From positions 2,764,689-2,828,688 of the forward strand of contig JAUPSS010000007.1 in NCBI GenBank assembly GCA_040285825.1: DNA of 64,000 nucleotides. The letters are read 5' to 3'. The notes under the pieces were generated by a model. It worked only from the letters and a program-made list of their open reading frames with translations. It was not told where the DNA came from and ran no database searches. The position numbers and the translations under genes are program-made. Below are positions 1 through 64,000 of this stretch, one piece after another (positions within the stretch are counted from its first letter, which is position 1; each line of letters starts with the position of its first letter). The stretch comes from Eukaryota sp. TZLM1-RC (lineage: Eukaryota; Protista; Metamonada: BaSk clade).

Positions 1-267
1 ATCACGGCAGGAGGAGCAGGTACGATTTCAGAATCATTGAAATTGAACAAACGAGTCATTGTTGCTATTAACAGAACACTTTTGCACAACCACCAGATGG
101 AACTCGCCTCAAAATACCAAGATTTAAATCATCTAGCCGTAGTTGATACACCTCATCTAGTCCCCTCTAGGCTTGATTATGTGATGAACCACACATTCAC
201 ACCATTGCAAGAACCTGAGCCTGATGTGCTATTGAGACATCTGAAATCTCGGTTCTTCGATGTTTGA
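1..267 (+). CDS. ALG13: UDP-GlcNAc transferase catalytic subunit ALG13, 3' part (starts before the window)
   Basis: Frame open from base 1: ITAGGAGTISESLKLNKRVIVAINRTLLHNHQMELASKY matches the ALG13/Glyco_tran_28_C motif GAGxxxExL...vvviN..L..NHQ.ELA. Confidence 0.85.
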   Translation: MTAGGAGTISESLKLNKRVIVAINRTLLHNHQMELASKYQDLNHLAVVDTPHLVPSRLDYVMNHTFTPLQEPEPDVLLRHLKSRFFDV

Positions 268-333
268 TATCCTCAAAGGTTTCTCCATTAGTAGCTTTGT
301 TGTATCCATCAGTATTCTCAAAGCAAACTTGAA

Positions 334-918
334 ATGTCTATCAACTTCAAACAATCACAAAAGATTCTCTCTGAATGGCTTCCCAACCGTATGGATCCTC
401 AGGCCATGAACCGTCGCCTGTGCAAGAGCGCCAACCTCCCAGAGAACGCCGATCCGTTCCTAATCCCCAGTCAAGAAGCTCACATAGCTGCTTTAATATG
501 TAAGCTGAAGAGGGAAGAAGCTATGAGATTGAGTAGGGAACTGGAGGATGGCCTACTTTCAAACCTCGAACGTGAACGTCTTGCTTTGGAAGAAGCAGTT
601 AACGCTCAACAAATTTCTATGGTACAATTAGAACAAAATCTCAGGGCAGAATGTGATTCAGGGTGGTTCATGTCAGAAGAACTTGAAAAACTGAAGGCTA
701 AAATGCAATCTAAACAAGCCAGCACAAAGGAAATCGAACAATCTGTCAGATCTTTGGCGGAGGCAGCCAAGGAACTCGAAGAACATGCTGCCACTGCAAA
801 GGAGAGAGAGCTGGTTGTCCGTGAGACCTCTGCTCTCAAAGAACAGGCTCAACATCTCGAGGTGGAAATTCAACAGCTTGAACAAATGAAATCTGAAACA
901 GCAGCTGGTATTCGGTAG
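334..918 (+). CDS. hypothetical coiled-coil protein (194 aa)
   Basis: ATG-initiated ORF with coding-like composition and E/K/Q/L heptad-rich sequence; no family recognised. Confidence 0.65.
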   Translation: MSINFKQSQKILSEWLPNRMDPQAMNRRLCKSANLPENADPFLIPSQEAHIAALICKLKREEAMRLSRELEDGLLSNLERERLALEEAVNAQQISMVQLEQNLRAECDSGWFMSEELEKLKAKMQSKQASTKEIEQSVRSLAEAAKELEEHAATAKERELVVRETSALKEQAQHLEVEIQQLEQMKSETAAGIR

Positions 919-1280
919 TTGTTTAATAGTTGTTTAATAAAAGCAGTCGTATGTTGATATTGTTTTATTTAGTTGTTTGGGAAGTTGAATCGAATTACAG
1001 CAGATTCATTATGAATGGTGTGAACAGCGCACCGTTTTCCTACATTACATAGAAGTTGAATAGAAGGTCGACATTTTTGATTATTCTTGGCCTCGACCAG
1101 TAAAGTTGAGCTACATTTTATGCCGTTGTCCAAGTTGTCAAATTCCCAAATATATGATATTCCTAATATATCACGGCCATAAAAGATAAAAAGAGTTGGA
1201 ATTAAAATAAAGTCTTATAATGGTAAACTTGATATGTTGCTTTACATCCAATTTCATCATTTGGTCAATTTTCTCAGAAA

Positions 1281-1800
1281 TTGAGTTCAACTTATCAAAC
1301 TTTGGTTGAGGAGGACACTTTGAACTCTTTTGTTCGTAACAGAGGTGATTTAATGCTTGAAGAACTTGATGGGACCACTATCGATACTGATGTGTGTAAT
1401 AATTCTTTCATACCATTAGCTCAGTCAAAACACAAGAATCCGCTGTCTGTTGCCGCAAATTCTAAAATTGATAAATATAAAGCATAGTTAATTTCCTTGA
1501 ATGCTGAATCTCACACTTATTATGTCCTTTGTTCATTTGCTTTTTCCTTACATGGTACGCTTGGACCTCTTGCTTTATCTTTTATGGATGATTTTGTTGA
1601 AATTGAAAAACAACGTACAGGAAGAATTTTTGACAAAACGTTTTGGCAGAACAGAAATGTATTTTCAATTTTCAAAGGTGTTGTATCGTTATTGTCTTCC
1701 TCTTTAATATCTCTTGGTCGCTTTTATGAAGGAATAACTTCCAGTCAATTTTTGTTGGCTGATTTGGGATAAGAAGATTTAGAATTTTAATTTTTGTGTT
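1281..1800 (+). mobile_element. decayed 3' fragment of a CRE-like RLE non-LTR retrotransposon (family B)
   Basis: Broken frames give RGDLMLE...K..KY...FAFSLHGTLGPLA...FWQNR...FLADLG. Closely related sequence occurs at ~33950-34446 (+) and ~55660-55950 (-). Confidence 0.75.
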
Positions 1801-1859
1801 TAGTTTTCTGAAAGTAATAAATTCAAAACGTATCAAACAATTCTTTGGTAACTTCATCA

Positions 1860-2321
1860 TTATTTCCTAAAACCGAACCCCAGTGAAATAAATCGAGATC
1901 GACAAGACAAATCCATAGAAAAAAGTGATTTATTGTACAGTAATATATTGTAATATGTACAGTAATATTGTACAGTAATACAAGAAACAATGTTAGAGAA
2001 GAAGGGTAACTGGAAATTCTTTCTACCAGTAGCATGAGGAGGAAAATATCGGGAGAGAACACCAGGTGTTGGAGATGAGAATAAAGAAACAGAAGGTGCA
2101 ACAGAGCCAATAAGGTTGATTCGTTTTGTGCGAGACCAGAGAATTGAGTTTCCTTTAGATATGTAGCGAATTCTGTGAGATGGTACAGATAAGGCAAGAA
2201 AATCGTGAAGAGGGAGGAAGAATACACCGCCAAATCTATCCTCAAAACCAACAAAGAAACGTTCTTTAGACAAAGAAGTATCGTGGACTAATCTGTTGAT
2301 GATGCTGAGAGCGTCTTTCAT
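1860..2321 (-). CDS. MJ1316/DUF504 (RNA cyclic-phosphate end recognition, LENG9-type) domain protein
   Basis: IINRLVHD...FFVGFEDRFGG...VPSHRIRYI...ILWSRTKRINLI matches the MJ1316 signature (R..wD, vGy.DRF.G, iP.HRi.y, vWdR..r.dl). The C-terminal tail is low complexity and uncertain. Confidence 0.8.
   Translation of the reverse strand: MKDALSIINRLVHDTSLSKERFFVGFEDRFGGVFFLPLHDFLALSVPSHRIRYISKGNSILWSRTKRINLIGSVAPSVSLFSSPTPGVLSRYFPPHATGRKNFQLPFFSNIVSCITVQYYCTYYNILLYNKSLFSMDLSCRSRFISLGFGFRK
1931..1980. repeat. short degenerate tandem repeat (TATTGTACAGTAATA, about 3 copies)
   Basis: Units seen at 1931-1945, 1956-1967 and 1966-1980, inside the 3' part of the MJ1316 ORF. Confidence 0.7.
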
Positions 2322-2528
2322 GAGTTACATAGAGTTGAAATTCCAGAAACTTTTACAAAGGATACCTAGTTTATGAACCTAGGTTATGAAGTGAGGGGAA
2401 AGTGTGGGAATAGTGAAAACCTCCCAAAACCAAGTTGAGGGTTAAAAACCTCCCAGAACAGGCAACCAGAAGTCGAAAATGGGGTGACAAGTGTAAAATT
2501 TGATAGATGAGCTCTTTATTCTCACTAC

Positions 2529-4484
2529 ATGTCAGACACCCACTCTGTGTTACGTGTATTCACTCGGTCTTGTGCACTTAACTCACTGCTGACCCCTGCA
2601 GCGGTGCAACAAATTCGGACTGACCTTCCTGTGGTCACCGAGATTTGTCATGAAGCTTCTCTATTGCTTCAATCTTTTCTTCTAAATTTTCCATTGGCAT
2701 CTAGAGCTTTAGTGGAACAGGATGTATGGTATCTGTTTATGACCGTCATCACCACTGGTTCTTTTCCTAAGCCTTCCACATCTAAAGGCCAACGCCAATT
2801 ACTCCATATCTTTTACAATGGATTTCTTCCTGAATGCCCACAAGACAGGTCTCTTGTTGCTGTGTGGGAAAATTCTTTAGTGCCTTACAGAAATTCATTC
2901 AATCTTTTCCTCAATGATTGGCTGCAGTCCCAGAACTGTAATTTTATCAATAGAAAAGGGCTTTCTCCTTATCTTGCTTGTCGGGCTCGTCAATTGGCCT
3001 CCAACGTTAAGACAAGTTTACCTAAAATTTGTCAATCCTGGACAAAAAACTTTATTCGTGCTTATTGTAGAGCCCTGAATAAAACAAATGTCTTTGCAAA
3101 TAATATTCTTTCACTTTTGCCAGATGAACCACTAGCCCAACCCGAGGAAGTAGTAGTTGATTCTGTTCTTGAATACCTCATCAATTTCAATTTGAATAAT
3201 TCAAGAGAAAGATTCTTCTTATTAAATGCATGTAAGTTTATCTTGAATCTCTTTCAAAGATTTCCTACCACTGCCTCCCTACTGTCCTCACATGATAAAA
3301 TCACTTTTTCATCAAAGGAAATTAGTGAGCTTTTTCTCTTCAATCTTAAAATTTCACAATACTTACTCACTTTCTTTTCTCATATGCATTGCTGGAAGAA
3401 ATTTAGAATAATACCTTTAGCTTCTCATAAAGGTTCTAAATTTATTGAGGTACCTTCACAAATTTTCCACTCTGTGAAAAAATTTCCAATTATTGAAGGA
3501 TCATCTTCCAAAACAAAGTTTATCAAAAATACATGTCTGAAACGAATATTCAAACAATGTCCTTACCAAAAATTCAATATCAACAGAAAAAGTTTGAAAA
3601 ATAGATTTAACAAAATTTTATTGAAAACTAATGGTAATGAACTGCTTTTGACCTTTGAAGGTAAAAATAATGACTCAGAAAACACAGATGAGCTGGATGA
3701 ACCACCGAAAAAGAAAAAGAAGATCAAAAATGAAATGAAAAGTGACCCTAATGCCAACAAAACCAGAGAAACACAGTTGAAGGGTACTAAAAAATGCCCC
3801 GTCGAAGACGTAGACATCCAGTCGAAATTTTACCTGAAAGCCCCCTTATCGGCGTTGATCTTGGCCAATCAAGATTATGTGGTTACTTCTTAAATGATAA
3901 TCAATGTGGAGTTATCCCTTGTCCAACTGGCAGAAGATACATGACAAAACCTTCACCCAGTAAACACTCTCCCAACCAATATTCTGTTCAAAATTTCAAC
4001 CAATATTTGAACCATTGGAATTTGGTCAGGAGGAAAGTGTATTTGGAAAGTAATCGCCAGAAATGGAAAATAATTAAATTTGATAACCGCAGACGAAAAG
4101 AGAGACGGTTCAGAGAGAGTCTCAACAAATTTCAAAGGCTGGCTGGACATCCTGAAAAACTCTATCTTGCTGTGGGTTCTGCTAATTTCCCTTCTCATTG
4201 CCGAAAAGTCAATCGATATGGATCAGCAAGGGCTTTCAGAAAATGGTTGTGTTATCAAAAGGACGTGAAGCACTTGTCAACCAGTGAATTTAATACAAGC
4301 AAAATGTCAAGTTGTTGCATGGCCGAGAATATTCAAGCAGGCTCATGGCAGATGCGTATTTGTACTGAGTGTCAAATAGTATATGACAGAGATATTTCCG
4401 CTGCAAAAAAATATTCAAATTAAGAAGAAAGCGGAATTGTGGCCGGAAAGATACATTTGCCCAGATGCTCTGTTGAGAAGATGA
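2529..4484 (+). CDS. Fanzor (eukaryotic TnpB-like RNA-guided endonuclease), Fanzor1-type, ~651 aa after correcting two homopolymer indels
   Basis: RuvC-I IGVDLG (D 3857-3859), AVGSANF, rearranged RuvC-II TSEFNTSK (E 4286-4288), Zn finger SSCC...CTEC, RuvC-III YDRDISAA (D 4391-4393). Adding one A to A6 at 3789-3794 joins ORFs 2529..3893 and 3794..4423. Removing one A from A7 at 4405-4411 restores AAKNI and extends the frame to TGA 4482-4484. NLS-like PPKKKKKIK near 3701-3728. Confidence 0.88.
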
Positions 4485-4640
4485 ATGGGGAACCTGAGCA
4501 TACAGAAACAAAAACTTTTGAGACCGATCTACAAATGCCCTAGTAGCATTTGGTAGATCCACTTAGATACATCAAGTCGCGAGGCTTTGTTCTGTGAAAG
4601 CAGTAGGTGTATTTAAGTGAGGTAGCCCATTGATGAAGAT
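4485..4640 (+). ncRNA. putative Fanzor omegaRNA (scaffold ~4526-4620 plus downstream guide)
   Basis: Hairpin 4526-4538/4546-4559. A 14-bp stem 4560-4573/4606-4619 (2 G-U pairs) encloses AAGTC-GCGA-GGCTT (4574-4587) and CTGT-GAAA-GCAG (4592-4603) GNRA hairpins. Lies immediately 3' of the Fanzor ORF. Ends are inferred. Confidence 0.7.
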
Positions 4641-5008
4641 CATGATTGTCTTTGTCAAATGATGCTACATGTCTCTTACAACCTGTGAGTAGACATTGAG
4701 AAAGTTGAAAACAGGAGTGAATTTCACAGGGGAATGCATGATAAGTGAAATTCACAGTAGTATCAATATTGTCTGTTAATCATCAATAAAATGTTTAAAT
4801 TCTGTACAATTTGGAATAATTGTAGCCACCAGCAGTATTATGTTCATTGCTTTAAACGTTCGAGTCCAAAGCTTCCACAAAATCCCTCGTGGTAAAAAAT
4901 GTCACACATGACAAATAATCACACAATGTCCAACCCAATGGCTCTTGTCAAGATGCTTGTCATCATGTTTCACTCTTGATTTGTTCAATAACAACATTTC
5001 CTATAGAC

Positions 5009-5500
5009 ATGACGCTCAAATCTCCGTCAGTGAAACCAATCATTGACCCCCCAAAGCAGTACCGCTGTGGGGTCCTTAACTGCGGGTATCAGTCCCACAG
5101 ACTCCCTGAAATGTGGAGACATTTAGGTTACGAAAAACCCTTTGTGCAACGCCATTCTGACCTGTCTTCTGCTGACAGATACTGCATCGAGATCAGCAGC
5201 GGAGCGATCGTTCTTCATCCCTCTGTCGAAAATTCCTCTCATCCCTCCCAAAGTGCAGCTGTTGAGTACTTTATTAAAACAAGAGAAGAACGAAACTCAT
5301 TAAAGGTGTTTTACTTTGAAAAAACACTACAATATGAAAGATGCCGTGTTGCCGTTGAAAAAGAGAGAGAGGATCTCCTTCAGAAGCGAGCAGCTCTTAA
5401 CGAGAGAATATCTTTCATCGAAAATATTCTTTGTAAAGATGACACGGAGGAAAGGAGTATCTCCCCTCCATTGAAAAAGTCCAACAGAGAAGATTTGTAG
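5009..5500 (+). CDS. small protein with C2H2-like zinc finger and C-terminal coiled coil
   Basis: YRCGVLNCGYQSHRLPEMWRH fits C-x4-C-x12-H; heptad-rich tail; first ATG at 5009. Confidence 0.55.
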   Translation: MTLKSPSVKPIIDPPKQYRCGVLNCGYQSHRLPEMWRHLGYEKPFVQRHSDLSSADRYCIEISSGAIVLHPSVENSSHPSQSAAVEYFIKTREERNSLKVFYFEKTLQYERCRVAVEKEREDLLQKRAALNERISFIENILCKDDTEERSISPPLKKSNREDL

Positions 5501-5541
5501 TTTGTTTTTTATAAAAGTCTTGTAATGGTAATTGATTAAAC

Positions 5542-6370
5542 TGATGCCGTTAGGCAGATGAACACACGAAGGAGAGAGAGAAATCTAAGTTTATTAATAA
5601 AAGTGATTCATAAACGAGAATCACGTCATCAGTCAAAATACAAAGAAACCTACTAATTCAATTTGAGTTCAACAACAACACTACTTTTTCCCATTTTTCT
5701 GAGGACAAATACAGTACTGGCTAAATAGACGGAAGATATGGGGTTTGTTAAATTCTCCGGTGCATCGTTGGAATGAGAACGTTCGAGACCTACGGGAAGA
5801 ATTCCTCTGGCAAATCGATTCAGAAAAGCTGTGTCTGGTAACTTCAGTCCGGAAGCCCTATTCTTTACCTGGAGGAAACGTCGCAGGTATTCAGGACATA
5901 CGTTCTCGGACGTCACCATTACGGACATCAAGCTTCAGTTCTGACATAGCCAGACTAAAATCTTCATACATGGCGAACGATACGACAGATTGTAGATGTC
6001 TGAGAAGAACATCGTCACTGGATGAGACGTCGGATTTCTGGAGAGATAGGGACTTTCACAGAAAAGAACCGATCAAGAGTCTTGCTGGAACAAGCTCTTT
6101 CTCAGAAGTCACAGAAGAATAGATCTTCCACTCTTGTAGGAACAAGAGAACACTTTCAACTTTCATGGAAGAAAGAGACGGGAGGTTGACAGAAGGAACA
6201 GTCATCTGAAATAAGAAGGGCCAATAATTATTGATGCCGTTAGGCAGATGAACACACGAAGGAGAGAGAGAAATCTAAGTTTATTAATAAAAGTGATTCA
6301 TAAACGAGAATCACGTCATCAGTCAAAATACAAAGAAACCTACTAATTCAATTTGAGTTCAACAACAACA
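5542..6370 (-). mobile_element. non-autonomous miniature LTR retrotransposon (TRIM-like) with decayed gag fragment
   Basis: Identical 139-bp LTRs at 5542-5680 and 6232-6370 (TG...CA), 4-bp TSD AAAC, minus-strand polypurine tract AGAAAAATGGGAAAAAGTAG before the 3' LTR. Internal interrupted ORF from ATG 6205 (MTVPSVNLPSLSSMKVESVLLFLQEW...) resembles the Gag of the element at 25522-32926. Confidence 0.88.
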
Positions 6371-6399
6371 AAACAAGGAATAAAAAATCATGAAAAAAC

Positions 6400-8100
6400 A
6401 CAACTAAAGCTCCACATCCTCGAAACCTCATCTCCTGCATCGAAACAGCTGATTACTAAAGATTCAGAAAATTTACCAAAAGAAGAAAATGAATTAGAAA
6501 TTAAATCACCATTCCTTTATGTATTTAGTCCTTTCCTTTACAATTACATTGAAATCTTTAATGAGTGCAAAAACAGCCTTACTTAAAGAACCAAGCAAAG
6601 GAAAAACAAAGGGACATAAATTTCATTGAACATGAGAAGACCTACAGAGGCTCTATAATAATGCGTACTATCAATATTGGTGTCTTCAAGATTTAATTGA
6701 GATAAAAATGGTTCAAAGACTCAATCTAATGATGTGATTCCCACATGACATAACTTTGGTTCCTGACATTATTATGTACTTTACTTAAGAATGTACCAAA
6801 ATGTTGACAGTTCAATAGATGAGTAAACAAAAGAGATTTACCACGTATTTTCAAAATGATTAAGCAAATTACTTGGCCACAAAAACGAAGACAACACATA
6901 TTCAAAAGCCATTAATTGATTTTTTGGAAAAGTCCATAAATAGAATAAATATGGGTAACTCAAGCAGCAACAGAACTATCACGAATGCCTTTTAAAAAAT
7001 ATCAAAAGCAGTATTGTTAGTTTTGGAATTTGTTGAACAAAAACAGATTTTTTGTCCCTCCCTTTTTGCTGTTTTAGAGAAAATAGATGATTTTGTAATG
7101 CCAATTCCACCTTATTTAGTAGAACAAAATAAATGGCTTCGAATCATAGATTTGTTAACTTCTAACATAATAGAAAAGAATTTGAACCGAAGTTTGCTAA
7201 TTTATCCGCAAAAATTGAGTCATATCAAAAAGGAGTAGATTATAATTTGTGCGTAAACTTTCCTGAATAACACAGTTTTGAAATAAAAAATTTCGTATGT
7301 TTTGCAATAGCACATTCGGCAGTGAAACTTAAATCTATATCAAAACTGTTCTGCTTAACTGGGAATAAATTTCACCCAAGAATTACGAACACCCAAAAAA
7401 CCGAACACGCAGGAAACTTAAATTATCTTGTTGGTTATTATTAATGAATGGAATTTCTGCACCACTGATTATCAAAGCTTGTGCGCACTCTACCAATCTA
7501 TAGACAATTAGATGGGTGTAAGTTGGTCCAATTTCTCTATATTTGTTGGAAATACCTTCAGCAACTTTACAAATGCTTTTAAAGGAACCAATAATGGAAA
7601 AATCATCCCTGTAAGCAACAATATGTAGTTCAGGAAAAGTTTTTCTGGGTCGAATAGGTATGGTGAATAGCCACAAAAATACAAAGGGCCAGGAGCTTCC
7701 GCCAGCAGCCTAAAAAACGAAGAGAATCAGAGAAATAGTTCACAAAAGGATTTCGACACCATCAATATACTATTACATTGCCAATGATTTAACATTCCCT
7801 TTTTTTAAACTAATTTTAAAAACATTCCCAATGAGGAGAAATTCCAACAGTATCAACAAAGAACCATTTTTTTATAAAAATTTGAAGCTTCAGCAGCAAC
7901 TTTATTCAAGACATCAAGAGGACCAATCAGTGAAATATCATCCACATATCCCACAGTTTTGAGCATAGGATAAAATTTACTTTGATTGAATTATGAATTG
8001 CTAAACAGAACAGAAGTGAGCCAAAGGTATCACCTTGCTTAGTTCCAGATGAAGAAATGTGGAATAATGATAAATTGTTTCCGATGACCTTACCAGAAAT
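6400..8100 (-). mobile_element. highly decayed non-LTR retrotransposon reverse transcriptase/RLE remnants
   Basis: The minus strand gives KQGDTFGSLLFC (~8005-8042), VGYVDDISLIGP (~7920-7955) and a second AYRDDFSIIG (~7590-7620), with many stops. The tail at ~6405-6470 recurs at ~17160-17230. Confidence 0.7.
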
Positions 8101-8248
8101 AAGTACAAATAGAATAATAGACCTGAAGTGCGTTATTCAAAAAAAATAACGTCTATCAAGATTGCATGAATTGGTCAAAAGTCAGAAGTGTGTTTTGATG
8201 GAAATTCACAGAAAAAAACATCAATTAGAAAATCATCCACTTTCAACA

Positions 8249-10178
8249 ATGTCCATCAAGGACATAACATCAGATCTTCTTGCACTACGTTCCTCCCTCT
8301 CAAAAGGGGAGATTCTAAAGTCATCATCCTTTTCGTTCCGTGTCGCTAATACAGCAGAAATCGTTGGTCATGAAACTCTCGATTCAGCCAAAGACTTGCT
8401 CATTCTCCACCCCGTACAGCTATGGTCCTCTGTCTCACTGACCCCATCCTCCCTCTCTGACATCTACCAACTCACAACCTCTCTCCTCGCCTCATGGATC
8501 ACCGGAGCCTCTCCTCTTGCATCAATCTGTAGGTTCTCAGGGTTTTGGGTAGAAGTTGAGACTATCCACTCTGATGTAAGTGCGGTAGATGATTTTTTGA
8601 AATACAAGCGTCTTTATTTACATAATTTCTCCAATTTAATTGAAATTGGCCAAGAACTTGGTTTTTTAGTAGATGATGACGAGCTGGTCTTAAGAATTCC
8701 AGCTGATTTTGAGCTATTCTTGAATTGTGAGGACTCTTTTCAGGTCAATGAGTCGGATAGTTTATTATATCAATTACAATTCCAATTATCCAAATTGATT
8801 TCTAATTTAAATAATATTGCTTTAATTGGCGAAATTTTAAATCAAATTAGTGAAATTTTAGACGAAATTGAACAAAATTCTCAATTATTTAATTTCTTTG
8901 ATGTTGAACTTGATATTAATAAGTCTCAAAAAGACCTTGAAATGGCCAATTCTTTAGGATTTCACAAATTTATTACTAAAACAACGTTATCAATTGAAAA
9001 TTATAACTATAAAATATTATCCTTAAAAAAATTCACTTTTAATTTTTAAAAATTTTGTACGTGAACTTCGGACTAGTCTGGACTTACTAAACCAGAAATC
9101 TATTGGTTATTTCTCTTTTTGTTTAATTAAAAGACAAATTAGCAGTTTTTCACCTTTGGCCAGAGTATTTTTGTTCAAAATATTGAAATCAATTCATATT
9201 CCTGGATCTGTGTTTGTTTCTTCTTGTATATTAATTGATTTTAATTTCAAAAACTTAATTGCTTCTAATTTAACTGAATGTTTTATGAAATTGGAAAATC
9301 AATTATTATGCAATTTATTTCTCAATAGGGGAAGAAGTCCAATAGCGATTAAAAAATCCTTTGAAGATTTTGAAGTGGTTACGGCCATGGCATTGGCTCA
9401 CGTTGATCATAGTGATATGATTCGCAAAATTTTAATTTCTCTGACAGCTCAAATTCAATCAATTTCTCTTATTTTTGATCTATCCGTATCCAAAATCTGT
9501 GATGAAATTGATTATCTTTATTACTACTGGTACTTGGAGTTTTTGTTGGGCCTAGGACAGTACGAGGAGCAACAATTGAGTAATAAACAAAGGAAACTAA
9601 TCAAATCGGTCTCCCAAAGTCTCAAGAAGGATCAAAATCCAGCACATTGTGGTCTTGATTTCTTGGTTAGTAATCATTCTATTTCTTCAAGTGATATACA
9701 ATTACTAAATTTCATTAAACTTGGATGTTCAGCTACTTTTAGACAATTGGTTCTTGCTAAATCACTAGAATTGCTTTCAATCAAAAATGATTGGACTTCT
9801 GATGAAATACGCTTCAACCTTCGTTTTGAATTATTTGATGCTCCCTATTTTCTCTTTAATCCACTGACATTTGAAAATTTTGAGAAATCGACAGACGCGA
9901 GATCAATAGGGATCATTTCACTTGTTAATTGGGTGTTGGAAGGTTATTTAGCATGGAATGAATTTTCAAAATCCGTTTCTCTTTCATTTGTATCTGATTT
10001 GCAAAAAACTATCGTGTCAAACATCTTTGTTTGCGAACGAAACTTTAAAAAACTTCAGATGAAAGATATTGCAGATTTGACTGTGGAGGAATACCGTGAC
10101 AGTTTCCATTCAGGGAGCTGTTCAATCAAATTTGATTGGAAACATGATTTGTTTCCAGTAATAAAATTGATGTTGTAA
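8249..10178 (+). CDS. NAA35: NatC N-acetyltransferase auxiliary subunit (Mak10/NAA35); one frameshift at A7 9025-9031
   Basis: MSIKDITSDL...LSKGEIL...AEIV...LDS, LASWITGAS, YYYWYLEFL and SDEIRFNLRFELF resemble Mak10 motifs. Deleting one A in the run joins ORFs 8162..9049 and 9156..10178 without a stop. Confidence 0.8.
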
Positions 10179-10269
10179 TTTTTATATTTATTTAATTACT
10201 GCTATGAAACCTGATTTCTACATGATCATTCTTCCAACTGCTTTACAAAAAAAACAATTCAAAAGAATT

Positions 10270-10560
10270 GAAACATGTTCACCATGTGGATTTCCGAAAT
10301 CGACCATATGCTATATCGGTGTATGTACGTCTTGAAAAACTGCAATGAATTTGGGTGATGATTTTGAAAAAATAATATAAAAAAGAATGAATGTTGTGAT
10401 CGTCGTATGTGGTCAAATCGTATTGTTTTTACTATTTTCAAATCAATTCCTAGAATGATTTTGAAAGCTCTAAGGTCTGTCAGTGCTCATTACGTAAACA
10501 TTGATGTTCTACGGTTTGATGGTGTGGAAGCTTGTCTTGAAGATATTGAGTTTTAGACTT
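10270..10560 (+). mobile_element. CRE-like non-LTR 3' fragment (family C)
   Basis: Closely similar to 18145-18450 (ELKHV.HVD...WSNRIVFTIFKSIP...GVEACLEDIEF*). Confidence 0.7.
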
Positions 10561-11124
10561 TAGTTTTTTGAATAAATAAAAAGGTGTTTAAAAAACAATT
10601 CAATTGTGTCGTAAATTTGTGTGAATTGTCAAGCGTTTTCAGATAGTAGGATCATTCAAAATGTATTTCAGGCCATAGTGGCTCAGCTAGATTGATATCG
10701 AATAATTAATATTTGTAAATAATTTAAATTTTAAGACAAATACACTCAGATTTTAAATGATTTTAATAAGAACCTTTACTCGAAGTTTTCGTTTGTTCCT
10801 TTTGCCTTCTCGATTTTTGCCAACATTGAACAGTCTGCCTTAATCATTTTCCATGATTTTGATAACTTATGCCGTTCAAGTGGTAAGAAGTTAGCTGGGT
10901 AATTATGGAAGAATCGTATCATTTTTGCTTTGTACAAAAGTGTTCCCAAGTATTTAAATTGAATGATGTCCATGCTGTATAAGGATTCATCAAGACTTGG
11001 CGTGGAGAATTTTGTTTCTTATGTGCTTTAATTTGTTTTTTCTTTGTTTTTTTTTCTTCGTAGAATAAATGTTTGTTTTTTTCAAATTTAAAATTTATAT
11101 TTTACAGTTGTTTTTCATTCTGTA

Positions 11125-11613
11125 CAGATCAAGATTTTGTAGAGGAAATCTTGGTTCAATGATAGTCGTCCCATTAGTTATGAGTTAATTTAATTAAGTG
11201 TGCAAATTCCATAAATACTTTTTATTCTGTACTCAACAATTTTTTGGCTTCTCAAGTACAAAATCACATGTTCTGTCGTTTCACCTGAGTAATTTCGTCA
11301 GTGCTCCATCATCAAAATTTGCTTTTTTGTATGTTCATCCAAGTTCATTCATTAAAATTTTTCAAAGATTGATACATACAAAAAAGTTATAAGAAAGATA
11401 AAAGCTGTTGGTTAAACCAAATTAAAATTAAGAATTCGGCACTGTTTGTAAATTTCTACTGTTTCATCCTTGGTTCGAGAATTCTAAAATTCAGTTCAAG
11501 AATTTCCGAATATTTTTCCAATTTCTTTTGGATTTCTTTTTTGTTTATTGAATTTGCACACTTAATTAAAATAACTCATAACTAATGGGACGACTATCAT
11601 TGAACAAAGATTT
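11125..11613. repeat. two tail-to-tail copies of the family A non-LTR 3' end, forming an inverted repeat
   Basis: 11125-11216 (+; GAGGAAATCTTGGTTCAATGATAGTCGTCCCATTAGTTATGAG...) and 11544-11613 (-) match the terminus at 33705-33796. Confidence 0.8.
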
Positions 11614-12591
11614 TTTGATTTCATAGTACTGTTGTGAATTTTAACACTTTTAAATTGATGAACAGCCATGAACCTCACATAGACCACATTTTACATGTTC
11701 TTGAAAAGTGTTTGACAAGATGAACAACGCCTTTATAAAATAAAATCTAGAATGGGAGCAAAGTGAACAAGATTTCTCAATCAAATACATAAGATGACAA
11801 CTATAAGAAGCATGTTATTGGGTATAAATTCCAAAATTTGGTCCAAATAAGAACAGAACAACGGTTCACTTTTTTTCGCTATGGGGAGCTTGAATTCAAT
11901 TTACCATCACAAATGATTATTGTTCTTTATTGCCGAATTGTTCTTATTGCGGAAGAAAACTCAACACTTCCATTATCAACTAATTACTTCCTCAAAGGAG
12001 AGGAAACATTGTCAAACACTCTTTGAGCGAGAACAAGTCCAAGAACTTCAACCAATTTACCAAGGCCTTCTTACTAGCGGAAAACAATTCAATTGGGTCA
12101 GGAATTCAACCTGTCTGAATGGCGTTTTGAATACAGACATCCTGAAACTCATCCAACAGTAAACATGCCCCAGGCCCCTATCCTACGTTTAAAGAAAGTG
12201 CAAATCCATGAACCCTGACGGTTTTTGTTCGATTACATTTGATGAAGTTAATTATTTTGAAAATTTAAGAATCATAATGAATGCGCTTGATCAATTTATT
12301 TCCAGTAAGACTGTTCAAGTTTAATTCAATTCAAAACAAACTTTTCAGAACATGAACTGAACTGAACCGGCAATTTATATCTGAGGGAAATATCCTAATT
12401 ATCCTTATTGATTGCAATTAGAAAAATGGTCAAAAGTAGCATCTTGACACATCTGCACCTCAAACCCGTATGTCCAATATTAGCAGGTATATGAAAACGC
12501 ATTGAGAATCAATTGATTATAGATAAATATTGGAAAAATTTACCTTTTTGTGTTCCCTTCATCAACTTCTTGTGCTATCACTTTGTCCCAT

Positions 12592-13437
12592 ATGAATCCA
12601 GATCAACTTTTTGAACAAGCAGAAAAGCGTCTTAAGCGCTTTTTCTCTTTTGGATCCGCCAAATATGAAGATGCTGCTGAACTCTTCGTCCGAGCAGCAA
12701 ACTCTTACAAACTCAAAAAGCAGTGGAGAAAGGCTGGAGATTCTTTCAAAAGAGCAGCAGATTGTGCTACTCATGTAGAAGGTCAAGAGTTTGAAATCGG
12801 TAACCAACTTGCCAATGCTGCCAATTGTTACAAAAAAGTGGACACTTCCCTAGCCGTCAGTTGCTTTAACGAAGCCTCAGAAACCTTTGCAGCCGCTGGC
12901 AGGTTTCAAACTGCCGCAAAACACCTCAAGGATGCTGCTGAATCTATGAAGGCCGATGGGGAGAAACAAGCTGCTATAGATCTGTATGTTGAAGCTGCTT
13001 CCCTGTATGAATCTGAGGATCAGACAAGTTCTTCTCATCAATGTGAACTTGCTGCTGCCGAACTCTACGCCGAGACTGAACAGTTCCTAGATGCTGCCCA
13101 GATCTTTGAAAAGATTGGTCTCTTTGTCCTGGACGATCGCCTCCGTAAGTACAGTGCTCGTGAATACTTTTTGAAAAGCATCCTATGTCATTTGGGCAAT
13201 GGTGACTATGTTGCTGCTGAAATGGCCCTCGATAAGTTTACCAGTGCCGATGGTTCTTTCTCCTCTACTCGCGAATGTGAATTGTCTTCAGCTCTAGTTG
13301 AGGCAGCAAAGAATGGTGAAGAGGAAGATTTTGCTACTGCTATTTATGAGTATGATTCGATAACAAAACTAGATGATTGGAAAACCTCTATTTGTCTTAA
13401 GATTAGGAAACAGCTGGAAAATGCTGATGTTATTTAG
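12592..13437 (+). CDS. SEC17: alpha-soluble NSF attachment protein (alpha-SNAP/Sec17)
   Basis: KYEDAAELFVRAANSYKLKKQW, GRFQTAAKH, FSSTREC, YDSITKLDDWKT are classic SNAP motifs; first ATG at 12592. Confidence 0.96.
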   Translation: MNPDQLFEQAEKRLKRFFSFGSAKYEDAAELFVRAANSYKLKKQWRKAGDSFKRAADCATHVEGQEFEIGNQLANAANCYKKVDTSLAVSCFNEASETFAAAGRFQTAAKHLKDAAESMKADGEKQAAIDLYVEAASLYESEDQTSSSHQCELAAAELYAETEQFLDAAQIFEKIGLFVLDDRLRKYSAREYFLKSILCHLGNGDYVAAEMALDKFTSADGSFSSTRECELSSALVEAAKNGEEEDFATAIYEYDSITKLDDWKTSICLKIRKQLENADVI

Positions 13438-13625
13438 ATTTATTTTTGTTTCTGTATAAATATGTGAGAATATCGTTGTTTTGTATTCTGAAAATATGGG
13501 TTTTGTTAACTTTTTTAGTTCACCAATTCAATATTGTCTGTAACAACAAGTGCCACCAAATGCAAGTCCAGAATTGGCAATGCCATGTCATCATTATACT
13601 GCCACGTCATCACTTGGTCTGGTCA

Positions 13626-13731
13626 GGTTAGGGTTAGGGTTAGAATTGACAACCCCTTATTCATAGTGACGCTCGATAAGTTTACCAGTGCCGATGGTTC
13701 TTTCTCCTCTACTCGCGAATGTGAATTGTCT
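13626..13731 (+). repeat. interstitial (TTAGGG)~3 followed by an exact 60-bp copy of alpha-SNAP coding sequence
   Basis: GGTTAGGGTTAGGGTTAG at 13626-13643; 13672-13731 is identical to 13228-13287. Confidence 0.85.
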
Positions 13732-14559
13732 GGTACAAGTGTAAGAATTTGATTCCATTTACTTGAATTAGTTTTCATCTTAATGTTCTGACTATATGAT
13801 CCTGGACAGGAACTTAGCTCAAATTAGCTCAAAAAATACAACCATTCGGATGATAGTTCTTGATTTGTTGCAAATTCTTGACTTCATGCAGAAAACCGTT
13901 GCTTAATATGTTTGGATTTACAAAATAGCTTCAACGTTGACCGAAGAACTGTTGATGGTGTCAATAGGACACAGTCACTGCGGCACATTAAAATAATGAA
14001 GACATTTGCAAGGGATTACCTCAAATGTGGGCTTATTATTTTTGAATATCGACAGGGAGCTTGTGGAGCATTCAATAATCTTAATAGTTACTCGTCTTGA
14101 ATAAATCTTTGAGGATGCACTTCGAGCCATTGCTCCCAACAGATCCTCTTCACCAGTTTGTTGGTTCCACTGGTGAAGTTTTTGTTCATAGTGTACGTAA
14201 TTCAGGAGGTCATTCAATTATTTCTAGATTGTGTTAATTTTCATTTTAGTTCAAAAAATAACACTATTTTCTTTACTAATTTTGTATACATTTAGTCTTC
14301 TACAAAAAGAAGACTAAAACTACTTAGTGTGGAGGTGAATTTAATCCTTGGAATCAAATGTTGTCTTTGATGCCACATGAAGTGACTTGAGTTTGAATTT
14401 CACAGACAGTCCATCAACTAGCTCTTTTTGTTGTTTTTGTAAAGTGACATTGTGAACGAAAACATCATTCTTCTCTCTCATCGGAAAGGGCAATTCATGA
14501 GCTGCAAATGAGCTATTTGGACACGGCACAAACTGAAAGAAAATGTTTATTAAAAGCAT

Positions 14560-16889
14560 TTACACATTGAAAGAAAAACCAGTCAAAAGAAGCTCAAGAG
14601 CCCGTTCCAGATTGTTATTAGTTCTTCTTAAAGCAATCTCAATATCATTCTCAATAAAGCCCATTGAGATCAATTTCGTGAAATGTGCCTCATTTGGAAT
14701 AAATGGACCTCTATTTTGTTGACGCGGTCTCGATGCTTGAGCGTGTGACTTATAAATTCTTTGATGGACACCAAGCCCTGATGGGTTGGAAGAAACATTA
14801 CTTCTGAAAGGTAAAGCTATGGATTGTGGGATTGGAACACTCCGAATCTTTTTTTGAGTTCCAGAATTAGTCTTCTTTTGAGGTTGGACTGAAGATTGAA
14901 CAATTGCCCGTATCGGTTGGTTTTCAAAATATTTCGTATGACCTTCATTGACTGTTTTATTATTGACCGTCCTGAAAGTGGGTTGAGATTGTTGAGCAGC
15001 TAATCGTCGTCTTTGATCCTCTGAATGTTGATCTACTGATGGATTGGTTCTTGGTTCAACAACAGTCATTGGTTTTGGTGCAGTTGAGGGGAGTTGCTTT
15101 TGCTTATGGTGACCTTTATCGTGCTCAAGGCTGTCACTATCATGACAAAGTTTCTTTGGAATTAAAACTGCAGTTTTCCTAATGAAACATTCATCCTGTT
15201 CATTCGAGCTACTGTCAGTATGGTCACTATCAGTGTTTTCCAACAGATCATGGGAAGTACCTGACAGTCGCTCACTATTATCATCCTCAACTATGGCAGG
15301 AAACTGATCTGCTGAAGAATTATTATCAGGATTAGGTTGTGAAATCTTGGGGTTCATGACGTAAAACATGAAATTGCACAAAGCTGGCTTGAGTTCTTCA
15401 AAATTAACCAAGGGTGAAATTATTTCGTTCAATTGAGTGAAGGAGAATTTTTCAAAATTAAAGGAGTTCAAACACTTGTCAAAAAATTCAACATTCCAAT
15501 CAGAATCTTCTTGACTTTGAGCGGAACTATAAGATTTCACCAAAGTTCTTAACAACCAGTGATCACTATCAAAATGATTGATATTGGTCTGATTTATTTG
15601 ATTAAAGGTACTTGATGATAACGACAGAGATGGAGCATTTCTTATGGCAAACCTTGGTAAAAATTTAGCAAATTCGGTAGAATTTAGACGATTTGCATTT
15701 GCCAAATCAATTGTTTCCAACAACCACTGAGGGTCCTTATTGCGATCTTGAACCTCAGAAAAGCACTTAATAGAGAAGTTAACTAGTAATTGAGCTAAAG
15801 ATTGGTTAGTTTTCAAAGGGATAAATAATTCTGAATACAGAAATTTAAGTAAAATTGGTTTGACTCTCAGTAAATCCAATACTGCAGAGATTTGGTTAAA
15901 ACTAAAGTCTTTTCTGCTTGAATTGGACAAGATTAAGCATTTGATTAACCACTCTACATGTTCTTTTGACTTCAATTGGCCTGATAATTCAATAATTGTC
16001 ACGGGTTCCAGGGCCAAAATTTCACGTTGTCCAAGATCAAAAATGCTAGGAATGTGCTTGACCAAGTTCTTAATACGATCAAACTTTACCCGATCTCCTT
16101 GAATTAACAACCAGAAACACAATTCATTTCTAACCATGCATGGTTTAGTGAAATGTGATAAGAGATCAAGAGAGAAATTCAACAAATCCAATGTTGATTC
16201 ACCAAACTCCCCTAATTTTTGAATTAATTCCTTCCAAATGAAATCAATTTCCATTTGTCTAATCAGTTGAGAGAGTTTCGGAGAACCCCATCAACTTGTT
16301 CAGGGGTGACGTCATCATGTTTAAAAGACTTCACCAGACATTTTAACAACCATTTCGCTGCATTAACTGTTTGTAATTGGATTGAAAGAACCTCCAAAGC
16401 CTCCTCATTGAGAGTTATAGCACTGTCAAACGAAATATTATCTATGAGTGGTGATATCTTCTTGATAAACGTAAAATGACCAACCTCATTAGCACGATCA
16501 ACGACTTGAAGTAGGGCAGGAGCTGAGAGCTTCTCGATAAAAGAGAAAGCATGACACACAATCCCGTGAGCCTCATATAACTCAGCTAGATAGTACAGGT
16601 CAAACACATTTTGTTCAGTAAAAGCCGAAGGTTGGCAGTAGAGACTATCAAGAAATTGTTGGAACAAATCAATACTGAAAGGATGTGCATCAAGTTTGAT
16701 ATGTGACATGTCTTTCTCCTCGGCTAAAGACAAACTTAACATTTTGAAAAAGAATTTAGAGAAGGCCGATACCACTACTCGATGTACAGGGAAGTTTTGC
16801 CCTTTGTATTCGAGAACTACGTCATAGAACTCACTGAATTGGTATAGTGTGGAGACAAGATCTGTTAAAGTATCCTAGAAGCAGGTCAT
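14560..16889 (-). pseudogene. BTB/POZ ... UBA domain gene, interrupted (in-frame TAG at codon 5; stop and frameshift near 16255-16265)
   Basis: YDVVLEYKGQNFPVHRVVVSAFSKFFFKM (BTB) upstream of ORF 16263..16775. The C-terminus of ORF 14560..16254, KLISMGFIENDIEIALRRTNNNLERALELLL, is a UBA domain. The downstream 564-aa ORF could still be expressed alone. Confidence 0.65.
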
Positions 16890-17719
16890 TCTGAGCAAAA
16901 TTTGCATTGTTAACATTTGAAGTTCACATCTGTTATACGCAGGATTTCGATTTGAGTTGCGTCGAAATCCTAAGTTCAAGAGATTAAGAACATGTATTCC
17001 AGCAGGTAATATCATTTGCCTGGCAAAAAAAGCCCACTTAAACTTGCAGGAAGCCATTTGACCTCTCTATAATAATTTAACTCACCCCTTGTTTGCCTTC
17101 AACGAACTCTTTCTTTGAAAAGACGTTGGCGAACAGAAGCAGAACAATAAAATACCCAATTAAAGCTCCACATCCTCAAAACCTGCCTCATCTAAATCGA
17201 AACAGTTAATTACTAAAGATTCAGAACCCAAATAAAAAAAGTAAACCAATTGGATTTGAAATTATCAAGAACAGTTGATATATGAAAAAAGCTATAAAAT
17301 CTCCTAAATCTATCAAAAATGATGGGAAAAAATAGTATCGATCAATCATGTTCAGTATCGATCAACGACTTGAATCGGCAATTCGATTTTGACACTCCCT
17401 GCGGTGACACAATATTAGACAACAATTTCAATTTTATATATTTAAAATTACACAATTTTAGCAATTTTAGACCTTTCCACCAATATTTTGTCCTTGTCAA
17501 TGATTTCTTTATTATTTTTTTAGTTTTTATTATTATTATTATTATTATTTCGTTTTTAGAGACACCTCACTCCTACTTAGACAGTTCCTTCCTTGAACTC
17601 TGAAAACCTTGCAGATTATTCAACAACAGATTACTTTTCTGTCACTGTTCCATCAGATAGACTTCGGCAATCACTTGTTAGCTTAAGAATTTGATTTCTT
17701 TGCACACTTGAATAGTTTT

Positions 17720-18450
17720 TCATCTTGTTATTTATGGCCTTGTGATTTGCCCAATGATTTGTTTTGCAAATGTGGAGCTGGTTTGACATTATCACATTTA
17801 TTCAATTACAAAAGATTTATTTCTTATCGTTCTACATTGCATGATGCAGTCAGAGATCAACTCCATGCAATGCGTAGTTCCTTTAATATTGAATCATTTG
17901 TATGATGAATCATTTGGATGAGAACAGCTGTTGAGTGCTCCTAAAATAAATAAAAATTTATGAAATTCAAAATATGGAAAACGACGTGTTGATGTTGTTG
18001 TGCCCTCATTTGTTGATGTTTTGAATGTTGTTGATGTAATAACAATGGATATTTGAAAGAAAATACCTCGAAAAATGCACAATCTGAAGTATCCCGCCTT
18101 GATGATTCGAAATTGTGCAAACACAAGAAATATGCAAATACTTTGAAAGAATTGAAACATGTTCGCCATGTAGATTACCCAATTTGCCCATTTGCTATGT
18201 CGTTGTATGGTCGTCTTGGAAAAACTGCTATGAATTTTATTGATGATTTTGAAAATCAGGTAAAAAAGAACAATGAATATGCTTTTTGATTGTTGTATTT
18301 GGTTAAATCGTATTGTTGTTACTATTTTCAGATCAATTCCTAAAATGATTTCGAAAGCTTTGATGTCTGTCAGTGCACATTGCGATGACATTGATGCTGT
18401 ACGGTTTGATAGTGTGGAAGCTTGTTTTGAAGATATTGAGTTTTAGACTG
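17720..18450 (+). mobile_element. CRE-like non-LTR 3' fragment (family C) with CCHC-type finger and RLE remnants
   Basis: CKCG...SHLFN...RSTLHDAVRD, K..KY, PFAMSLYGRLG; frameshifted. Confidence 0.75.
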
Positions 18451-18576
18451 CTTTTGAAAGTATATTACATTTAATAACTTTCTCAAACACTGAATTTACT
18501 ATTTGAAGTACAGACACAACCTTTGATTTCATTATTTTGTCCAAGTGAAAACAATGAACTGGAAACCAGCATGTTA

Positions 18577-19069
18577 TATGAGTTTTTTTGACAAGTGAAC
18601 AAGTTTAATAAATAGAAACATTTCCTGAAAGGAATTAAAAGTCACCAAATAAATACAAATAGGATACCTACAGGAAACCTCTGAATATCAGTTCCAGCTA
18701 TAACGGCTGGTTAACTGTATTGGATATGTAAAACAGAGGATCTATAGTCTTAATTAAAAGTCAACATTGGTGTATCCTGAATTTGTATTCTAATTTATCA
18801 GTGTGAAGAAGTCGACGAATTATGTGGGTTAGAGTATTGTAAAGGGCACAATAAGCTTCCTTGAAATCATTGGAACAATATTGAAAGATGTAATGTAGAC
18901 ATATCCTCTCAACTGGCAAGGAGTTCCGTGCTAAATCAACATTTTAGCTGGAAGTGATATTCAGAGGTATCCTATAGGTAATTTATTTGTATTTATTTGG
19001 TGACTTTTGATTTCTTTTAGGAAATGTTTCTTTTTATTAAACTTGTACACTTGACAAAATAAACTCATA
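18577..19069. repeat. imperfect ~125-bp inverted repeat with ~240-bp spacer (foldback/MITE-like)
   Basis: 18577-18703 is the approximate reverse complement of 18941-19069 (e.g. AAAAGTCACCAAATAAATACAAATA / TATTTGTATTTATTTGGTGACTTTT). Confidence 0.8.
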
Positions 19070-19732
19070 AATAACGGGATGAAATTCATTGAACCAAGAT
19101 TTCCTCTACAAAATCTTGATCTGCTTGTAAAAGATTTCCAGTACTTGAAATGTCAAACTACGACATTTGTCGAACACAATCATAATCTGTTTCAAGATTG
19201 ATAAACTTAGTCTCTGCATAGGTCAAATAGATGGCAATTTTGTAATGACAAGTTGCATTTGTGGGGATTGTTTCTAATTCTAAAAGCATTCAATTATTAT
19301 CGACAACATGAACAAAAAGGCAAGCTCACTATCCTCAGTGGGTCAGTTTGGTTCCATCAACTTCGTCGACTCGAATAACACGATCTTCAAACTCGAAAAC
19401 AGCTGTTTTTGTTGTATCTAAAAATGTCATCGACCTCGAGAATAATAGAACCTTCTTCGTGAGAAACTACATCCCTTTCTACTTTACCCTGTGGGAAAAC
19501 AAATGAAAAGAAAAAGTCAATAGTTTTGATTGACACACAATAAATTCGTGTTCGAATTAGCCTTGTTTTCAAAATTTGGGACAAACAAGGCTTCCTTACT
19601 TACTCATTTTTTGTCTTTCATGTGATATATTAGCAGATAGTTCTGCATACTAAGAAAATTAGAAGCACAATAACAAAACAATCACAGTAGCATAGATAAC
19701 AAATCCGGTGATTTTTTTAAGCATATAGATAA

Positions 19733-22295
19733 TTAAAGATCTGAGAGAACAGATAACAATTGAGAAATATCAGGAAATCCTAGAGTGTCAGGACAACAAT
19801 AGTAAACTTTGGTAGGATTTCCTGCCAATGGTAAATAATCAAGCTTGGTCTTGGGAACAGTCGCTGTTCTAAGTGATATAACCAAACCTAAAGAAACAAC
19901 TCCGTGAAGGTCAGGAGCAAACAGGTTGGAAACAATCGTATTGAAAGCAAGTCTTGATGTTGCTTTTATTTGAATTCTGACAATTCCAATCACATTTGCG
20001 GCACTTTTGTTATTTATAAGACCCTGAACAAAACTATTGGGATCTGTTTCTTCATGAACGGATTAATGGACCATTGGTAAAATTGCATCTATACCAGGAT
20101 TGTTGACGGGCATAAGAAGTAGAGTACGTTCCTTAAAGGCTGTCCAAAGTCGAGAATACAACACAGCATAGTCCTCAAATTCATTTTTTCTGTCAAAACC
20201 TCTAACTGGGTGGCTGATAAACGCCATTGGTTGAAAGCAAATTCAACTTGTGATTGGGCATCACAATAAGACGGCGTAGAAGGTTTATTACAAGTCCCAA
20301 GTTGTCTGAATTCAAATACCCCAACCTCCCGCATTTTGCAACTGAGAAACAACTCGAAGGATGTTAAAGTTAGAAAAGGAACATCTGAAGCAATGTTTTG
20401 AGACACTTTGCAACGTTGAAGATGAAACAGCAACATGAGGCAAGCAAATGACTCCATCAGCAAACCAAGAGAGCTGGCACTGATGGGAACAGGTAGGAAT
20501 GACACCAAAACGTTCTTGGCGGCTCTGTTGAATTGTTCGTCAGTTTCCAGATAAGACCATAAAAAGCTCATGACAAGAGGATCTTTTAGTGGGCGGCACT
20601 TGTAAAGATAAGGAAGTGACTGAGCAACATTCTCAGGTAAGTTCACCCCCTCAAGTACATGAAAGCTATTTTCCACAACTTCACAAATAACATTGTGAGA
20701 AACCAAACCACAATTGGCCACAAGAGTGAGAAAAGCGCCAGTGGATGCTCCTAATTTAAAAGATTTCATAGCGTTATCTACTTTACCCCGAATGGCCGGT
20801 AAAAAATTGAAAAATCGGTTAACTGCAGCATAAGCTGTCCATATAGGACGAACGGTTGTGCAATCTGATATAGTGAAAAGAGGGGCTATGTGTGTATCAG
20901 GTGAATAACGTTCAGAGTACAAGGAGGGATCCAAGGCAGTAAAAACAGTCATGCAAGGTGGAATTGTGTGAGCCTTGAAAATTGGTACAAGTAAATACAA
21001 AGAAGGTTGTGGAAGACGATAGGACGAAACATTGATAGTATCCAAAACAAATCCTTTAAGCGACATATGAGTGCCAGATACTAAAGCCATAACTGGCTTT
21101 AAAGTAGCTAGATTACGAATACCATATCGCAAGCAACGATATAAATTCCATTGAGGACCAAGTTGAATGTGTGAAGTAAAGGAAGAGCTGAACAATAAAG
21201 TTCCAACTTCATCAAGACATACCACATACTTTTCCATTGGCAAGTCTTGAATAAGAGATTCTACAAACTGAGCATGATCCTCGTTTTCAAAAGGTTGCTT
21301 GCACGATTTCATAAAGGAAAGAAACCTGGAAGATGTACTAGAAATAATGCTCTTTGAATACTTCATCCAATCATCAGCAGTGTTTAATGAAATAGTGTCC
21401 AGCGGGGATTCTTTCAAGATTTCAACAATATGACACTCAAGATAAATGACCACAACAGCAATACGCTGTTCTAGGCTATAAGATTCATCTGAAGGAATAG
21501 AATCCTGAAATATTTTCGATAATTTCACAGTGGGTGGCCAAGTGTAACAGACATTTTCAGAGTTGTTGAAGGAATAGTATCCTGAAATATTTCCGATAAT
21601 TTCACAGTGGGTGGCCAAGTGTAACAGACATTTTCAGAGTTGTTTCTATTTTATTCTAATCTAGGAAATGAAAAGTATGATATTCCAGTGTCGGGATGAT
21701 GAAAAGTCTTCACACATTCCAACATTAAGGGCGTTTTCCCAAGACCAGTAGAGTTGACGATAGGGAGTACCGGAGAATGATAATTGTTCAATAACATCTT
21801 AAAGTTGTCTAGGTAATGATAAAGTGTACTCGAAAGCTTGCTTCGAGGGTCACCATCTGAACATTGATAGATCTTATTGAGAAGAGGATCAGTCCCGTAG
21901 GGTGGTAATGATTGTGCTTCAGGAGTTGGTGGTGGAGGAGGTGTTTGACGAACATCAAGAGTGACCACACGGTGTCTATCCTGTAAAAAGTGGACCACAT
22001 TATCATTATCAGAATCACGTTGTATGTATGTACTTTGTGAAATAGGTGAGTAAACATCATGAGATAGATGGGACTTCTGGACGATATTGAGGAGTTTAAA
22101 TTTCAGCTTGCCATGCAATCGATGACCTTCACCAGCATCCAAGAACTCCAACACATCACAAAGCCTAGAAGAATGCAACACATGTACAGCACTTACATCA
22201 TGGAACTTTCTTCTATATGAGGCTTCTTCTGTAATACTGGAGATGTCATTGTGGCAGACAGTGACTTTAGCAAAAAAAATGTGTATTGTCAACAC
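19733..22295 (-). pseudogene. P-loop NTPase plus probable restriction-endonuclease-like C-terminus (Crinkler/RHS-type architecture), disrupted
   Basis: Walker A PIVNSTGLGKT, Walker B VVCLDEVGTL, ALVSGTH, and C-terminal IGIVRIQIK. Broken by a stop at 21651, a 77-bp tandem duplication at 21491-21644 and a further break near 20089. Confidence 0.6.
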
Positions 22296-22543
22296 TGATG
22301 TGTTGGGGCTGTGATTTTCTTAATACAAAAAGTGATTTAACAATTCCTCCAGTCAATTCTTCTTGGCTTATTTGGGTTATGAAGACATAGAATTTTAACC
22401 TTGTCGTATAGTTTGTTTTTTATTGTAATAAAAATAAAAAATAAAAAAATGATTTAACAATTTGGGTATAAGTTTGCAAAAATGTTTGGGTAAGATACAC
22501 CTACGATATACAAGTTCCATATCATATATTCCACCCCAAAAAC

Positions 22544-23725
22544 ATGACCTTTGCCTTCTCCCAACAGGAACTTTGTCGACGTTCTGTCAATTCTGTCAAG
22601 TATAGTTTGGGTGCTGACCACAAACCTTTGCACCCAGATGACATCCCAATGTGGGTCGCTGACTGTGATTACGCTACCCCTCAATGCGTAATTGAAGCCA
22701 TTCAAAAGCGTTTGTCTCATCCCATACTTGGTTATGATCTTCCCCCTTCAGATTTATTTTCATCATTTTGCACGTGGGCTGGCAAGCATTATGATGGTGG
22801 ACATCTCTACACTCCCGAACTCTGCAGTACTTGTCCTTCAGTGGTTGTCGCATTCACTCAATGCATACAAGCCTTCTCTGTTGGCAATGTTACTATTTCT
22901 GTTCCTTGTTATCCACCATTCATGAATCAACCAAAGAAACTGGGCAGAAAGGTTTTGCTCAATCAATTAGTCCCTTCAAATGAATCAATTTTTAAAATTG
23001 ATTTTGATAATTTAGAATCCTCATTTAAAAATTCCGATTGTTATCTCCTGTGCAATCCAATGAATCCTTCAGGCGAATCCTTCAATAGAGCTGAGCTTGA
23101 CAAAATTGCCGAATTGGCTGCTAAATATGACGTCTTTGTTATTTCAGATGAAATTCATGCTGATCTGCGGCTGGATACGAGCATCAAACATCAAACATTT
23201 GCCCCAAGTGCACAAAAGCATGGTTGTCGTGCAGCCGTATGCTTTGCTCCAAGTAAAACATTCAATATGGCTGGTATGGTTACCAGCATTGTGGCCTTTT
23301 TAGACCACGAATCAAAACAAAGATTTGGCAACCAATTGTCCAGGACAGGTATTCACGGGATTAATTGTTTGGGTGGTGTTGCTGCCAGGGCTGCATATTT
23401 AGAAGGTGAGCCATGGTTGGAGGAGACGTTGGTCTTGTTGAGGGGAAATGTAGAGTTGGTAGAGGAGAGGTTGAGTGGATTTGAAAATTTCATCAAGGTC
23501 TATAGACCAAAATTTGGGTTTTTGATCTGGTTGGATTGCTCAGGAATAGGTGATACTCAAGAGATTAACCAGTTCTTTAAGGGTGCGCATGTCATTCCTT
23601 GTTCGGCTGGCTATTTCTTTGACGGAAGTGAACATTGCGTAAGACTGAATGTTGGGTGTAGAAGAGAAGTTGTTGTGGAGGCTTTGGATAGAATAATGAA
23701 TGGATTGAAAGAATTGAGTAAATAA
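22544..23725 (+). CDS. PatB/MalY-family PLP-dependent C-S lyase (cystathionine beta-lyase-like)
   Basis: RR..NSVKY, IPMWVADCDY, HPILGY, LLCNPMNPSG, VISDEIHADL, APSKTFNMAG (PLP lysine), VRLNVGC. Confidence 0.9.
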   Translation: MTFAFSQQELCRRSVNSVKYSLGADHKPLHPDDIPMWVADCDYATPQCVIEAIQKRLSHPILGYDLPPSDLFSSFCTWAGKHYDGGHLYTPELCSTCPSVVVAFTQCIQAFSVGNVTISVPCYPPFMNQPKKLGRKVLLNQLVPSNESIFKIDFDNLESSFKNSDCYLLCNPMNPSGESFNRAELDKIAELAAKYDVFVISDEIHADLRLDTSIKHQTFAPSAQKHGCRAAVCFAPSKTFNMAGMVTSIVAFLDHESKQRFGNQLSRTGIHGINCLGGVAARAAYLEGEPWLEETLVLLRGNVELVEERLSGFENFIKVYRPKFGFLIWLDCSGIGDTQEINQFFKGAHVIPCSAGYFFDGSEHCVRLNVGCRREVVVEALDRIMNGLKELSK

Positions 23726-24120
23726 TTAAATAATTAAATAATTTTAAAAATATATATTTTAAAATGTATTTCATTCTTAGAACTGTGGTATAGTTACTAA
23801 CCTTAGCATTTTTGCAGGGTTACATGTTTTGTCAATTATTAAATAAATTATTCATCATGTCGTTGTTGCTCTTTTCCTGAGTGAAAATTAATGTCTCAAT
23901 AATTGAAGAAGACGAAAAAAAGGAGCAGTTAATGAACCAAATCCAACAACAAAAATGAATAAAAAAATAAAAGAAAATGTTTTCAAATCAATATTTTTGA
24001 GTGAGATTTCGAAAATTAAAGTTAATTCATGGTTCGTAATCATACCCCTGATTTGAAGCAATATTTAATTGAGGAAAACAAAAACAAATTCTAAAAAAAT
24101 AATATAACAATATACTTTAC

Positions 24121-24774
24121 TTACCAAAATAATAAAACAAAAACACCAATTAAAAGCAATAAAATTAAACAATACAGACACTTACTCTTAGAATTCTTGG
24201 CTAATCGTTGTAGCCTAGAATCCGTCCTGTTAACATTATCAGCAGTCGTCCCGACACGATGGGTAATATCATCAATCAAAACCTCTTGCTCATCAAGCTC
24301 ATCTTTGATGGCAATTCCTACTTCATGGGTGGATCTCACAGCCTTGGCTAAGGTATCTATATCTTTATCGAAGGTGCGGAGTTTGTCTTGTTGAGATTGG
24401 AGTAGGTCTTGGTTACTTCGTCCAGTAGTGTCTTCTGTTTCGGTGACGGGTCCTCTTTTGGGTGCTTCAGGAGTGACATCAAGTTTGGACTGGAGATCGT
24501 TCATTCTGCGTTTAAGAGTGCCCACTTTATCTTGACGTTTGTTGATTTCTGCTTGGGACAGTTGGAACTGTTCTGGATCAGCTTCAAATGTACGAAGTCG
24601 GGCTTCTAAATACTGGAGATCTTGAGAAAGATGATGAAGATTTCGACGAATAGTGAGTTGTATCCGCGATGGAGGAGCTCCTTCACTTCGTATAAACTGA
24701 TCTCGTTCATTGAGATCAGATGCTATCTGATTAGCAAGGTTTTTAGCATTTTCAAGGCGCTCCGTCCAAGACAT
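24121..24774 (-). CDS. Qc-SNARE, syntaxin-8/SYP5 or syntaxin-6-like
   Basis: N-terminal helical bundle, SNARE motif (AIKDELDEQEVLIDDI) and C-terminal transmembrane helix (CLYCLILLLLIGVFVLLFW). Confidence 0.88.
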   Translation of the reverse strand: MSWTERLENAKNLANQIASDLNERDQFIRSEGAPPSRIQLTIRRNLHHLSQDLQYLEARLRTFEADPEQFQLSQAEINKRQDKVGTLKRRMNDLQSKLDVTPEAPKRGPVTETEDTTGRSNQDLLQSQQDKLRTFDKDIDTLAKAVRSTHEVGIAIKDELDEQEVLIDDITHRVGTTADNVNRTDSRLQRLAKNSKSKCLYCLILLLLIGVFVLLFW

Positions 24775-25666
24775 CTGGAGACGTGAAAGTTGAGATGAGT
24801 TCGCAATGGATTTTTATAAAACCATTTTATCTGACTGATTTGAATCTTCCGAATTGACAGAATTCTTAATTAAACAAGGTGATTTGTAAAGATTTGCAAA
24901 TAGAAATAACATTTTTTAAATCTAGTTAATTTATTCCACCGAGAAACTAAACAAATCTAAAATTCTAAATTTTTCTTTTCCTAATCAGCCAAAATAATTT
25001 GATTTGTAAATGTGGATTTTGAATGTGGAAATTGATTCTAATCATATATTTCGATCTACAAATCCTCTCGTCACTAGACCTTTGGCTCAGAAGTTTAATG
25101 AATTACGTGCAAAAGTTCTGTCTCAATTACTGGGTTGTAAAATGTTCCAAATTCCAGATCATGCTTACCTTAGTCCACATAATGGCGGTTTAGGGTGGAC
25201 GAAGGCTTCTATTCTTACCTCGTGTGCTTTTGTTGGAGGATGCAGAAATGCAATCTTTGAGTTTTCCGAAAGATTTGCAGATTGGGAAGATTTATTGATG
25301 ACAACGCAAAGTTCCACTGTTTTTGCATTAAATGAAGAAATTTCAAGAATTGATGTAGAAAAATGGGGTCGATGTTTTCCCCAATCATTCAATGGCAATA
25401 TTCCAGAAAACAATGTTTTAAATTTGAAGTACATTCTTCGAACATTACAGAAACGATTGACTGGAATGTATGAAAAAGATCTTTATGATAATATATGCAG
25501 CTTGGCTGTTTCAAATCAAGATGATGGTCTATGGCTAGGGTTATCGTGTGACATAGCTTGTGTAAATGTAAAGTAATTTATTACGAAGAGGAATTGTATT
25601 CACTCTTCTTAAGCTAACAGGCGGAATACTAATAACTAAACTATTAACTATAAATACTATTCAAGA

Positions 25667-28600
25667 CTAACACTGCCTTTTCCTCTCTTTCGAGCGACGA
25701 GCCCTGGAAGCTCTGGTCACAGGAGGTGAACTAATAGAAATATGACGCTTCTTGGGAGGAGCGGGTTTAGTACGGCGACGTGCTTTGGAAGTCTTGATAA
25801 AGTCTTTATACGCGGCAGTATTTTGGACTGTAGACACATGCTCAGTGGTGATCTCTTTTCCTGGCCATTGCACTTGGCAAAAGTCACCTTCCTGACTGAG
25901 CACTTTTTCAATGATGTGTTCTTCGACATCACCTGCAGCGACCCAGGAGTGGAACTCATCGTTGGTGGGCAAGCTGGAGTGCCAGGGAGCTCAGTGTTTG
26001 ACGCTAGCTTGGACAATCGTACCTGTGCAGAGATTCTTAATATTCACAGACGAATTGGATACGATTTCAGTAATTAGGAAGGGTCCTAAATAGTCTCCAT
26101 GAAGCTTAGCGGAAGAGCCAGATGCTCTCAATACCAATTGACCAACTTCAAAAGGGTTTGGAGTTGACGATCTAGCTAGCTTGGAAGCTTTGGAAGCTTG
26201 ATGATGTGCTGCCTTTTCTTGTTTCTCTTTCAATCTTCGAAATTTAGATTGAATTTCTTGAATAAAAAGATGACTCAGACGTCGAGCTTTCAATGATTTC
26301 AAGAATTTTGCCAGGGTCAGATCTGGGAGACACATCAGAGCCAAAGATCACTTGGTATGGAGTGTGGTTGGTTATTGAGCTCTTGGAAGAGTTGATCAAT
26401 AATTGCACATAAGGCAAGTATTCAGACCACACATCGTAGGCATTGAAGTCTACGAGCAATTTCCGTAGGTTTTGCAGGATGTCTCTGTGTCGGCGCTCTA
26501 CCAGGCCGTTGGACTGAGAAAACCTAGGTATTGACTTTGACACCTCTATGCCCAAAAATTTGCTTAATTCGTCAAAGACAGCCTTGGAAAATTCGGGTCC
26601 ATTATCGCTGTGGATTTGAAATGGAATACCAAAGATGGCACAGACTTTCCAAATTAATGCATCTGCAGTAAGATTGGCATTTATCTCTTTTAAAGGCACG
26701 ATGATCGTGAACCTAGAGAAGCTGTCGATAAATACGAGGATGTATTTGTAGCCTTCTTGATCTTCTGGAAGAGGACCAATGACGTCGGCGTTGACGCGAG
26801 CAAAAGGTCTGTCAGCCCACAATGAACCGGTTGGGGGAACATGCAGTTTGGGAACTGGCTTTGTTTTCTGACAGGAGGGGCATTCTTGGACGTGCTTATT
26901 CATGTCGGTGAGCATGTTTGGCCACCAATAATCGCTGTTCCTGAGCTTGTTCAGGCTTTCAGCTTTGCTTGGATGACCTCCTTGCAGAAGTCCATGCAAC
27001 AGGTTAAGGGTGTCCTTAATGAGTGATTTGGGAATCACTATCTTGTTGTCGTGAGTCATATATAAATCAAGATGATTGTTATGAACACAGTTGTTGAAAG
27101 AGGGGTCTTTGGAAGCTATGGCAAGCTTCTGTTCGGACCTAATCCTACAGAGCCATGGCTCGAAGATAGGCAGGTCGTTGGAACATCGTTCTCTGATGAC
27201 CATGATACGTTCGAAGTTGTTTAGGTCTTCGATGTAGTATCTTTCATTTTCTGTTCCATCAATTTTATCAATGTAAAATATTGGATGAAAATTTGGAGGC
27301 ATTTGATGGGACAAATGATTGATCTCTTGATGGTCTATAGGTGGAACTATTCGAGACAACATATCAGCCCAGAAGTTATCTTCCCCTTTGGTATGTACCA
27401 AGTCAAAGCAGAATTCAGAGAATATGGGTAACCATCTTGTTACAATTCTGTTCTTCTCAGGAGCCGTGAACATGTAGGTAAGGTTTTGATGGTCTGTGAA
27501 TATGACCAGTTTCCTTCCTTTTAAGTAGTTTTCAAAACCACTTTGAGTTAACATGAGTAGGATAGCGTAGAGTTCCTTTTGGTTAGTCGGCCAGTTCTTT
27601 TTGCGAGTTGGTTAACAACCGGCTGAAGAAGCTGATAGGCCTACATTTCCTATTGATCAGGGGGTACCGGGGTCGTCGACTTGTTCGATTTGTTCCCATA
27701 TGACGCCGCCTACAGCAATGTCGGATGCATCGCAACTAATTAAAATTTGGTTTTCCTGCGGAGGTAAGCTGAGCGGCATGTGTTTCGCTATCAGTTGTTT
27801 GATCTTTCGAAGGAGTCCATCGTGCATGTCGGTCCATTGAAGGCGTTGCGCGCGGGGTTTGGGTTTAACGTTGGAGTTAGTTCCATCCTTCTTAGTCAAT
27901 CTGATGATAGGAGCGATGAGCTCAGATACCTGAGGAAGCCATTCTCTAATGAAGTTGACTGATCCTACGAGGCTGCGGACGTCTTTGATTGTCTTTGGTC
28001 TAGGTAGATTCAGCAAAGATTCAACGCGAGTGGGATCGATAGTCCGTTGCTTGTTTTGGAAAACACTGCCCAGTATCTTGATTGGGTGTCTGGAAGACAC
28101 GAAATGGCACTTTGGAAGTCCCAAGGAAACTCTTTTGCATCTGGCTTGATCAAGGACGCGACGGAGGCGTTCAATGAATTCGTCAAAGGTTGAACCTATG
28201 ATTATGATGTCATCTATGTAAATGAAGACACCGTCTCCAGAGAAGATGTCAGCCATGACGTTTTGGAAAACGGCTGGGACATTCTTTAGGCCAAAAAGCT
28301 GCACGTTTGAACATGATACTTTTGCCAGGAATGCTCAGGGCTGTTTTCTGCCAATCCTTTTCAGCAATCTTGAGTTGCCAGAAGGCTTTGGGGAGGTCAA
28401 GGGTGCCTATGTAGTTCGCTTGGGAGAGAAATACCAGCACGTCGGAGATCCTTGGAAGGTTGGGCTCAACAGGAATGGTGTTGGCGTTGACTCCGTCCTT
28501 GCCACTATAATCACCAGTAAGGCGGGGCTTGCGGTGATCTGGGTAGACCACTAGACAGACAGGGGAGCTGAACTCATGGTTCGATGGGACAGCAAATCCT

Positions 28601-29461
28601 GAGTCTACGAGTTCGTCGAAAATTTGGTTAGCGACCTCTAACCTGGCTGGATTCAGGGTCCTGGGGGGTCTTCTAACTCTGACGTCTTCGTTGTAGAAGT
28701 TGATTTCCATGGGAGGGCAATCAATACCTTCAGCATGAGGCTTGAGGGTAAATACGTCTTCGAACTCTTTCAAGGTATGAAGTAGGGACTTCTTGAAATG
28801 GTCGTTGTCGAGGTTGATGGTACAACCAGATGAGTTGATGTGTTCCAACCAACGTGTGGAAACGTTGACGACTTCTGAAGCTTGCGATATTCGATGGTCG
28901 AATTCGGCTTCAGGTAATAGTAATGTGCGACAGGCGTCGTCCATTCTAATATAAATGCCCTTGTTGTTCATCAGCCCAAGGTGACTCAACAAGTCAGCAC
29001 CAATGAGAATGGTCTCATGTCCAGGAACGATGCTGAACTTGTGTTTCACGTGTACAATCTGGGAAACACTGCCTAGTCTAATGCTAAGGGTTCCAGAAGC
29101 AGTACCAAGGGACTGTGAGGTAGATCCATCAGCAATCTTGTATGATATGGTTTCGTTGGAACGTGCCATGTTACAATTACTGATGACGTCTTCTGTGACT
29201 ACTGAGCATGTTGCACCGGAGTCAATTATGCCTTTAACTTCGACATTGTTGATCAAGAAGTTTAATTGTAGGCAGTTGGTTGTGGACTTTATGGATTGTA
29301 CCATAAATATTGTATCGGAATCATATTCAGCTTGTTCTGAGAAGAAATTAGCTTGAATGTTATGCGTCTTGGTATGTTCCAAGTTGGCCAAAGGATTGAT
29401 TAGGGAATCTTTCCATGTTGTGTTTTCTGTGTGGGAATGTGTTGTAGTTGTAGGGGTATGG
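25667..29461 (-). CDS. pol: Gypsy Pol polyprotein (several frameshifts in this sequence)
   Basis: Protease IIDSGATCS; RT LDLPKAFWQ, FGLKN.PAVFQ, YIDD; RNase H CDASDIAVGG, FTDHQNL; integrase H..H/CPSC with D-D-E (ADVIGP, SDNGPEF, NGLVER); GPF motif YLGPFLI; chromodomain-like IIEKVL...CQVQWPG. Confidence 0.92.
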
Positions 29462-32400
29462 TTTCAAAACAGTGTAAATAGTGACGGGAACGTTTATTAT
29501 ATGATGAAGAGCCCTTGCCTCTGCCGCGAGTGCCTCTTCGGCTACGGAAACCAGAACCTCTAGAACCTCTGCCTCGAGCTTTGTGTTGAGCTTGTTGCTC
29601 TCTCCACTTTTTGCTTCTTTGGCAGTCCTCACTAGGGCACCTTTCAGTCGGATGACCCATTTGTTTACAGAAATTGCATTGGACGTTGACATCAGACTGA
29701 GTGGAAGACGGTTGAGTAGAGCTTCCTTCTCGTCGTTGTTGTTTTGGGCGCCTGCCAGAGCTGGAACCTCTTGTTTTGGGGATAGCAGGGGGAGAAGGTA
29801 CCGTCTGTCTGCGACGGTTCTCAGTCTGGAACGAGATTCTATTTTGATACAAGAAGTCCACGTGATTGATCTGCTCCTTAAAAGATCTAGCATTACAAAA
29901 GTTTTCGTACTCTATTTGGAGAACACTGAAAAATTCACCTAGGGTGTGGCCATCTGAGTAGTAATGGGAGGGGTTGGACCAGATCCTGAGGAGTCTGTCC
30001 CTGATGATGGTAATACCGATGCTTTCAATGACGTGAGAAGCAATTTCCCATTCGGGGAGTCGGTCTACGGGGTTTCCGTGGATGGTGATGTTTCTCATTT
30101 GATGAGTCAGGCCACGAACGTCTTGGATAGCGGTGGAACGCGTTAAGACTCTGCCTATGTTAAGCATGAAGTCTATCCATCTGTTACCATAATCTCTCTC
30201 AGACCAATCCATGTTAACTGCATGTAGAGCGTCCAGAGCTTGATCCAGTCTACTGAATTGGGTTCTCCTTAGGATCTGTTCCCAAATGTTGCGTTCATCT
30301 CTGCTGGTTGGGACCATCGCAGAGGAAATTGAAAGGCCAGTGCCTTGATACCTTAAAGCGTTGAGAGCTTCAGGTGTAACGCATTCAGCTAAACCTCTGG
30401 GACTGATGCGCATGGCGGATCGGAAGAGATCCCATTCGTGAACTGGTTCGCTGTCGAACCGTTGGTCAGATGCCAATTCTGCTGATCTGGCTAGTTCGAG
30501 TTCTTCGCGAAGTCTGGCAACTTCGCTGGCCAAAGCAACTTGAGCAGGGTCTTCGATATTACCTCGAGCCTCATCGACTATTCTGTCGGTGCGACTCCAG
30601 AGAATGAATTTGTTAACAAACTTTAGGAGTTTATCAACATCTCTTAAGTCAGAAGCATCGAGAGTTGGACGTTTGGGACGGTCCCTACGTCTATTATCCC
30701 TGTCTCTTGATCCCACCATGGAAGATAGGAGAAGGTTGCTGTCGTAAGTACCCGAAAATGTAGAACGAGAAGAACTTACTGTGGATGGTGTTGGTTGAAC
30801 CGGGGGCTGAGAACTTGTAGAACTAGTGGAAAGGAGTGTGGGTGGAACCACTGATTGTTCCATTGGCTGTGCAGGTACTGGAGTGTGTTCCATGGGTGTT
30901 AACACAGTTGGAATAGAGTCAGGAGTTGGAGACTCATCACTGACTTCCACTACAACGTCCTCTTCAGTTTGTTCCATGGGAGGATTATGCGAGGGTTGTG
31001 TGGGGGGTTCTGTAGAAGTTTCCATAGGTTGTTCAACGGAGGATGGAACTTCGTTTTGGTGAGGTTCAGGGGAAGGTTCAGTTTCTTCAATCTGGGCAGG
31101 AACCTGATATGAAGAGATCGCTGGTTGTACCAAGCGATGTCTTTTCTATGCGACCTTCTACCATGACCCATTTCAACATCCTGGATTCTATGCATCCAGG
31201 GAAAACTGTGACAAGCTGGAGAGCTCTTTGAAGATTGCCTGATCTTCTGTGGTCAGGCCCACAATATGAAGCTATATGGTCAGGACGTCTGTCGTAAAGA
31301 AAGAGTCTTTCACCATATGTGGTTTCAGTAAACCACCACCCTGTTCTATAATCTCTGTCGATGAGGATATCGAGAGATGCGTTGTACCCAGGGCTGAACC
31401 TAGGGTATGGGCAAGGGTTGTGAACATTTATGAAGAGGTTGTCTTCATCTCCAGCGAAGCGTCTGAATACTCCTTCTCGAGTAGTTCTCATGAACCTAAC
31501 TCCGGGTCTTGGTTCATAAGTTGGTTCAGGGTCATTCCTGGAGGTTTCTGGGGTGATCCTTTCATCGGAAAGAAATGGACCAATTCTGGGAGAGATCCAT
31601 AATCCTAAGTCGTTCTCGACTTTTGGACCGTAGAAAGGAGGCCGTTTGTTGCTCATCTCCGTGGGAGGGATGGCTTCTGGATCCCCTGGAATGACTCGTG
31701 TGTCCCTATATCTAGCATAAGGGTTGTGCTGACGGGAAGCACCATGATTGACACTTGAGCTAGCGTAGGAGCTAGTTTGAGAAGGGGTAAGTTGAGCAGG
31801 TGTAGAGGATGTTCCTCTTCTAGCTTCAATCTCTCTGTCCAATCTTTTTCTGTGTTCCCAGTTTCGTTCTTCTTGGAGAAAACGCTCTATATATTCTTTA
31901 GAGACCTCACCAGGAATTTTGTCAATTTCAGAAGAAGGTGCCGTGGGAGGGACCTGATGTTGAGGTAGAGGGGAGAATTCCTTGGGAGGTTCCTCGTACT
32001 CAACCAAATCTGAAAAGATTTGTTCGTACCTTTTCCTTTGCTCTTCGGAAAGATACGAAGGAAGGTTCGAAAAGCTAGGAATGGAATCACTAGCCTGATG
32101 AGGGGAAACAGATAGATTATTAACTCCACTAACTGTTGAAGTCAGAGGAGATCCTGAAGCTGGAACAGCAGGATTTTGAATGTTCCTCCTAACAGTTGGG
32201 ACTGGAGGGAGGAGCTGTTGAGAATGAGAGGGTGGAACCTCAGAACTAGATGAAAGGGATGAAGATGGTACTTCAATGGCCTTTGTAGAGGAGGAAGAGG
32301 GTTGATCTTCTAATCCTTCCTTTGACGCGAGAGAAGGTTGAACAGTCTCTCTGTTCTGAGTAGAAGGTGAAGGTGGTACTTCAGAACTTCTTTCAGGGAG

Positions 32401-32808
32401 GGGAGAAGGTGGGACTTCAGACGCCCTTAAATGTGAAGGAGGAAGAGGAGCAACGGAATCCTCAACATCTTCATCGTCGTAGGAGACTAATGAAGGGCTT
32501 CTTCCTTCCGAAGGAATAGAATCCTTGGGAGGGTTGTCTCCTTCTACAGGAACGGAATCCCGAGGAGAGGAACTTCCTTCCATGGGAACGGAATCCTCAG
32601 GAAGGGAACTATCTTCCTTTGGGGTAGAACCCTCGGGAAGAGTTGCTTCAGGAAGCGCAGAAGCTTCAACCGAAGAAGGAGGCACGGAAGCAGAGTCTGT
32701 GGTTAGTGGTGAGGAAGAGGGACCAGTCTCTTCCTCAAGGATCCTACGCTGAGCCGGGGACGACCCAATACGTATTGATGGTCTATGGCTAGGGTTATCG
32801 TGTGACAT
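29400..32808 (-). CDS. gag: Gypsy Gag with very long Ser/Pro/Glu-rich N-terminal extension (ORFs 31087..32808 and 29400..31133)
   Basis: CCHC knuckle CNFCKQMGHPTERC followed by an RG-rich tail. The two ORFs overlap by 47 nt next to an A4 run near 31142-31145. The ATG at 32808 lies inside the 5' LTR. Confidence 0.8.
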
Positions 32809-33819
32809 AGCTTGTGTAAATGTAAAGTAATTTATTACGAAGAGGAATTGTATTCACTCTTCTTAAGCTAACAGGCGGAATACTAATAACTAAACTATTA
32901 ACTATAAATACTATTCAAGACTAACAAAGATCTTCACTCATTGTTATTGGAAAAGGGTGTTTGTGAAAACAAGTCATCAGATTCTTCACTTTTTGTAACC
33001 ATTGTACCACGAAGATTTGGATTGTGTGCCACTAGTGAAGCATTTGTAACAAAAATGAGATTATATTTGAATATCCCCATTAATCAATTATTATCAAAAG
33101 AAAAATGTATTTGTTCGAATTCACCTCAACTCACTTTGCACCATGCTCTGAATTGCTCTAAATTGATAACTTATCGTTATTCATTACACGATGCTGTTAG
33201 AGACACTGTTTTCAATATGGCACAAACTGCAAGAAAATCGTGTATCAAAGAGCCCCTGCTGAAAGAAACACTTTCTCTGAATAATTTTGGTTCTGATGAT
33301 AGAGGTGATGTATACTTTGATTGGATTGATAATTCTGAAGCTATTGTTGACTTTGTCTCATGTAATGTTGCAAATGATATGTTGGTTCACAGAAGAAAAC
33401 TTAATCCTGTGGCTGCTCTGGATTTTAAAGCAAAAAGAGAAACACAGAAAATATGATAAATATATTGAAGAGGCTAATGTCAATAGAAATACACAGCTGG
33501 TTTTTATTGCTTTCCCATTTTCGATAAATGGAAGATTATCAGTTGAAGCAGAAACTGTTTTGAATGACTTCCAAAAAATGGTGAAAGAAAAAACAATGAA
33601 AAGATTTGATATTTTTTTATGGCGTTCACGGATTCAATTTGCATAATTAATAGATCACCACGGTTTTTCAATCGAATAAGAGAAGCTTTAGCTAGACAGC
33701 AAGCAGATCAAGATTTTGTAGAGGAAATCTTGGTTCAATGATAGTCGTCCCATTAGTTATGAGTTAATTTAATTAAGTGTGCAAATACAATAAACAAATT
33801 GAGAAAAATGTGGATCAAA

Positions 33820-35090
33820 AATCTCTCCTAATCATCTATTCAATTGTAAACATTTTATTACTTTCCGATCAAAAGTTTGTGATGCAGTAAGAGATCAACT
33901 CTATTGCATGTCAAAATCACATAGAAGTGTTTCCTATTTAGCACCATTACACTCTCGTTTGGTTGATGAAGATACTATTCTTTTGGTCGAAATAGGGTGA
34001 TTTAATGCTTGAAGGTCTTGAAGGCACTACTATTGTTACGGATGTGAGATCCACAGATGTGTGTAATGATTCTTTTAAACCAATGGCTCAATACAAATAT
34101 AGGGACCCCTTAACTGTTTCCGAAAAAGCCAAAATTGACAAATACAAAGCAAAATTGTTATCCTTGAATGCAGAACCGCATCCTCTGTCCATTTGCAGTT
34201 TTCCTTCATGGCACGCTGGGACCTCTTGCTTTGTCTTTTCAGGATGATTTTGTTGAAATTGTGAAACAACGTACTGGAAGAGTTTTTGACAAGAGTTTTT
34301 GGCAAAACAGATTTGTATTTTCAATTTTCAAAGGTGTTGTTCCCTTATTATCTTCAGCTTTGTTATCTCTTGGACGCGTTTATGAAAGAAAAACCTTCAG
34401 TCAATTCTTCTTGGCTGATTTGGATTATGAAGACATGGAATTTTAACCTTGTCGTATAGTTTGCTTTTTTATTGAAATAAATAATAAATAAATCACATCT
34501 GTGATAATAATAGTACCTTCAAGAACTTCAAGCATTAAATAACCTCTATTACGACCAAAAAATTCAAAATATCTTCATCAACCAAACGAGAGAGTATTGG
34601 TTCTGAATAGAAGACAATTCTGTGTGACTTTGACATACGATAGAGTTGATCCCTAACTGCATCATCAACATTTGATCGGAAAAAATAAAGTGTTTACAAT
34701 TAAAAAAGCTGATTTGGAGAAATTCTTGATTCACATTTACAAATCAAATTATGAGGCACATCATCAGCCCAAAGAAACCCGAAAGTCGCACTGTACAAAG
34801 AAATGTGGTATGATCTAAAAGAAGACCATGAATTTGAGGAATCTGAGTAATTAAACACGAAGAGGAACTGTTTTCAGTGTCTAACAAAAAATTTGCGAAA
34901 AAAGGATGATCTTTTTTGGCTGAGCCAAGACGAATACTAAAATCCAAGCCTTCGAAAATTATTGATATTTTTTGTTGCAGTTAGTTAACACAATACCTCA
35001 AATTTACTAGTGTTCTAGGTGGTATTTCTTATACATTATCGTAAAGCATTTGTAAAACAACATTTTGGTTCTAACAGATTTGGCAAATTC
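33820..35090. mobile_element. two converging decayed family B non-LTR fragments (~33820-34490 +, ~34500-35090 -)
   Basis: Plus: HLFNCKHF...DAVRDQL, RGDLMLE, DVRSTD, KIDKY, FLADLDYEDMEF*. Minus: DFSIRLGSAKK...ITQIPQIHG, matching 52000-52464. Confidence 0.75.
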
Positions 35091-35688
35091 AAGTAATATC
35101 AATCAGTAACTTGTGTTGTTTATAATTTGACCATTTCTTTTCCCCCTGGGTTTAATATTGAAGAATGATACTATGAATGTAATCTGATTTGATGTCAAAG
35201 ATTACTCAACAGAGATTAAGTAATAAATTGGTTGGCTGTTCAGCTTAAATATTATGGATTCAGCTTAAAGTAAAAACAAACTCTACGTTTTGTATAACTT
35301 GTGGTATTGTGGCTACCATAATCAATAGAACGGTTGCCCAATTCTGACATAGAATAGGACAATGATACAATGGTACAATTAGCTGTCAACACTGTTGTTG
35401 TTGCTGACTTCTATGCTAAATTCCAGACTTTTTCGGTTCTTATTTTCCCCATATTTCAAGCTAAATTGTTTCCCATCACTGCTGAGTCAGTCAATAGGTT
35501 AGTAGTAATGACAATTTCCCCAATAATGATGTCACCTTGAATCAATTACACTGAATGTCCGTTACGAAATAAAAACCCTCTCGTTTGATCTTCATTGCTC
35601 AAGAAATAATAGAATTCTTATGGGTCACAAATCATCTTCATCTTGTTAACCTTGTTATTGATCCACTCATTCAACACCATTCTTGAAA

Positions 35689-38077
35689 ATGGCCAACCTC
35701 TTTGATGATGTTGCTAAATCTGATATCACTGCTAATATCTCTCTCCTACAAAAAGCTTCTGTCAAGGACAAAATAGATGGGATGCGCCGTCTTTTATCGG
35801 TATAGTTTCCTTCTTTACTCATCCAAGATGATGTCCAAAGGCAAAGATTGTAATGAAGCCTTTGTAGAAGTAGTTAAAAATGTTCACATCGATAACATAC
35901 TCCTTTCGCGCCTCATCAGCTGCTTTGTTATCCACCATGCACACAACCACCCCACGGAAACCCTCCTAGCTGTGTCTACTCATGTACGTGCTCTCTCTGA
36001 CCCCAACCCGGATATCCGTGTCCAAGCGCTGAAGGCTCTCTCCTCACTCAAAACAGAAGTCGTCCTCCAAGACATCCTCACTTCCTCAGAGACTGGGGCA
36101 ACTGATGCTAACCCCATGGTCCGCAAGACTGCCATCTACGCTCTCGTCAAGGCTGCTTACCTCTCCGAACAATGTAAGGAAGGAGCTTTGGAAGTTATTC
36201 ATGGTTGTCTCGCTGATTCTAGTGTCACCGTGATTGCAGCTGCCCTAAGTGCAATTATAGACTTGGAACTTGACTATATTGATTTCAGCCAATTAAAAGA
36301 ACTGATTCACCCTCATTACAGAAAGATTTGCCACTTGCTCTCTGATTTTGATCAATTTCTACTTCCAAAAATCTTGGACTTTATGACCAGATACGTCAGA
36401 TCTGAATTTAACCTGGATGATGTCAATCACGACATTAATGATGACGATTCCGACTCTGATATTGATCTCACAAAACCAGCAGCTGATTCCATTTCTTGTT
36501 TGAATTTTGATCATCGTTTGTTTTTAGAATCACTTAAACCATTACTACATCACCAGAACCCATCAGTTTTCGTCTCAGTTTGTCTAACAATATTTCACAC
36601 TGCTCCCTTTTCTTGTGGAATCTTCAAGACTATGATCTCTTCTCTTGTCAAATTTATTCGTTATAGGAGAACTCCTGAACTTGAATTTTTCATACTGAGC
36701 TCTATTTTGCCAATCGTGAGCTCCTTTCCTTCTGATTTTGAACCAGTTTTGAAATTTTTCTTTATTTCTCCCGCTGATCCAATGTATATTCGCAAATTAA
36801 AACTAAAAATGCTAACTTTTCTACTCACCAGCGATAACTCCCACGTTATACTTCCTGAAGTCAACAATTATTGCCACTCACCAAACACGTGCCTGGCTGA
36901 AAAAGCTATTGATTCCCTCTCAATCATGGCTGTGAACTCTGTCAATCAAAATAATTGTTTCGTTGCAGTTGAGGCGCTCAAGACATTAATCAAATTGATT
37001 GGTCCCGTTGATTCTTCAAGACCAGAACAATCAAATTTGATTGACAAATCTGTTATGGCTGTCTCTGAACTTTTATCGCTCTTAATAACCACCTCTGAGC
37101 TATCTTCTGCTAATTTAGTTGACGTGTTGGCATCTATCCTTCGAAGATATGAAGTTCTGTCTTCAACAGCTTGCAGAGCCTCTGTCGTTCATCTATTCCG
37201 CCAATACGGTTATCTCGTCCCTAATTTTGCGCGGGAAATGCTTAGAATTGCGGCAAAAGGATTTAAAGAAGAAGAAGCCGAAGCCAAATTTGCCATTCTT
37301 TCTATGGCCTCTGTGATGAAGGTTAAACATGCAAATGATGACGTGATTACTGCACTTTTTGATTATATTATCAAATGTGCTAGTTATGACAGTGAATACC
37401 CCATTCGGGCAAGGTGCAGAATGATTAGTAGGCTTGTGACAGAACAATCAGAATTGATTGAACAGGTCAAGAATGAAATGCAAATCCTTGAAAAGTCAGT
37501 TGATGATGAAGTCGAGGAGGGTCAGAATGATGATGACGTGACAGAGGATCAAAATGATGAAGAAGTCAAGAAAGGTCTTGATGAATTAAACAAGGGAAAA
37601 ATCGACATTGTTAATTCTTTCATTGATGTTTTAAATACTTCCCTTGAAAGTTGGTCAGAGAGCCAAGCCAACACCAGCTCTATCATCAGGACTTCTCTAC
37701 CAGATTACCTTCCAGGGTCGCTTTCCTTTATTCTCAACTCTCCTCTACCAGGTCATATCTCTCTTCCTTTTTGGACTGATGAAGTAATTGATCATGGGTT
37801 ACGTAACGTTGAAGTAGAAGAAAGTAGTGAAGAGTATGTCACAGATAGTGAAGATGGTGACGAAGAGCAGGTTGAGTCAGCAGAAGGTGTTGAGTATGTA
37901 GAAGAATCTGAATCTAGTGAAGATGAAGATGATTTTTGGAATTTTGATAGGAAGAAGGGAAATAAAACAGATGATTTGGAGGTGGTGAAATCTAGTTTCA
38001 GTGCTGTTGCTCTTGAAGTAGAAGAATCTGACGGTTACGACTACGAGAGTTATACCGAAGTTTCTGATGAAGATTAG
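35689..38077 (+). CDS. AP3B: AP-3 complex subunit beta; 28-nt intron at 35800-35827
   Basis: Spliced N-terminus KIDGMRRLLS|MMSKGKDCNEAFVEVVKNV, LSDPNPDIR, DANPMVRKTA, LIHPHYRKICHLL.D.D, DHRLFL, Y.IRARCR, and an acidic hinge. The IHxHYRKlC motif is AP-3 beta-like. Confidence 0.9.
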
Positions 38078-38163
38078 TTTAGGTAATTTATTTGTAATTA
38101 AATATAAATTTGGTTGTATTCGTTTTTTTTTCATTTAAGTATTTGTCCAGTATTTGGTATTAT

Positions 38164-38560
38164 GTGAAGGAGGTTTTACCAACTTGAAGAGACACTTCTT
38201 TCAACAATAATCAGTCTTCAAAACATGTTTATTTCATATCAGAAATAGGCCGCCTTTCCAACTTCTTCATCATTCTCAACAGGTAACAATGGTATACAAT
38301 CATCATTATTTAATCAAATATTAGCTTTTTTCCTTAATAGAATTGATGAACATCTCATCTTTCAGGGTGAAGGAGGTTTCCAAAATTGAAGAGACACTTC
38401 TTTCAACAATAACCAAAAGCAAAGCTTCAAAACAAAATTACTCCATTTCAGAAACAGGCAGCTTTTCCAACTTTTTTATCACACTCAACAGGTAAAAATG
38501 GTAAATCATCATAAACAAATAACAAAATAGTTTTCATTTTTCTTAATAGAAATGATGAAT
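38164..38560. repeat. diverged ~200-bp direct tandem duplication, probably retroelement-derived
   Basis: GTGAAGGAGGTTT...TTGAAGAGACACTTCTTTCAACAATAA at 38164 and 38367. Confidence 0.7.
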
Positions 38561-38870
38561 ATTTGTTGTCTCAAATGCAATGTAATATCCTGATGCTGAA
38601 CATTTCGCCTTTCAGGTTCGAAGCTTAATTTATTTCAAATTTTAAAATCAATAAAATCGTTGAGATAGGCTCAATTGAAGGGAGGGGGTCCACTATTATT
38701 AATCAATCAAGGGCTGCTAATTGGAGTTATAGAGTATTTGAAGTGAGATGAGGCAGTTATAACCCACAGTAACCATTATAACCTCAGAGGGAGTGCAGGA
38801 TGTGGTATTCCCACATCTGGGTTGAATTGAAGTTTATAAACCCCAATTAAAACATCAATTATCTTCATTG

Positions 38871-39956
38871 ATGCGTCGTTTCAAAGTTGCCCCTCTTCAA
38901 ACAGCTCCTTCACAATCTGACCTACGTGTGTCTGAGACGGGTACCCTTCGGATGGATGACCTGTTGATCAATGCTGAAGGCGTCCGCTATGCATCTGATG
39001 AAGCTAACGGTACCAAAAAGTCATACAGCCGTCCTCAAAGCTGTTCATCTGACGGCAAACCCGAATTTACTGCCAGTATTAAGCTCTCTGACCTAGAAGT
39101 GTCTGATGTACTTGGACGTGGATGTCAGGGAATAGTCAGGCGTGCCTTACATAAACCCTCCAACACAACAATTGCTCTCAAAGAGCTTCGTTGCAATCTC
39201 ACAGACAAGACTGTGCGGAAACAACTGCTGAGAGAACTACATCTCTTGTACGAGGTTTCATGCCCTTATATTGTTCCATGCTATGGTATCTTCTTTGCTG
39301 AGCAGGCAATCAACATTGCCTCTGAATACATGGATAAGGGATGTCTGTCCTCCATCAAAACACCTTTAGGCTTTGGTCCCGCCTTACGTAGCGTTGCGCG
39401 GTGCATTACTTCTGCATTAGCCCACTTAGAAGGATGTAGACTGTTACATCGTGATATCAAACCTTCAAACCTCCTTGCAAACTCGGAAGGTGTAGTTAAA
39501 CTTGCTGATTTTGGTCTCACTGTCAAAACCAACAATGGAGTTACATCAATTACTTCCCTAGCTGCTACCATGGGTGGCTTTGGTGGAGATACGTTTGTTG
39601 GAAGTATAGCTTACATGAGTCCTGAACGCATCACAGATGGCAAATGTTATTTCGTAAGTGATCTCTGGTCAGCAGGACTAACCCTGCTTGAACTCGCTCT
39701 TGGAACTTATCCTTATAAAGCACAAGGGATTGATGGTGTTTCAAACAGAATGATTGAGCTCATGGATGTTATTGTGTCAGGACCGCCATCTTTTGAATGC
39801 GAAGATCCTCTTGCGAAGGAGTTTATAGAGTCTTGCATTCATGTTGAAATGAAGAACCGTCCAAGACCTATGGATCTTGTTGACCATCCTTGGTTAAAAC
39901 AAGGAGATCCAGAAGATGACAGGATAGCTTTTGTCAATGTGCTTAATAGTCTTTAA
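38871..39956 (+). CDS. MAP kinase kinase (STE7/MEK family)
   Basis: LGRGCQGIV, IALK, EYMDKGCL, HRDIKPSNLL, DFG, TFVGSIAYMSPERI, SDLWSAGLTLLELALGTYPY. Confidence 0.92.
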   Translation: MRRFKVAPLQTAPSQSDLRVSETGTLRMDDLLINAEGVRYASDEANGTKKSYSRPQSCSSDGKPEFTASIKLSDLEVSDVLGRGCQGIVRRALHKPSNTTIALKELRCNLTDKTVRKQLLRELHLLYEVSCPYIVPCYGIFFAEQAINIASEYMDKGCLSSIKTPLGFGPALRSVARCITSALAHLEGCRLLHRDIKPSNLLANSEGVVKLADFGLTVKTNNGVTSITSLAATMGGFGGDTFVGSIAYMSPERITDGKCYFVSDLWSAGLTLLELALGTYPYKAQGIDGVSNRMIELMDVIVSGPPSFECEDPLAKEFIESCIHVEMKNRPRPMDLVDHPWLKQGDPEDDRIAFVNVLNSL

Positions 39957-41139
39957 TTTTGTTGTACAGTTTAGGTTTTTGAGATTTCAACCAAATTTCT
40001 ACATTGGTAATGTTTCAGTATGCTCATAAAGTTTGGTTAATCCCTCCGTAATACGTGCAAAATGTAGTTTATTGAACATACTACGATTCTTTTATTGCTA
40101 TTTTAATCAATATTACTCTGATTATTTCAGATTTCCTATAGATAATTATAACATACATATAACATTGTTTCAATACTTTGTGAAAGCTGTAGGTCCAATA
40201 ACTTTGTGCCAAAATCAAAAATATCCCGAGGGTTTTTTCATAACTGCCTTTGCTTTTAAGTACCTTAAGACCTAATGAATTTGGTTCACAACATATCGGG
40301 CCAAATAGCAAAATTCGCAAAGTTTTCACAAACACTGTAATATTAATTTTCCTCTTTTGCTTGGATTTGTGGGAAATAATGATGAAATTGATGTCAATTT
40401 TGCAAGACACTTCTAATATTCCAGCATTATCCTTGTAGTAAAAATTTTGGGCTCATTAACCTTGGGAACAAGTGGAGAAATTAAATGAGAACATTGACAG
40501 TATCCGGACCAGGCTTTGGTTTTTCCAGAAAATAAATGGATAAATAAAAGAGCACTACTAAATGTAAAATCATCAATATCTACTGCATGTTAAGTGTCCT
40601 GAAATATTTGCATACTGGAAAACAACAACAGTCGCTGATTAGAAATTTTTAACCATGCTTTGCCCAATAATTTGAAGTACTGTTGTTGTTACTGATTAAC
40701 AAACTTGCTAGACAGATGAGGAATTTACATGATGACGTGGCACTTGTTCAAAAACAAGTATTTCTATTAATAAACTTCTTTTTCTCTCTTTACTTCTTTG
40801 GTATTTCTGCCTAACGGCATCGTACATTTCAGATTCATTATTTTACAGAACAATCTTGAAGTCTGACATAATGTTTGTTTATAAACACAATGCATTTGTA
40901 TCATTAAATAAAGACAGCGACTTTCAATCAGTCTGTAAAAGATCAAGAAACAATAAATCATTGATGACGTGATGCTTTCCCGAAAAGTAATTTCGGTGGA
41001 GCTGCAATTTGTTGTTTTCGATGTTTGTTCAAAACTTATACCACGTCTTTACAAGTTTTAGTCAACAACGCTGGTTCTGGATAAATTGATTCAATTAAAA
41101 TGAATTGAAATTGCATTGAAAAACATAGAAAATATGGCA

Positions 41140-42475
41140 AAGACCAATTGTTTGATTACTTTCCCATTTTCGATAAACGGAAGACTATCAGAAGAAACAG
41201 GAATTTGTTTGAATGATTTCCAAAAAATGGTTCAAGAAAAAACAATGCCAAGTTTTGCTATTTTTTTATGGCGCTCTTGGATTCAGTTTGCCATTCTTAA
41301 TAAATTACCTCCGTTTTTCAATCGAATAAGTGAAGCTTTAGCTAGACAGCAATCAGATCAAGATTTTGTAGAGGAAATTTTGGTTCAATGATATAAAAAA
41401 AAATTAATTTATTGAATTTGCACACTTGATTAAATTAAATCATAACTAATGGGACGACTATCATTAAACCAAGATTTCCTCTACAAAATCTTGATTTGCT
41501 TGCTGTCTAGCTAAAAGCTTCTCTAATTCGATTGAAAAACCGCGGTAATCTATTAATAATGGCAAATTGAATCCGTGAACGCCATAAAAAAATATCAAAT
41601 CTTTTCATTGTTTTTTTCTTTCACCATTTTTGGAAGTCATCCAAAAAAAGTTTCTGCTTCAACTGATAATCTTCCATTTATCGAAAATGGAAAAGCAATA
41701 AAAACCAGCTGTGTATTTCTATCGATATTTGCATCTTCAATTTCTTTATCATATTTTCTATGTTTTTCTTTTGCTTTAAAATCCAGAGCAGCCACAGGAT
41801 TAAGTTTTCTTCTGTGAACCAAAGTATCGTTTGCAACATTACATGAGACAAAAGTCAACAATAGCTTCAGAATTATCAATCCAATCACAGTATACATCAC
41901 CTCTATCATCAGAACCAAAAATTATTCAGAGAAAGTGTTTCTTTCAGCAGGGGCTCTTTGATACACGATATCCTTGCAGTTTGTGCCATATTGAAAACAG
42001 TGTCTCTAACAGCATCATGTAATGAAGAACGATAAGTTATCAATTTAGAGCAATTTAGAGCATGGCGCAAAAGTGAGTTGAGGTGAATTCGAACAAATAC
42101 ATTTTTCTTTTGATAATAATTGGTTAATGGGGATGTTCAAATATAATCTCATTTTTGTTACAAATGCTTCATTAGTAGCACACAATCCAAATCTTCGTGG
42201 TACAATGGTTACAAAAAGTGAAGAATCTGACACCTTGTTTTCACAAACACCCTTTTCCAATAACAATGAGTGAAGATCTTGATTTAAAACAGCCGAGCTG
42301 CAAATATTATTATAAAGATCTTTTTCATACATTCCAGTCAATCTTTTCTGTAATGTTCGAAGAGTGTACTTCAAATTTAAAACATTTTTTTCTGGAATAT
42401 TGCCATTGAATGATTGGGGAAAACATCGACCCCATTTTTCTACATCAATTCTTGAAATTTCTTTATTTAATGCAA
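41140..42475. mobile_element. tail-to-tail family A non-LTR copies (41140-41392 +, 41408-42475 -)
   Basis: Both end in ARQQ.DQDFVEEILV. The minus copy is near-identical to 25325-25521 joined to 32931-33796. Confidence 0.85.
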
Positions 42476-42570
42476 TGATATAAAATATTATTAATTCAAA
42501 TTGAATTAATTCTTTTCCCATTCCTGGATATTCTCCCTCTGTCTTTATTTCTCATTCTACTTATTTTATA

Positions 42571-43065
42571 ATGGTACATCTTGCATTACTTTTAGATTAT
42601 GAAGGGGAAGGATGTCAATCACTACATTATCACTCCGAGGTCTGGACATTTGTCATTAAGTGTTCAAATTGTGGACAAGTACATGACAGTCCTGTTGAGG
42701 TTGATATAACACGTGAGGAACAAGTACCTGGTAGTAGAGGTTCTGCCAACTTTATTTTAAAATGTCGTGGATGCTCCCGTACGTCCAGTATTTCTCATGT
42801 CGGATCACAGATTAAGAACAAAGATAAACTTGATGAGATTTGTACAAAGAACAAATTCGATCCAGCTGAACTCAATGGTGTTTTCGAATGCAGAGGCTTT
42901 GATATTGAAGAGTGGCTACTGGGTCCTGGGTTTATCTGCACATCAGAATCAGATCAACAGCTTCATGCCGATTTAACTGAAGGTATGTGGGCTGATGTCG
43001 ATGAGACTGGAACGTCTTGTTTTATTGAGCAGCCTGAAGTCTCCATTGTGAAGGCTAAATTGTGA
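42571..43065 (+). CDS. CZIB: CXXC-motif zinc-binding protein (DUF866/C1orf123)
   Basis: KCSNCGQVH, PGSRGSANFILKCRGCSR, FECRG, W.DVDE. Confidence 0.92.
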   Translation: MVHLALLLDYEGEGCQSLHYHSEVWTFVIKCSNCGQVHDSPVEVDITREEQVPGSRGSANFILKCRGCSRTSSISHVGSQIKNKDKLDEICTKNKFDPAELNGVFECRGFDIEEWLLGPGFICTSESDQQLHADLTEGMWADVDETGTSCFIEQPEVSIVKAKL

Positions 43066-43533
43066 TTGGCCTAGAGAGCTTATTAGCACCAGGGGGACTC
43101 GAACCCGCTCGGGAAACACACATTGATCGAAACGCCATTTGGATTACAATCTTCCAGCTGCTAGTTTGTATTAGCCGTCAGCGTGTCTGGTTTTATAAAA
43201 AACATTAAACCTACTTTTGCATACACGGGCTTTATAGACATCTCAGATTGATTCAATCAAAAAATTAGCAAAAGCAGGAATTTCTTGCGAAGTCGTGATA
43301 AGTGGAATAAATAAGAATCGGCCAACTTCAAACAAATGACCAATTTTGCAGCAATTGTATAATGGAAACCGAACCACGTAGATAAAAGACAAAGACAATC
43401 ATTGTGTTGGATGAGAACAGTTCAAAACCAACAGTGAGATTTAATTTAAAAAAAATGTGCATTAAATAAGAATCGGCCAACTTTTATTATCTGACATACA
43501 TCACTCTTCTTACAATCTTAACAACTCTTGGTA

Positions 43534-44199
43534 ATGGACTCCGCCCAAGCAGACAGACAAATCCAGCAAATGCTCTCTTTTATCCGCAGTGGAGCTGAAG
43601 ACAAAGTCAATGAAATACGAATTAAAGCTGATGAAGAAAGCAACCTTGAAAAGCAACGTGCCATCGAAGAAGCTAAAATCCTTATCGATGATGCCTACAA
43701 ACGCAGAACTCATAATGTTGGACTTGAACGTAAAGTGCTACGATCCAAAGTGGCAAGTGAGTGTAAAATGGACGTACTTGAAGCACAGGACAAGCTCATC
43801 CACACAACTCTGCACGATTCCCTCGTAGAAGCTATCAGAGGATACACTAATGATGAAGATAAATATAGATCTTTATTACATACACTTATATCAGATGCAG
43901 TAATGTTACTGAAACATTCAAACGTTAAAATACACTGCCGGACTATAGACAGAACACTAATAGAGGAGGGACTAGCTGAAATTTCTGCTGGGCTTGGAGA
44001 TGCTGGTTTCGATGTTGGTATTGAAGTTTGTTCAGATTCAAAGTTCATTGATGACTCGTGTCTTGGTGGTGTTGTAGTGACATCTATAGATGAGAAGATA
44101 AGAGCTGACAATACTTTAGATTACAGGTTGCGTAAATGTCTGACCTCACAAATGCCATTGATAAAGGATCGCCTTTTCAATGTAAATAAACAAGGTTAA
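43534..44199 (+). CDS. VMA4: V-type H+-ATPase subunit E
   Basis: QIQQMLSFI...EDKVNEIRIKADEE.NLEK, GGVVV, I..DNTLDYRL. Confidence 0.93.
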   Translation: MDSAQADRQIQQMLSFIRSGAEDKVNEIRIKADEESNLEKQRAIEEAKILIDDAYKRRTHNVGLERKVLRSKVASECKMDVLEAQDKLIHTTLHDSLVEAIRGYTNDEDKYRSLLHTLISDAVMLLKHSNVKIHCRTIDRTLIEEGLAEISAGLGDAGFDVGIEVCSDSKFIDDSCLGGVVVTSIDEKIRADNTLDYRLRKCLTSQMPLIKDRLFNVNKQG

Positions 44200-45027
44200 T
44201 AAGGTTTTTTGGGGATTTTTCTCTCTTCACACTATTAGGCGTACTATTATTAAAATATTTGTATATTTATCTGAATTAATTATCATCAAAAAAGAAATTG
44301 TGTTGACAAACTTTGAATAATGTAATTCAAGCAAATTAAATGTTTTTTATTCATCTTGCACACTTAATAAAATTAACTCATAACTAATGGGGCAAAATTC
44401 AATGATTCAAAACAAAGAATTTGAAACATCATAGGCCTATTCGAGGCATTGGATGGATTCAATTTCAGGAAAGAAATTGATTTTTAAAATTTACTAAACC
44501 CACACACTTGACAAAATAAAATCTCTTCTGAGGGGACGAAATTCATTGAACCAAGATTTTTTCAACAAAATCTTGATCTGCTTGCTGTTTAGCTAAAGTT
44601 TCCCAATCAAACAAATGAAATACACCCCTCACTTGTGCACAGCTTTTTCCACTCTTTGCAACTTATCCTATTGTTGAGAATAGTAAAACAGTTAGTAGAC
44701 CAAACACTGATGCGTTATTATTTATACCTTCATAGATCCACATATTTTTGCTAAATCAACTTCTCACAAATACAATTTATACATACATGAAGATGTATTT
44801 AACATGACTATCGTACACATTGTTGAAACGAATGTTATTTCATATGAAATCGATCATGTGATAGTAATTGTTTTAACATTCAACAAAATCAAATTTGAAT
44901 TGATTTTGAAGACTCATTGTATATGACTGCGAGGTGTTCGATGCTTTGACACGTCTTAGACTGTGTTCTTTCTATATATGACATTCCACATAAACAGAAA
45001 TCGTTTATTTATGCTCAATCTCCATAT

Positions 45028-45333
45028 TTACTGCTTCTTCGCTTGACGAGCCTCTCTACTAAGTGTTTGAGGGTGTTGTTCAGGCAAATCCTTTGAGAAC
45101 TGTTCATATTCTTCTCTGAATTCAGGAATATCAGATGGTTCTCCTGGGGACCCGGGTGCTGGACTAGTGGGCTTGGTTTCCTTCAGCATTTCTTCAGTAC
45201 TGGCATGAGGTTCACTTTCATACATTTTGTGTCTACCTTCATGTCCCCTCACATGGTATCCCATTTCCCCACGATGGCCTGGACCCTTTCCGTCTTCCTG
45301 AACTGAAGTTAGTGGTAATTTTATGTGGTACAT
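45028..45333 (-). CDS. hypothetical hydrophilic protein (101 aa)
   Basis: ATG-initiated ORF, GC-richer than its flanks, disordered composition; no family recognised. Confidence 0.5.
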   Translation of the reverse strand: MYHIKLPLTSVQEDGKGPGHRGEMGYHVRGHEGRHKMYESEPHASTEEMLKETKPTSPAPGSPGEPSDIPEFREEYEQFSKDLPEQHPQTLSREARQAKKQ

Positions 45334-45968
45334 TACCAGGTTTGCTAGTCTTTCGTTGTTGTTGAGATGACATTATGGACATGTTAACCACACATTTGTT
45401 TAAAAGGCATCTTGAAGATATCTACTAGATATCCGCTAAGGTGTATCACATTTAGTTTTTGTATTGGATTGGTTTTTATCAAGTTTCATCTGGTTTTTAT
45501 TATTTGTTGTGCTCCTACAAACCAATAAATTTGAAAATATGTTCAACTATTTGTGAGTACATTGTTTTATATATGGATGTTGTTTTTGTTGGTCTTGACG
45601 GTACCATTGACACTTCTCCCTCCACATTCTCTTGCTTGTGAATTTATACATAGAAACCATGGAAATCAAAACAATTCCCACCCTGTAAGTACTCATAACC
45701 ATTGTTCAAAGACCAATTAGGGACTTCATTGGTTATCACACTCCCAAAAGCTGGCAAATTACAGGACAAAATCTGAGAAAAAATATTGATGAACTTATAT
45801 TGAAACAAACGTTATAGTGCAGTAATCGATAATGCTCCACAGTATAATACCTACAATACATTTTTTAGAATAAAAATCTTGTCTCATATGCAATTAATCA
45901 GAAATCGCCAAAAGCAAATTGTATTTATCAATTTGATAAAACTTTAATCCCAACACTCCTGCTTCACA

Positions 45969-48485
45969 ATGGTCCGATCCTCCATTCAGCGCCTTTTTCA
46001 AGCTGAATCCAGTCGTGTTAAATGTATAGACTTTCATGATACACAGCCTCTTGTTCTCTGTGCACTCTATGATGGATCAGTGACGATCTACAATTACAAC
46101 ACTAGCTCTGTAACAACAAATATCACTGTCTCCAACGATCCAGTTCGTGCTGCCCGTTGGATCCCATCTCACCATGGAAAACCATGGATCCTTACTGCCT
46201 CAGACGACGGTAAGGTCCGTGTCTTCAACACAAACACGAGCGAGAAGGTGAAAACCATTGCTGTCTCCCCTGACTACCTACGTGCCATTGCCGTCCACCC
46301 TTCCGATCCCACCTTCATCGTAGCCGGTGATGACATGCTTATACGTTCCTACACGTGGCAGGGTGATGATTTTGCACTCAAGTCTACCTTTGAGGGCCAC
46401 GGTCACTACGTCATGTCTGTTTCTTTCAACCCCAACGAGCCCTCTCAATTTGCCAGTGGTTCTCTTGATAACACAGCCAAGGTTTGGTCTCTTCACCACA
46501 AGGACACACTATACACTCTTTCTGGCCACACAAAGGGAATTGATGACGTATCATTCTTTCCTCATTCGGAGTTTCCTTATTTAGCAACATCGGCTGATGA
46601 TTTTACGATTAAAGTTTGGGACACAACTAACAGAGTTTGTGTGAAAACTCTTGAACACCACACGAATAACGTCTCGGCCATCAAGTTCCACCCCAAATTA
46701 CCTTTATTAATATCTGGTTCTGAAGATGGCTCTGTTTGTATTTTCGATGTCCCCAGTTTTGAAGTTTCTAATTCAATAAGTTATGGCATGAATCGTATCT
46801 GGTCTCTTGATGTTGGTATTGAATCTTCTACACTTGCAATAGGAGCTGATGATGGTTCAATGGTAGTTAAGCTTGCTTCAGACTTGCCTACAGCTTCTTT
46901 GGGTAGTGATGGAAGAATTGTTTTGGCGAAAGAAGGTGAAGTTCGACTTTTGGAACCAAGAAGAGTAGTGAGAAAAGGAATGGTGCTAGAAGAAGGTGCT
47001 TCCTTGGATATAGAAGCTGTCAGAGTACGACCAGTGGATTTTGGGGTGGAATCAGTATTACATAGACCAGAAGGAAGATTTGTTACTGTCGTAGGAGAAG
47101 GCAAGTATTCTATTTTCTCATCATTGGCTCTTGCTCCACAAGAAAATGGTAAAGCTGATCTTTTTTGCTGGGCTGTAGGCAGAAGTGGTGTTGAGTATGG
47201 TATAGTTGATGGGTCAAGGTTTTTGGTTTTCTCAAAGGCAACAGGTCAAAAAGATTTCAATCAACGACTTTCTTTAAGTTTGAAATTTTCTCCTTCTTTT
47301 GTGTTTTCTGGCCCTTTGATTGCTGCTGCCACTGAGTCCTTTGTCTGCTTTTATGATTGGGAATCTGGTGAAATGCTCCAACGCATAGATGTGGCAGTCT
47401 CCAACTTGGTCTGGAATAATGAGCGGTCAAAAATATGTATTTATGGTCCAGATGGCCTATTTATGCTGAATTTCAACGAACAAGAGGAGGAAATTTTCGA
47501 AGTTGAGCATGATTTGGCTTTAACTACAGTTCAATCAGTCACGTGGGTTTCCGAATCAGCCTTAATTTTGACCCAGACTTCACCAGACTCTCGAATCCTT
47601 TTCTGGACTGGAGGGAAACCACTTGAGATTGAAAAACCTTCGATTAATCATGTGGTTTTGGGATGGTTCCCAGACTTGGAAGTCTATTTAACTATTGATA
47701 AGAATGGATATATTTATGCTTTTGTTATATCTAAGGATTTGATTGTTGCCTTTAATGCACTATCAGTTTCCGATTTTGACGTTTTTGATGACGTTATGTC
47801 ACGTGTTAAGGGTTCAGTTTATGCAGAAATGATTGTAGAAGAATTGGAAAGCAGAAACGAATTCGAACGTGCCCTGAGCCTGACCTCTGTTGACTCCAAA
47901 AAATTGGACCTGTCACTCAAGACACAAAATTTTGAACAGGCCGTTGATCTTGCCGTTCAAATAAATGAAGCTTTTTCCTTCAAGTCTGTTGGAATTGCTG
48001 CAACACAAGCTGGGTATTTTGATATTGGAAAACAAATGATGTTAAAATCAAATGATTTGCCTTCTTGTTTAGTATTAGGGGTTTGTTTAAACGATGTTGA
48101 TCTAATCAACTATGTCAAATCAGAGTCAATCAATCAAAATGATTTAAATTCTTTATATTTGGCTTGTTTTTTGACTAGGGATGTTGAGGGATGCTTGAAT
48201 GCACTTGAATCAAGCGGGCTAGTCGCTGAAGCTGCTCATTTTGTCAGAACTTTTGATCCAAAGAATGTAGAAAAATATGTACAATTATGGAAAAACAGTC
48301 TTGCCAAAACAAATCCTAGGGTTGCAGAGTCGTTGGTTATTCCTCAGATGGAAGCAGAATTTCACTCCCCAAGAGCTAGTGAAGGTGACGTGGACAAGAA
48401 GGAAGATGAGTCAGGTGGTGAAGATAATGATAAAGTAGATACAGTTGAATCAGAAGGAGAAAAATCTGAAGAGTTGAGTGAATAG
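45969..48485 (+). CDS. SEC27: coatomer subunit beta' (COPI)
   Basis: SSRVKCIDFH..PLVL.ALY.G, DYLRAIAVHP, FEGHGHYVM, FASGSLD, PYLATSADD, IISGSEDG WD40 repeats followed by an alpha-solenoid. Confidence 0.95.
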   Translation: MVRSSIQRLFQAESSRVKCIDFHDTQPLVLCALYDGSVTIYNYNTSSVTTNITVSNDPVRAARWIPSHHGKPWILTASDDGKVRVFNTNTSEKVKTIAVSPDYLRAIAVHPSDPTFIVAGDDMLIRSYTWQGDDFALKSTFEGHGHYVMSVSFNPNEPSQFASGSLDNTAKVWSLHHKDTLYTLSGHTKGIDDVSFFPHSEFPYLATSADDFTIKVWDTTNRVCVKTLEHHTNNVSAIKFHPKLPLLISGSEDGSVCIFDVPSFEVSNSISYGMNRIWSLDVGIESSTLAIGADDGSMVVKLASDLPTASLGSDGRIVLAKEGEVRLLEPRRVVRKGMVLEEGASLDIEAVRVRPVDFGVESVLHRPEGRFVTVVGEGKYSIFSSLALAPQENGKADLFCWAVGRSGVEYGIVDGSRFLVFSKATGQKDFNQRLSLSLKFSPSFVFSGPLIAAATESFVCFYDWESGEMLQRIDVAVSNLVWNNERSKICIYGPDGLFMLNFNEQEEEIFEVEHDLALTTVQSVTWVSESALILTQTSPDSRILFWTGGKPLEIEKPSINHVVLGWFPDLEVYLTIDKNGYIYAFVISKDLIVAFNALSVSDFDVFDDVMSRVKGSVYAEMIVEELESRNEFERALSLTSVDSKKLDLSLKTQNFEQAVDLAVQINEAFSFKSVGIAATQAGYFDIGKQMMLKSNDLPSCLVLGVCLNDVDLINYVKSESINQNDLNSLYLACFLTRDVEGCLNALESSGLVAEAAHFVRTFDPKNVEKYVQLWKNSLAKTNPRVAESLVIPQMEAEFHSPRASEGDVDKKEDESGGEDNDKVDTVESEGEKSEELSE

Positions 48486-48928
48486 ATAAATGGTTAATTT
48501 GTTTATAAATATTCTTTATGATTCTATTTAGTTGTATTTTGTTTATAAATATTCTTTATGATTCTATTTAGTTAAGCTGATCAATCTCTAAAAACTTTAA
48601 AATGAGCTTGATGTCTTCTAAGCTTAGATTTGATGGTGTTTGGATAGATGTTGCTCAGGAAAAGAGTATTCTCTTTGTATTTTAAACTTGTTGTTTTACA
48701 AAACAATTTGAATGAAAACAAGCTGACCAAAACCCGGGACTTGTTGTGACAAAACACAGTAATTTTGTCTCACAGCAAGAACGTTCGCTTAGAAAACAAT
48801 ATAATTCAATATAGAAGGTTATATTCTGAAAAGATGACTTTGTAAAACCCCCTTTGTGTAATATTCAATTGTAATTATTCTGCTCACCCTACTTTCAAAA
48901 CTTCTTAAACCCTTCTTGATCCACCACT

Positions 48929-51520
48929 ATGGCAGATCTCCGTAGTCTTATGGCCGAAGCTGAAAAGGCTCGCGAGGAAGAAGCACTTAAACTTGCAGCT
49001 GAACTCGCTGAAGCCCGTCGTTATGAACTTCAAGTACTTGAGCTTGAAGAAAAGGCCATTGCTGAAGAAGAACGCGCTCGTCTGGAAAAAGAACAGGCCG
49101 ACTTTCTTAAACGCGAGGCTGATCGTGCTGCTCTCGAACACGCTGCTTATCTCATGGACGAGGAACGTCGCATCCGCGCTGAAGCTGCCCTGCTCGAAGC
49201 AACCTCCAAGAAACGCCAACTTGAAGAATCAAATGTTGCCCCTTCACCCACTAAATCATCCCCTCCTGATGACGCCTCTGATGAAATTAAGCGCCAGACA
49301 CTCGCTGCCGAAGCAGAGGAACGTGCGAGGTGGCTACGTGAAGTAGAAGCTCGCCGTCGTGATCTTGAAGAGACTAAGCGTCGTCGAAACGAAGCTTCTG
49401 CTCTTCGTAAGCTTACGTCAACCATGTCTATCGCTGAATCTAGCGCAATCGAGTCTCCTAATGCCGGAACGCCTCGGCGTGATCTGATTGAAACTTTACG
49501 ATCTCCACAGAAAGCCTCGCCCAGAAAGGACGCGTCATCCGCTCAAAGATCACCTCGCCACGTTAACAGTCCGAAAAGTCCCAGAACTTCCCGAGATTCC
49601 GGTAAAGTCATTTTAATTATGACCGTCGACATTGGTGATGGTAGGGTTGCTTCTATTGAAATTAAGGAACGATCAAATTATTATGAACTAGCCAGAGAAT
49701 TCTGTGCGAATCATGACCTTCCAAATGAAGTAATTGGGCCACTGGCCAGTAGAATTAAACAAAATGTAGCTGATTTGAAACAACAGCAAACACAACCAAA
49801 ACAACGACCCTCTTCTGCTAACCCTAACCCTAACTCTAACCCTAAAAGTGGGAGAAGGAGTAATAAGAAACGTGTAGAAGCGTTGGTTCATGATGTACCT
49901 TTAGAACGAGAGAAGAAAAGAAAGCAAGCTCAGCTAGCTCAGAGTTCGGGGTCTTATTCTCCCACGATTCTTGATAGAAGCAGAAAACTGGTTAAGGAAG
50001 GTTCTGGTGATTCAGTTTTTGACCGTCTGTATCAATCAAAACCTTCTCAGCCGAAATTGATTGAATCTGAAAAGGAAACTGCTGAGGCTGAGACGGCTAC
50101 ACCAAACAAGCCGAAGTCAAAAGCATTTGTTAACAGAAAATCAAGAGAGCTGACCGCGTCTCGCAACTCTGATGGTTTTCAAAACTATGGTGAACGTCTC
50201 TATCAGGAAGGATTACAGTCAATAAAATCACGAAACGCCAAAATTTCAGAGATGACGAGTAAGGATCAAGAAGATCCAGAGCTCACTTTAAAACCAAAAA
50301 CTTCTAAAACTTGCCGAACAATCACTAGGGACGGTAGCGAGGCATGGGAACGGATCATTGACGCTGATGGTCAATTAAAACGTCAAGGACTTGAAATGTT
50401 GCAGCAAAAAGCTATCGAAGATGTGGAAAAATCGTGTACATTCAAACCATCAATCAATAAGCGATCTGAAAAACTCGTCCTGAAACTCCAACAAGGCCGT
50501 AATATTAGTCCAAACCAGCACGCTGAGCAGCTGTATTTGGATGCAACTAGAAGAAACGAACGGTTAAAGGAATACCAACGATGGGTACCTGAAGAAGTTA
50601 CGTTTAAACCTACCACCGTTAGTAAACGACACAATGAATCACATGAGGACTTGGTCAATAGATTGGTTAATTCCAAAAGAATTACTGATGATCATTTAGA
50701 AGAATTGAGAAGGCAAATTCATTCTAATATTGACCCTGCAACAGGACAACCCTTGTTTACTCCAATCACTGGTCGCTCTCCCAAGAAGAGACGCACTGAT
50801 TTACCCATTGGGGATTGGTTGTTTATGAACAAAACTGATATGGATGATATTAAATCAAGGTTAGCTCAAATGGATGATGAAATAGTGAGAAATCAATCCA
50901 CTATTTCTCACGTACACCCCAATTCAGCTAAAATTGTCAATGAGTTACGGGCACGAAGGTTACGTGAAGTTTTTGATATGATAGATACTGATAAGGATGG
51001 TGTTATTCAATCAAATCTGATTGATTCGACTGCTACTGATTTACCTGATGATATTTGTTTTGAACTGTTCCCCTTAATCAAATCGTGTAAAAAAGAGCTA
51101 ATCACGTTTGCTGACTTTGTGTGTCTCATGGATGAACAATTGAGTAGTAATAAATGGGGACCAAGATCGTATCTTTTGACCACAAAGAAGCCTTCCACTA
51201 GTCCTGTCCAGCAATTTGAAGATGAGCAGTATTCATTCACTCCGAATTTAAACCCCAAGTCAGTGGAATTGGCAACCAAAAAAAGACCATCTACAATGCC
51301 AGTCGAACAAGCTCTTTTGGAAGAAGCTAAGAAGAAACAAGAACGTATTGTTGAACAATTAAAAGTGAAAGAAGAAGAAGAACTTGCAAGTTGTACTTTC
51401 ACTCCCAATACTCTTATGAAGATGCCTGAAGTGGAATATGAAGCTTGTGAACCTGTAGAAAGCAGAAGAATTGATTGCGATGATGATTGGAAGGAACAAT
51501 TAAGTTCGATGTTGGGTTAA
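48929..51520 (+). CDS. coiled-coil protein with (C)TFxP repeats and an EF-hand, probably cytoskeletal/flagellar
   Basis: 863-aa ORF with repeats LTLKP, CTFKP, VTFKP, YSFTP, CTFTP, plus VFDRLY/GERLY motifs and FDMIDTDKDGVI. Confidence 0.75.
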   Translation: MADLRSLMAEAEKAREEEALKLAAELAEARRYELQVLELEEKAIAEEERARLEKEQADFLKREADRAALEHAAYLMDEERRIRAEAALLEATSKKRQLEESNVAPSPTKSSPPDDASDEIKRQTLAAEAEERARWLREVEARRRDLEETKRRRNEASALRKLTSTMSIAESSAIESPNAGTPRRDLIETLRSPQKASPRKDASSAQRSPRHVNSPKSPRTSRDSGKVILIMTVDIGDGRVASIEIKERSNYYELAREFCANHDLPNEVIGPLASRIKQNVADLKQQQTQPKQRPSSANPNPNSNPKSGRRSNKKRVEALVHDVPLEREKKRKQAQLAQSSGSYSPTILDRSRKLVKEGSGDSVFDRLYQSKPSQPKLIESEKETAEAETATPNKPKSKAFVNRKSRELTASRNSDGFQNYGERLYQEGLQSIKSRNAKISEMTSKDQEDPELTLKPKTSKTCRTITRDGSEAWERIIDADGQLKRQGLEMLQQKAIEDVEKSCTFKPSINKRSEKLVLKLQQGRNISPNQHAEQLYLDATRRNERLKEYQRWVPEEVTFKPTTVSKRHNESHEDLVNRLVNSKRITDDHLEELRRQIHSNIDPATGQPLFTPITGRSPKKRRTDLPIGDWLFMNKTDMDDIKSRLAQMDDEIVRNQSTISHVHPNSAKIVNELRARRLREVFDMIDTDKDGVIQSNLIDSTATDLPDDICFELFPLIKSCKKELITFADFVCLMDEQLSSNKWGPRSYLLTTKKPSTSPVQQFEDEQYSFTPNLNPKSVELATKKRPSTMPVEQALLEEAKKKQERIVEQLKVKEEEELASCTFTPNTLMKMPEVEYEACEPVESRRIDCDDDWKEQLSSMLG

Positions 51521-51599
51521 TTTTCTTTGTATTATATGTAGAAAGTTAGATTTTTGGTGATAAATTTTATTATATTTTTTTTAATTGTAATTTTATTCA

Positions 51600-52720
51600 A
51601 AACCTATAAATCAACATCTGAAAAATCCATCTCTCCCAGAACAAAAACACTAGATGCAACTTTCTCATAGTGAGATCCAAGAGAATGCAAAGCATCAGAA
51701 ACCATCTTCAACATCCCCTTAAAAATAGAAAACACAATTCTATTTTGCCAAAACACTCTGTTCAAATTTCAGTTCTTCTCCTTACAATCATTTCAAAATC
51801 TTCCAAAAAACGTAAAGTCGTTGGTGTACGTGGACCAAAAAGAAAAAATACAAATGAATACAAAATGTATTTTGCATGCTGTTGACTGGCCAAGTTGAAC
51901 AAAGGTTCATTGTATTTTTTGAAGTTCAAATTTTCAGCGTTTGAAAGAGGATTATAAATTTCAGAAATAACAAGCCTTTCATTTGAGGCATTACAAAGAT
52001 CAACCAACATTGCATTCACCAAAATGAAGGTTCCACCCTAATCCAAGTAATATGACATCACCTCTATTATTCTTATGAAAATCATCTTCAGCATCAAACA
52101 GATTTGACAATAGAGGTTCCAAGAAGGATTCAATTCTATGAGATTTACACATACAATATAACTTGTCTCTTACAGCATCATGAACCTTGCTTCTAAAAGT
52201 AATAAAATGTTTACAATTTAACAAATGAGTAGTTGTAATTTCTTGAGAACATTTACAAATTAAATTATGAGGTAAACTATCAGGCCAGATAAAGGAACGA
52301 AATCTCATATTCAGAGTCCAAGCAGAATCGGATAAGAGAGTACCATAAACTTGGGGAATTGTTGTTACTAAGGCAGAAGAAGTACTGTCACACATATCTT
52401 GTAAAAGATTTGCAAAAGCGGGATTCTTTTTCTTGGCCAAGCCAAGTCTAACATCAAAATCCAAGCTTTCAAAAATCTTTGATTATTTTTGTTGAAGCTT
52501 TTTACAGCAAAACTGTAAATTAAAAAGAGATCGGTTTGGAATTTCTTGAATCGATTGAGGAAAACATTTGGTTCAAATTTGTGGCGGCAATTTTTCAAGT
52601 TCACAAAAAAAGTTATTAAAAGTTATTAAGTTACAAAAGTTATTATATTTTTGTTGAAATACCAAACCGGATAGACCGACAGCACAAACTGTAGAAAGAC
52701 CTGGAACAACATCTATGACT
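51600..52720 (-). mobile_element. decayed CRE-like non-LTR copy (family B-related)
   Basis: CKCSQ...THLLNCKHF..RSKVHDAVRD...EPLL...NNRGDVIL, K..KY, WQNRIVFSIFKG. Confidence 0.8.
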
Positions 52721-53419
52721 TCAATAGGTGTGAAAGGCTTATTTGGCAATTATTTTGAACAGAGAACGTTTTTGAAGGAACATTTTTTATATCATCTAAA
52801 TAATCAATCTTTCCCAAAACAAAACAGCTAAATGCAACTCTCTCATAGTGAGATCCAAGAGAAAGTTCAGATTGTTTGCAACAATTAGGAATAGAATTAG
52901 AAAATCGCGCAGCTAAGAAATGTAATGATGTTTACACGTGTATTGAGTTCTAGTTTTAGTTTAGGCAAGCAAATCAAGATTTTGTAGAGGAAATCTTGGT
53001 TTAATGATAGTCGTCCCATTAGTTATGATTTAATTTAATCAAGTGTGCAAATTCAATAAATACGATAGTTCTAGTTTTTGGTGTATTTGTGTTTGTTGGT
53101 GCTTCAATATCAATGCAAATTCCCTGTGAACATTCATGAGAATAAATGTAAACCAACGATGCTGCAAGGGCCAGTGAGTGTGGAAAGGAAAGAAGTGTTT
53201 TATTGATTAAAAAGGATTCATGAGTGTCAATCATTTTTGTTATAAAGGAAACCTAACTTTTCATCTCCAATGACCAATGATACTTACCCAATGAGTTTAT
53301 TGGGCCAGGAAGGGCTTGACATAAACAACTCAGAGTATCCATCATCATCTCACCAGACGACAACTTCGCAAAACACTTTCTTTTCTGTTGTTAGCACTAG
53401 GTTTGTTTCACTCATGTAA

Positions 53420-53944
53420 ATGTCACTGATATTTAGGGCTAAAGAAGTTAATCCTCTGGTTTATCTGACGGTTGCGATCATGTTTGTGCTTTTGATAGCC
53501 ATCATCGTCCTTGTAAATGGCAGACAGACTCCTGAAAGCCGTGGATTCTACGTGAAGGAGTTCCTGTCCGGGGATGAATACATGGTAGATATCGATAGAC
53601 AAGAGTTTCTACATGACAACAAAGAAGATAATAATGTAGTATCTTGTACTTTGCACCGAATTTGTGATGGTTCAGAGCGTGTTGACACCTGTCCAGACAC
53701 CAGTATTCTTGATATGTTTACAGTACATAAAGACGCCCAGAAAGGTGGAGATAGAGTTGCCAATTATGACTTACCCCAAGGATCATTTTCCACTGCATGT
53801 ATTGAGTACTATCATAATCACCAAACCTGGTGTTTAGAAGATGATTGGATTACAATCTATACGGGATCATCGGGGGATGAGTTTTTGTTTTCGCAGCATC
53901 GTCACCTGGATCAGAATGAAATAGCTGATAGCCAAACCTGCTAA
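53420..53944 (+). CDS. hypothetical type II membrane protein with Cys-containing ectodomain
   Basis: N-terminal hydrophobic helix (LVYLTVAIMFVLLIAIIVLV) followed by a ~140-aa domain with 6 Cys. Confidence 0.6.
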   Translation: MSLIFRAKEVNPLVYLTVAIMFVLLIAIIVLVNGRQTPESRGFYVKEFLSGDEYMVDIDRQEFLHDNKEDNNVVSCTLHRICDGSERVDTCPDTSILDMFTVHKDAQKGGDRVANYDLPQGSFSTACIEYYHNHQTWCLEDDWITIYTGSSGDEFLFSQHRHLDQNEIADSQTC

Positions 53945-55659
53945 CTTCACGGTGAACTCCATCGTAGATCTGTTTTGTATTTTTTGCATACTATGTCATA
54001 CAAATTTTAGGCTCATTCGTTTATCTTTTTTTGAGGTACCCGATACTGGAAAGCCATGAGCATTCTATGCTGTCCTATGTCCACTTTGAGTTGCTAAACT
54101 TGTTTCTCCAACAACGAAACAATGCGTCACTAAAGATTCCGACACAGAAGGAAAGTGACCCAGAAATCATCGCCTTTCAAATTAAAAAAAGTTCACATTT
54201 CACACTTTGATGGGTAAATCCAGGTATCGGATAAAAATAATTTTGGCAATTCTTAAAATGATTATCTTCAAATTCATATTTTGGAAATTGGTTCTGTTTT
54301 TCAAGTAAATTAGTTTCATGTTATCCAAAGTCTTTGTCATCACTGAAAGGGTCTGTTCAAAAGTTACAGATCTCCCTGGCACTTTCAACTTTTTAATGAG
54401 AAACCAACAAAATTTTCAACAGATCATATTGGCAAAAAAGAAATCTGTTCTCTATTTTAAGGGAATGTTGATGATGGTTTCTGATTCTTCGCTTTCTCTT
54501 GGTACCACTATGACAGAGTAGCCTGTAGCTGTAGCTGGTTTGTGTGGGACAGATGGTTCAATTAGAAGTTGATTGATATGTTCTTGAACAAACAAATATT
54601 ATTACCAAAAGTTACAGATGACGTGTTTGGATACATTAGAGAATTTGGATTTCCAAAAATTAACTTGATTGGCAAAGTCTAAACATACCGTTCTTTAAAC
54701 ATTGATTTTTCTGGATATTTATTTAGTGTTTACAATTGGTATGCTCTTATGAGAATTCGTTTAGGTACATCTCCTTACTCAATTTCATTTCACGCAAGAT
54801 GTGATTGTAGTTCTCCATGTTGACCTTTGTCCTTTTCCTATGCTGTCAATTGTAACAAAATGATCACTCACAGATCATTTATTTATAATTTATTTATTTG
54901 TATTTTTGCCATCAGAAAAATTTTTGACTAATTCTAAATGTCATTGGCTTATGAGTCTACAAAGTTTCATTGAGAATCTTGATGCTGATGTTTGGTCTTC
55001 TTTGTTTCCTGTTTCTTCCAGTGAAATTCCTCAAGGATCTATTTTCTCTTTACCTATGTGTTTCTGCAAATTGCAGAAATAATTCGTTAGTTATCACAAA
55101 AGCCGGGATCTTAAAAATCGTATTACCGTGAGTTAATTTGATAGTCCTGTTTTCTGTGCTATCTTGAAGGATATTTCTGGTGATCCGGCATCTTTGTTGG
55201 TAATTCGTAGCCCTCAACGGTTTAAATTTAACTTAAATAATCATGATTGGTGGGTAAACATTTGAAAGTTGAAGTGTGTTATTTGATGATATATTCGACA
55301 GAATATATTATTAATACTGATATTATTTGATAGAATCGCAACCTAAATATAGTTTTAAAAAGTGGTTTCAATAACGATTCAATTTTGTGCGATCAACACA
55401 TATAGTGTTTTTTGTCTCATACAGCATCAAGCACAGCACTACAGCGCATTAATTGGTTTTCACATATGAACTATAACTCATTTGACATGTTGAAGGTTAA
55501 AGGGGAAAAGTAAAAAATTTCTCAACGTGGCTGGTCATTAGTAGTCGTCAGATTAAAAAAGATAAGTGTGTTCGCAAATTGCAGCAAAAATTTGATAGTT
55601 ATTTATTTAAATATCATTATTTATTGAAAATCGTAACTAATAACTAATCAACAAAATTA

Positions 55660-55950
55660 AAATTCTAAATCTTTTTATCCCAAATCAGCCAAGAAGAATT
55701 CATTGGAAGTATTTCCTTCATAAAAGTGACCAAGAGATTATAAAGCAGAAGACATTAAGGGGACGACACCTTTAAAAATTGAAAATACAATTCTGTTCTG
55801 TCAAAAGATTTTGTCAAATATTCTTCCTGTACGTTGTTTTACAATTTCAACAAAATCATCCTAGAAAGATAAATCAAGTGGTCCAACGGTGTCATGTAGG
55901 CAAACAGCAAATGGACAAAAGACACAATAAGTATACGATCCAGCATTGAA
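55660..55950 (-). mobile_element. family B non-LTR 3' fragment
   Basis: Reverse complement closely resembles 1500-1795. Confidence 0.75.
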
Positions 55951-56811
55951 GGATTGCAACAATTGTTTTCTGCTTGTCTTTTCTGAACTTGCAGAAAATT
56001 CAGCTGAAACTCAATCCAATCTGCATGATGTATAGCCCTCTGGAATTTCAGTCATCCTCGTCCCTTTTCCTGTTATAGTCTACTATCGATTTGGTGCCAA
56101 CCGCTGAAGGTGCACTATATCGAGGGATTTCCATTTTTCACTAAGACAATATGTTGTCTGATGGTTGGATTAACAAAAACAAAAATATCTTTGCCTAAAG
56201 GGTCTTACATGATATCCAGAGACAAGGAAAGTGTTAACGTTGCTTTCTACAAGATGTTGGTAATGTTCTGGGAGGGACTCGAACCCAGGACATTGAAGTT
56301 GGGTAGAGTGAAAAGTACCAATATGACTCAACACACCAAGTTAGATGAAATACCAAACCGGATAGAGCGACAGCACTCAATCCAATCTGCATGATGATCA
56401 TTATCTGTTATAATTCAAGAAAAATAATTCAGGAAAATTCTAAAATAAGCAAATCAATATGAAGATGGCAGAATCGGAACAAAACAATCGTAACCAGTTT
56501 ATTATTTTTATCTACAATGAAATGATTTGTAGCTAACAATGATGTTAATCAATTGTTAGGTTAGCTCGCCATCAAATTTTAGTGATTTCGATTGATTGAG
56601 TAGTTATACAGCTGGTGTATTGTCAATCTTAAATCAGTACACATCACAGTTTGAAAAGAAGCTGAATTCAGATGAATAAATGGATAACACCGTACCAAGA
56701 ATTAACAATACAAAAATACAATTGCAAAAATAAAAAGCAAAAAAAAAACTTTATTAGGAAAAACTAAAATTAAATAAGATATTTTGCAAAAAAATACCAC
56801 AATAGCTAAAT

Positions 56812-57603
56812 CTAGACAAACTTAATATCATTTTTCTCCCAAAAATCATCTCTTATTAAATCGCAATGTTTCACCTGCAACACTGGTTTCCATCTCTTCA
56901 CTACTTCACCTTGTGGCGTAACCTTTCCAGGAACTTCTAGTAACTGTTGTTGCCAAAACAAAACAGTTCCTTTGCGATGTAATAGTGGCAAATTGTTGTA
57001 GTTTATTCCAAATTTGCTAAACAAGAGCTCATTCTTGTCGGCAGAAACTGTTGTAGATAGAAAGTTCTCAGCAGTTTTGGGATCCAGACCACCATTCACC
57101 TCATTGGCATCAACAAGCTTCCAAAAGCAATAGTTATAGAGGTTATTAATGTGACAATCCACTTGCCTCCAAGAAAGATAGTCACGCATAGTTTGATAGG
57201 AGGGGTATAAAATACACCTAGAATCAAACGAGGGGATTGACTGCATGGGATAATCAAAGTACTTGTTCCATGAAGCAACATATGCCGCAGAGAACAGTGA
57301 CACGATGGTTGTCGCAATTTTAGACTGTCTTCGTTTAAACAGTTTCGCAGAAGGCTGTAAGATAAAAGAATACTCGTCTGATTGTCCATATCCAATGAAT
57401 ATGTCTCTATATTGTGTCATCACTTCCGCTGCAGCAGCATTCATTAAATGAAGAGCTCTGTCGTCAGAAGGCTTTGTGAAGTTATGTAGATCCGCAAATT
57501 GATGGAAACAACGACCATCGATTCTAACAACGATGAAACATTGGGGAAGTGCAGTATCATCCATCTCAAACTGCCTAACATATTCGTACTTGGATTGAGC
57601 CAT
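56812..57603 (-). CDS. THG1: tRNA(His) guanylyltransferase
   Basis: MAQSKYEYVRQFE, VVRIDGRCFH, YGQSDEYSF, FDSR, DYLSWRQVDCHINNLYN, KNELLFSKFGINYN. Confidence 0.97.
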   Translation of the reverse strand: MAQSKYEYVRQFEMDDTALPQCFIVVRIDGRCFHQFADLHNFTKPSDDRALHLMNAAAAEVMTQYRDIFIGYGQSDEYSFILQPSAKLFKRRQSKIATTIVSLFSAAYVASWNKYFDYPMQSIPSFDSRCILYPSYQTMRDYLSWRQVDCHINNLYNYCFWKLVDANEVNGGLDPKTAENFLSTTVSADKNELLFSKFGINYNNLPLLHRKGTVLFWQQQLLEVPGKVTPQGEVVKRWKPVLQVKHCDLIRDDFWEKNDIKFV

Positions 57604-58366
57604 TTAAGTGAAAGAGGCAGGAACCTATTGATTAAGATTCGTCTTTATGTTCACAAGTTGATAGATTTTCGACTCTTCACCATAAACAATTCTTAATCTT
57701 TTTTTGTGAAATTAACTCTTGTCCGTTTTTCTTTTGAAAGAGAGAGTGGAGAGGGACCAACAATCTCTGTACATAGAATACCAGATTGAGAACTTTTAAT
57801 TGTTCTTTAGAAGTGCAAATGCCAGACTGTATCAACATGAATTGTGTTTTGGAGAGGTAAATAATTTTGATTTAATTAATGTAGAGACTGCATTGTGTAA
57901 TTCCGACCATTCAACACACAGAAATTGCAAAATGGATATAAGGCTCCTCCCGCTATAGTTAGGTTTCCTTGACAAATCAGTGAAAATATTGCCCAGCTGT
58001 TGAGACCAAATTCAATGGTAATATTACACTCATGAATTTTAATAAAAAATGATTGATAGTAGACGAGTATTGTACATGGTGTGTATAACGTTGCAACCAA
58101 CCTGCTGTTGAAAGTATTCAAATAGAGCGTGATAGTGTTTTGTTAATTGCTTGGCTATAGAGGTTCTATTAATTGCTGCTGATATCCAACACCTACAATA
58201 GTAAAGAGCACACACTGACGAAGCGTGTATGCAGGAACGACAAGAAATTCGAGGAGCTGTGTTGGGAACAAGTCAAATTTACAATCTGGCTGATTTCCCT
58301 GCAGTCTCCATTCATTGTTTTCCATAGGATTGTACACCCTCTGTGTTTTCCAAGAGTATTCCCATC

Positions 58367-60568
58367 ATGGCATCCAGTTCTATGTTCATGTTTAAAACCC
58401 CTCAGTCCTCTAAAACTCGATCTGCTTCACTTGACACATCTACCCTTCGCAAATCCGCGGGTTCGTACTACATTATCCTCTCTCAATGCAGAACAAGTCC
58501 TACAGCTACAGAGTCAACATCGTATCGTTGCGGAGCAAACTGTATGTCAATATTAAAATGTTTACTTTAGAAAACCAAACTTGCACAGCGTGAGGATCAA
58601 CTGAAGGAACTTTCCACAATTGCTGAATCTCTCGCCTCTGAAAAAGCCAAACTAGCCAGTAAACTCCGCTCCGAACAAGAATCCGCTGATCGTGTCAAAG
58701 TTTCCATCGATACAACCCAAACAATGTGCACCAAGGTGGGAAGTGAAATATCCTCTCTTATTGAAAGAGTTAAACTCAGTGAAGCAACATTTAGTCAAGC
58801 TCAACAGCGGATCTTCAAGTATGATTCATTTATCCAAATCCTTCAGGAAAAAATCAGTAAACTCAACGATTGTATTCTAAAACTTCAAAATGAACTCGAT
58901 ACCTCAAAGAAGGATACAAAGGTGTTACAAGAGCAAGCTGATGCCAGACTACACGAACTTTCGGAAGAAAAAGCACAATTGTCCAACCGAATCAGAAGCA
59001 ATGATGAAAAGATGAAAAGTTTGAATGATGAAATTTCTAGTTTCAAGAGTGATATTGAGAGGTTAAATACCACGATTTCCGATTTGTCCAAAGAAAAAGC
59101 TGATAGCAGTGCTGAAAATGCTAAATTAAGTGCCATTATTGAGGGAAAACAAGATGAAATTGACCATTATACTGAGAAAATCACCAAAATGAACACAAAG
59201 CTCAATGCATTAGAAAACTATTATGCACAAAACCAAGAAACAATTGAACTTTTGAATAAAGAAAAAAGGATTTTGGAAACCAGGATTGGTGAGTTTCAAG
59301 AGGAATCTGCCAAGTTCAAAACTGAAAATAACCAGTTAAATGTCAAATTGGATGAGAAAATGAGCCAATGTCAGCTCTTAATTGACGAAGTTGACCAGCT
59401 AAAGCACAAAATTGCCAGTTTTGAAGATGAAATCCCACAATTGAAAAACTCAAATCATGATAAGGATGTTTTGATTGAAGAGTTGAAGAGCGAAATAGGT
59501 GAAAAACTGGATGAAATTGAGGTACTTTCAAATAAGGTTGCTCAGCTTGAACAGACCATTTGTGACTCTGGTAGCAATAATAATGAACTTTTGGAAAAAA
59601 TCTCCTCTTTGGAAGAAAAAATTATCAATCAAACTGAAAAATTCAAACAAGAAAAGAAGGAGCTGATGCGGAAGAACAAAGAATCTAGCTTCAAAATAGT
59701 TGAAAAATTTGAAGCAGAAATTTCTGCATTGACAGCAAAGATTGATGCTCTCAACTCCTCCAAGGAAGAACAGAAGAAATTAATTAAAGATAAAGAATTT
59801 GAACTACAAGATAAACAAAATGAATGTGCTGATTTGCAGAATGAGTTGGGTTTGTTATCAGGGCAGATTGAAAAACTTAATCACCAATTAGAAGTTAAAA
59901 ATCAAAAAGCTGATGAAAATTCAGGAGAAGTAGCGAGTCTTCAACAAAATTTGGCTCAACTACAAGAACAAAAAGAATTATATAAAGAGCAGCTGGAAAA
60001 GGAACAAGAACTATCAAAGTCAAATATTTCAGAACTAACTCATCTGAAGGAAAGTTTTGAAGAAAAACAATCAAATGAGGCTGTTCTAAATTCCGAATTG
60101 CAGAAGTTAAAATCTGAAAATAGTTCACTGAAGGATGAAATTAATCGTTTACTTCAAAGAAGACCAACGCCTCCAGTATCCACAGTTTTACAATCTCCTG
60201 CTGCTACCAGAAGAAAATCTAAGCGTCTCTCCCAAGAACTTAGTCCTAATGATAGCGATTCCCCTTCGCTACCTCATAGAAAAAGACGGAATATAATAGA
60301 AGAAGAACCAAGTTCGACTCCAGCTGTTGTTTCTTTTGGAACTGATGGAAGAACTCCTAAAAACGTACGTGATGCCGAGAAAACACCAGTTAGAACGTAT
60401 TCAAAACAACCAAAAGTTTCCCTATCAAATATAGTTGAAAATTTATCTCAAACCGCCCCAAAAAAGACTAAAACTCCAAAGTCCACAAAGAGTAAACCCG
60501 GCAAACAAAAGAAGGGTAAATCGAAGAAAGCAGATGATTTGTTTGAAGATGTCTTTGCATTTGGTTGA
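58367..60568 (+). CDS. long coiled-coil protein, ZYP1/SYCP1-like synaptonemal transverse filament candidate; introns 58461-58491 and 58542-58570
   Basis: Two GT-AG introns join exons in frame to ORF 58724..60568. Architecture is a short head, ~550-aa coiled coil, basic S/TP-rich tail and terminal DDLFEDVFAFG. Confidence 0.65.
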
Positions 60569-61825
60569 ATGCATTTGTGTATTATTTAATTCATGTTGGT
60601 AATTGTAGTTTTATTTGTTGAGTATTAATAAACGAATTTTGTCAGTTCTTAATTTGAATAGTATTATAGTATTTGCGAAATTGATCTTCGTTTGTTTTGC
60701 AGTCAATAATCTTGTGCTTAATCTAAAATATTAGTAAAGATGTCCAATGGATTTCAGAGTTGCTCTTACATCACCCTTCTCTTCACGGATTCATTGTTGC
60801 CATGTAGTCATACATTGAGTTGTTAAAGTTGCATTGTTTTTCTCACAATTACCACTATCGCATAATTCAAGTAAATCCACCTTATTCTCTCAGAAAGAAA
60901 CGCATTTTCGCAGTGTCCTTGTTTCTTTAATGAAGTTGTTGTGCAACGTTTCGTCTAACGACTGTTTTCAATTGTTTTTATTTTATGATCTCGGTGAAGG
61001 TGAACTGAATTTATTCAAAGGTAAGGTTATTGTTGGGATCTACCCCAAAGAACATCATGATGAGCAGACTCTTATTCCTAAGGAAAAAGTTTATGTTAAA
61101 ACTCAATCAATGTGCTACTGAGAAGAGTATTGTGTCTGACAGAGCCAATGTCTTCCAATTAGAAAAAAATTTTATGAAGAAAATCAAAACAAATCACCAG
61201 AAATAGTCAAATGAAAATAGAGAAAACTTCAAGAAATTATAGCTGAATTTTAAATTGTTAGTATTTAAATTTTTGAAGTTTGAGCAGAGAAGGTCAGAGA
61301 AAAGAAAACAAATAAACTAAACCCAACGGTCTTGAGGAAGCAGATCATTATTTTTTTCATTATTTTTATTTTGAAACACAAACAAAACAACAAATCAAAA
61401 AACTAGAACTCAATATCCTCAATACATGCATCAACATCATCAAACCTCTTCAATGCGCGATTTTCATACTCTATTCCTAATTGTAGATCATTAATGTCGG
61501 GAAAATTAATATTGATGGGGCAATCCACAATTCACCTACAAATTTCCACTTTGGATATGTAGATTCAGAACCTACACAAATTTAAAACTCTGTTAAGGTA
61601 TCAGCTGATAAATTGTCAGATTTTTCTCGACTATTAATTAGATTGGAAGTAATTCAAACTCCATATTGAAATGAAAGTACTTCACGATCAATTGCTTTGC
61701 CCGATTTACCAAAACCCTCTCTTTAGGCACCACACTCTATACGAATTTATAAACCAATACAATGGTGAGGGTAGTTTGATCTTTTTTTGAAATTTGCACC
61801 TGCATCTCTTCTCTTGGTCAGGACA

Positions 61826-64000
61826 ATGAATCCTCCTCGAGTACCCCAGGAAGCATATTCCTACTTTGTCTCTTTTTGCAAACGCCACAATCTTGATAAC
61901 ACCCTTCAATCGTATCTTTATCTGTATCAGACATTCTCACCACAGCCTCCGTGTTGATGCTAAAATCGAGATCGACTGCAACCACATCGTCTCTCTCATA
62001 AACGCTGCTGAGTTTACCAAGGCCATCCAACTTCTTGAATCTTATTTTCCATCTTCTGCTACCTCCACCACCTATCCTAACATTCACTACGCCATTCTTG
62101 AAATCATCAGCCATGCCATCACAGAGAACGTTAGAAACTCCAACCTAACTCACGCTAAAGATCTCGTCTTCCAGTATCATGAACGTGCTATCTCTGGTGA
62201 GTTTACAGAGGATGTTGCTAATGAAAACCTCAGTCTAATGAACATGGCTGCCCTTGGAGAAGTACCTGATGTGCTCAAATCTGAAACAGGAATACTTCAA
62301 AAACGGCAAACACTTGCTGACGTCATCAAGGAAGCCGTGCAGGTTTCTGCCGTCACTTCTGGTTTATCCATGTCTATTCCAGAACCACAAGAACCCATTG
62401 AGGAAGTGATTGAGAGGGCAAGGGAGCCAAGTATTGCAGGGAAAAGGACTAGCGGAAGTAGACTATCTTTATTTAGTTCTATTGGGCAGAAGTCGTTGCT
62501 CAAAACCAAACTTGGTGAAGGTCCTCTTAAACGACCATTGCTGACGTCACCAGCTCAAAAAATGATGTCGACAGCTCCATCGGCCACGTCACCAGCTCAC
62601 AAACAGATGCCCTCAACTGCTGGCAGTCGTCCAATGGAACCAGTGGAAACGGTAAGTTATCCCAGTCCTCAGCCGTCAATTAAGGAAACAGTTCCTCAAT
62701 CAACCCCCCAATCAGTTTCCCATCAGATCCCCATGATGACGTCACCACAATCAGTGCCACGTGTCAGTCCTGGTATTTCTGAGCCTTCCAAACCTGAAGT
62801 TATTCCTCCAAGGTTTAATTACTATGGTTCTTTATCTCATGTCGGGTGTTCCTTCACCACTGCACATCCGATTAATCCTAACGTCTTTGCTGTTGGTTTT
62901 GCAAATGGTACGGTCGAATTGATCACGCGAGAAGGTCATAAATTGAACAGTTTGATTGATTCCTCGAGAAAATCAGAAATTACTTGCCTGAAATTTTCAC
63001 AAGATGGCCAATATTTGGTGATTGGATCAGCTTCGGGTAGAATGGCAATCAATGAGACTACCAAATTTTCAAATATCTGTGAAGTTTCTGGTCATGATTC
63101 GTCAGTGGTTGACGTCGACATTACCGAACATTATATTTATTCAATTTCTCTTTCAGGAGTTGTTCAATGTCACGATTTTAGTGGTAAATTAATCAATAGC
63201 CAGCAACTAATCCACTCAAAACCAATCAAAATATTGGTCGGTCAAAAAGTGACAATATTTGGAGCTGACACTTCAGTTGTACATTGTGATCTCTTCCTTC
63301 AAAATTTGAGGACTGTTGAACCATTCAGTGAAGGAGGTCAAGTTTTTGATATAGTTTTCATCAATGAGATTTATTTTTCTTTAGTTTTACAAAAAAATTC
63401 CATTTCAGCTGGTCTTTTGCTCGATTTAGATTTCAACATAATCAAAGAAGTTCCTGGAATTGTATTTGATTCTGCTGCCCCTGACAATTCCAAATTTTCA
63501 ATTTACATCAGAGATGATCTCATCTATGTGTCACATTTGACTGGCATAGCACTTTTAGCTCAATCTTCCGAATTTGAAGTTGTCGCGGTCAACATAGTTC
63601 CAGAAATTTCGAATAATCAATTAATGTTTTCTATTTCTGCAAATTCAGACGTAATGTACATCATTGACAGATCACGCGTACTAAATTTTTACTCGAAAGT
63701 AGAGCTCAACCTGCCAAATTTTGAACTTGTCAGTGAGAGAATAATTCCGCCAGCTCCAATCAAAGCTCCTGTATTAGCTCTGCCGAAAGAACCTAAATAC
63801 AAGAAGATTACTAAATGCATTGATCTGCCTCTCACTCACTCAGTCTACTTGATGCGATCAAATGTTCTTTTTACCCTTCACAATAATGAATTACGATATT
63901 GGAGACTTGAAAAAGATGATAATAATGGTTTCACACCTATTTGTAAGTCCAATAACTACTCGTTACCAGAGCAATGCAGCATCTTCACCACCGTACCCAC
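61826..64000 (+). CDS. TOPLESS-like LisH/CTLH + Pro-rich linker + WD40 protein, 3'-truncated by the window; intron 61912-61945
   Basis: Spliced N-terminus PQEAYSYFVSFCKRHNLDNTLQSLRVDAKIEIDCNHIVSLINAAEFTKAIQLL resembles LisH-CTLH. WD-like strands ITCLKFSQDGQYLVIGSASG and SGHDSSVVDVDI follow. Absent from the ORF track, consistent with no stop before base 64000. Confidence 0.7.

Follow-up and report, generated by a model that had tools for sequence, protein, structure and literature searches.

The window analysed here is a 64,000-nucleotide stretch of genomic DNA, matched exactly to contig JAUPSS010000007.1 of assembly GCA_040285825.1, from the isolate TZLM1-RC, which we take to be Skoliomonas litria, a free-living soda-lake protist belonging to the anaerobic metamonads. 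On its forward strand, between positions 2529 and 4484, it carries a predicted gene for a Fanzor1-type RNA-guided nuclease distributed over three reading frames. The N-terminal part (WED and REC lobes) lies at 2529-3788, in a frame that continues to a stop at 3893, and includes a TNG motif (3627-3635) and a basic NLS-like patch (near 3702-3725); the RuvC and zinc-finger part, with a CC...CxxC finger, lies at 3794-4405, in a frame that stops at 4423, and the C-terminus occupies 25 codons of the third frame at 4407-4484. An earlier note on this DNA had described the two open reading frames (2529-3893, 454 aa, and 3794-4423, 209 aa), their motifs and the A-runs at which the frames part (3789-3794 and 4405-4411), all of which are present in the sequence. 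The note had further proposed that repair of two indels would give a protein of about 651 aa ending in LLRR, and a natural uninterrupted copy of exactly this description, P0037 at locus L003 (651 aa, C-terminus LLRR), was found, spanning the three window pieces in order with 16 residue differences from the pieces, each compared apart. The expectation that annotation would miss the gene held only in part, for the GenBank annotation lists two hypothetical genes of 454 and 160 aa at this place, of which the latter gives a weak PF07282 match; the PF07282 match of the second window ORF was below threshold. In the searches the window pieces were used separately and unjoined, while P0037 was used for folding. 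The gene is of non-viral and non-toxin nature.

Assignment of the protein to Fanzor1

The RuvC domain of Fanzor1 and Fanzor2 has been defined by the order D, alternative E and D, with G or P at the canonical glutamate position (PMC10530073, PMC10711439). P0037 carries D444, G550 at the canonical position, E587 and D622, with 143 residues from D to E, and the window has the corresponding codons at 3857-3859 (D), 4175-4177 (G, canonical RuvC-II position), 4286-4288 (E) and 4391-4393 (D), in good agreement with the intact catalytic triad that had been claimed. The same motif order had been taken as the hallmark of Fanzor1, but this part of the argument fails, because the shifted glutamate is common to Fanzor1, Fanzor2 and some TnpBs (PMC10711439, PMC10530073, PMC13565253) and the motif alone is thus insufficient; it is the structure and profile matches that give Fanzor1.

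A first model was of low confidence (pLDDT 50), and for a model built from Skoliomonas sequences only, the top structural match was SpuFz1 (E 2e-4). A model of P0037 on a deeper alignment (pLDDT 76, pTM 0.78) matched SpuFz1 with Z 23.6 (rmsd 4.2, 499 aligned residues), PpFz1 with Z 20.3 and GtFz1 with Z 19.1, against 8.9 for Fanzor2 and 9.1 for TnpB, a comparison that leans towards Fanzor1 since the deeper alignment is dominated by Fanzor1 relatives. The predicted models have the enlarged REC and WED parts and lie nearer to Fanzor1 than to Fanzor2 or TnpB. The nearest outside sequences were a DUF8286-bearing family (P0093 and relatives; ESM Atlas score 0.98), members of the DUF8286 Fanzor1 family known from algae, giant viruses and metagenomes, yet only 16-23% identical. 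The Skoliomonas profile matched this family with 99.5% probability over 419 columns, and a sequence search of PDB with the family returned only PpFz1, SpuFz1 and GtFz1, whereas the window pieces themselves gave only weak Cas12m matches among solved structures. The profile and structure comparison proposed in the earlier note thus places the natural copy with Fanzor1 (Z 19-24 and the DUF8286 match), and the predicted structure together with the transitive profile match supports assignment of the protein as a divergent Fanzor1 with an intact D-E-D triad.

SpuFz1 (Spizellomyces punctatus, PDB 8GKH, 9CEZ) is alike in whole-chain fold (Z 21-23.6, about 500 residues), size and rearranged RuvC, but the Skoliomonas protein is 11-12% identical to it, with DLG instead of DPG and a CC pair in the zinc finger. 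The Fanzor1 proteins of Parasitella parasitica and Guillardia theta (PDB 9CF0, 9CER) are likewise similar in fold (Z 19-20), with 12-14% identity, and no FRI insertion was seen in the Skoliomonas protein; at RuvC-III the latter has D where GtFz1 has N. The departures from the Fanzor norm are DLG for DPG, TNG for TDG, SE for DE, and SxCC, with its CC pair, for the first CxxC. DPG at RuvC-I is near-exclusive to Fanzors (PMC10711439); DLG was found in S. litria and GEM-RC1, and DPG or DPN within the clade in TZLM3-RCL and another GEM-RC1 protein, and DLG is, on these sequences, a change derived within the Skoliomonas clade. The zinc finger, expected to start six residues past the alternative E, keeps four Cys in P0037 (596, 597, 612 and 615), and PF07282 is above cut-off in this protein. 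The TDG motif of the Fanzor1 WED domain is present as the variant TNG (367-369), which aligns to TDG of the outside family, and relatives in TZLM3-RCL have SDG and TDG.

The S. litria proteins group with their relatives in GEM-RC1 (59% identity) and TZLM3-RCL (24-35%) on a single long branch of their own, with support 90/91 in a tree built without Fanzor2 or named references. The clade is less than 25% identical to any outside protein found, which bears out the proposal of a divergent Fanzor in a protist host. Intact natural copies (P0037, P0058, P0062 and P0009) occur in three Skoliomonas genomes, and dN/dS was about 0.07 between species, with dS saturated, and 0.15-0.26 between the window copy and L003, a pattern in the coding sequences by which purifying selection on Fanzor is shown. 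The earlier verdict of a probably functional nuclease is therefore well supported for the family, by its intact copies and a dN/dS far below 1; for the window copy, which also lacks its left end, function is only probable.

Two other views of the protein were considered. Its gene could be that of a Fanzor2 or of a rearranged TnpB which a TA-duplicating transposon has taken up. This would agree with the shifted glutamate shared with both groups and with the location of some Fanzor2 genes in elements with inverted ends (PMC10711439), but is extremely improbable in the face of the fold and profile matches to Fanzor1, the length of 651 aa, the TNG/SDG/TDG motif in WED and the lack of an IS607 serine recombinase nearby. 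It is also improbable, if somewhat less so, that the protein cuts weakly or not at all and serves as an RNA-guided DNA binder or a domesticated host gene: DLG, SE and CC depart from the usual motifs, and host genes on the same strand often start 66-252 nt after the right ends of the element, so that the guides would be promoter-like DNA, but S. litria, GEM-RC1 and most TZLM3-RCL proteins retain the three acidic residues, the copies are dispersed and have target duplications, and TAM plus guide occur together only at the empty allele, with no other target in the DNA examined. The reading as a divergent Fanzor1 nuclease is followed below.

Further Fanzor1 genes were noticed in these genomes. A second, unrelated one at L006 (2219-5251, minus strand) is a 1010-aa ORF that has a DPG motif and DUF8286 and, in the same frame at the N-terminus, a DNA polymerase B exonuclease-like domain (E 6e-7); its RuvC-III residue is N instead of D, as in the active GtFz1 (PMC11423790), and the fusion may be real or the junction of two elements. 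The TZLM3-RCL proteins P0011, P0015, P0009 and P0008 represent at least four further Fanzor1 families of the Skoliomonas clade; the seven members of the P0011 cluster, each of 592 aa, point to recent activity, and RuvC-I is DPN in two TZLM3-RCL families. At L009 (7923-9947) an XPG-family gene model ends 53 nt before Fanzor and clusters with Fanzor (P0049), perhaps as a captured or fused host gene.

Ends, cargo and omegaRNA candidate of the element

The family is a young, many-copy and recently expanded one, with dozens of dispersed copies, about 95-98% identical, that carry transposon ends; a 90% cluster held 82 gene models, many of them fragments, and is not a copy count. The full element is 3.4-3.8 kb in length with no transposase inside. 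Its right end, CACAG at window position 4757, is common to eight S. litria and two GEM-RC1 copies and is followed by TA in nine of the ten and by TT in the other; in the window copy the right terminal inverted repeat lies at 4745-4757 (plus strand), and the right copy of the TA target-site duplication at 4758-4759. Full copies start on the left with TA followed by CTGTG, CAGTG or CTGTA. TA flanks both sides of L001, L003, L006, L007 and L008, while L004 has TT on both sides, and in L007 the ends form an 11-bp perfect inverted pair, although beyond the first four to five bases the S. litria left ends are variable. The window copy breaks off at 1934-1979 with no left terminal repeat and, in the absence of a left end, cannot be excised by transposase; three others of the eight copies (L002, L005 and L010) likewise have no left end. 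Beside this break (1979) lie three of the five TACAGTA motifs of the whole 64 kb, a motif that is the footprint expected of a mariner-type element ending in CAG between TAs.

Terminal inverted repeats with a TA target duplication, typical of IS630 and Mariner (PMC13565253), were thus found, in a eukaryotic transposon outside IS607, no serine recombinase being present among the genes called in 11 loci; no cognate DD(34)E/D transposase with matching ends was found in the DNA examined. Most likely, the element is a non-autonomous, TA-duplicating, Tc1/mariner-IS630-like DNA transposon that encodes Fanzor1 and its omegaRNA, and the window holds one copy of it. Of the two states left open by the earlier note, non-autonomous or domesticated, the former agrees with the ends, the TA duplications and the missing transposase, and the latter is made improbable by the dozens of dispersed copies with transposon ends. 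The element resembles known non-autonomous Tc1/mariner-IS630 elements with Fanzor1 in its TA duplication, short inverted ends and want of a cis transposase (PMC13565253, PMC10530073), but differs from them in the variable left ends of S. litria, with half of the copies having none. A Helitron was rejected, for a hairpin is present but with inverted-repeat ends and 2-bp duplications, as opposed to a 3' hairpin plus CTRR, a 5' TC and no duplication; element boundaries at an 8-bp repeat (2365-4622) were contradicted by the copies.

Several side observations concern these ends. At L001 (8208-8240) and L003 (10312-10340) only one TA separates the right end from a further CTGTG/CAGTG start, an arrangement which suggests that the ends of one element serve as insertion sites for related ones. 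Two Fanzor copies have been invaded by one and the same family of non-LTR retroelements (L003, 8226-10299, and L005, 10864-13576). The insertion in L003 interrupts the right terminal repeat, so that a functional omegaRNA end may be missing from the intact ORF at this locus. An isolated 100-bp segment of the Fanzor upstream region, 83% identical, lies at L001, 12695-12792, on the minus strand.

Upstream of Fanzor the full element carries a chaperonin C-terminal fragment (PF00118, E 2e-17) and, on the opposite strand, an MJ1316 domain with a single RCC1-like repeat behind it. In the window the captured MJ1316-domain gene fragment occupies 1979-2321 (minus strand), is cut before the RCC1-like repeat, and belongs to an ORF extending to 1860 in unrelated flank; MJ1316 was considered as a neighbouring single-copy host gene, but it travels with the element. 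The spacer between the divergent MJ1316 and Fanzor starts (2322-2528) is the presumed promoter, and all seven S. litria copies aligned retain its part 2377-2528; Fanzor may use the upstream region of the captured gene as its promoter. Of eight copies, two have an unbroken cargo ORF and the other six have it cut short, interrupted by a stop or deleted, and GEM-RC1 elements have unrelated DNA at the cargo position; from these sequences the cargo looks like a passive and recent capture of host fragments. Pack-type transposons such as Pack-MULE are non-autonomous cut-and-paste elements with joined fragments of unrelated host genes, the cargo being often broken. The Skoliomonas element is similar in its joined and often broken host-gene fragments, but has in addition a gene for an RNA-guided nuclease, the transcription of which apparently leads away from the captured MJ1316 start.

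Downstream of the gene, a multi-stem omegaRNA scaffold candidate was identified at 4520-4759 (plus strand), followed by a predicted guide of about 15 nt of flank (4760-4774, plus strand) that is different in every copy and is proposed by analogy to known Fanzor1 (PMC10711439). Identity between the window and the GEM-RC1 element is 82% for 4520-4757, as compared with 70% for the RuvC coding DNA and 52% for the 5' spacer. The candidate (about 240 nt) has a fold z of -5.3 and 99% of cells pair, with five pairs changed on both sides, all on one split, between two species. As in Fanzor1, the right end thus carries a conserved structured RNA with variable flank behind it, and the terminal repeat doubles as the 3' side of the final hairpin (4717-4755), a feature known from Fanzor1 RNAs (PMC10711439). 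An Rfam search of the candidate gave no match, and a search of RNA runs found none that contained this stretch. The omegaRNA of GtFz1 is also large and multi-stem (PMC11423790). In the predicted fold the first guide bases of the window copy (4757-4765) pair with scaffold positions 4660-4670 in a 9-bp stem that other copies are unable to form and that could mask the guide.

The TAM of SpuFz1 is 5'-CATA. The left flanks of S. litria copies read TATTA in three cases and TTATT in one, and from these four flanks an ATTA-like TAM, TA included, is predicted; for the pair SpuFz1 and GtFz1 the TAMs are CATA and TTAA (PMC11423790). The likeness to SpuFz1 extends to a right-end omegaRNA (candidate here) and an AT-rich TAM (predicted here), but the Skoliomonas element has a much longer conserved 3' RNA (about 240 nt) and host-gene cargo. 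Guide matches with TAM in the DNA examined were only scattered ones with two mismatches, at chance level. In five of ten loci the right end lies 66-252 nt before a same-strand host gene, as a raw count.

Origin of the frame breaks in the window copy

The isolates, including TZLM1-RC, are described in PMC11603281, and the assembly was made from Nanopore R9.4 reads with Illumina correction (10.1101/2023.05.03.539051). The frame breaks of the window copy are probably uncorrected Nanopore homopolymer errors, since the sister copies are whole at these points. At 3789-3794 the window has A6, as does L001, against A7 in five of six aligned sister copies, and at 4405-4411 it has A7 against A6 in all six. 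In the main contigs assembled from three public read runs (X1, X2 and X3; two samples, one study) one A is gained at 3789 and one lost at 4405, at nearly full depth. The read check advised earlier thus found both A-runs open, but the contigs cover repeats and leave the unique flanks 300-1175 and 4850-5530 uncovered, and so show the family majority and not the window locus; in our reading, coverage of these samples was so low that only multi-copy DNA could be assembled. A further pair of 1-nt A-run differences, private to the window copy (3714-3730, at 3714 and 3726), cancel out and yield PPKKKKK, where all other aligned copies have PPKKKRR or, in one, PPKKKRRR; of the NLS put forward earlier, the basic NLS-like patch stands and the quoted sequence does not.

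Alternatively, with the family as described, the window copy could be a true young pseudogene, its A-run indels being real slippage in a truncated relic, which we regard as possible but considerably less probable than assembly error. The missing left end, the A6 run in common with L001 and the silence of the read contigs on the window locus itself agree with such decay, as does the frequency of damaged copies (small indels in L001, L004, L006 and L010, a 426-bp deletion in L002, a retroelement insertion in L005). All four indels, however, are single bases within A-runs (3714, 3726, 3789 and 4405), against 10 private coding substitutions, of which six are silent (P 0.01-0.05 under neutrality, with only seven other copies sampled), while the true breaks of L006 and L010 fall outside long A-runs. 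The same error signature recurs in another repeat of the window, for between a retroelement copy at 41407-42475 and its twin in L003 there are 2 substitutions but 10 homopolymer indels, which is the look of unpolished long-read repeats. Bridging of the breaks in the cell, by ribosomal frameshifting or by a short intron (GT 3784 to AG 3821), is very improbable: the genome apparently has introns of 23-35 nt, judged by gene spans against product lengths, and removal of these 38 nt (3784-3821) would change the frame correctly, but the sister copies are open without bridging, there is no such site at the second break, where the shift would have to be the opposite one, and gene models with introns here may be prediction rescues. 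With long-read errors as the most likely origin of the breaks, the window copy may still produce protein and RNA.

Elsewhere in the window, an A7 run at 9025-9031 marks the point where two ORFs of a probable NAA35 gene switch frame, with no GT donor nearby and a Pfam match in the second ORF only. As a frameshift control this gene found no confirmation by homology search, its enterotoxin matches (E 0.4) being chance.

A proposed model for homing and host-gene capture

By analogy to characterised Fanzor1s, the right end would be transcribed into the scaffold plus about 15 nt of flank as the guide, and the Fanzor protein would enter the nucleus, recognise an AT-rich motif to the left of the insertion site (5'-ATTA by prediction) and then a guide match. 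Cleavage of the empty site would follow, and the element would be restored by repair on a filled copy, while a transposase elsewhere in the genome would move full-length copies. Such a homing model has been proposed (PMC13565253), there still awaiting tests in eukaryotes. A bolder version, which we consider unlikely, is that Fanzor itself drives the copying of the element and of captured host DNA, by cutting at empty or footprint-bearing sites near host promoters with incomplete repair from a filled copy. This would account for a right end that is fixed and left ends that are ragged or absent, for the footprint-like repeats at the left break of the window copy and for purifying selection on a passenger gene, and, if true, would make Skoliomonas a culturable system in which to see Fanzor homing and gene capture in a eukaryotic genome.

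That Fanzor1 occurs in non-autonomous TA elements is already known. The novelty of the Skoliomonas family lies in its host group, its deep divergence and variant motifs, its long RNA and its cargo of host genes. Our literature search, with few subscription papers within it, found no paper linking Fanzor with metamonads, to which Fanzor1 is now apparently extended. The roles of Fanzors in their own genomes are still argued from bacterial TnpB, and intact copies in three related cultured species, with defined ends, a predicted TAM and a covarying omegaRNA candidate, make homing directly testable; for such studies the intact P0037 copy at L003 (KAL0223451.1) is a better object than the window copy. 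With its low identity to outside proteins and unusual active-site motifs, the clade is also a candidate source of an editing enzyme.

Other repeats were observed in and around the window. Pieces of a Ty3-like LTR retrotransposon (protease, RNase H and integrase) lie in several frames at 26244-32853 on the minus strand, and identical 139-nt direct repeats, 690 nt apart, at 5542-5680 and 6232-6370. Upstream of the window, L011 (259-2330) is made up of units of about 975 bp in tandem; every unit contains inverted repeats and an ORF of 178 aa resembling the DNA-binding part of a transposase.

Follow-up and report, generated by a model that had tools for sequence, protein, structure and literature searches.

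To our knowledge, Fanzors are the sole RNA-guided DNA nucleases of eukaryotes, and a usable Fanzor requires its cognate scaffold together with the junction at which that scaffold gives way to the guide. In the 64-kb stretch of DNA analyzed here (the window), which comes from Eukaryota sp. TZLM1-RC, that is Skoliomonas litria, a Fanzor-type gene is followed on the same strand by DNA whose transcript would fold into stable hairpins. The locus thus raises the question of whether this RNA is an omegaRNA scaffold, and of where its guide would begin. An earlier note on the same DNA had recognized a structured omegaRNA-like element 3′ of the gene and on its strand, a proposal that our analysis supports, and had drawn the junction between scaffold and guide at a position that we come to revise. 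The window was compared by BLAST and alignments with twelve loci (L001-L012), with Skoliomonas sp. GEM-RC1 as the second species. A literature search returned no paper mentioning both Skoliomonas and Fanzor.

SpuFz1 belongs to the Spu-1 element of the fungus Spizellomyces punctatus (Saito et al., 2023, PMC10432273), and its omegaRNA extends from the stop codon of the gene to the 3′ inverted repeat, followed by 14-15 variable nt that act as the guide (PMC10432273). The known Fz1 omegaRNAs measure 75, 90, and 150 nt, and the class is characterized by a first stem-loop, SL1, whose seven base pairs contact RuvC and TNB, whereas the regions beyond SL1 have been argued to be unconstrained (PMC11423790). 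The longest one solved, the GtFz1 omegaRNA of Guillardia theta, has 150 nt and four stem-loops (PMC11423790). The features of the Skoliomonas locus to be set beside these RNAs are the following.

2529-4484 (+): Fanzor1-like (TnpB-superfamily) nuclease gene, assigned from its ORFs, domain, motifs, and paralogs
4485-4516 (+): linker of 32 nt after the stop codon, unconserved, 47% identity between species
4517-4759 (+): conserved structured block of ~243 nt, candidate omegaRNA scaffold, 76 predicted pairs in 8 helices
4520-4524 with 4671-4675 (+): H1, predicted closing helix in the consensus fold, GAGAC with GUCUC
4526-4559 (+): H2, 13-pair bulged hairpin, 4526-4538 with 4546-4559, bulged G at 4552
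4560-4619 (+): H3-H5, 14-pair stem (4560-4573 with 4606-4619) with a GCGA and a GAAA hairpin
4622-4668 (+): H6, 19-pair hairpin, 99% of cells paired in 8 copies
4682-4715 (+): H7, 5-pair hairpin with a 24-nt loop, pairs invariant
4717-4755 (+): H8, terminal 11-pair hairpin, formed by the right inverted repeat and its internal inverted copy (4717-4727)
4747-4759 (+): element's right end, made up of the right inverted repeat GAAATTCACA (4747-4756) and a conserved GTA (4757-4759)
4760-4779 (+): predicted guide segment, flank-derived, its length taken from the 14-15 nt of SpuFz1

The gene next to the block is interrupted in the window copy, where it is spread over three frames with two homopolymer indels as the breaks; its ORFs at 2529-3893 and 3794-4423 do not share a frame. 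At the A-run near 3790-3795 the window is one A short (A6, compared to A7 in L002), and the GEM-RC1 protein keeps its frame intact across this site. At the A-run 4404-4410 the window is one A long (A7, compared to A6 in L001 and L002), and the uncorrected ORF stops at 4421-4423; with A6 the frame continues to a TGA at 4482-4484, and L001 and L002 indeed read through to the equivalent of 4484. The structured RNA had been described as lying directly behind the Fanzor stop codon, which holds for the stop at 4482-4484, but only after the extra A at 4404-4410 has been removed. The assemblies are Nanopore-based with Illumina correction, and the two A-run indels may be either assembly errors or real decay. 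Given these two frameshifts, and given that no left inverted repeat was found upstream in the window, the window copy has probably either lost its activity or been mis-assembled. Its RNA module remains intact, all 76 pairs being unbroken.

As to the identity of the protein, the second ORF carries a TNB zinc ribbon (PF07282) at 24.4 bits, just under the cut-off of 26.3, as well as the motifs GVDLGQ for RuvC-I and DRDISAAK for RuvC-III. Two aspartates of the D-E-D triad are visible in this frameshifted copy, in the RuvC-I codon 3857-3859 and in the RuvC-III codon 4391-4393, the latter within DRDISAAK. A profile of the family matches Cas12m (E 1e-5), TnpB-like chains, and SpuFz1 (8gkh, E 0.018) over 160 positions, and when the protein sequences were searched directly against solved structures, only marginal TNB matches came up. 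The AF2 model of the intact GEM-RC1 relative P0036 (648 aa) is poor, with a mean pLDDT of 43.6, and in a Foldseek search with this model all of the four best matches are SpuFz1 (E 5e-6), with Cas12f, Fanzor2, and TnpB ranked behind them, an order that is indicative only. Weak as these scores are, they suggest with moderate confidence that the gene encodes a RuvC fold carrying a TNB zinc-ribbon insertion and is Fanzor1-like.

A search with the N-terminal ORF found 15 relatives in TZLM1-RC and one cluster in GEM-RC1. The window is 97.8% identical to L001 over 1979-4759 (BLAST), and it matches L002 over 2348-4759, L007 over 2486-4759, and the GEM-RC1 loci up to 4759. Beside the window, the block is found in five more S. 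litria copies and in two GEM-RC1 copies, and five copies are complete. Within the 64-kb window itself, neither a repeat search nor the covariance model found a second copy of the block.

Several of these loci have neighbors or irregularities of their own. A gene with an MJ1316 domain, which is associated with the recognition of RNA cyclic-phosphate ends, stands head-to-head with the Fanzor gene at 1860-2321 (-) of the window and at 3371-3793 (-) of L001; its first 114 residues are 100% identical between the two, and similarity then ends at window position 1979. This gene is absent from L002, from L009, and from the GEM-RC1 element, and it could be cargo of the element, or else a host gene that was copied along in a partial segmental duplication. 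In L006, an NYN-domain RNase gene (3736-4629, -) lies head-to-head with a 3′-truncated copy of the Fanzor family of the window. L009 (5569-5663) and L010 (5595-5631) are decayed copies that are cut inside H2, at the equivalents of window positions 4555 and 4550, and in L009 a gene with a DNA_pol_B_exo1 domain begins ~50 nt past the cut-off.

The block begins about 30-33 nt after the frame-corrected stop, and this spacing is the same in GEM-RC1, where L012 has its stop at 6947 and the start of its block at 6979. Folding of 4485-4640 on the + strand gave a minimum free energy of -49.8 kcal/mol, which 200 dinucleotide shuffles never matched (z = -4.37), compared to -38.1 kcal/mol (z = -2.30) on the - strand. 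This fold reproduces exactly the 13-bp bulged hairpin of the earlier note (4526-4538/4546-4559), as well as its 14-bp stem closing a junction with GCGA and GAAA hairpins. Likewise, single-sequence folds of the whole block reach z = -5.0 in the window and -6.8 in GEM-RC1, and no shuffle folded as well. A consensus fold was built from 4515-4759 across five copies, and its Alifold energy amounts to -72.6 kcal/mol on the + strand versus -48.9 on the - strand. The claim that the structure works on the + strand only is also borne out by its G-U pairs, 6-13 in number, which would be A-C mismatches on the - strand. The covariance model made from this fold (R1) recovers 8 copies at 198-305 bits and has no other match in the window or the loci, and across these 8 copies 97.8% of cells are standard pairs, compared to 36-42% after a shift of the partners by 1-3 columns. 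Searching Rfam at gathering thresholds gave no match in the window, and a permissive search of 3800-5000 yielded nothing but snoRNA and miRNA matches at chance level (E > 3).

Comparison of the two species indicates what this structure has kept. DNA identity between them is 81% in the block, compared to 62% in the CDS and 47% in the linker, while the flank is at the level of unrelated sequence. Between the window and GEM-RC1, substitutions hit 23 of the 152 paired columns versus 23 of the 74 unpaired ones, and all 52 indel columns are unpaired, falling in the H2 loop, the H3 junction, the H7 loop, and the H8 loop. Furthermore, 15 of the 17 changed pairs stay canonical, five through compensatory changes and ten through wobble-compatible single changes. 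When the same substitutions were re-dealt in simulation, 8.7 pairs were broken on average, and the two broken pairs that are observed were never reached in 20,000 runs. The same pairs are obtained from alignment A6, which was fitted to the covariance model, and from the MAFFT alignment A3. This covariation compares essentially two lineages: with 93-100% similarity among the six S. litria copies, all five compensatory pairs trace back to a single species split. Across the two lineages compared, the RNA secondary structure is conserved and + strand-specific, its helices being kept by compensatory and wobble changes that fit the + strand only.

The evidence is distributed unevenly over the helices. 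H2 shows three compensatory double changes and three further wobble changes in GEM-RC1, together with a 9-nt insertion confined to its loop, and it has seven pairs below the bulge (4526-4532 with 4553-4559), which may or may not correspond to Fanzor1 SL1. H3 has one compensatory change (C-G to G-C) and three wobble changes, and an 18-nt insertion at its junction is a duplicated hairpin (window versus GEM-RC1). Thus the two stems singled out in the earlier note are kept in other copies and are the helices with the most compensatory changes. Inside the 14-pair stem, a 5-pair hairpin carries the loop GCGA (4579-4582) and a 4-pair hairpin the loop GAAA (4596-4599), and both loops stay GNRA, GAAA being replaced by GUAA in GEM-RC1 and GCGA by GCAA in L007. 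In H6 five pairs vary, by wobble changes only. H8 has one compensatory change (C-G to U-A) and a loop that is fully diverged between the species, and after it the block ends with the tail AGUA. In H1 four of the five pairs never vary and the remaining one shows a single-side change from G-C to G-U, giving this helix no compensatory support. The H7 loop has only 4 nt in GEM-RC1, the 20-nt deletion staying within the loop. This same 20-nt stretch, specific for S. litria, forms an alternative local hairpin (4669-4696) that competes with H1 and H7 in single-sequence folds.

Where, then, does the scaffold end? Its hairpins, which are real, stable, and covarying, led the earlier note to a scaffold of only ~4526-4620 and a guide from 4621 (GGTAGCCCATTGATGAAGAT). 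A guide must differ according to the insertion site. However, the 20-mer 4621-4640 is found exactly in L001, L002, L007, and L008, and in 18 of 20 positions in the other species, GEM-RC1. Being identical at unrelated genomic sites, it cannot be the guide. Moreover, this stretch is the 5′ arm of the conserved 19-pair hairpin H6, in which it pairs with 4647-4668. The similarity goes on for 139 bases further right, so that the hairpins described form only the 5′ third of the block. Aligning the copies to find where conservation drops, the check proposed in that note, places the drop after 4759 and not near 4620. We therefore regard a short scaffold with its guide at 4621 as very improbable, and following that boundary would lead to a non-functional guide design.

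In all complete copies of both species, similarity is lost at one and the same base, window position 4759, after ...TTCACAGTA; the sequence at this point reads ...GAAATTCACAGTA (...CACAGTA), with 4759 as its last base, and the sequence past it is unrelated in every copy. This common end implies a predicted scaffold of ~240 nt and a guide that would start at 4760. The 20-mer from 4760 is unique in the window. The end of the block is also the end of the element. The GEM-RC1 copies L003 and L012 have 3,356 bp in common (a 3.36-kb element, 97.5%), ending at the equivalent of 4759. This shared stretch starts, at 2880 in L003 and 3795 in L012, with TGTGAATTTC, the reverse complement of the right end, and hence the element has short terminal inverted repeats. 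The conserved GTA (4757-4759) may be part of the element or of the target. The sequences to the left of the two GEM-RC1 copies, ..CATTG and ..GATAC, yield no consensus TAM, and no target-site duplication can be derived from these two copies.

Four matches to TGTGAATTTC in L007 were considered as a left end and rejected, since they belong to an unrelated 1.41-kb tandem repeat. Four units of this repeat (99% identical) occupy 1-5636 of L007 directly upstream of the 5′-truncated Fanzor copy, and three of the four have a called ORF of 141-173 aa. As for the right end, in L011 (6848-7071) the arms of the terminal hairpin have recombined and the loop is deleted, collapsing the hairpin, and 5 nt separate the right end of this copy from the ATG of a same-strand gene of 664 aa, the sole case of docking at a start codon seen in this family. 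From the right end in the window, the next ATG is 250 nt away.

Outside the two species, the covariance model found no homologous RNA in a third genome (GCA_040285805.1) beside the 41-45% identical Fanzor relatives L004 and L005, whose 3′ regions appear unrelated to the block, and metagenome scans gave no match to a conserved 28-nt RNA pattern nor to the protein patterns. These relatives (L004 1923-5980 and L005 2185-5149) lie directly behind XPG_N/XPG_I (FEN1-like nuclease) genes, an arrangement common to the two loci, which share 64-73% DNA identity. In L004 the XPG gene call ends in the conserved N-terminal Fanzor motif (..EKDVWYLFM..), and thus XPG and Fanzor look like one fusion frame, interrupted either by a stop codon or by the way the genes were called.

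The block lies on the strand of the nuclease gene, just 3′ of its stop, and ends at the right inverted repeat, an arrangement that could also be read in other ways. The block might be a cis-acting part of the transposon end or an element in the 3′ UTR of the Fanzor mRNA rather than a guide RNA, for example subterminal DNA bound by a transposase, a right-end hairpin in the DNA, or a stability or export element of the RNA. Indeed, the right inverted repeat and its internal inverted copy both lie within the block and together make H8, neither H1 nor H7 shows a compensatory change, and the guide-RNA role is itself deduced from sequence. However, wobble-only and compensatory changes together with the 6-13 G-U pairs point to a + strand RNA and not to duplex DNA, no counterpart of the hairpin is present at the left end of the GEM-RC1 element, and the block occupies exactly the position of the omegaRNA in SpuFz1. 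For a 3′ UTR element in particular, there would be no reason to stop at the last base of the element. We therefore consider a cis-acting role unlikely. Another source of conservation could be a small ORF on the - strand (4540-4755, 71 codons, GTG start), since the window and L012 each have a - strand frame without a stop for ~70 codons, or the structure could be a chance product of AT-rich DNA. The 20-nt deletion in GEM-RC1 would shift such a frame and the region left open is not the same one in the two species, while substitutions that follow base-pairing and the failure of any shuffle to fold as well argue against coding and chance alike, leaving both highly improbable.

The omegaRNA reading has its own difficulties. 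H1 and H7 are weakly supported, and S. litria has the competing hairpin at 4669-4696; the block is far longer than the known Fz1 omegaRNAs (75-150 nt, PMC11423790); the assignment of the gene to Fanzor comes from weak sequence scores and a poor model (pLDDT 43.6); and the window offers no left end, and no TAM is derivable. Still, the pairing-preserving changes are strand-specific, the GEM-RC1 deletion would disrupt an antisense frame, and no matching hairpin stands at the left end of the GEM-RC1 element, and because of these observations a cis element, an antisense ORF, and chance are all less likely than an omegaRNA scaffold. We thus conclude that 4517-4759 (+) is probably the omegaRNA scaffold of a Fanzor1-like Skoliomonas element. 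By analogy with SpuFz1 and TnpB, the RNA would be part of the Fanzor transcript or processed from it, and it would read past 4759, so that its last 15-20 nt, from 4760 onward, would be derived from the flank and act as the guide. The protein would then bind the scaffold and cut TAM-adjacent DNA matching the guide, and the target of this cleavage would be the same site without the element.

The anatomy is the same as in SpuFz1, which is why we read 4517-4759 as scaffold and 4760 onward as guide. In both cases a conserved non-coding block follows the gene on the same strand without overlapping it and runs through the 3′ inverted repeat, the element is bounded by short inverted repeats, and variable flank stands at the position of the guide (a predicted position here); SpuFz1 is moreover the top structural match of the Skoliomonas protein, albeit with a poor model. 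The differences lie in the size, ~243 nt and 8 helices compared to 75 nt and two stem-loops, with no detectable sequence similarity, and in the inverted repeats, which have 10-15 nt here and 30 nt in SpuFz1. Furthermore, the Skoliomonas RNA is a prediction from sequence; poly-A RNA-seq is on record for these strains. With GtFz1 the candidate shares a multi-helix Fanzor1 scaffold. However, the final 17 codons of the GtFz1 gene lie within its RNA, whereas here a 30-nt unconserved linker separates stop and block, and the Skoliomonas block is constrained between species over its whole length, unlike what has been argued for the regions beyond SL1 (PMC11423790). The omegaRNA (reRNA) of ISDra2 TnpB from the IS200/IS605 family likewise combines a scaffold derived from the right end with a flank-derived 3′ guide, as predicted here, and serves a nuclease of the same RuvC-TNB superfamily. 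Unlike the Skoliomonas block, it overlaps the 3′ end of tnpB, and the ISDra2 element has subterminal hairpins for a Y1 transposase in place of inverted repeats.

A further idea, which we hold as tentative and rather doubtful, is that function requires all 243 nt of the RNA and that constraint across species extends over its full length, in contrast to the known Fz1 omegaRNAs, in which SL1 and the guide junction alone matter; the 155-nt 5′ domain, where H1 closes the junction from which H2, H3-H5, and H6 branch, would then be an extra module. Such a module might serve self-processing, nuclear retention, or the recruitment of a factor that binds RNA ends and is encoded by the host or the element, e.g., the MJ1316 protein found head-to-head in two copies. 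If this were true, the RNA would be the largest and most elaborate eukaryotic omegaRNA known.

The Skoliomonas RNA would belong to a known kind, the Fanzor omegaRNA, and what is new is this member of it, notable for its size. A candidate scaffold and a predicted guide start are now placed for a Fanzor1-like lineage of a metamonad, and the sister species GEM-RC1 has an intact protein (P0036), making the pair of protein and scaffold directly testable. The putative scaffold is unusually long and conserved from end to end, contrary to the published view that the Fz1 scaffold is mostly dispensable.
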